Translations under genes and position numbers: made by a program
NCBI GenBank assembly: GCA_944392885.1
Contig: CALXYG010000035.1
Span: 652-64,651, forward strand
Direction of reading: 5' to 3'
DNA from: an uncultured Clostridia bacterium
GTDB lineage: Bacteria > Bacillota > Clostridia > TANB77 > CAG-508
DNA length: 64,000 bases
Shown: piece after piece, positions 1 through 64,000 of the stretch
Layout of the letters: each line of letters opens with the position of its first letter
How positions within the stretch are numbered: position 1 is the stretch's first letter
Notes under the pieces: model-generated
Seen by the model: only the letters and a program-made list of their open reading frames with translations
Databases searched by the model: none
What the model was told of the DNA's origin: nothing

Positions 1-11739: not shown

Positions 11740-12477
11740 ATGGCAGAAGAGATTGCGCTAATTACAGGAGGAACAAAGGGGATTGGAAAACAAATCGCAA
11801 TTATTTTAGCAAAAGCAGGTTATGACATTGCAATAAATTATCGAAGCCAATCGCCAGAAGTAGAACAAACAAAACAGGAAATCGAGAAAGAGGGTAGGAA
11901 GGTATTACTAGTAAAAGCAGATGTGTCAAAATCAGAAGAATGTAAATGTATGTGTGAACAGATTATCAATAAATGGGGTAAAATAGATATTTTAGTAAAT
12001 AATGCAGGAATTACAAAAGATGGCTTATTAATTAGAATGAAAGATGATGATTTTGAATCTGTAATAAGAACTAATCTAATAGGAACTTATAATGTAAGTA
12101 AAGAAGTAGTTCCATATATGATAAGACAAAAGAAGGGTAAAATAATAAATATCTCTTCAGTAGTAGGAGTAAGCGGAAATGCAGGACAATGCAATTATGC
12201 AGCATCTAAAGCAGGGATAATCGGTTTTACTAAAAGCTTGGCAAAAGAAGTAGCAAGTAGAGGAATATTAGTAAATGCGGTAGCTCCAGGATTTATTAAA
12301 ACGAGCATGACAGAAGTACTAAGCGAAACAGTAAAAGAAAATATAAAAAATCAAATACCACTAAAAAGAATGGGAACTGCTGAAGAAGTTGCAAAAGTTG
12401 TAAAATTTCTGGCTTCAGAAGATAGTTCATATATAACTGGTCAAGTTATTTTAGTAGATGGTGGAATGTGTATTTAA
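11740..12477 (+). CDS. fabG: 3-oxoacyl-ACP reductase
   Basis: SDR fold: TGGTKGIGK Rossmann motif, NNAG, and YxxxK (YAASKAG). Confidence 0.9.
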   Translation: MAEEIALITGGTKGIGKQIAIILAKAGYDIAINYRSQSPEVEQTKQEIEKEGRKVLLVKADVSKSEECKCMCEQIINKWGKIDILVNNAGITKDGLLIRMKDDDFESVIRTNLIGTYNVSKEVVPYMIRQKKGKIINISSVVGVSGNAGQCNYAASKAGIIGFTKSLAKEVASRGILVNAVAPGFIKTSMTEVLSETVKENIKNQIPLKRMGTAEEVAKVVKFLASEDSSYITGQVILVDGGMCI

Positions 12478-12491
12478 AAATGGAGGATAGT

Positions 12492-13736
12492 ATGGAAAGA
12501 AGAGTAGTAATAACAGGGTTAGGGGCAGTAACACCGATTGGAAATAGTGTAGAAGAATTTTGGCAAGGGATTAAAGATGGAAGGTGTGGAATTGAGAAAA
12601 TTACTTTATTTAATACAGAGGAATTTAAGGTAAAACTTGCAGCAGAAGTAAAAAACTTTAATCCAGAAGATTATTTTGATAAAAGAGAAGCAAAAAGGTT
12701 AGATAGATATAGTCAGTTTGCTATTGTAGCAGCAAGAGAGTTAATGAAAGATGCAAATTTACAAGTGGATAAGATTAATCCAGAACGATTTGGAGTAGCT
12801 GTAAGTTCGGGAATTGGCGGATTTGCGACAATAGAAGAGCAAAAGAAAATTTTAATTGAGAAAGGACCAGACCGAGTATCACCAATGATAATACCAATGG
12901 CAATTTTGAATATGGCTGCAGGAAATATTTCCATTGAAGTTGGAGCAAAAGGTGAATCTTTTAGTATGACAACAGCATGTGCAAGTGGAACTCATACAAT
13001 AGGAGAATGTTATCGTATTATTAAACATGGTTATCAGGAGCTTATGATAGCAGGTGGAACAGAGGCTTCGATTACTCCTCTTGGAATTTCTGGTTTTACA
13101 AATATTAAAGCCTTATCGACCATACAGGACAAAACTAGAGCTAGTATTCCGTTTGATAAAGAAAGAAACGGATTTGTAATGGGAGAAGGAGCAGGAGTTA
13201 TTTTGCTAGAAGAATTAGAACACGCAATACAAAGAGGAGCTAAAATTTATGCAGAAATAGTTGGCTATGGAGTAACTTCTGATAGCTATCACATTACTTC
13301 TCCAGCACCAGAAGGAGAGGGTGGAGCAAGAGCAATGAAAAATGCAATAGAGGAAGCCGGTATTACACCAGAGAAAATAGATTATATTAATGCTCATGGA
13401 ACGTCAACTCATTTAAATGACATATGTGAGACTATGGCAGTAAAAAAAGCATTTGGAAGTGCTGCAAAAAATGTGATGATGAGTTCCACAAAAGGAAATA
13501 CTGGACATTTACTAGGTGCAGCAGGAGCAATAGAAGCAATTGCATGTATAAAAGCATTAGAAGATGGATTTGTACCTGCAACTATAGGTTATAGGGTTCC
13601 AGATGAAGAATGCGATTTAGATATTGTACCTAATTATGGTAGAAAACAAAATATAAAATATGTCATGTCAAATTCTTTAGGATTTGGAGGACATAATAGT
13701 AGTATCATAATGAAAAAATATAAAATGGAGGGTTAA
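12492..13736 (+). CDS. fabF: 3-oxoacyl-ACP synthase II
   Basis: KAS-II motifs (TACASG active-site Cys, HGTST, GHLLGAAG); GGAGGA RBS before MERRVVITG. Confidence 0.9.
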   Translation: MERRVVITGLGAVTPIGNSVEEFWQGIKDGRCGIEKITLFNTEEFKVKLAAEVKNFNPEDYFDKREAKRLDRYSQFAIVAARELMKDANLQVDKINPERFGVAVSSGIGGFATIEEQKKILIEKGPDRVSPMIIPMAILNMAAGNISIEVGAKGESFSMTTACASGTHTIGECYRIIKHGYQELMIAGGTEASITPLGISGFTNIKALSTIQDKTRASIPFDKERNGFVMGEGAGVILLEELEHAIQRGAKIYAEIVGYGVTSDSYHITSPAPEGEGGARAMKNAIEEAGITPEKIDYINAHGTSTHLNDICETMAVKKAFGSAAKNVMMSSTKGNTGHLLGAAGAIEAIACIKALEDGFVPATIGYRVPDEECDLDIVPNYGRKQNIKYVMSNSLGFGGHNSSIIMKKYKMEG

Positions 13737-14153
13737 ATGGAATATCAAGAAATTAAGAAATTAATAGAAGATGTAGGAAACTCTAAATTAACAGCTATTG
13801 ATATTGAGTTTCCAGATGGAATTAAAATTAAAATGGAAAAGCCAGGGCAAATAGAACAAATAAAATCACAAGAAAGTCAAGTGATAATAAAAAAAGAAGA
13901 GACAGCTCAGATAGAGAAGGAAAACTATATTAAATCACCAATGGTTGGAACATTTTATTCAAAACCATCGCCTAATGCGAAGGAGTTTGTAACAGTTGGA
14001 AGCAAATTCAAAAAAGGAGACACTGTGTGTATTATAGAGGCAATGAAGTTAATGAATGAAATCGAGGCAGAACAAGATGGAGAAATTGTAGAGATTTTGG
14101 TTCAAGATGGCGATATGGTAGATTTTGGAAAGAAATTATTTAAATGGAAATAA
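13737..14153 (+). CDS. accB: Biotin carboxyl carrier protein of ACC
   Basis: Biotinyl-lysine motif [13 protein letters not shown] in the C-terminal lipoyl-like domain. Confidence 0.9.
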
Positions 14154-14172
14154 AAAACTAGAGGTGAATAAT

Positions 14173-14595
14173 ATGTTAGATATTAAACAAATTATGGATA
14201 TAATACCACAGCGTGCCCCATTTCTAATGATTGACAAGGTTGAAGATTGTGTACCAGGATATAGTTGTGTAGCATATAAAACAGTTTGTAATAATGAATG
14301 GTATTTCCAAGGACATTTCCCAGGAAATCCTATTATGCCTGGTGTATTAATTACAGAGAGTTTAGCACAAACAGGAGCTGTTGCTATTCTTTCTAAAGAA
14401 GAAAATAGGGGAAAAAATGCATTGTTTGGAGGAATCGACAAATTAAGATTTAAACAAATAGTGGTTCCAGGAGATATATTAAAGTTAGAAGTAAAGATAA
14501 TAAAACAAAAAGGAGCAGTTGGGGTAGGAGAGGCTATAGCAAGTGTAAATGGGAAAATAGCAGCAAAAGGAGAGCTTACATTTGCCATAGTTTAA
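14173..14595 (+). CDS. fabZ: 3-hydroxyacyl-ACP dehydratase
   Basis: Hot-dog fold with FQGHFPGNPIMPGVL motif; RBS gaggtga before MLDIKQ. Confidence 0.9.
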   Translation: MLDIKQIMDIIPQRAPFLMIDKVEDCVPGYSCVAYKTVCNNEWYFQGHFPGNPIMPGVLITESLAQTGAVAILSKEENRGKNALFGGIDKLRFKQIVVPGDILKLEVKIIKQKGAVGVGEAIASVNGKIAAKGELTFAIV

Positions 14596-14655
14596 GAACG
14601 TAAATCCATTCTGAGTGAAAGAGTTTGCTACAAGATTAATTAAAAGGAGGTAAAG

Positions 14656-16011
14656 ATGTTCCAAAAAATTTTAATTGCTAACCGTGGGGAAATTGCAGTG
14701 CGAATTATTAGAGCATGTAAAGAAATGAATATTAAAACAGTAGCTGTATATTCTGAGGCTGATAAAGATGCAATGCATACTTTTCTAGCAGACGAAGCTA
14801 TTTGTATTGGACCTGCAAGTTCTACAAAAAGTTATTTGAATATAAAAAACATATTAGAAGCAGCATGTTTAACAGGAGCTGAGGCAATACATCCAGGCTT
14901 TGGATTCTTGTCTGAAAATGCACAGTTTGCAAAGATTTGCGAAGAAAGCAGAATCGTTTTTATAGGGCCAAAAGCACATATAATTGATACAATGGGAAAT
15001 AAATCAAATGCTAAATCATTTATGAAAAATGCTGGAGTGCCAGTAGTACCAGGATCAAATGGTAATATAAAAGATTTAAATGAAGCAAAAAAAATTGCCT
15101 CGCAAATAGGATATCCTGTTATGTTAAAAGCAACAGCAGGAGGTGGAGGCAAAGGGATTAGACTTATAAAGACAGAAATGGATTTAGAGAAAAATTTTGA
15201 AATAGTAAAACAAGAAGCGAAAAATTCATTTCAAAATGATGAAATATATCTTGAAAAATTCATAGAAAAGCCACGACATGTAGAAATTCAGGTTTTGGCA
15301 GATAACTATGGGAACTGTGTTCATTTAGGAGAAAGAGATTGTTCTATTCAAAGAAGAAATCAAAAGGTATTAGAAGAAAGTCCATCAACAATATTAGACA
15401 AAGAGTTAAGAAACAAAATGGGAGAGGCTGCGCTAAAGGCTACAAAAGCTATAGGTTATACAAATGCCGGAACAATTGAGTTTTTAGTAGATAAAAATAA
15501 GCAGTTTTATTTTATGGAAATGAATACAAGGTTACAAGTAGAACACCCAGTAACTGAGTGGGTAACAGATATTGATATTGTAAAAGAACAGATTAGAATT
15601 GCAGCAGATGAAGAAATGAAATTACAACAAAGCCAAATGCAGTTTAGAGGACATAGTATAGAATGTAGAATTAATGCAGAAAGTCCAAAAATGCAGTTTA
15701 GACCATCACCAGGAGAAATAAACGAACTAAATTTACCAGGAGGAAATGGTATAAGAATAGATACAGCAGTTTACGAAGGCTACACGGTACCTGCATATTA
15801 TGATTCTATGATTGCAAAGCTTATAGTACATGGAAAAACAAGAGAAGAAGCTATTCAAAAAATGAAGAGTGCATTAAGTGAAACTATTATAAATGGAATT
15901 GATACTAATATTCCATTTCTACTTAAAATTTTAAATCATCCTAAATTTTTGAATGGTAATTTTGATACTAATTTCATAAAAGAGGAGTTAGATAAAGAAA
16001 TATGTTGCTAG
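14656..16011 (+). CDS. accC: Biotin carboxylase subunit of acetyl-CoA carboxylase
   Basis: ATP-grasp with MLKATAGGGGKGIR and EMNTRLQVEHPVTE motifs; 451 aa. Confidence 0.92.
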   Translation: MFQKILIANRGEIAVRIIRACKEMNIKTVAVYSEADKDAMHTFLADEAICIGPASSTKSYLNIKNILEAACLTGAEAIHPGFGFLSENAQFAKICEESRIVFIGPKAHIIDTMGNKSNAKSFMKNAGVPVVPGSNGNIKDLNEAKKIASQIGYPVMLKATAGGGGKGIRLIKTEMDLEKNFEIVKQEAKNSFQNDEIYLEKFIEKPRHVEIQVLADNYGNCVHLGERDCSIQRRNQKVLEESPSTILDKELRNKMGEAALKATKAIGYTNAGTIEFLVDKNKQFYFMEMNTRLQVEHPVTEWVTDIDIVKEQIRIAADEEMKLQQSQMQFRGHSIECRINAESPKMQFRPSPGEINELNLPGGNGIRIDTAVYEGYTVPAYYDSMIAKLIVHGKTREEAIQKMKSALSETIINGIDTNIPFLLKILNHPKFLNGNFDTNFIKEELDKEICC

Positions 16012-16835
16012 AGAAATTGAAAAAAGATAGAAAGATTGAAACAACCCCAAGAAAGGGAGATATACCAATTGGAAAATGGGTAAAATGCGAAAACTGTAAG
16101 GAGATACTATATAAAGAAACAGTTCACCAAAATGCTAGCATTTGTCCAAATTGTGGGTATCATTTTCGACTTTCTAGTAGACGAAGAATAAGACAAATTG
16201 TAGATGAGGGAACATTTGATGAATTTTCATTAGATGTACCATTTTCTAATCCTCTAGATCTTGAGGATTATGAAAGAAAAGTAGAAAATTTAAAAGAAAA
16301 AACAGGAACGTCAGAAGCAGTTGTTTGCGGAATTGCTAAGATAGGTGGAATAAAAACTGTTATTGGTGTTATGGATGGAAATTTTTTAATGGGAAGCATG
16401 GGAAAGATAGTTGGAGAGAGAATTACCTATGCAATTGAACAAGCAATAAAAGAGAATCTACCTATTATTATTTTTTGTGTATCTGGTGGAGCAAGAATGC
16501 AAGAGGGAATTATTTCATTAATGCAGATGGCAAAAACTTCAGCTGCTATAGGAAAAATGAATGAAGCTGGATTGTTATATATTTGTGTACTTACAGACCC
16601 TACATATGGTGGAGTAACAGCGAGTTTTGCATCATTAGGAGATATAATTTTGGCAGAACCGGGAACTAGGTTTGGATTTGCAGGACCAAGAGTCATTAAA
16701 CAGACTATTGGACAAGAATTACCAGAAAATTTTCAGACAGCTGAGTTTTTAGAACAACATGGGTTTATAGATAAAATTGTACCAAGAAAAGAAATGAAAC
16801 AGACGCTTGAACAATTACTACGACTACACCAATAA
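16002..16835 (+). CDS. accD: ACC carboxyltransferase beta subunit
   Basis: N-terminal Zn ribbon CENCKEILYK...CPNCGYH; carboxyltransferase GGARMQEG motif. Confidence 0.9.
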   Translation: MLLEKLKKDRKIETTPRKGDIPIGKWVKCENCKEILYKETVHQNASICPNCGYHFRLSSRRRIRQIVDEGTFDEFSLDVPFSNPLDLEDYERKVENLKEKTGTSEAVVCGIAKIGGIKTVIGVMDGNFLMGSMGKIVGERITYAIEQAIKENLPIIIFCVSGGARMQEGIISLMQMAKTSAAIGKMNEAGLLYICVLTDPTYGGVTASFASLGDIILAEPGTRFGFAGPRVIKQTIGQELPENFQTAEFLEQHGFIDKIVPRKEMKQTLEQLLRLHQ

Positions 16836-16883
16836 ATTAAAATTTAATTTATCACTTTAATATTTTTTTAGGAGAGTAGAAAA

Positions 16884-17681
16884 ATGGTAAAAAAACAAAT
16901 AAGTGCTTGGGAAAAAGTACAATTAGCAAGATTGCCACAAAGACCTACATCAGAAGAATACATTTCTAGAATTTTTGATGAGTTTGTAGAGTTAAAAGGA
17001 GACCGCTATTTTGGAGAAGAACAAGCAACAATAGGAGGAATAGGAAGAATTGAAAATCAATGTTTTACTATTATTGCACAACAAAAAGGAAGAACAACAA
17101 AAGAAAACATTGAAAGAAATTTTGGAATGCCAAATCCAGAAAGTTATCGTAAGGCTTTAAGATTAATGAAACAGGCAGAGAAATTCCATAGACCAATTGT
17201 AACTTTTATTGATACTAAAGGAGCATACCCTGGAATTCGGTGCAGAAGAAAGAGGGCAACGGTGAAGCTATCGCACAGAATTTAATGCAAATGTCGAGAC
17301 TAAAAGTTCCAATTATATGTATTATAATTGGAGAAGGATCTAGTGGAGGAGCATTAGGAATTGGTGTAGGAGATAAAATATTTATGTTAGAAAATGCTAT
17401 TTACTCTATTCTTTCACCAGAGGGTTATGCTGCTATTTTATGGAAAGATGGTACAAAAGCTAAAGAAGCTGCAGAGGTTATGAAATTAACTGCAAAGGAA
17501 TTAAAAGAATTAGGAATAATTGATGATATTATCTTAGAGCCAACGCGGTGGCGCACAAAATGATGTAGAGTCTGTGGCAAAAAAGATTAAAAAGGCTATT
17601 ATAATATCATTAAGAGAATTACAAAAACAATCAGTAGAACAACTAATAGAAAATAGATATCAAAAATTTAGAAATATGTAA
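16884..17681 (+). CDS. accA: ACC carboxyltransferase alpha subunit, two frameshifts (about 17250 and 17555)
   Basis: DTKGAYPG... and [17 protein letters not shown] motifs lie in different frames. The C-terminus (...[15 protein letters not shown]...NRYQKFRNM*) is in a third frame and ends at 17681. Confidence 0.8.
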
Positions 17682-17699
17682 TTAGAAAGGATGGTCAGT

Positions 17700-18467
17700 A
17701 TGATATTAGAGGGAAAAACAGTTTTAATAATGGGAATCAGAAACAAATGGAGTATTGCTTGGGGGGCAGCATTATCTGCTCATAAAAATGGAGCTAAAAT
17801 TATATTTACCTATGCTGGAAGTGAAAATCAAGAAAAAATAGAAGATTTAATTTCGGAAATACCAAATAGTAAAGCTTATGAATGTGATGTATCATCAGAT
17901 GAAAAGATAAAAAATGCTTTTCAATTAATAAAGAAAGAAAATGGTAAAATAGATGGAATATTACATAGTATAGCACATGCAAACACAGAGGACTTAAGAA
18001 ATTGCTTTATCAACACCTCAAGAGAAGGGTTCAATCATGCAGGAGAAATAAGTAGTTATTCATTAATTGCAATAGCAAGAATAGCAAAAGAAGAAGAACT
18101 CTTGAAAGAAGAAGCAAGTATAGTAACTCTTACATATTATGGGTCAACAAAGGTATTAACTGGTTACAATGTAATGGGAGTAGCCAAAGCTTCACTAGAA
18201 GCAAGTGTAAGGTATTTAGCAGATGACTTAGGTGAAGAGCAAATTCGAGTAAATGCTGTATCAGCAGGACCAATAAAAACATTATCTGCAAAGGGAATAA
18301 AGGATTTTAATAAAATACTAGATATAGTAGAAGAAAAAGCTCCACTAAAGAGAAATGTTACTATATCAGAAGTAGGAGATATAATTACATTTTTATTTAG
18401 CCCTATGTCAAAGGCAATTACTGGGCAAATTGTGTATGCTGATAATGGTTATTCAATAATGGGCTAA
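17700..18467 (+). CDS. fabI: Enoyl-ACP reductase (NADH), FabI type
   Basis: GIRNKWSIAWG dinucleotide-binding motif and the Y...K catalytic pair of FabI. ATG at 17700 has better RBS spacing than 17691. Confidence 0.85.
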   Translation: MILEGKTVLIMGIRNKWSIAWGAALSAHKNGAKIIFTYAGSENQEKIEDLISEIPNSKAYECDVSSDEKIKNAFQLIKKENGKIDGILHSIAHANTEDLRNCFINTSREGFNHAGEISSYSLIAIARIAKEEELLKEEASIVTLTYYGSTKVLTGYNVMGVAKASLEASVRYLADDLGEEQIRVNAVSAGPIKTLSAKGIKDFNKILDIVEEKAPLKRNVTISEVGDIITFLFSPMSKAITGQIVYADNGYSIMG

Positions 18468-18475
18468 ATATTATT

Positions 18476-18708
18476 AAATAGAAATGGTTTCTATTTTTAT
18501 ATCCTGAGCGTTTTCTTTACGTATTGCAAGTAAAGTACCACGTACTTCAAATGCTCTAGGGTCACCTGAGGGACTTTTTAAAACAGGTTTTATCAGGGTT
18601 CCAGGAATAATTCCTAAATCCAACAATCTTCTTCTGATGTCTCCGAGCACAATTTAAAGCTATTATTTTTGCCTGATGATTAATAGGCAATCTGTCTAAT
18701 GTTGTCAT
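18476..18708 (-). CDS. feoA: FeoA-family small protein (orphan), internal frameshift; missing from the ORF track
   Basis: Minus-strand ATG at 18708 after GGAAGGAG RBS reads MTTLDRLPINHQAKIIALNCA. After a 1-nt shift it continues LGDIRRRLLDLGIIPGTLIKPVLKSPSGDPRAFEVRGTLLAIRKENAQDIKIE*, the classic FeoA SH3-like domain. Confidence 0.7.
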
Positions 18709-18859
18709 TAGTATATCGTCTCCTTCCTTTATGAGTTACTATATTTTATGAAACAAAATAAAAACTTGTGATAAATCCAGAAAAAAAGGAAAAAGTGTTG
18801 AAAAAGGAATGGCATTTAGATATAATAAAAAAAATTGTAATGAAAAGAGGTAATATTAA

Positions 18860-19321
18860 ATGGGAAAAAAACGTGGCTTTGAGATAGCAAAGGGATTTGA
18901 AAATATGCATATTAATTTGCCAACACGAAAAACAAGATATTCAGCAGGATATGATGTAGAAGCGGCAGAAGATACAACTATACCAGCATTTAAACCTGGG
19001 CAAAAACCTACTTTAATAAAAACTGGGATTAAAGCTTATATGCCAGATGACGAATATTTAATGATTGCTAATCGCAGTTCAAATCCTGGAAAAAAAGGAC
19101 TGGTAATTGCAAATGGAATAGGTATTATTGATAAAGATTATTATGGAAACTCAGATAATGACGGACACATTATGTTTGCTTTTTACAATATAAATAGTGA
19201 AGAAATTGTCATAAAAAAAGGAGAAGCGATAGGACAAGCAATTTTTCAAAAATATCTTATGGCAGATGGTGATATTACTACGGAGGAAAGGGTTGGAGGT
19301 TTTGGCTCTACGAGCAAATAA
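18860..19321 (+). CDS. dut: dUTP diphosphatase
   Basis: Trimeric dUTPase motifs (RSSNPGKKGLVIANGIGIIDKDYYG; C-terminal GGFGSTS). Confidence 0.85.
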   Translation: MGKKRGFEIAKGFENMHINLPTRKTRYSAGYDVEAAEDTTIPAFKPGQKPTLIKTGIKAYMPDDEYLMIANRSSNPGKKGLVIANGIGIIDKDYYGNSDNDGHIMFAFYNINSEEIVIKKGEAIGQAIFQKYLMADGDITTEERVGGFGSTSK

Positions 19322-19370
19322 AAAACAGTGGTAACCATAAAAAATTTACTAAAATTAATTACCAAAAGTT

Positions 19371-19399
19371 TTGACTTTTGGTAATTTTTGTAGTATAAT
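19371..19399 (+). promoter_or_regulatory. SigA-type promoter for carD (TTGACT, 17 nt spacer, TATAAT), overlapping the dut terminator hairpin
   Basis: Perfect -10 TATAAT at 19394..19399, -35 ttgact at 19371..19376; palindrome taccaaaagttttgacttttggta. Confidence 0.6.
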
Positions 19400-19445
19400 T
19401 AGTATGTCGGAAAAAAATATTATACAAATAAAGAGGAGTGATAGT

Positions 19446-20006
19446 ATGTTTAACGTTGGAGATAAAATCGTATATCCAATGCATGGAGCAGGGACAATTG
19501 AATCAATTGAAGAAAAAGACATTTTAGGAGAAAAACAAGCTTATTACATACTAAAGATGCCAGGAGAGGTAAAAGCAATGGTTCCTGTTGCAAAAGCAGA
19601 AGATATAGGAATCCGAAACGTAATTGATAAAGAAACCGCGGGAAAGGTTATTGCTGTATTAGAAGAGAATAGTACAGAGATGTCAATGAACTGGAGTAAA
19701 CGTTATCGTGATAATATGGAAAAAATGAAAAGTGGAGATATATACGAAATAGCAGATGTAGTTAGAAATTTAAGTTTTAAGCAAAAGGAAAAAGGACTAT
19801 CTACTGGTGAGAAGAAAATGTTATTAAATGCAAAACAAATTTTAGTTAGTGAACTTGTTTTAGCAGAACACTCCTCAAAAGATTATATAGAAGATTTAGT
19901 TGAAAATAAGATTAGTACATCATTTGCTGAATTTAATCCAGAAAGGCAGGCAAGTAATGTAGTTAAAAAATTTATTCCTTTTAACGGAACTGGAACAGAA
20001 ACTTAA
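19446..20006 (+). CDS. carD: CarD-family (CdnL) RNA-polymerase-binding transcription regulator
   Basis: N-terminal RNAP-interacting domain MFNVGDKIVYPMHGAGTIESIEEK...YYIL; RBS aagaggag upstream of ATG 19446. Confidence 0.8.
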   Translation: MFNVGDKIVYPMHGAGTIESIEEKDILGEKQAYYILKMPGEVKAMVPVAKAEDIGIRNVIDKETAGKVIAVLEENSTEMSMNWSKRYRDNMEKMKSGDIYEIADVVRNLSFKQKEKGLSTGEKKMLLNAKQILVSELVLAEHSSKDYIEDLVENKISTSFAEFNPERQASNVVKKFIPFNGTGTET

Positions 20007-20023
20007 ATTTTTAATATTGCAAT

Positions 20024-20062
20024 CAGAAGAAAAGAGTCCTAAATAAGTTAGGATTCTTTTTT
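20024..20062 (+). terminator. rho-independent terminator
   Basis: aagagtcctaa-ataa-gttaggattctt followed by ttttgg. Confidence 0.55.
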
Positions 20063-20238
20063 GGCTATTTGTTATTATAGAAAATGTAGTTTTCTTTAAT
20101 AATACTCTTTTAAGACAAAAAAATTAAACATAAAAAAATGGTGAAATATAAGTAAAATAGTAGATTTTGAAAGAAAACACCAGGAAGGAATTACATCAAA
20201 TTTGTCGAATAATATAAATATTAAGGAAAGGAAGTAAT

Positions 20239-22038
20239 ATGGTGCGATATAGTGATGAATTAATTGAAGAAATTAGAACTTCTAATGATATCATTGACAT
20301 TATATCACAATATGTAACCTTAAAAAGGAGTGGACGTAATTATTTTGGATTATGTCCATTTCATAAAGAGAAATCTCCTTCATTTTCCGTATCACCAGAC
20401 AAGCAAATATTTCATTGTTTTGGGTGTGGAGTAGGAGGTAATGTTATTCATTTTGTTTCTAAAATAGAGGGCTTAGACTTTAAAGACACAATTGAGTTTT
20501 TAGCAGAACATGCAGGAATATTATTACCTACTTTAGAAAATAGTGAAGATACTCATAAACAGGAATTAAAAGCAAAAATATATGAAATTAATCAAGTTGC
20601 TGCGAAGTTTTATCATGAAAGTCTATACAAGCCAACATCAAAGGTCGGACAAGAGTATGTAAAAAAAAGGAAATTAGATAATCATACACTAAAAACTTTT
20701 TTAATTGGGTATGCAAATCCAAATTATAATGATCTATACAAACATCTAAAGCTACTAGGATTCTCAGAAGAACAAATATTAGCATCTAGTCTAGTTAATA
20801 AAACCCAAAGTGGACAATTTATTGATAGATTCCGCAATCGTTTTATGATACCAATACAAGATATTAGAGGCAAAGTAATTGCATTTGGAGGAAGAGTATT
20901 AGACGATTCGAAACCAAAATACATCAATTCACCAGAAAATATGGTTTACAGCAAGGGAAGAAATTTATTTGGTTTAAATATTGCAAAAAAAAATGATACT
21001 TCTAGATTGCTTATTGTGGAAGGCTATATGGATGTTATATCACTATACCAAAGAGGGATAACAAATGTTGTTGCTTCTTTAGGTACAGCATTGACAGAAG
21101 CACAAGCTAGGCTTCTAAGAAAATACTCAGAGCAAATTATACTAGGTTATGACTCTGATGGTGCAGGGCAAGAAGCAATTATAAGGGGAATGGATATACT
21201 GTCATCAATGGGATGTGATGTAAGGGTATTGCAAATGGATGGAGCAAAAGATCCAGATGAGTATGTAATTAAATTTGGTAGTGGTAGATTTTCAAAATTA
21301 ATGGATGAATCTATTTCATTAGTCGAATACAAGGTGAAAATATTAAAACAAAATAGCAATTTGAATAACACAAATGATAAAATCAAACTATTAAATGATA
21401 TGGCAAAAATTTTTGTAACAATTGATAATCAGATTGAGCAAGAAATATATATTGATAGAATTTCAAAAGAATATAAAATTTCAAAAGAAGCAATTTATGC
21501 TCAAATTAATAAAATGAAATACGGAAACAAAAAAGCTAAAGACAATATAGAAAATGTTACAATAAAAAGAAAAAAACAATTAACAGAAGAAACAATAACA
21601 TCAGAATCATTAAGAAGAGAAAATGTAATAATTGCTTTACTAGTAAATGAAGGAAATAGCGTATATGTAAAAATAAAGGACATTATAAGACCAGAGGATT
21701 TTAAATTAGAGCAAAATGAAAAAATTGCAAAAAAAATGTATGAAGAATTTGAAAAAGGAAAAAGTAATATAGAGAACATATTAGACTTATTAGAAAATCA
21801 AGAAGATTGTGTTAATCAATTAACAGCAATTATGGCAGATGATTTTGAGATAACAGATGTTAACAAATGCGTAGAAGATATTTTATACATATACACAAGA
21901 GAAAAACTAATAAAGCGTAAACAGGAAATTATAAAAAAAATGAATGAGACTGAAATATCAAAAGAAGAAGCCGTGGAGCTAGAAAAGGAATTAAGTGGCA
22001 TTATTATGAAATTGGCAAAAAGAAAATTGGAGGGGTAA
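20239..22038 (+). CDS. dnaG: DNA primase
   Basis: CHC2 zinc finger CPFHKEKSPSFSV...CFGCG; TOPRIM EGYMDV; 599 aa. Confidence 0.92.
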   Translation: MVRYSDELIEEIRTSNDIIDIISQYVTLKRSGRNYFGLCPFHKEKSPSFSVSPDKQIFHCFGCGVGGNVIHFVSKIEGLDFKDTIEFLAEHAGILLPTLENSEDTHKQELKAKIYEINQVAAKFYHESLYKPTSKVGQEYVKKRKLDNHTLKTFLIGYANPNYNDLYKHLKLLGFSEEQILASSLVNKTQSGQFIDRFRNRFMIPIQDIRGKVIAFGGRVLDDSKPKYINSPENMVYSKGRNLFGLNIAKKNDTSRLLIVEGYMDVISLYQRGITNVVASLGTALTEAQARLLRKYSEQIILGYDSDGAGQEAIIRGMDILSSMGCDVRVLQMDGAKDPDEYVIKFGSGRFSKLMDESISLVEYKVKILKQNSNLNNTNDKIKLLNDMAKIFVTIDNQIEQEIYIDRISKEYKISKEAIYAQINKMKYGNKKAKDNIENVTIKRKKQLTEETITSESLRRENVIIALLVNEGNSVYVKIKDIIRPEDFKLEQNEKIAKKMYEEFEKGKSNIENILDLLENQEDCVNQLTAIMADDFEITDVNKCVEDILYIYTREKLIKRKQEIIKKMNETEISKEEAVELEKELSGIIMKLAKRKLEG

Positions 22039-22041
22039 AAA

Positions 22042-23379
22042 GTGGTAAAAAAAGAAAAAGAAAAACCAACTCAACAAAATATGTCAGAGGATTTTGCTGA
22101 CATGGTGGTCGGAGAAGAAGAATCTGTAGAAATACAAAAAAAAACCACAACATTAGAAAAAAAAGAGACGAAAATTAAAGAGACCAAAACAAATGAAATA
22201 AAAGAAAACAATACAGCAGATGATAAAAGTCAAATAAATGAAGAAACGCTAAATAAAACCAAAGAAGGTGCAGAATCAAAAGAATATGAAAAAGAAGAAA
22301 CATTGAGTGATGCAGATAAAGTAAAAAATATTCTACAAAAAGCAAAAGAAAAAGGAAAAATTACTTATGGCGAACTTGCTAGTGAATTAGGAGATATTAA
22401 CCCAGATCAGATTGATAAAGTTTTTGATGTTTTTGAGGAATTTGGTGTAGATGTTTTAAAAGATGATTTAGAAGAACCAGACATTGATGATTTAGAAGAA
22501 GTAGAAGATATTAAACTAGATGATTTGAATCTAATGAACTTTGATGGTGTAAATATCGACGATCCTGTCAGAATGTATTTAAGAGAAATTGGAAGAATAC
22601 CATTATTAACATTTGATGAAGAGTTAGAATTATCAAAAAGAATGTTATCAGGTGACGAAGAAGCAAAACAAAAATTAGCAGAATCTAATCTTCGTTTGGT
22701 AGTAAGTATTGCAAAAAAATATGTGGGAAGAGGAATGTTATTTCTAGACCTTATTCAAGAAGGTAATATGGGATTAATTAAAGCTGTTGAAAAGTTTGAC
22801 TATACAAAAGGGTTTAAGTTTAGCACTTATGCTACTTGGTGGATAAGACAAGCCATTACAAGGGCAATTGCAGATCAGGCACGTACAATACGTATTCCGG
22901 TTCACATGGTAGAAACAATTAATAAGTTAATTCGTACTTCGAGGCATTTACTTCAACAATTGGGAAGAGAGCCAACCCCGGAAGAAATTGCACAAGAATT
23001 AGAGATACCTGTAGAAAAAGTAATGGAAATACAAAAAATTGCTCAGGATCCAGTGTCTCTTGAAACTCCAATTGGAGAAGAGGACGATAGCCATTTAGGT
23101 GACTTCATCCAAGATGAAGATAGCCCAGCGCCACATGATTCAGCCGCATATACATTATTAAGAGAACAATTAGAAGAAGTAATGAATACTTTAACACCAC
23201 GTGAGGCAAAAGTCCTAAAACTACGTTTTGGATTGGAAGATGGAAAAGCGCGTACTTTAGAGGAAGTAGGAAGAGAATTCATGGTAACCAGAGAAAGGAT
23301 TAGACAGATAGAAGCAAAAGCACTTAGAAAATTAAGACATCCAAGTAGAAGTAAAAAACTAAGAGATTATATGAATTAA
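22042..23379 (+). CDS. rpoD: RNA polymerase principal sigma factor (sigma-70/SigA)
   Basis: Acidic N-terminal region 1.1; region 2 [44 protein letters not shown]; region 4 HTH. Operon with dnaG. Confidence 0.93.
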
Positions 23380-23416
23380 TAGTGTAAAGATTAATTATAT
23401 AGGACAAATATTTTTA

Positions 23417-23492
23417 AAGCTATAGGAAATGCAATTTTCTATAGCTTTAAAAAGAACAGAGAACATTAAAATAACGTTCTCTGTTCTTTTTA
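23417..23492 (+). terminator. Two tandem hairpins after rpoD
   Basis: gctataggaaatgcaattttctatagc and aacagagaacg..cgttctctgtt followed by cttttt. Confidence 0.6.
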
Positions 23493-23493
23493 T

Positions 23494-23570
23494 TGGTAGC
23501 GAAGGGGAGATTCGAACTCTCGACACCGCGGGTATGAACCGCGTGCTCTAGCCAACTGAGCTACTTCGCC
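23494..23570 (-). tRNA. tRNA-Met (anticodon CAT); elongator-like, could be tRNA-Ile2(LAU)
   Basis: Reverse complement folds as a cloverleaf: acceptor GGCGAAG/CTTCGCT, D-stem GCTC/GAGC, anticodon stem CGCGG/CCGCG with loop TTCATAC, T-loop TTCGAAT, encoded CCA. One A:C mismatch in the T-stem. Confidence 0.8.
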
Positions 23571-23635
23571 ATAAAGGACAAATAATATTATAGTATTATT
23601 TGTCTGGTTTGTCAACTAAAAAATAAAAATAAATA

Positions 23636-23899
23636 CTATCTTTCTTTATCATCAATATCACGATGAGTTTCAGGCGCTTTTTTACGTGAAGTTTGTTTTT
23701 TAGATGTAATTGTCGAAGTCCTTTCAATAGTAGATTTACTTTTTTCATGAGATTCTTCTAATTGACGCTCAAAAGCAGCTACACGTCGTGCTGAATCTGA
23801 ATTATCTGATATAAATTTATTTAAATCTTCATAGATTTTATCATCATCTGCTGTGTCATTTGTCACAAGTGCTTTAAAAAAGTCTCTCCATTTACCCAT
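23636..23899 (-). CDS. Hypothetical small, highly charged protein
   Basis: 87-aa ORF with no recognisable motif. Confidence 0.35.
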   Translation of the reverse strand: MGKWRDFFKALVTNDTADDDKIYEDLNKFISDNSDSARRVAAFERQLEESHEKSKSTIERTSTITSKKQTSRKKAPETHRDIDDKER

Positions 23900-24070
23900 A
23901 TATATCTTATAATGAAAACATTATAAGTTTCTTCACCTCTTTTACATTAAAAATAATACCAATTATAGTTTACCATAATTAAGCATAAAAAGCAAGTTTT
24001 TATGGTAAAAAATGTATATTTAATTATAAAACAAAAATAGTTGTATTTTTTTAAAAGGCAAGTGTGCATA

Positions 24071-24256
24071 TTAATGGTCATTATCTGTATTATCTGTTTT
24101 TATTTTCTTTATTTCCGGGATAACAATTTTTTTCTTAGACTTTTCTTCATGTGATTTTGGTTTTAATGCCTTTAGATGTTCTCTAACAGGTGAAATATTA
24201 AGTTCTGAGCCATTGCCAGTAACAACTTCAATTTCTTTTTTTTCATTTTCGCCCAT
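24071..24256 (-). CDS. Hypothetical small protein
   Basis: GGAGG RBS followed by ATG reading MGENEKKEIEVVTGNGSELNISPV...; about 61 aa; Lys-rich tail. Confidence 0.35.
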   Translation of the reverse strand: MGENEKKEIEVVTGNGSELNISPVREHLKALKPKSHEEKSKKKIVIPEIKKIKTDNTDNDH

Positions 24257-24319
24257 ACAAAAACCTCCATCCATTTTTTAAAATAATATCACACAATCAT
24301 AGAAAATACAAGCAAATTA

Positions 24320-24348
24320 TTGACACTTTGTAAAATAAATGGCATAAT
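24320..24348 (+). promoter_or_regulatory. SigA-type promoter for scpB (TTGACA, 17 nt spacer, CATAAT)
   Basis: -35 ttgaca at 24320..24325, -10 cataat at 24343..24348, about 32 nt upstream of the ATG. Confidence 0.5.
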
Positions 24349-24380
24349 ATTACATAGTAGTATAGAAAAGAGGAAGAAAA

Positions 24381-25010
24381 ATGGATTGCGAAAATAGAAA
24401 GGCAATAATTGAGGCAATTTTATTTGCAAGTGGCAGAGAAGTGAAAATAGCAGAAATAAAAGCGGTATTAGATATTGAATCAGATGAAATAGAAGCAATT
24501 ATTAACCAATTAAAAACCGAATATGAAAACCGTGGCATGGAAATTATAAAGGTATCAGATAGTTACCAAATGATAACTAAGAGAGAGTTTTATGAATATT
24601 TATACCCACTATTTGATAATAGAGCAAAACCGAGTCTTTCATCTGCTGCAATAGAAACACTTTCTATTATTGCATATAATCCTAAAATAACAAGAGCTGA
24701 AATAGAAGCTGTGCGTGGAGTTTCGTCTGATTCATGTATATATAAACTATTAGAATATGGATTAATTGAGGAAGCAGAGAAACTAGATTTACCAGGAAAG
24801 CCAAGAGCATATAAAACAACAAATGAATTTCTGAAAATGTTTGGATTATCTTCGTTAGATGAATTACCTGAACTTCCAAGATATAAAATTGATGAAAATG
24901 AACAGATTGTACTAGAGAATTTCTTAGAAGGAGAAGAGACGGCATCCTTAGAAGAAAAAACAATACAACAAACTGAAAAAATAAATATGGAAGGAAATAA
25001 CAATGAATGA
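24381..25010 (+). CDS. scpB: Segregation and condensation protein B
   Basis: Winged-helix ScpB N-terminus IIEAILFASGREV...; 209 aa; overlaps the proS start. Confidence 0.85.
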   Translation: MDCENRKAIIEAILFASGREVKIAEIKAVLDIESDEIEAIINQLKTEYENRGMEIIKVSDSYQMITKREFYEYLYPLFDNRAKPSLSSAAIETLSIIAYNPKITRAEIEAVRGVSSDSCIYKLLEYGLIEEAEKLDLPGKPRAYKTTNEFLKMFGLSSLDELPELPRYKIDENEQIVLENFLEGEETASLEEKTIQQTEKINMEGNNNE

Positions 25011-26442
25011 TAATAAAGAATTTGTAAAAGAGATTACTAATATTGAAAAAGATTTTGCTAAATGGTATACAGACATTGTATTAAAAGCCGATTTAGCAGA
25101 TTATACTGATACAAAAGGTTGCATAGCTATTAAGCCATATGGTTATGCAATATGGGAAAATATACAAAAATATACAGATGAAAAATTTAAAAAAGCAGGG
25201 GTAAAAAATATTTATTTACCAGTACTTATTCCTGAAAGTTTACTTGAGAAGGAAAAAGATCATGTAGAAGGCTTTGCACCAGAGGTAGCATGGGTTACCG
25301 TGGGGGGATGTGAAGAATTAGACGAAAAACTTTGTATTAGACCAACCTCTGAAACTATGTTTTCTACGATGTATGCAAAATGGTTAAAGTCGTGGAGGGA
25401 CTTACCATTTATATATAATCAGTGGTGTAATGTTCTTAGATGGGAAAAAGAAACTAGACCGTTTTTACGTTCAAGAGAATTTTTATGGCAAGAAGGTCAT
25501 ACAATTCATGCAACAGAGGAAGAAGCTAAAGCAAGGACAATGCAAATGTTAAACATATATCAGGAAGTAATTGAGGACTTATTGGCTATTCCAGTTTTAA
25601 AGGGTAGAAAAACACCAAATGAACAATTTGCAGGAGCAGAAGAGACTTATACAGTAGAAACATTAATGCATGATGGAAGAGCATTACAAGCAGGTACTTC
25701 TCATTATTTTGGACAAAATTTTACTAAACCTTTTAATATAAAATTTCAAAATAAAGAAGGAAAAGAAGAATATGCATATCAAACATCATGGGGAATAAGC
25801 ACAAGACTAATAGGTGCCGTTATTATGGCACATGGAGATAACCGTGGGTTAAAATTGCCACCAAAAGTTGCTCCTATTCAAGTAATAATTGTTCCAGTAG
25901 CGTTACATAAAGAAGGTGTGGTAGAAAAAGCACAACAGTTATATGAATCATTAAAACAGCATTATCGAACACAAGTAGACTTAAGAGACAACTATTCTAA
26001 TGGTTATAAATTTAATGATTGGGAAATGAGAGGAGTACCTATTCGAATCGAAATTGGACCAAGAGATATAGAAAATGGTGTTGCAATTTTGGTACGACGC
26101 GATACAGGTGAGAAAATTACAGTTCCTATTAATGAAATAGCACAAATAATTGAAAAATTGCTAGCTGATATTCAAAATAATTTGTATTGCCAATGTGAAA
26201 AAAGAAATAGTGAGAAAACCAATATTGCAACTAATCTAGATGAATTTAACAAAGTTATAAATGAAAAACAAGGTTATATTAAGGCAATGTGGTGTGGTAG
26301 CACGGAATGTGAAAATAAGATTAAGGAAGTAACAGGAGCACATTCAAGATGTATTCCATTTCAGCAGGAACATATTTCAGAAAATTGTGTAGTTTGTGGA
26401 AAAAAAGCAAATACTATGGTGGTTTGGGGCAGACAATATTAA
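25003..26442 (+). CDS. proS: Prolyl-tRNA synthetase, archaeal/eukaryote-like class II form with C-terminal Zn-binding domain
   Basis: Class II motifs (FRSREFLWQEGH, GTSHYFG) and a C-terminal Cys cluster; no bacterial INS editing domain (479 aa). Confidence 0.88.
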   Translation: MNDNKEFVKEITNIEKDFAKWYTDIVLKADLADYTDTKGCIAIKPYGYAIWENIQKYTDEKFKKAGVKNIYLPVLIPESLLEKEKDHVEGFAPEVAWVTVGGCEELDEKLCIRPTSETMFSTMYAKWLKSWRDLPFIYNQWCNVLRWEKETRPFLRSREFLWQEGHTIHATEEEAKARTMQMLNIYQEVIEDLLAIPVLKGRKTPNEQFAGAEETYTVETLMHDGRALQAGTSHYFGQNFTKPFNIKFQNKEGKEEYAYQTSWGISTRLIGAVIMAHGDNRGLKLPPKVAPIQVIIVPVALHKEGVVEKAQQLYESLKQHYRTQVDLRDNYSNGYKFNDWEMRGVPIRIEIGPRDIENGVAILVRRDTGEKITVPINEIAQIIEKLLADIQNNLYCQCEKRNSEKTNIATNLDEFNKVINEKQGYIKAMWCGSTECENKIKEVTGAHSRCIPFQQEHISENCVVCGKKANTMVVWGRQY

Positions 26443-26470
26443 TAAAATATGTAAGAAAATGGTGGTTAAG

Positions 26471-27172
26471 ATGAGTTTGTTTTCAAAAAAAGCAAAATTG
26501 CCAAATGAGTGTAATGTGGATTTAATGGATATAAATACAAAATTCCTTTACCATTATAGAATGAAATTTATAAAATTATTAGGAGAAAGAAATCTTTATC
26601 GTGTAGAAACAAATGTAGAGAAGGCGCAAAATGAAGATAAAATTGATTTAGCAAGGGTTAAAAAGGTTACTATACCGCAAAGAAGAGATAATGAGATACC
26701 AATAAGAAACTCATTCTTGTTAAAGACAAATTTGCCTGTTTACAAATTAATGATTATGCCTGGGTTTGCAGATGAGATGTGGTTACTTTTAGATGAACAA
26801 AGGATTAGAGAAAGATTGTTAAGGTCAAATCCAGAAGTGCAGAAACATTATTTGTATTATCGCATAGGGCAAAAAGATAGAGTACTTGCACAAACCATGC
26901 TGTATGTGGGATCTATTAATGATGGTGAAAATGGAGTATATCGTGCTTATACAAAAGAAGATGAAGAGTTTAATACATATTATGCCATGAAAGAAACAGA
27001 GCGAATAGATAGTGAAATTCACAGAATTAGAAGGGAAAAAGAATGGAAACAAATTTGCTCTCAAACATGGAAGAAACTAGTTGAAGAATCAAGGGCTTAT
27101 CAAGAGTCTAAAAAACCATATAAACCTAAACATGCCAAAATGCAATTTGAAGAAGATTTTGAAGAAAGATAG
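26471..27172 (+). CDS. Hypothetical protein (~233 aa), basic C-terminus
   Basis: Long ORF whose 5' end overlaps the proS 3' end in another frame; no family recognised from sequence alone; followed by a bidirectional terminator. Confidence 0.45.
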   Translation: MSLFSKKAKLPNECNVDLMDINTKFLYHYRMKFIKLLGERNLYRVETNVEKAQNEDKIDLARVKKVTIPQRRDNEIPIRNSFLLKTNLPVYKLMIMPGFADEMWLLLDEQRIRERLLRSNPEVQKHYLYYRIGQKDRVLAQTMLYVGSINDGENGVYRAYTKEDEEFNTYYAMKETERIDSEIHRIRREKEWKQICSQTWKKLVEESRAYQESKKPYKPKHAKMQFEEDFEER

Positions 27173-27176
27173 ATAT

Positions 27177-27228
27177 AATAAAAGAGCTCATAGGGGAATG
27201 TTAAAATAGTTCTCCTACGAGCTTTTTT
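27177..27228. terminator. Bidirectional terminator between convergent genes
   Basis: gagctcatagg ... cctacgagc flanked by T-runs. Confidence 0.55.
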
Positions 27229-27307
27229 TAAATATATGGAATTGCAATTTTTATAATTTTATTAATGTTAATATAATTACTAAATCATGTTGTACTTTAT
27301 ATGATAT

Positions 27308-28702
27308 TTAAAAATCGCAATTGTTTGGAGTCCTAGGAAATGGAATTATATCACGAATATTAGACATACCAGTTAAATACATCATCATTCTTTCAAAACC
27401 AAGGCCAAAACCTGCATGTTTTACACTACCATATTTACGTAAATCTAAGTAGAAATTATATTCTTCAAGATTCATATCAAGTTCTTTCATTCTTATTTCT
27501 AAGAGCTCAAGATTTTCTTCCCTTTGGCTTCCACCAATGATTTCACCAATACCAGGGGCAAGTAAGTCAGCCGCTGCAACCGTTTTTCCATCAGGATTTT
27601 GCTTCATATAAAATGCTTTGATTTCTTTTGGGTAGTCAGTAACAAAAACTGGCTTACCAAACAATTTTTCACAAATATAACGTTCATGCTCTGTTTGCAA
27701 ATCACATCCCCAATTTACCTTATATTCAAAATTATCATTTAATTTTTCTAATTCTTTAATTGCATCAGTATATGTTATTCTTCCAAAATCAGAGTTAACA
27801 ACATTATATAAACGTTCAATTAATCCATTATCTATAAAGTCATTAAAAAACTTCATTTCTTCAGGGGCATTTGTTAAAACGTAGGAAATAATATATTTTA
27901 TCATTTCTTCTGCCAAATTCATGTCATCTTTTAAATCGGCAAAACAAATTTCAGGTTCAATCATCCAAAATTCAGAAGCATGTTTTACAGTATTTGAATT
28001 TTCGGCGCGAAATGTAGGTCCAAATGTATAAACATTGCGGAAAGCAAAAGCAAAAGTTTCGACATTTAGTTGTCCACTTACAGTTAAATGTGTGGGCTTT
28101 CCAAAAAAATCTTTTGCATAGTTAATGCCACCTTTAGCGTTTTTAGGAATATTATTTAAATCAAATGTAGTTACATTGAACATCTCACCAGCACCTTCTG
28201 CATCACTTGATGTAATAATTGGAGTATGCACATAAACAAATCCTTTTTCTTGGAAAAACTTGTGTATTGCAAAAGATAAAACAGAACGTACACGGAATAC
28301 CGCATTAAAAGTATTTGTTCTTGGACGAAGGTGAGAAATGGTTCTTAAATATTCAAATGAATGACGTTTTTTTTGAAGTGGATATTCTAAAGAAGAAACA
28401 TTATCAATGATAATATTTGTTGCTTTTATTTCAAATGGTTGTTTAGCGTTTGGAGTTAAAACTATTTTTCCAGTTACTTCAATAGAAGAAGATATAGTAA
28501 GTTTACAGATAGTATCAAAATTTTTTAATTTATTATCAAAAATTATCTGCACATTTTTAAAATAAGAACCATCATTTAACTCTATAAAACCAAATGTTTT
28601 TGAATCTCGAATGGTTTTTACCCAACCACCAATAGTAACTTGCCTATTTTCATATGTATTTGTTGATGAATATAAATCCTTTATTAGTGTATATGATTCC
28701 AT
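27308..28702 (-). CDS. asnS: Asparaginyl-tRNA synthetase
   Basis: Class IIb: N-terminal OB-fold anticodon-binding domain; motif 2 FRAE and motif 3 [15 protein letters not shown]. True start MESYTLIK at 28702; the track ORF extends upstream through non-coding sequence. Confidence 0.9.
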
Positions 28703-28841
28703 ATTAATTCCCCCTACTATTTGTATGATTTCACAATTATACAAGAATACATTATTTTTTTCAAGGGAATAGTAGACTTTTTTTAAAAAAAAGTATACAA
28801 TATAACAAATGCAGAAAAAAATAGAAATCGGGGGAATTAAA

Positions 28842-30593
28842 ATGCAACAATATAGAACACACAATTGTAATGAGCTTACCAAGGAAAATATTGGAATGCA
28901 AGTAAAACTTTCGGGTTGGGTACAGAAAATTCGAAATTTAGGAAAAATGAAATTTATAGATTTAAGAGATGAATTGGGTATAACGCAAATTGTTATATCA
29001 GATGATTTGCAAGATTCGACAAAAGAAATTACAACAGAATCTACTATTATGGTGTGTGGAGAAGTAGTAGAAAGACAAAGCAAGAATTATAAAATTAAGA
29101 CAGGTGAAATCGAAGTCATAGCAAAGCAAATAAATATTTTAGGAAAATGTAATACGGTACTGCCATTTGAAATCAATAGCAATGAACAAAATGATGTAAG
29201 AGAAGATTTAAGGCTAGAGTATCGTTTCTTGGATTTAAGAAATGATAAAATACATAAAAATATATTGCTTAGATCAAAGATATTGCAAACACTTAGAGAA
29301 GAAATGAACAAAATGGAATTTATAGAAATTCAAACACCTATTTTAACAAGCTCTTCTCCAGAAGGTGCAAGAGATTTTTTAGTGCCAAGTAGATTACATC
29401 CAGGAGAGTTTTATGCACTACCACAGGCACCACAACAATTTAAGCAATTACTGATGGTTGCAGGATTTAATAAATATTATCAAATTGCACCATGTTTTAG
29501 AGATGAAGACCCCAGAGCAGATAGAAGTCCTGGAGAATTTTATCAATTAGATTTCGAGATGAGCTTTGCAACACAAGATGATGTATTAAAGGTATTAGAA
29601 ACTGTTATATTAAATACATTTAGAAAACACGCTAAAGGAACTGTTGACCTAAATGTAAGTAGGATACCATATTTAGAAGCAATTGAAAAATATGGAAGCG
29701 ACAAACCAGATTTAAGAAATCCCTTAATTATAGAGGATGTAACCAGCATATTATCAAACTTAGAATTCCGAGCATTTCAAAACAAGATAGTAAAAGCAAT
29801 TAAAATACCAAATGGAGCAAGTCAAACAAGGAAGTTTTTTGACAATCTTTCAGAATATGTGGTAGAAGAATTAGGTGCTAAAGGTTTGGCTTGGTTAAAA
29901 ATAGAAAATGGTTTGAATGGATCTATTGCTAAATTTATTACTCCTTGTGTAGAAAAAGATTTAATAGAAAAAATTGGGGCAAAAGAAGCAGATGCAGTTG
30001 TTTTCATCGCTGATGATAAAGAAAAGGCTTCTAAAATAGCTGGAGGAGTTAGAATTGAACTTGGCAAAAGATTGAACTTAATTGAAAAAGATGTATTTCG
30101 TTTTTGTTTTATTGTAGATTTTCCAATGTATGAATTATCTGATGAAGGTATTATAAATTTTAATCATAATCCATTTTCAATGCCACAAGGGGGAATGGAA
30201 AGTATACTAAACAGCAATCCATTAGATATTTTGGCATTTCAATATGATATGGTATGTAATGGTTATGAATTAGCATCAGGCGCTGTTCGTAATCATGATC
30301 AAGATGTTATGATAAAGGCATTTGAAATAGCAGGATATACAAAAGAAGATGTTGAGAAAAAGTTTGGAGCATTGTTTAAGGCCTTTTCATATGGAACGCC
30401 TCCTCACGCTGGAGCCGCACCTGGTGTAGATAGAATAGTAATGTTAATTGCAGGCGAAGAAAATATTCGTGAGGTTATAGCTTTTCCAAAAAATAAAAAA
30501 GCACGAGATTTAATGATGAAGGCACCATCTGCGGTAACTCAAAAACAATTAGATGAAGTACATATTGCATTAAAAACATCTGAAAAAAAATAA
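28842..30593 (+). CDS. aspS: Aspartyl-tRNA synthetase
   Basis: OB-fold N-terminus; class II motifs [19 protein letters not shown] and [19 protein letters not shown]; bacterial GAD insertion present. Confidence 0.92.
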
Positions 30594-30788
30594 ATGCATA
30601 ATTATGGTAAGGTGATATGTGTTTTCAAAATGATTTCGTAATTTTTACCAATTATATAAAAATAATGACAAAAAGTAACCAAATATGATAAAATAAAAAG
30701 AGAAATAATTGTAGAAAAAATTGTAATAGTCTTACAAAATTATACATAATTAAAGAGTACAAAAGCAAGACAAAAGATAGGAGGAAAA

Positions 30789-31877
30789 ATGAGAGAGCAA
30801 AGAGGAGTTACTTTAACAAGTGTTGTAATTTACGTTATGGTAATGACAATTATTGTAGGAATTATTACTGCGATTACTGCATTTTTTTACTCTAATACAA
30901 CACAAATGAATGAATCTGCTACTAGTTTAGGGGAATACAATAAATTTAATACAGCATTTTTGGCAGAGGTAAAAAAGATTGATAACGAAGTATATAAAAT
31001 AGAGAATGATAGCCAAAGAATTATATTTAAATCAGGAACAATGTTTACATTTCAAGATGGGGGGATTTACCAAAATCGTGTAAAAATATGTACAGGAGTA
31101 ACAAATTGTAAATTTAGTGTTAAGGAACAAGAAGAAAAACAAATAGTAACTGTTTTAATAGAAATTGGACAAAACGCGGAATTTGCGAAAACAACAGATT
31201 ATGTGCTAGATGATACAGACTATCAAGGTAGTAATGAAATCCAACATGTTCACAATTATAAGTATTGGAGAAAGATAGATGAAACAGTTCATATAGGTAT
31301 TTGTAATTGCGGAGCAACACAAGAAGGAGAACATGAATATGGTGAATGGATACAAACAACACCAGCAACATGTACAGTAGCTGGAACACAGAGATCGACT
31401 TGTTCAGAATGTAACACTACAGTAACTAGAAGATTACCAGTTGCAACAGGACACACAGGGCAAACTCATGCAAATGGCGGAAAATGTATAAGATGTCAAG
31501 TTGTTTATGTGGCTCATACATGGGGTGGGTGGTCGAGATTAAATGATACAAGTCATATACATACATGTTCATGTGGAGTAACAGAAACTGCTACACATGT
31601 TTGGGGAGGCTGGGTACAAACAATTGCTGCCACGTGTACAGTAGCTGGAACACAGAGATCGACTTGTTCAGTATGTGGTGCGGCAAAAACTCAAAGTATG
31701 CCGGCAGCATTAGGTCATAGTTATGGGGCAGTTGGTATTGACCAGAATATCAATGGTAACCATACATTGAGATGCAATAGATGTGGCTATACTATAACAG
31801 AAAGGCACAATGCAGTATGGTATGTATATCCATATTCAAAGGTATGCTGGGCTTGTGGAGAAATGTGGTTTTATTAG
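30789..31877 (+). CDS. Pilin-like (class-III-signal-like) protein with an extracellular Cys-rich repeated module
   Basis: N-terminus MREQRG|VTLTSVVIYVMVMTIIVGIITAI resembles a prepilin leader plus hydrophobic helix but has Ser instead of Glu at +5. C-terminal half contains a repeated H-x-(W/Y)-G-x-W...ATCTVAGTQRSTCSxC unit (two near-identical copies and a degenerate third). There is also a DNA-level repeat, 31366..31440 vs 31624..31700. Confidence 0.6.
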   Translation: MREQRGVTLTSVVIYVMVMTIIVGIITAITAFFYSNTTQMNESATSLGEYNKFNTAFLAEVKKIDNEVYKIENDSQRIIFKSGTMFTFQDGGIYQNRVKICTGVTNCKFSVKEQEEKQIVTVLIEIGQNAEFAKTTDYVLDDTDYQGSNEIQHVHNYKYWRKIDETVHIGICNCGATQEGEHEYGEWIQTTPATCTVAGTQRSTCSECNTTVTRRLPVATGHTGQTHANGGKCIRCQVVYVAHTWGGWSRLNDTSHIHTCSCGVTETATHVWGGWVQTIAATCTVAGTQRSTCSVCGAAKTQSMPAALGHSYGAVGIDQNINGNHTLRCNRCGYTITERHNAVWYVYPYSKVCWACGEMWFY

Positions 31878-32079
31878 AAAACTGGCTACAAAAACCAAAT
31901 ACTTGATTTATATTTAACGTTTATGATAAAATAACAATGCTAAAAGCATTGTTATTTTATTGTATAGAAAAATGATTTTTATTATAGACGTATATAAATT
32001 ATTTACACATATAACAAAATTAAGCTACCTTAATTAGTATGAGCAAAGCGAGATTTGTCTTACAAAAAAGGAGGGAATT

Positions 32080-32514
32080 ATGGAAAAACAAAAAGGTGCA
32101 TCTATAGTAATTTGGATTATTGGAGTGATATTATTAGCTATAGTAATTGTAATAGCAATTCATTTTATGCAAGAAGAAATAAACAAAAATCAGCAAGAAG
32201 ATATAAAAACAGAGATGTTGCAAGTACAGGCAAAAGCTAAAATTGTGCTAGAAAAATATAATGTTGATAACAATAATGGATTAAAAGGTCAAAAAATGGA
32301 AGATAAAACATTACAAGAAAAATATGGAATTGAACAAATAGAAAACTACTATAAATGGACAAAAGAAATACTAGCAGAATTGGGATTACAAGAAACCATT
32401 TTACAAGAAGGGGAATATTATTTAGTTAACTATGATACAGAAGAAGTAATATATTCTCAAGGATATAAAGCAGAAAATGGTGAAATATATTATAAACTTT
32501 CAGAGATAAAATAG
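32080..32514 (+). CDS. Small single-pass membrane protein (possible minor pilin-like partner)
   Basis: N-terminus MEKQKG|ASIVIWIIGVILLAIVIVIAI followed by a 110-aa extracytoplasmic domain; co-directional and downstream of the Cys-rich pilin-like gene. Confidence 0.45.
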   Translation: MEKQKGASIVIWIIGVILLAIVIVIAIHFMQEEINKNQQEDIKTEMLQVQAKAKIVLEKYNVDNNNGLKGQKMEDKTLQEKYGIEQIENYYKWTKEILAELGLQETILQEGEYYLVNYDTEEVIYSQGYKAENGEIYYKLSEIK

Positions 32515-32525
32515 CTTGTATAACA

Positions 32526-33158
32526 TTGTATGGAGGGAAAATGAAGGAAAAAGAAGAAATAAGATTGAACAAATTAAAACAAATAGATAAAGGTTTTTAC
32601 AATCAAAACATAGAATATATTGCAGGTATTGATGAAGCAGGACGTGGTCCACTTGCAGGACCAGTTGTAGTTGGATGCGTTATAATGCCAAAAGATTCTT
32701 TTATAGAAGGTGTTAATGACTCTAAAAAAATATCAGAGAAAAAAAGAGAAAAAATATATGAGCAAATTATAAATGAAGCGGTTTGCTGGAGCGTTGGAAT
32801 TGTTGACCAAAAAGAAATTGATGAAATAAACATATTAAATGCAACAAAAAAGGCACTAACTGTGGCAATAAAAGAATTAAAAATAAAACCAGAACATATA
32901 TTGGTAGATGCTCTAACACATATTAACACATTAGAAATACCCTATACATCTATAATAAAGGGAGATGCTACTAGTTATAGTATAGCTGCAGCATCAATTA
33001 TCGCGAAAGTGACAAGAGATAGAATTATGTTAAAATGGGATAAGGTTTATCCATTATATGGATTTGCGAGAAATAAAGGGTATGGAACTGCAGAACATAT
33101 GATGGCAATCAGAAAATACGGTATATGCCCACTGCACAGACAGAGCTTTATATCATAA
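32526..33158 (+). CDS. rnhB: Ribonuclease HII
   Basis: IAGIDEAGRGPLAGPVV catalytic motif; the start may instead be ATG 32541. Confidence 0.88.
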   Translation: MYGGKMKEKEEIRLNKLKQIDKGFYNQNIEYIAGIDEAGRGPLAGPVVVGCVIMPKDSFIEGVNDSKKISEKKREKIYEQIINEAVCWSVGIVDQKEIDEINILNATKKALTVAIKELKIKPEHILVDALTHINTLEIPYTSIIKGDATSYSIAAASIIAKVTRDRIMLKWDKVYPLYGFARNKGYGTAEHMMAIRKYGICPLHRQSFIS

Positions 33159-33224
33159 TAATGGACATTTCTCAATGATTTTTTTTACTATTGGGAAATG
33201 TCTATTTAGGTGAAAGGAGTAGTT

Positions 33225-34527
33225 ATGAATATTAAAGAAATAATCCAAAGAAAAAGGGATAGACAAGAATTAACTAAAGATGAAATTGCATATTTCGTAG
33301 ATGGATATACGAAAGGTGAAATTGAAGATTACCATATTGCTGCACTTTTAATGGCAATTTACTTAAATGGTATGACAGATAGGGAAACAGCAAATTTAAC
33401 TATGGCAATAGCAAATTCTGGAGATATTATGGATTGGCACGATATAGGTAATACAATTATTGATAAACACAGTACAGGCGGAATAGGTGACAAAGTAACA
33501 CTAATTCTCATGCCAATTATTGCATCATTGGGAATACCTGTATTAAAGATGTCTGGAAGAGGATTACGGTTTCACAGGAGGAACAATTGACAAGCTAGAA
33601 TCAATTCCTGGTTATAGAGTTAAACTAGAAAGAAAAGAGCTGGTAGATAATATAGAAAAAGTGGGAATTGCTTTAGTTGGACAGACATCAGAATTGGCAC
33701 CTGCTGATAAAAAAATTTATGCATTGCGTGACGCGATTTCTTGTGTAGATAGTATTCCTCTCATTGCTTCTAGTATAATGAGTAAAAAGATAGCTGGTGG
33801 TGCAGACAAAATTGTACTGGAAGTGACACTTGGAAGAGGAGCTTTTATGAAGAAAAAAGAAGATGCAATTTACCTTTCAAAACAAATGAATGAAATTGGA
33901 AAAATGGCAGGAAAAGAAACAATATGTATTCTTACAAATATGGACGAGCCATTAGGACGTAGTGTTGGAAATACATTAGAAGTAATAGAAGTAGTGGAGA
34001 GTTTAAAAGGAAATATAGCTCCAGATGTAGAAGAGGTTGTGTGCACATTAGGTGCATATATGTTAAAGATGGCAAAAAGAGGTGATAACATAGAGGAGAA
34101 TAAACAAAAAATACTTAAACAAATAAATAATGGAGAAGCCTTCAAGAAGTGGATGGAGCTAGTAGAAGCACAAGGTGGAGTGTTAGACTATATAGAAGAT
34201 ATAAGCTGTTTCCCAAGGGCTGCTTATGAATATACAGTAATTAGTAATAAAAGTGGAAATATTAGCAAATTAGATGCAGGAAGTATAGGAGAAATATTTG
34301 TTCTTTTAGGAGCTGGTAGAATAAAAAAAGAAGATAATATTGAAAAAGAAGTGGGAATAGTATTTCAAAAGAAAATAGGTGATAGTGTGAAAAAAGGAGA
34401 AAAAATGGCAACTATTTATGCTAATAGCAAGGAGAAAGCAGAAATAGCAATAAAAAAAGTACAAGATGCATATGAGATTGTAGATGAAAAAGTAGAAAAA
34501 CCAAAAGTTATCGTAGGAATTCTATAA
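33225..34527 (+). CDS. pdp: Pyrimidine-nucleoside (thymidine) phosphorylase, frameshift near 33567
   Basis: HSTGGIGDKVTL phosphate-binding motif. Expected [23 protein letters not shown] is broken by a 1-bp insertion (read KMSGRGLRFHRRNN*). The C-terminal domain follows in the second ORF. Confidence 0.82.
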
Positions 34528-34582
34528 AAAATGAAACTTTTTATGGAAGTAAGATGTATTACTAGTGTAAGGAGGATTTACA

Positions 34583-35074
34583 ATGTCAAGCGTGCAGAAA
34601 TCCAGGGAAGAGTATATAAACTATCTATTAGAAAAATATGGCGACATGGTTTATCGCTTAGCTCTTGCTAGAACGAAGAATAAAGAAGATGCAGAAGATG
34701 TGTTCCAAGATGTTTTCTATAAATTAAGCAAAAAAACACCAGAATTTGAAAATAAAAATCATGAAAAAGCATGGCTTATTCGCGTAACAATTAATCTTAG
34801 TAAAAACTTATTTTCATCTTCATGGATGAGGAAAATGATTTCATTAGAAGACGAAATAAAATTTGAAGAAGAATGCGAGCAAGAAGTATATTTTGAAGTA
34901 TTATCCTTACCTGTAAAATATCGCACAGCAATCCATTTGTTTTATTATGAAGGTTTTACAATTAAAGAAATTGCAAGCATTTTAAATCTTAATGAAAACA
35001 CTGTAAAAACAAGACTTTCACGTGCAAAAGAAAAACTAAAAACGAAATTGGAGGGAGGTTTTGAAGGTGGATAA
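34583..35074 (+). CDS. ECF-type RNA polymerase sigma factor (sigma-70 family, group IV)
   Basis: Region 2 (DAEDVFQDVFYKL) and region 4 HTH (EGFTIKEIASILNLNENTVKTRLSRAKEKL). Confidence 0.8.
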   Translation: MSSVQKSREEYINYLLEKYGDMVYRLALARTKNKEDAEDVFQDVFYKLSKKTPEFENKNHEKAWLIRVTINLSKNLFSSSWMRKMISLEDEIKFEEECEQEVYFEVLSLPVKYRTAIHLFYYEGFTIKEIASILNLNENTVKTRLSRAKEKLKTKLEGGFEGG

Positions 35075-36998
35075 TATAAATCTTTATAAAAGAGCTAATA
35101 ATCAAATTAAAGCTGACGAAAATTTAAAAATGAAAACAAGAAAACAGTTGCTTAGTAATAAAAAACATTATAATCGTATTGCTATAAAACTAGCCAACAT
35201 AGCAGCTATAATTCTAGTAGTATTTTCAATTATTTGGCTTTCTATTAACCAACAGGCAAATCAAATGCAGTCAATAGTAGTACTAGATTCTACTAAGCAA
35301 ACGACAAATTTGCCAAAAGTTGAAAATAAAGAAATATTGATTTCAATGTTAGAAAAGTTAAGTAATAAGCAAGTAAATAGTGTAAATGAGTCAGATGAAG
35401 TAAGTGAACAGGGAGAATATGATGTTGCAGACAAACAAAGACATAGTGATACAATTGAGCAAGTAGAAGGTGTAGAAGAGGCTGATATTGTAAAAACAGA
35501 TGGAGAATATATATATTACATCGAAAAACAAAAAGTTTGGATTATTAAGGCTGATACGTTACAGATTATAAACAATATTGTTTATGAAGAAAGTGGATTT
35601 AGCCCTTCAGAATTATATTTACATAAAAACTACCTAGTTGTTATAGGACAAAGTTTAACACAAGATAATAATGATACAGCATATTACGATGTGGCTTACA
35701 TAGGTAATACTTGTGCTTTAGTTTATGATATAAGTAAAAAAGAAGATGTGAAGGAAACAAGAAAAATTGAAATAGATGGATATACTATAGCTAGTAGAAT
35801 GATAGATGATATGGTTTATCTTGTTGTAAATCAACCAATTGAATTAACGGACCAAACAAAGGCCGATGAAGAAAAATTAAAACCAACATACTTTGACTCA
35901 GCTATTTCAGAAGAAACGCAAAAAATAGATTTTCCAGAAATCTATTATTTCCCAGGAGAGATATCAGAAAGCTGCTATTTGGTACTAGCTAGTTTTTCAG
36001 CAGAACAAACAACTGAAGCCAAAATACAGGCATATCTTGGATCTGGCAACGAGGTGTATGTTTCTGAAAGAAATATTTATGTAGCAAAATTAAATTATAA
36101 TTATGATTTGATAGACCAAGCAAAAAACATTATGGGATTTAGAACATATAATGATTATACAGAAATATACAAATTTGGATTGAAAGAAGGAAATATAGAA
36201 TATGAAGCAAGTGGAAGTGTACCAGGTTATGTACTAAATCAGTTTTCAATGGATGAAACAGATGGCTATTTTCGTATTGCTACAACTGAAGAAAATGAAA
36301 CTCTAAATCAAAGCACAAACGCATTATTTGTACTGGATAATAAATTAAATATAATAGGAAAATTGGAGAATTTAGCAAATGGAGAAAAAATATATGCAGT
36401 TCGTTATATGAAAGATAAGGCATATATTGTGACATTTAATCAAATTGATCCATTATATGTTATTGATTTAAGTAATCCAAATCTTCCGATTGTATCAGGT
36501 GAGTTAAAAGTCCAAGGTTATAGTACTTATTTACATTTTTACGATGAAACATATTTAATTGGAATTGGGGAAGCCACAAAGCTACAAGGAGAGGATGTAG
36601 TCCCAAGTGGCATAAAAATATCTTTATTTGATATTAGTAATATGAAGCAACCAAAAGAAGTGAGTACTGTTACTATTGGAGATAGGGGGACTTATTCTGA
36701 GGCGACATACAATCACAAGGTTTTCCTATTCTCCAAGGAAAAAAACTTAATAGTATTTCCTATTACTGTAATGGAAAATATTAATGGACAAACAAAAATA
36801 ACTCTACAAGGAGCAATCTTATATGGTATTTCACCAGAGAAGCAAATTTATGAAAGAGGTAAAATTGTAGCAAATAATTCTACTGAAATTATACGAAGGA
36901 GTTTCTATATAGGTGATTTGCTATATGTTTGCTCAACAGAAGGAATTCGAGTAATAGATTTAAACAGTATGCAAGAAGTAAACAAGGTTGAATTATAA
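35061..36998 (+). CDS. Membrane-spanning anti-sigma factor with large extracytoplasmic beta-propeller domain
   Basis: Overlaps the sigma gene stop; short cytoplasmic N-terminus, one transmembrane helix (IAAIILVVFSIIWLSI), then ~580-aa domain with the Firmicute beta-propeller motif ...YAVRYMKDKAYIVTFNQIDPLYVIDLSNPNLPIVSGELKVQGYSTYLHFYDETYLIGIG.... Start may be GTG 35067. Confidence 0.65.
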   Translation: MKVDNINLYKRANNQIKADENLKMKTRKQLLSNKKHYNRIAIKLANIAAIILVVFSIIWLSINQQANQMQSIVVLDSTKQTTNLPKVENKEILISMLEKLSNKQVNSVNESDEVSEQGEYDVADKQRHSDTIEQVEGVEEADIVKTDGEYIYYIEKQKVWIIKADTLQIINNIVYEESGFSPSELYLHKNYLVVIGQSLTQDNNDTAYYDVAYIGNTCALVYDISKKEDVKETRKIEIDGYTIASRMIDDMVYLVVNQPIELTDQTKADEEKLKPTYFDSAISEETQKIDFPEIYYFPGEISESCYLVLASFSAEQTTEAKIQAYLGSGNEVYVSERNIYVAKLNYNYDLIDQAKNIMGFRTYNDYTEIYKFGLKEGNIEYEASGSVPGYVLNQFSMDETDGYFRIATTEENETLNQSTNALFVLDNKLNIIGKLENLANGEKIYAVRYMKDKAYIVTFNQIDPLYVIDLSNPNLPIVSGELKVQGYSTYLHFYDETYLIGIGEATKLQGEDVVPSGIKISLFDISNMKQPKEVSTVTIGDRGTYSEATYNHKVFLFSKEKNLIVFPITVMENINGQTKITLQGAILYGISPEKQIYERGKIVANNSTEIIRRSFYIGDLLYVCSTEGIRVIDLNSMQEVNKVEL

Positions 36999-37004
36999 AA
37001 TTGA

Positions 37005-37048
37005 CCGCACTTGTTAAAAATGTGAAAATTTAACAAGTGCGGTTTAAA
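37005..37048. terminator. Strong bidirectional terminator
   Basis: accgcacttgttaaa ... tttaacaagtgcggt, 15-bp perfect stem. Confidence 0.65.
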
Positions 37049-37053
37049 TATAA

Positions 37054-37287
37054 TTATTCAATGCGCCTTTCTTGCCTTCCTTCTTGACGAGTTGATTTTT
37101 CATATTCTTTTAATTTCATTTTATATTCTAACTGCTGACACATGAACTTATAATACATATAAGCTTGCTCATATTGCACAATTGGGTTAAACATTGGATT
37201 TGAATACATATCATCCATAGATGAATCAAACCCCATACCATAGGAAGAAAATGGCGTAAAATCAGAATTTTTATCCATGCTATACAC
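37054..37287 (-). CDS. Small Met/Tyr-rich hypothetical protein (possibly spore-associated)
   Basis: 77-aa ORF (MYSMDKNSDF...YEQAYMYYKFM...) with biased composition and a basic tail. Confidence 0.35.
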   Translation of the reverse strand: MYSMDKNSDFTPFSSYGMGFDSSMDDMYSNPMFNPIVQYEQAYMYYKFMCQQLEYKMKLKEYEKSTRQEGRQERRIE

Positions 37288-37429
37288 ATCCTTTTCTGTT
37301 AAAGCATATGTAAGATTTGGAAAGTTTATGAATAATTTTTTTTATTTGAAAGATAATACAAAAAAGCAATACTTGCCCGAATATAAAAAACATGATATAA
37401 TCTCAAAAAAATGAAAGAGAGGTATGAAA

Positions 37430-38809
37430 ATGCAAAAATTAGTAAACGAAAAAAAGGTAGGATGGGAAGAAATAGATGAAGAAAGAAAAAAAGACATATT
37501 CAAATTTGCAGAAGAATATATGTTCTTTTTAAATCAAGGAAAAACAGAGCGTGAGGTTGTAAAACAAACAAGGGAAATTCTAGAAAAAAATCAATTTGTT
37601 GAAATTGATTCTATGGATGCCCTTAAACCAGGTGATAGGGTTTATTATTGCAACAGGGAAAAAAGTATATATATAGCAGTAATAGGAGAAGAAAAACTAG
37701 AGAAAGGATTGAACATTGTAGGTGCTCATATTGACTCTCCAAGGTTAGATTTAAAGCCAAACCCATTGTATGAAGATACTGGTTTTGCTTATCTAAAAAC
37801 ACATTATTATGGAGGGATTAAAAAGTACCAATGGACAACAATTCCACTTAGTATTCATGGTGTAATAGTTAAAACAAATGGAGAAAAGATTACTGTAAAC
37901 GTTGGTGAATCTGAAGATGACCCTATATTTACCATTACGGATTTATTGCCACATTTGGCGCAAGAACAAATGGAAAAGAAGTTAAAAGATGGAATTTCAG
38001 GAGAAGACTTAAATCTTTTAGTTGGCAGTATTCCTTCAGATGAAAAAGAATCAAAAGAAAGAGTAAAATATCATATTCTACAAATTCTAAATGAGAAATA
38101 TGGTATTGTAGAAGCGGATTTATTAAGTTCTGAGCTAGAAATTGTTCCAAGTTTTAAAGCTAGAAGTTTGGGATTTGATAAAAGCATGATAGCAGGTTAT
38201 GGTCAAGATGATAGAGTATGTGCTTATACATCACTTCGTGGAATACTAAATGTAAAAAAACCAAGAAGAACAGCAATCTGTATCTTGTCAGATAAAGAAG
38301 AAATTGGAAGTATGGGCAACACTGGAATGGAATCTAATGTATTTGACATATTTATTGCAGAAATACTAAATAAAACAGGAGAAAATAGACCAAACTTACT
38401 AGAAAAAGTTTTCTGCAACTCTAAAATGCTTTCAGCAGATGTGGATGCAGGCTTAGATCCAATATATAGCAGTGTCTCAGAAAAAAACAATGCAGCTTAT
38501 CTAGGCAGAGGAATTGGAATTAATAAGTATACTGGGGTAAGAGGAAAAGCGGGTGATTCTGATGCAAATGCAGAATATGTAGGTGAAATTAGAAAATTAT
38601 TAGAAAGCAGCAAAATCTTATATCAAATTTCTGAACTTGGAAGGGTAGATAATGGAGGAGGAGGAACTATTGCATATATTTTAGCTAATAAAGGAGTAGA
38701 TGTTATAGATTGTGGAGTTCCTGTTTTATCTATGCATGCACCATATGAAGTAACTAGTAAATTTGATATTTTTGAGGCATATCGCACATATGAAGCATTT
38801 TTAAAATAA
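37430..38809 (+). CDS. M18-family aminopeptidase
   Basis: M18 motifs (GAHIDSPRLDLKP, YYGGIKKYQW, ...GGGGTIAYIL); RBS aaagagagg 7 nt before ATG 37430. Confidence 0.8.
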   Translation: MQKLVNEKKVGWEEIDEERKKDIFKFAEEYMFFLNQGKTEREVVKQTREILEKNQFVEIDSMDALKPGDRVYYCNREKSIYIAVIGEEKLEKGLNIVGAHIDSPRLDLKPNPLYEDTGFAYLKTHYYGGIKKYQWTTIPLSIHGVIVKTNGEKITVNVGESEDDPIFTITDLLPHLAQEQMEKKLKDGISGEDLNLLVGSIPSDEKESKERVKYHILQILNEKYGIVEADLLSSELEIVPSFKARSLGFDKSMIAGYGQDDRVCAYTSLRGILNVKKPRRTAICILSDKEEIGSMGNTGMESNVFDIFIAEILNKTGENRPNLLEKVFCNSKMLSADVDAGLDPIYSSVSEKNNAAYLGRGIGINKYTGVRGKAGDSDANAEYVGEIRKLLESSKILYQISELGRVDNGGGGTIAYILANKGVDVIDCGVPVLSMHAPYEVTSKFDIFEAYRTYEAFLK

Positions 38810-38870
38810 ACAGGTAAATGGAATTGAACCCAAATTATTAGACCCAAAAGTTTAATAATTTGGGTTTCCT

Positions 38871-40082
38871 TTATTTAGCGAAATACCTTCTAATTGTATA
38901 AAAACACAAAAAGCATATACAACTAATAATAATTAAAAGAAAATAGTCACACATTTGGAACGAAAACTGTTTTATAGAAGATGAAAAAGAATATGTTGTT
39001 TGTACAATATCTAAATTAAAAAATGTAGTGTATGTAAGAAACAGATATGTATAAAGGGCTGCAAAAACAGCATGGAGAGATTTGCCAATAAAATATGCTT
39101 TAATTGACACATCAGTTTTTGATGTTATACTAAATACTTGAAGAAATACGGATAAACCACCAAAACCAAGCAAAAAACTGCATAAAATAACATTTTGGGA
39201 AATTGCCTTGACTGGAACAGTAGCAATTTCATTTAATCCATTTGTTAGTTCTAAAAGACCAGTTAAAAATGCAGGTAAAAATGTAGTATTAACACCAATA
39301 GTATTGAAAACAGGTTCTAGTAATAAACTAAAAATTGTAATAATATGACTTTGCTTTAACATAGAAATTATAACTGAAAAAAGAACTACAAATCCACCAA
39401 TTAGTAATATTGTATGGATTGAGCTCATAATACTCTTTGCTAAAATTTCACCAAGATTGGAAAAAGAGACATCTAAGTTGCCTGCTTGCCTCTTAAATAG
39501 TTGAGATATTGTTTTAACAGAAGTATTTGTTTTATATTTTTGTTTTCGTTTCCAAAATCGAAAACAAAAACCAACACTAAAACATGCTAAAACATGAGTT
39601 AGCAATAACAAAAGACCAGTTCTAGTATCACCAAATAAACTAATACCAACAGTGCCAACTATGAAAAGAGGTCCAGAGTTATTGGTAAAAGCTAAAAGTC
39701 TTTCACCTTCCTCTTGAGTGCATATTCCTGCTTTTCGAAAATTTGATACAATTTTTGCCCCAGTGGGGTAACCACTAATTAAACCCATAAGAAAGGCAAA
39801 GGCGCCTTCTCCAGGAACATTAAAAAGAGGACGCATAACATTATTTAAAATTTTACCAAGTAATGGAACAATAAAAGTATAACTTAGTAATTCGGTAGCA
39901 ATAAAAAACGGAAGCAAAGAGGGAACAACTGAATTTGCCCATAATAACAGACCAGATTTGGCGCTGGAAAGATTGGTTTTAGAAAAAATAAGCAGGAATA
40001 ATAAAAATAAGCAAAATATACTAGGTAAAATGGCTTTTTTCAATTTTAAAACAAAAAAGTTATTTCTTTTCACTAGAATCAC
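38871..40082 (-). CDS. ylbJ: Sporulation integral membrane protein YlbJ
   Basis: Polytopic membrane protein with nucleoside-recognition-like repeats typical of YlbJ; 403 aa. Confidence 0.7.
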   Translation of the reverse strand: MILVKRNNFFVLKLKKAILPSIFCLFLLFLLIFSKTNLSSAKSGLLLWANSVVPSLLPFFIATELLSYTFIVPLLGKILNNVMRPLFNVPGEGAFAFLMGLISGYPTGAKIVSNFRKAGICTQEEGERLLAFTNNSGPLFIVGTVGISLFGDTRTGLLLLLTHVLACFSVGFCFRFWKRKQKYKTNTSVKTISQLFKRQAGNLDVSFSNLGEILAKSIMSSIHTILLIGGFVVLFSVIISMLKQSHIITIFSLLLEPVFNTIGVNTTFLPAFLTGLLELTNGLNEIATVPVKAISQNVILCSFLLGFGGLSVFLQVFSITSKTDVSIKAYFIGKSLHAVFAALYTYLFLTYTTFFNLDIVQTTYSFSSSIKQFSFQMCDYFLLIIISCICFLCFYTIRRYFAK

Positions 40083-40217
40083 CTAATCTATTGTATGACG
40101 GAAGAACAACTTTATGTTAGAAGTCTTGAAAATGAAAAACTAGACAAGAAGCTAAAAAAGTGGTATATTATAAAAGTATGACAATAAATATTTTAATAGA
40201 AAAGAAAGAGGTATTAA

Positions 40218-41459
40218 ATGGAAGAAGAAATAAAGGAGAAACTTAAAAAATATGGTCAAGAACATGTACTTGCTTTTTATAATGAACTAACAGAAGGACA
40301 AAAAAGAAAATTAGAAGAGCAAGTTAAAAAAATAGATTTTTCACTTTTAGATGAATTATTTAGAAATAAAGAAGAAAAAATGAAAGAAGAAACAATAGAA
40401 CCAATTAATTATGAAATAAGGTCAAAGCTAGAAAACAAAGAAAAAAAGTTGTACACACAATTAGGAAAACAAGCAATTCGAAGTGGAAAAGTAGCAGTAT
40501 GTCAAATGGCAGGTGGACAAGGAACACGATTAGGACATAATGGACCAAAAGGAACATACATGGTTCCATTGGCAATACCAAAATCAATTTTTCAGATTTT
40601 TGCTGAAAAATTACAAGAGATAAACAAGGAGTACTCTGTTTGGATACCATGGTATATTATGACAAGTGATGAAAACAATGAAGAAACAATTGATTTTTTT
40701 GAAAAAAATAAATACTTTAATTATCCAAAAGAAAAGGTTAGCTTTTTTAGGCAGGGAAAGCTAGCTATGCTAGACACACAAGGAAGGGTAATATTAAATA
40801 AAAAATATGAAATAAAAGAAGCTGCAGACGGAAATGGTGGTATATTTGAAGCATTATATCGTAACAATATATTAGAAAAAATGAAAGAAGAAGACATTCA
40901 ATGGCTAGGAATAGGGAATGTAGATAACATTTTGTTAAATTTAGTAGATCCATTATGGATAGGAATGGCAGAATCAAGAAAAGTACTACTTTCTACCAAA
41001 ACTGTAACAAAGGTAAATCCAACAGAAAAAGTAGGGGTTGTATGCAAGATAGGTGGTAAACCTGGAGTAATAGAATATACAGAGATTAGTGAACAAATGG
41101 CAAATTTATGTGATGAAAATGGCCAATTAGTATATGGACAATCATATTTTGGTTGTGCATTATATAATATTAATTTATTAGAAAAAATAGGAGCAAAAAA
41201 ATTACCATATCATCCTGCTTTTAAAAAATGCGACTATATAGCTGAAAATGGAGAATTAGTAACAGCAGAAACAGCCAACGCATATAAATTTGAGAGTTTT
41301 ATTTTTGATAGTTTTAAATTTACAGATGAAGTATTATTTTTAAATGTAAAAAGGGAAGAAGAGTTTGCACCAATAAAAAATAAAATTGGGGCAGATAGTC
41401 CGGAAACAGCTAAGAAACTATATGAAGCATTTAAAAAAAAATTAGAAAACTTGAATTAA
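40218..41459 (+). CDS. UDPGP-family nucleotide-sugar pyrophosphorylase (UAP1/UDP-N-acetylhexosamine pyrophosphorylase-like)
   Basis: Signature LAGGQGTRLG variant CQMAGGQGTRLGHNGPKGTY and the downstream UDPGP core. Confidence 0.75.
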   Translation: MEEEIKEKLKKYGQEHVLAFYNELTEGQKRKLEEQVKKIDFSLLDELFRNKEEKMKEETIEPINYEIRSKLENKEKKLYTQLGKQAIRSGKVAVCQMAGGQGTRLGHNGPKGTYMVPLAIPKSIFQIFAEKLQEINKEYSVWIPWYIMTSDENNEETIDFFEKNKYFNYPKEKVSFFRQGKLAMLDTQGRVILNKKYEIKEAADGNGGIFEALYRNNILEKMKEEDIQWLGIGNVDNILLNLVDPLWIGMAESRKVLLSTKTVTKVNPTEKVGVVCKIGGKPGVIEYTEISEQMANLCDENGQLVYGQSYFGCALYNINLLEKIGAKKLPYHPAFKKCDYIAENGELVTAETANAYKFESFIFDSFKFTDEVLFLNVKREEEFAPIKNKIGADSPETAKKLYEAFKKKLENLN

Positions 41460-41502
41460 ACTATAGCATTTTAAAAAAATTATACAAACAATAAAAAGGA
41501 GT

Positions 41503-44500
41503 ATGCAAATGGATGCTAGCATAAAGATATTACCCAATTTTAAAAAATACAATCAATATATAGAAGACGTAAAGAAAAACGTCAGTCCAATGATGTTATC
41601 TGGACTAACAGATAGTGGAAAAGTGCATTTTGCTTATTCTACTCATTTTTATACTGAAAGACCAATTATGATTATTACTTTTAATGAACTACAAGCTAAA
41701 AAAATAAAAAAAGATTTGGAATACTTTACAGAGGATGTACTGTTTTTCCCCAAAAGAGAAATTTTTGCTTATGATTATATTGCTGAGAGTAAGGAAATAT
41801 TTTACCAAAGAATGAATGTTTTAAACAAAATTCATTTAAAAAAAGCTAAGGTAATTGTCACTACAATAGAGGCTTTAATGCAAAAGATTCCGGCAGAAGA
41901 TGTTTTGTATAAAAATCAAATTTCTTTGAAAATAGGTCAAACAGTTGAAATTGAAGATTTAAAAGATAAGTTACATCTGATAGGTTATGAAAGATATGAA
42001 TTGGTAGAGGCAGAAGGCCAATTTAGTAGTAGAGGTGGAATATTTGATATTGCATTATCAGATAAGAAAGGTGTTCGCATAGAATTTTGGGGAGATGAAA
42101 TTGATTCTATCAGATATTTTGATTTAGCAACCCAAAGATCAAACCAAATGATAGAAACAATACAAATTAATCCTGTACATGAATTTGTACTTGAACAGAC
42201 ATTAGAAAACATATGTCAGAATATTTTAAAAAATGCTAAAGGGGATAAAGCCATAATAGATGAAGATATACAAACTATTATAAATGGCAATTATACTGAA
42301 AAAGTAGATAGATATTTTAATAATTTTTATACAAAACAAGCTACACTTTTAGAGTATATTCAACAAAACTTTATTATATATTTAGACGAAGCATCCAAGC
42401 TCAAGGCAAGATCAGAAAATATTTTAAAAGATAGTAAAGCAGTTATTAAAACTCTAATTGAGAAAAAGAAAATAGTGCCAGATAGTATTACTTTACTAGA
42501 GGATTACTATACTTTTATGGGGCATATTGACAAAAAACAAATAATTTATCTTGAAAAGCAAGATATTGGATTTATTGATAAACAAACTATGCATGCAAAA
42601 AGAAATGGATATAGCTTTAGCTATAGGGAGGTCAACTTTTTTCGTAGTTCAATGGATTTACTGTTTGAGGAAATACAAAAAGCAAGTCTAGATAAAAAAA
42701 CAGTAATTTTATTAGGTGGGAGCTTAGAAAATAGTAAAAAACTAGTAGAAAATCTAAAACAAAGAGATATACCAAATTATTTAGTAGAAAATTCAGATAT
42801 TGATATTACTCCAGGGGTGGTTATTGTAACTACTGGAGTTATTTCTAATGGGTTTGAAGCATTTGATTTTAATCTACTTTTAATTAGTGGAGAAGAGCTG
42901 TTTGCTCCACCCAAAAAGAGAAAGATCGTTTCAACAGCTTTTAAACAAGCAGAATCAGTTGTCTTTTCTGATTTAAAACCAGGTGATTATGTAGTTCACA
43001 GGACAAATGGAATTGGACAGTTTATGGGAGTTAATACTATAAAAGCAGATGGCATTATAAAAGATTATATTAAAATTAAATATCGAGATGATGATGTACT
43101 TTATATTCCAACAAATCAATTGGATAATATTCGCAAATACATAGGTCCGGGAGGCGCTTTACCAAAACTAAATCGTTTAGGAAGCAAGGAATGGAGTAAT
43201 ACAAAACAAAAGGTAAAATCAAATTTGAAAGAGGTAGCGCGAGAGTTAATTGAATTATATGCAAAAAGACAGAAAATGGTGGGCTATGCCTTTTCAAAAG
43301 ACACACCATGGCAAATACAATTCGAAGATGAATTTCCATATACAGAAACAGAAGATCAGCTACGATGTATTGAAGAAGTTAAAAAAGATATGGAACAACA
43401 AAAACCAATGGATAGGCTACTTTGTGGGGATGTTGGTTATGGCAAAACAGAAGTTGCGATAAGAGCTGCATTCAAATCCTGTATGGATCAAAAACAAGTA
43501 GCATATTTGGTCCCTACTACAGTACTTGCAAATCAGCAATATGAATCATTTAAACAGAGAATGGAGCAATTTCCAATTCGTGTGGAACTTTTGAACCGTT
43601 TTCGTACAAAAAAAGAACAAGAAGCAATTATAAAAAAATTAAAACTTCGGTGAAGTAGATGTTATTATTGGAACACACCGAATTTTAAGTAAAGATATAG
43701 AATTTAATAATTTGGGCCTGCTTATTATTGATGAGGAACATCGTTTTGGAGTAAAAGACAAGGAAAAAATAAAACAATTAAAATCAAATATCGATGTTTT
43801 GTCTATGACTGCAACTCCGATTCCAAGAACGTTACATATGTCGATAGTTGGAATACGAGACATGTCAGTTATTTATGAACCACCACAAAATCGAAGACCT
43901 GTTCAAACTTATTTACTAGAATATGATATAGAAGTAATCAAAGAAGCTATCACAAGGGAACTAGAAAGAGAAGGTCAGGTTTTTTATTTATTCAATAATG
44001 TAGAAAATATTATAAAAAAAGCAGAAGAAATTTCCAATTTAATTCCAGAAGCAACAGTAGCTTTTGCACATGGAAAAATGTCAGGTAGAGAATTAGAAGA
44101 TATTATGGTGGACTTTATTAATAAAAAAATCGATGTTCTTGTGTGTACTACTATTTTAGAGTCAGGAATCGATATTCCAAATGCAAACACAATCATTGTG
44201 GAAAACGCAGACAGGCTAGGGTTAGCTCAACTATACCAAATTCGTGGAAGAGTTGGAAGGTCAGATAGGCAAGCTTATGCATATATCACTTATAAACGAG
44301 ACAAAATGTTATCAGAAGTAGCAGATAAAAGACTAAAAGCTATTAAGGAATTTACGGAGTTTGGATCTGGATTTAAAATAGCTATGCGTGACTTAGAGAT
44401 TCGTGGAGCTGGCAGTATTCTTGGAGAAATGCAACATGGACATATGGATGAAGTAGGATATGATATGTATTGTAAATTATTAGATGAAGTAGTAAAAGAA

Positions 44501-44989
44501 ATAAAAGGAACAGAGGTAATAGAAGAGCAAGATGTGCAAATTGATTTGTCTTTATCAAGTTATTTACCAAGTGAATATATTTCAGATAATAATCAAAAAA
44601 TTGAAGTATATCAAAATATTGCGTTATGTAAAAGTGATGAAGAGATTGACAATATTAAAGAAGAGCTAATTGATCGATATGGAAAACTACCTCATGAGGT
44701 AGAAAATTTGCTGGAAATAGCAAGGATTAAAAATTTATGCAGAAAATTAGGCATTAGTAAGATTTCACAAAAAGATAAATCTATTGTATTTCATTTTCAA
44801 ATGGAATCATTTCAAATTGAATGGGTGGATTTATTACTTGAAAAATTTCGAAATCAAATTAAATTTTCACCAGGAAAGGAACCATATATTACATATAAAA
44901 TTGAAAGTCCGGTTAAAATATCAGAAAGAATTTACGATTTTATAAATGTATTACTAAAAAAATATGAAAGGAAATTGATATGCAAGTGA
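41503..44989 (+). CDS. mfd: Transcription-repair coupling factor, frameshift near 43640 in an A-run
   Basis: UvrB-homology N-terminus, RNAP-interacting domain, and superfamily-2 translocase (GDVGYGKTEVA, DEEHRFGV). First ORF ends ...IIKKLKLR*; the gene continues in ORF 43712..44989. Confidence 0.88.

Positions 44990-64000: not shown

Follow-up and report, generated by a model that had tools for sequence, protein, structure and literature searches.

Modular pilins are thought to explain many functions of simple type IV pili (T4P), and surveys of pilins depend on the N-terminal methylation signature. In the modular pilins covered by excerpts of two articles (PMC8179133, PMC9934059), PilB (vWA) and PilC (Ig plus concanavalin-A-like lectin) of the monoderm T4aP of S. 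sanguinis consist of a small pilin module, a short linker and a bulky C-terminal module, and tip display and adhesion are their proposed roles. In the same excerpts, Glu5 is present in the canonical class III signal of both proteins, which match IPR012902 and are encoded in the pil operon. The T4b proteins CofB and TcpB are each the single large minor pilin of their system, with extra C-terminal beta domains on a flexible linker; they initiate assembly and are located at the tip (excerpts of PMC8179133).

The exceptions to Glu5 among minor pilins include GspK, PilA and ComGG (PMC9934059, PMC8727766). The GspK or PilX-type K subunit and the S. sanguinis PilA have no Glu5 and escape tools of the PilFind type; each was proposed as the first subunit at the filament tip (PMC9934059). 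The S. pneumoniae ComGF works independently of Glu5, and its E5A substitution is tolerated (PMC8727766). Outside the pilins, two domains of the Thomasclavelia ramosa IgA protease (IgAse ZBD1 and ZBD2, PDB 9QA6) were described as three-stranded sheets with putative zinc sites (2His+2Cys or 3Cys+1His) and no disulfides. They are predicted zinc binders only, their role is not established, and they are dispensable for catalysis; a spacer role was proposed (PMC12237041).

The DNA analysed here (the window, 64 kb from an uncultured Clostridia bacterium) carries a gene whose product is probably a type IV minor pilin of modular build that bears zinc-knuckle repeats. The gene is an intact ORF on the forward strand (30789..31877; 362 aa plus stop). 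Its product begins with MREQRG/VTLTSVVIYVMVMTIIVGIITAI (the slash marks the predicted cleavage site), has Ser at position +5, scores E=9.8e-54 against the profile of its family (family A), and is present as an identical copy in NCBI and ENA assemblies; ENA entries of this species include ERZ28614196 (scaffold_606) and ERZ24773292 (NODE_609). The ORF and its prepilin-like N-terminus with Ser at +5 were present as given in a preliminary description of this DNA. Four parts were distinguished on the forward strand, as follows: a predicted class III leader (MREQRG, 30789..30806), for which cleavage after Gly6 is inferred from the (near-)invariant Gly of the family with Lys or Arg ahead of it; a pilin module (30807..31223, mature residues 1 to ~139) with a hydrophobic alpha1-N, an amphipathic alpha1-C and a beta domain, assigned from the AlphaFold2 (AF2) model, the family and the T4P context of relatives; a short linker (DDTDYQG..., 31224..31244), seen as a dip of pLDDT at residues 141-150, from which orthologues diverge and swap modules; and a Cys/His-rich ZBD-like array (31245..31874, residues 153-362), assigned from a map of its units, a phmmer match to 9qa6_A and AF2.

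The gene is a monocistronic unit at the aspS locus. The gap between aspS and the gene (195 nt) contains a weak candidate promoter (30665..30694, forward strand; ATGACA-18-TAAAAT with TG ahead of the -10 element, 10/12 matches in a consensus scan), and the ribosome binding site (RBS) ATAGGAGGA lies at 30777..30785 on the same strand. Downstream, a terminator-like hairpin with a 20-bp stem (31922..31964, forward strand) had a predicted folding energy of -21 kcal/mol (z=-4.6), and 0 of 200 shuffled sequences folded as well. No RNA element was found near the gene with Rfam, the only Rfam match being a tRNA-Met at 23494-23570. The preliminary description had proposed a purine-rich leader shared with a pilin-like gene that begins at 63796; this leader proved to be the RBS. 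The 9-mer ATAGGAGGA occurs four times (0.77 expected), namely ahead of both pilin-like genes, at position 17031, and immediately ahead of spo0A (59911), which indicates a strong Shine-Dalgarno context and no specific shared leader.

The next gene (32080..32514, forward strand) encodes a 144-aa bitopic protein (MEKQKG/ASIVIW...), classed as a degenerate pilin-like paralogue. It had been taken for a small membrane partner of the 362-aa protein. The ORF exists and its product is a diverged pilin-like relative (26% identical, E=4e-17, to a KG/ITLIAL pilin-like protein), but it is not a partner: in other genomes its family is always found immediately upstream of rnhB and has no such link to the pilin gene, and this conserved neighbourhood together with the terminator between the two genes makes 32080..32514 a separate transcription unit. 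A two-gene operon was rejected on the same grounds. Homology of the 144-aa protein to the Asp5 minor pilin of T4P clusters was also considered and was rejected, as no similarity was found.

The N-terminal ~145 residues of the 362-aa protein belong to a large, previously unnamed family. A profile of residues 1-150 retrieved 787 cluster representatives (477 at E<=1e-10). Around half are stand-alone proteins with a length of ~140 aa (many of 137-156 aa). Family members share a prepilin context made of a basic leader, Gly-1, Thr+2, Leu+3 and ~22 hydrophobic residues. In an alignment of 79 members, Gly-1, Thr+2 and Leu+3 were each at least 90% conserved, and Gly-1 was invariant in alignments A1 and A2 of relatives. 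The residue at +5 was Ser in 107 cases, Ala in 14, Thr in 13 and Glu in none. The window protein itself has a short, basic leader that ends in Gly-1 (MREQRG/V), followed by VTLTSVVIYVMVMTIIVGIITAITAFF, free of charged residues, where type IV pilins have ~21 mainly hydrophobic residues that form alpha1-N, and it has Ser where type IV pilins have Glu or Asp at +5.

Against the N-terminal methylation motif (N_methyl, PF07963/TIGR02532), the window protein scored 12.1 bits over its full length and 13.6 bits for residues 1-150, below the curated cut-off of 21.2 bits, as the preliminary description had anticipated; 42 of the 79 aligned members matched N_methyl at E<=1 (best 3.8e-4). The only named family matched by many members was ComGF (NCBIfam NF041002), which is of similar size (~140 aa). 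The matches were weak (38 of 79; best E=2.5e-7), and the pilin module of the window protein scored 14.3 bits (E=0.035) against a cut-off of 80 bits. By these scores, the family is remotely ComGF-like, short of ComGF membership; ComGF has Glu5 and is encoded in Com clusters (comGA-GG), whereas this family is found in PilM/N/O/B/T/C clusters. When PDB sequences were searched with the profile of the pilin module, the sole matches were to PilA, at E~1, and a literature search for the conserved N-terminal strings of these pilins found nothing.

For the pilin module, AF2 gave a high-confidence prediction (pLDDT 93.1) in which a long N-terminal helix of 57 residues (residues 5-61) is followed by eight strands, the helix being packed against the beta domain. 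With this model, Foldseek retrieved no pilin from PDB at a significant score; among pilus-related structures, a T2SS pseudopilus model came closest (probability 0.77, E=0.4, TM 0.40/0.49).

In uncultured Clostridia of the gut and rumen, the family occupies a fixed slot in type IVa pilus clusters. At 49 of the 52 metagenome loci with a member, the gene order was pilMN-pilO-major pilin-pilD-minor pilin-(family member)-pilB-pilT-pilC, so that the member lies after the prepilin peptidase and a second minor pilin and before the PilB ATPase; the other three loci were on contigs of less than 3 kb. One member (P0055), for example, has an A24_N_bact prepilin peptidase on one side (105 bits) and a T2SSE ATPase on the other (133 bits), and a 406-kb gut contig carries Pfam matches to PilB (343 bits), PilT (148), PilC (83) and PilD (105). 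The idea put forward in the preliminary description, a prepilin-like protein without Glu5 bearing an extracellular Cys-rich repeat, is thus supported by the family context, the motif conservation and the predicted fold.

In the clade to which the window belongs, the gene has moved out of the pilus cluster to a place right after aspS, which was directly 5' of the gene in all six related loci (six other species). T4P machinery was searched for within the 64-kb window, and no prepilin peptidase, ATPase or platform gene was found there; the machinery is documented only in relatives. On one metagenome-assembled contig, an aspS-linked orthologue with a LamG module lies ~14 kb from a complete T4P cluster whose usual slot is without a family member, and the aspS-linked gene therefore looks like the working member of the family. 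In a second relative, pilMN lies ~10 kb downstream of the aspS-linked gene.

The C-terminal array (residues 153-362) contains 16 Cys and 13 His, and two further Cys are in the N-terminal module. The array was mapped, on the forward strand, to the units B1 (31245-31334), A1 (31335-31454, residues 183-222), C1 (31455-31517), B2 (31518-31598), A2 (31599-31718, residues 271-310), D (31719-31808) and E (31809-31874), the last two forming a tail with further CxxC pairs. Units A1 and A2 share 24 of 40 amino acids and both fit the consensus previously given for a Cys-rich C-terminal repeat, and the two B units have the pattern H..H.C.CG......H. At the DNA level, the full A units are identical at 85 of 120 nt and contain an exact 37-nt repeat (forward strand, 31371..31407 in A1 and 31635..31671 in A2, 264 nt or 88 codons downstream), which was found by a k-mer scan and is far beyond chance for a 1.1-kb gene. 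The near-identical DNA copies reported before are thus real as a repeat, but the identical stretch is shorter and the intervals then given were 6 nt off register.

The preliminary description had not recognised this domain. No model for the Cys repeats was found in the domain libraries searched (Pfam, NCBIfam), but described homologues exist: by phmmer, the array matched ZBD1 and ZBD2 of the T. ramosa IgAse (9qa6_A residues 858-978 and 1059-1132, E=9.2e-8), with the His and Cys ligand positions lined up. The array offers about six predicted zinc sites, of Cys2His2 or Cys3His type. AF2 of residues 151-362, a prediction that had been proposed before, gave small up-and-down beta units like those of the IgAse ZBDs, with pLDDT >90 in the A and B units and 50-70 in the poorly modelled C-terminal 50 residues; a Foldseek search of PDB with this model gave no significant match. 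The IgAse domains are likewise extracellular, come from a Gram-positive gut anaerobe and, like the array, are made of ~30-40-residue units predicted as three-stranded up-and-down sheets, zinc being predicted in both. In the IgAse, they stand between the metallopeptidase and the sortase anchor, whereas here the array makes up the whole C-terminal part of a pilin, with an 88-aa A-C-B super-repeat of varying copy number and a distinct, conserved CxxC/aromatic tail.

The C-terminus of these proteins is a swappable cassette, which holds nothing, a LamG lectin or Cys/His repeats. Among the orthologues, one aspS-linked protein has no extra module (L008, 149 aa), LamG is present in L007, L009, P0003, P0005, P0006 and P0007, and the window protein and L006 have ZBD repeats. 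The same ZBD array and conserved C-terminal tail (47 residues) occur on a different pilin scaffold (P0004), and the C-terminal array is also found in non-pilin proteins with cohesin, dockerin or peptidase. The pilin module alone elsewhere, the array in non-pilins and the exchange of modules among orthologues are the marks of a modular pilin in the sense of Raynaud et al. 2021, in which a short linker joins an N-terminal pilin module to a C-terminal module with no relation to T4P biology. The comparative genomics of the repeat, suggested earlier, also revealed length alleles: proteins of 362 and 450 aa were found, the latter (P0044 and P0045) with one extra 88-aa (264-nt) A-C-B unit. The 37-nt repeat, with its copies 264 nt apart, is a likely substrate of unequal recombination. 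At least seven contigs, obtained from several samples, carry the ORF intact. Among the alleles, none of the array's 16 Cys and 13 His varied, and 6 of the 8-11 substitutions in the ZBD part fell in residues 202-214, probably one exposed loop.

Several points of comparison with the described pilins follow. The LamG or concanavalin-A-like lectin of the orthologues belongs to the superfamily of the PilC lectin. Compared with PilB and PilC as they appear in the excerpts of PMC8179133 and PMC9934059, the window protein has Ser5 instead of Glu5, scores below the N_methyl threshold and is encoded outside any pil cluster, and no sequence similarity to either protein was detected. Among the architectures in the excerpts of PMC8179133, a zinc-knuckle array is absent. 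CofB and TcpB belong to diderm T4b systems, keep Glu5 and carry other domain folds, and no similarity of the window protein to them was detected. GspK has an alpha-domain inserted in the pilin beta-sheet and an HIJK operon, and PilA has a GspI-like fold, whereas the window protein carries a C-terminal module.

If the protein is a modular minor pilin, it would be inserted N-in/C-out and cut after Gly6 by a cluster-encoded prepilin peptidase, and its helix would be built into the pilus, most likely in a tip priming complex, the location put forward for further bulky modular pilins. The protein would then display its small three-stranded beta units as an elongated chain in which a tetrahedral zinc site pins each unit, with zinc replacing disulfides in an anaerobe. 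The array would probably act as a rigid stalk and/or as a surface that binds a ligand of host, dietary or microbial origin, the ligand-binding role being speculative, and its length is probably altered between strains by unequal recombination at the 264-nt repeat.

An unlikely alternative is that the protein is a signal-anchored (type II) surface protein, with an uncleaved hydrophobic anchor that keeps the Cys/His array at the cell surface, no pilus machinery involved and a pilin ancestry that is only historical. Such a history would fit a gene that stands apart from any T4P cluster, with a candidate promoter and a terminator to itself, and whose pilin signatures are below threshold. The neighbouring 144-aa family illustrates how pilin-like N-termini decay to plain anchors, the Gly of the putative cleavage site being missing in about one third of its members, and elsewhere ZBD repeats belong to ordinary proteins, either secreted or anchored, that bear cohesin, dockerin or sortase signals. 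A plain anchor is, however, harder to reconcile with the retention of Gly-1, Thr+2 and Leu+3 in the aspS-linked clade, whose species are only 52-74% identical, with the conservation of the entire 145-residue module beyond the transmembrane helix (mean column identity 79% in the closer alignment), or with the related genome whose T4P cluster is without its own copy. We give hardly any credence to a Sec-secreted soluble protein cut by SPase-I, for example after ITA/ITA around residues 28-31. The basic n-region, the hydrophobic region after it and the small residues A-I-T-A near that position would suit such cleavage, but by inspection the hydrophobic run (~27 residues) exceeds an h-region of ~10-20 residues before an AxA site and continues unbroken into the conserved helix up to residue 61. 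The region past the site (FFYSNT...LGEFNKFN..FL) is among the best conserved of the family, which is not expected beside a signal-peptide cleavage site, and the relatives have a PilD context.

It is also very improbable that the gene is in decay, as a pilin gene that was displaced, became fused to a repeat-bearing fragment and lost its function. The window does contain several split genes (MBOAT, feoB, fabD, accA, pdp, mfd), and in a related ZBD-pilin gene the ATG is out of frame; against this stand the integrity of the ORF across contigs and samples, the invariance of the Cys and His of the array while other positions vary, the aspS synteny kept in six other species, and the strong RBS and terminator. 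A modular minor pilin with zinc-knuckle repeats remains the preferred reading. This family, whose representatives number in the hundreds and come in many cases from metagenomes of the human gut, escapes the N-terminal methylation signature, and its ZBD modules have no model in the domain libraries searched, so that pilus-borne adhesins of abundant uncultured gut Clostridia have been missed. With the array, the IgAse ZBD fold, so far a predicted curiosity, also gains a second setting that is independent of the first, and this suggests that in anaerobes the fold has a general role outside the cell as a zinc-stabilised stalk or binding unit.

A wider reading can be offered tentatively, as a possibility that we hold to be less than even: these genes may represent an unrecognised type IVa pilus lineage of uncultured gut and rumen Clostridia, with a chemistry at +5 unlike the textbook case (Ala for the putative major pilin, Ser for this family, and Asp for a single minor pilin only), a divergent prepilin peptidase, and a ComGF-like carrier of swappable tip modules (length-varying zinc-knuckle arrays, LamG lectins, and C-type-lectin-fold domains hypermutated by a diversity-generating retroelement). 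If true, this would amount to a programmable adhesin display on a pilus, missed by present pilin signatures.

The putative major pilin of this lineage, which also is without Glu5, is represented in the window by the gene that begins at 63796. The preliminary description had called it a paralog with Ala at +5; the gene and its Ala were found, but it belongs to another, short major-pilin-like family and is not a paralogue of the whole 362-aa protein. Only its 5' part (63796..64000, forward strand) was translated before it runs off the window (MMKKEEKRKTHPKEELG/ITLVALVITVIVLLILAG, leader ...EELG). The Ala5 of this putative major pilin means that the absence of Glu5 alone is no argument for a tip position, and that the logic of the K subunit does not transfer cleanly; if the Ala5 major pilin is real, the system would offer a natural test case for the reasons behind the near-universal Glu5 of other pilins. 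The family of this gene comprised 79 homologues, mostly of 70-80 aa and with Ala at +5 in 74, which in T4P clusters lie directly upstream of pilD.

The window (29.9% G+C) carries the housekeeping gene set of a spore-forming, Clostridia-type organism (fab/acc, dnaG, rpoD, proS, asnS, aspS, rnhB, mfd, spo0A). The ORF at 30789..31877 (+ strand; 362 aa, N-terminus MREQRG VTLTS VVIYVMVMTIIVGIITAITAFF) was confirmed and forms a coherent feature: it probably encodes a modular minor pilin, ComGF-like and without Glu5, that bears an IgA protease (IgAse)-type Zn-knuckle repeat array. The ORF was assigned to its own transcription unit, because it is separated from aspS by a gap of 195 nt, is preceded by a strong ribosome-binding site (RBS) and is followed by a terminator hairpin at 31922-31964 (+ strand; 20-bp stem, -21 kcal/mol, z=-4.6).

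The protein escapes current pilin and domain signatures. The search for the N-terminal methylation motif, suggested in the preliminary description, was run with Pfam, and its sole match was N_methyl, below threshold (12.1 bits against a cut-off of 21.2); NCBIfam gave a weak ComGF match and nothing else. Residues 1-145 recur at 61-68% identity in proteins that carry a LamG domain in place of the Cys repeats, and the N-terminal module is therefore separable. A profile of this module was searched against 1.84 billion cluster representatives and 787 relatives were found (477 at E<=1e-10): many are stand-alone proteins (137-156 aa) and others carry varied C-terminal extensions, up to a length of 1,792 aa. 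The N-terminal consensus of the family is MK(S/N)(Q/E)KG↓(I/V)TL.(S/A)L.IY, with Gly-1, Thr+2 and Leu+3 conserved at >=90%; position +5 is Ser (107), Ala (14) or Thr (13), and Glu was not found at this position. N_methyl was matched by 42/79 members at E<=1 and NCBIfam ComGF by 38/79 (best E=2.5e-7). In the AlphaFold2 (AF2) model of residues 1-150 (79 sequences, pLDDT 93.1), an unbroken helix (residues 5-61) is followed by an eight-stranded beta domain, a predicted fold consistent with the lollipop layout of pilins.

No pilD, pilB, pilC, pilT or pilMNO was found within the 64-kb window, and the genomic context of the relatives was decisive for reading the module as a type IVa minor pilin. The relative P0055 is flanked by a prepilin peptidase (A24_N_bact, 105 bits) and a second pilin-like gene on one side, and by a PilB-type ATPase (T2SSE, 133 bits) on the other. 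A metagenome scan yielded 52 loci encoding a family member, of which 49 showed the order PilMN-PilO-pilin-PilD-minor pilin-[member]-PilB-PilT-PilC (tblastn); the remaining three are contigs of <3 kb. Pfam matches on a 406-kb human-gut contig were PilB (343 bits), PilT (148), PilC (83) and PilD (105). The N-terminal module is thus probably a minor pilin from a type IVa pilus (T4aP) cluster, and the Glu5-less, pilin-like character proposed in the preliminary description was upheld by this context, the conserved motif and the predicted fold. The prepilin peptidase homologues of the clusters (L004 2408-3256; L010 10319-10948; L033 8755-9555) matched the N-terminal domain A24_N_bact alone (105 bits) and did not match the Peptidase_A24 catalytic model; an AGID motif and a second Asp are present, as judged by eye, and the L010 homologue is just 209 aa long.

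The aspS locus showed clear module exchange. In six related loci (gut and rumen MAGs of uncultured Clostridia or Clostridiaceae, module identity 52-74%), the gene lies directly 3' of aspS. The C-terminal module is absent from L008 (149 aa), is a LamG domain in L007, L009 and P0003/5/6/7, and consists of zinc-binding domain (ZBD) repeats in the window and in L006, whose protein (523 aa) has two repeat units and an additional Cys-rich region. The MAG contig NODE_129 (L009 + L010) carries a complete T4P cluster ~14 kb from its aspS-linked LamG orthologue, and this cluster lacks a family member in the normal position, between the minor pilin and pilB; in L007, pilMN starts ~10 kb downstream. In these related genomes, the functional member of the family is inferred to be the aspS-linked gene, first relocated and then decorated. 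In P0050 and P0122 the family module is fused to FGE-sulfatase-like / C-type-lectin-like domains, and P0004 bears the ZBD array and the same C-terminal tail (35/47 residues identical to the window protein, manual count) on another scaffold of the short-pilin type. This exchange agrees with the concept of modular pilins (Raynaud et al., PMC8179133; Shahin et al., PMC9934059), and the lectin on the PilC of those papers shares its superfamily with the LamG of the orthologues. In the P0004 gene (L017 1573-1680, L018 1279-1390), a 10-nt unit, GGAAGAGAAA, is present in three copies and puts the only ATG in a different frame from the pilin sequence KG↓ITLVSL. This state was the same in two independent samples and two copies would bring the frame back; slipped-strand phase variation is one possible explanation and a non-canonical start another.

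Residues 153-362 of the window protein contain 16 Cys and 13 His in recurring units: B1 and B2 (residues 153-182 and 244-270; H..H.C.CG......H), A1 and A2 (183-222 and 271-310; W.....ATCTVAGTQRSTCS.C...........GH), C (223-243; H.....C..C......H), D (311-340; H...C..C.......H) and an aromatic-rich tail E with a CxxC (341-362). A1 and A2 are identical at 24/40 residues and 85/120 nt. The Cys-rich repeat noted earlier was thus confirmed; its DNA identity is shorter than claimed (an exact repeat of 37 nt at 31371-31407 and 31635-31671, 264 nt apart) and the intervals given were 6 nt out of register. The domain had been described as unrecognised; phmmer against PDB sequences found a homologue in the IgA protease of T. 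ramosa (9qa6_A; E=9.2e-8 over residues 858-978 and 1059-1132), and the His/Cys columns are aligned. The matched regions, named ZBD1 and ZBD2, consist of three-stranded up-and-down sheets strung into elongated chains, each with a predicted tetrahedral Zn (2His+2Cys or 3Cys+1His); disulfides were neither seen nor predicted, the domains are not needed for catalysis, and the authors propose a spacer or hinge, or protein binding (PMC12237041). Structure prediction of the repeats (AF2, residues 151-362; mean pLDDT 78.6, >90 in the A and B units, 50-70 over the last 50 residues) gave small beta units like those of the IgAse ZBDs, and Foldseek returned no match with this model. From ligand spacing, six complete Zn sites are predicted, Cys2His2 in B1, C, B2 and D and Cys3His in A1 and A2, with the terminal CxxC assigned to none of them.

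Repeat length varies among same-species alleles, which encode 362 or 450 aa; the longer form has exactly one extra 88-aa A-C-B unit. All Cys and His are invariant in the 362-aa alleles, and most differences fall within residues 202-214 of A1 (window 31392-31430), where six substitutions are clustered (R202T, S206L/P, E207I, T210A, V212I, R214Q). The window allele matches A2 exactly over this stretch, which suggests gene conversion between A1 and A2.

Many surface proteins of Clostridia also contain the ZBD repeat, alongside signal peptides, cohesin, dockerin or LRR domains. By eye, window 5815-9125 encodes a dockerin-bearing glucosaminidase / Big_2 protein, then a cohesin-like protein with cadherin-like repeats and a C-terminal TM anchor; if this reading holds, the organism uses cohesin-dockerin surface display.

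Taking as shown the family membership, the cluster context of the relatives, motif conservation, modularity, ZBD homology and repeat polymorphism, the protein would be inserted N-in/C-out (the basic leader is consistent with this), cleaved after Gly6 by the prepilin peptidase of the cluster and incorporated into the pilus via alpha1, and would then display a Zn-stiffened stalk or binding array. The bulky C-terminal module would hardly fit anywhere but at the tip, or at a site where the linker allows projection, as was argued for S. sanguinis PilB and PilC (PMC8179133); tip display or adhesion is a tentative proposal, held with somewhat less than even confidence. That lectin modules can take the place of the array speaks for ligand binding, and the precedent of IgAse speaks for a spacer; the last 47 residues, the most conserved stretch of the array, might be its functional end. 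The missing Glu5 agrees with ComGF, which is E5-independent (PMC8727766), and with the tip subunits GspK and PilA (PMC9934059). It was read as a lineage trait and not as a marker of tip position, because the putative major pilin also has Ala at +5 and an acidic +5 residue, Asp, is kept by one minor pilin only (G↓FTMQD, G↓YSAAD).

This putative major pilin belongs to a short-pilin family (79 homologues, P0196-P0274, mostly 70-80 aa) with a nearly invariant G↓ITLVALVITVIVLLILAG and Ala at +5 in 74/79; members lie directly upstream of pilD in the clusters, as at L010 10001-10234 and L033 8257-8664. A bacterial T4aP with a Glu5-less main subunit would be unusual, and the wider interest is in a possible pattern across the lineage, in which major pilins with Ala5 go together with tip modules that can be swapped or even diversified by a diversity-generating retroelement (DGR). 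The 5' part of a short-pilin gene at window 63796-64000 runs off the window end; the preliminary description had made it a second paralogue, and its Ala+5 pilin-like character stood while its family proved to be a different one. The purine-rich leader said to be common to both genes, ATAGGAGGA, was rejected as a generic RBS. Three independent assemblies of the species (contigs of 64,798, 69,901 and 70,135 nt) end within ~1 kb of this gene (window ~63600-64000), which suggests an assembly-breaking repeat; the 5' ends of pilin genes, which are conserved, or purine-rich leaders could supply it.

The 144-aa ORF at 32080..32514 (+ strand), previously proposed as a small membrane partner, was rejected in that role: the terminator hairpin separates it from the pilin gene, and in other genomes its family is always directly upstream of rnhB-pdp, with a pilin gene nearby or not. 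The Gly is missing in about a third of its relatives, and over its full length it shares 26% identity (E=4e-17) with a protein of 153 aa that adjoins its relative in L016 and starts with a clean leader, KG↓ITLIAL. On sequence grounds we read it as a putative diverged pilin-like paralogue drifting to a plain anchor. L016 5521-6513 contains two tandem paralogues of this family upstream of rnhB, one with the KG↓ITLIAL leader and the other without the Gly, and shows this drift within one locus.

A DGR targets the fusion protein at L014 1524-5373 (GCA_965129625.1, CBCQWC010000023.1), in which a pilin-like part (...REKG↓ITLVSLVITIVIMLILAG) is joined to an FGE-sulfatase / C-type-lectin-like domain: the 143-nt VR (3227-3369) differs from the TR (3555-3697) at 17 positions, 16 of them TR adenines, and reverse transcriptase and bAvd genes adjoin. 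A literature search returned no open paper linking DGRs with type IV pilins. The fusion gene lies directly upstream of the block of the 144-aa ORF family, rnhB, pdp, sigma and beta-propeller genes that also follows the window gene.

Six window genes are split into two ORFs each: MBOAT (725-2133), feoB (3303-5367), fabD (10794-11727), accA (16884-17563), pyrimidine-nucleoside phosphorylase (pdp, 33210-34527) and mfd (41503-44989). An independent assembly of the same species (L003) has pdp and mfd split as well, and pdp is split in another species (L014) and intact in L016; given the recurrence in L003 and L014, the splits are not simple assembly errors of one contig. Finally, window 52442-54392 encodes a 100-aa sortase fragment and, after it, a protein of 563 aa that looks Cna-B/SpaA-like by eye; its Asn-rich low-complexity tail and LPKTGM end would make it a sortase-dependent surface protein or pilin.
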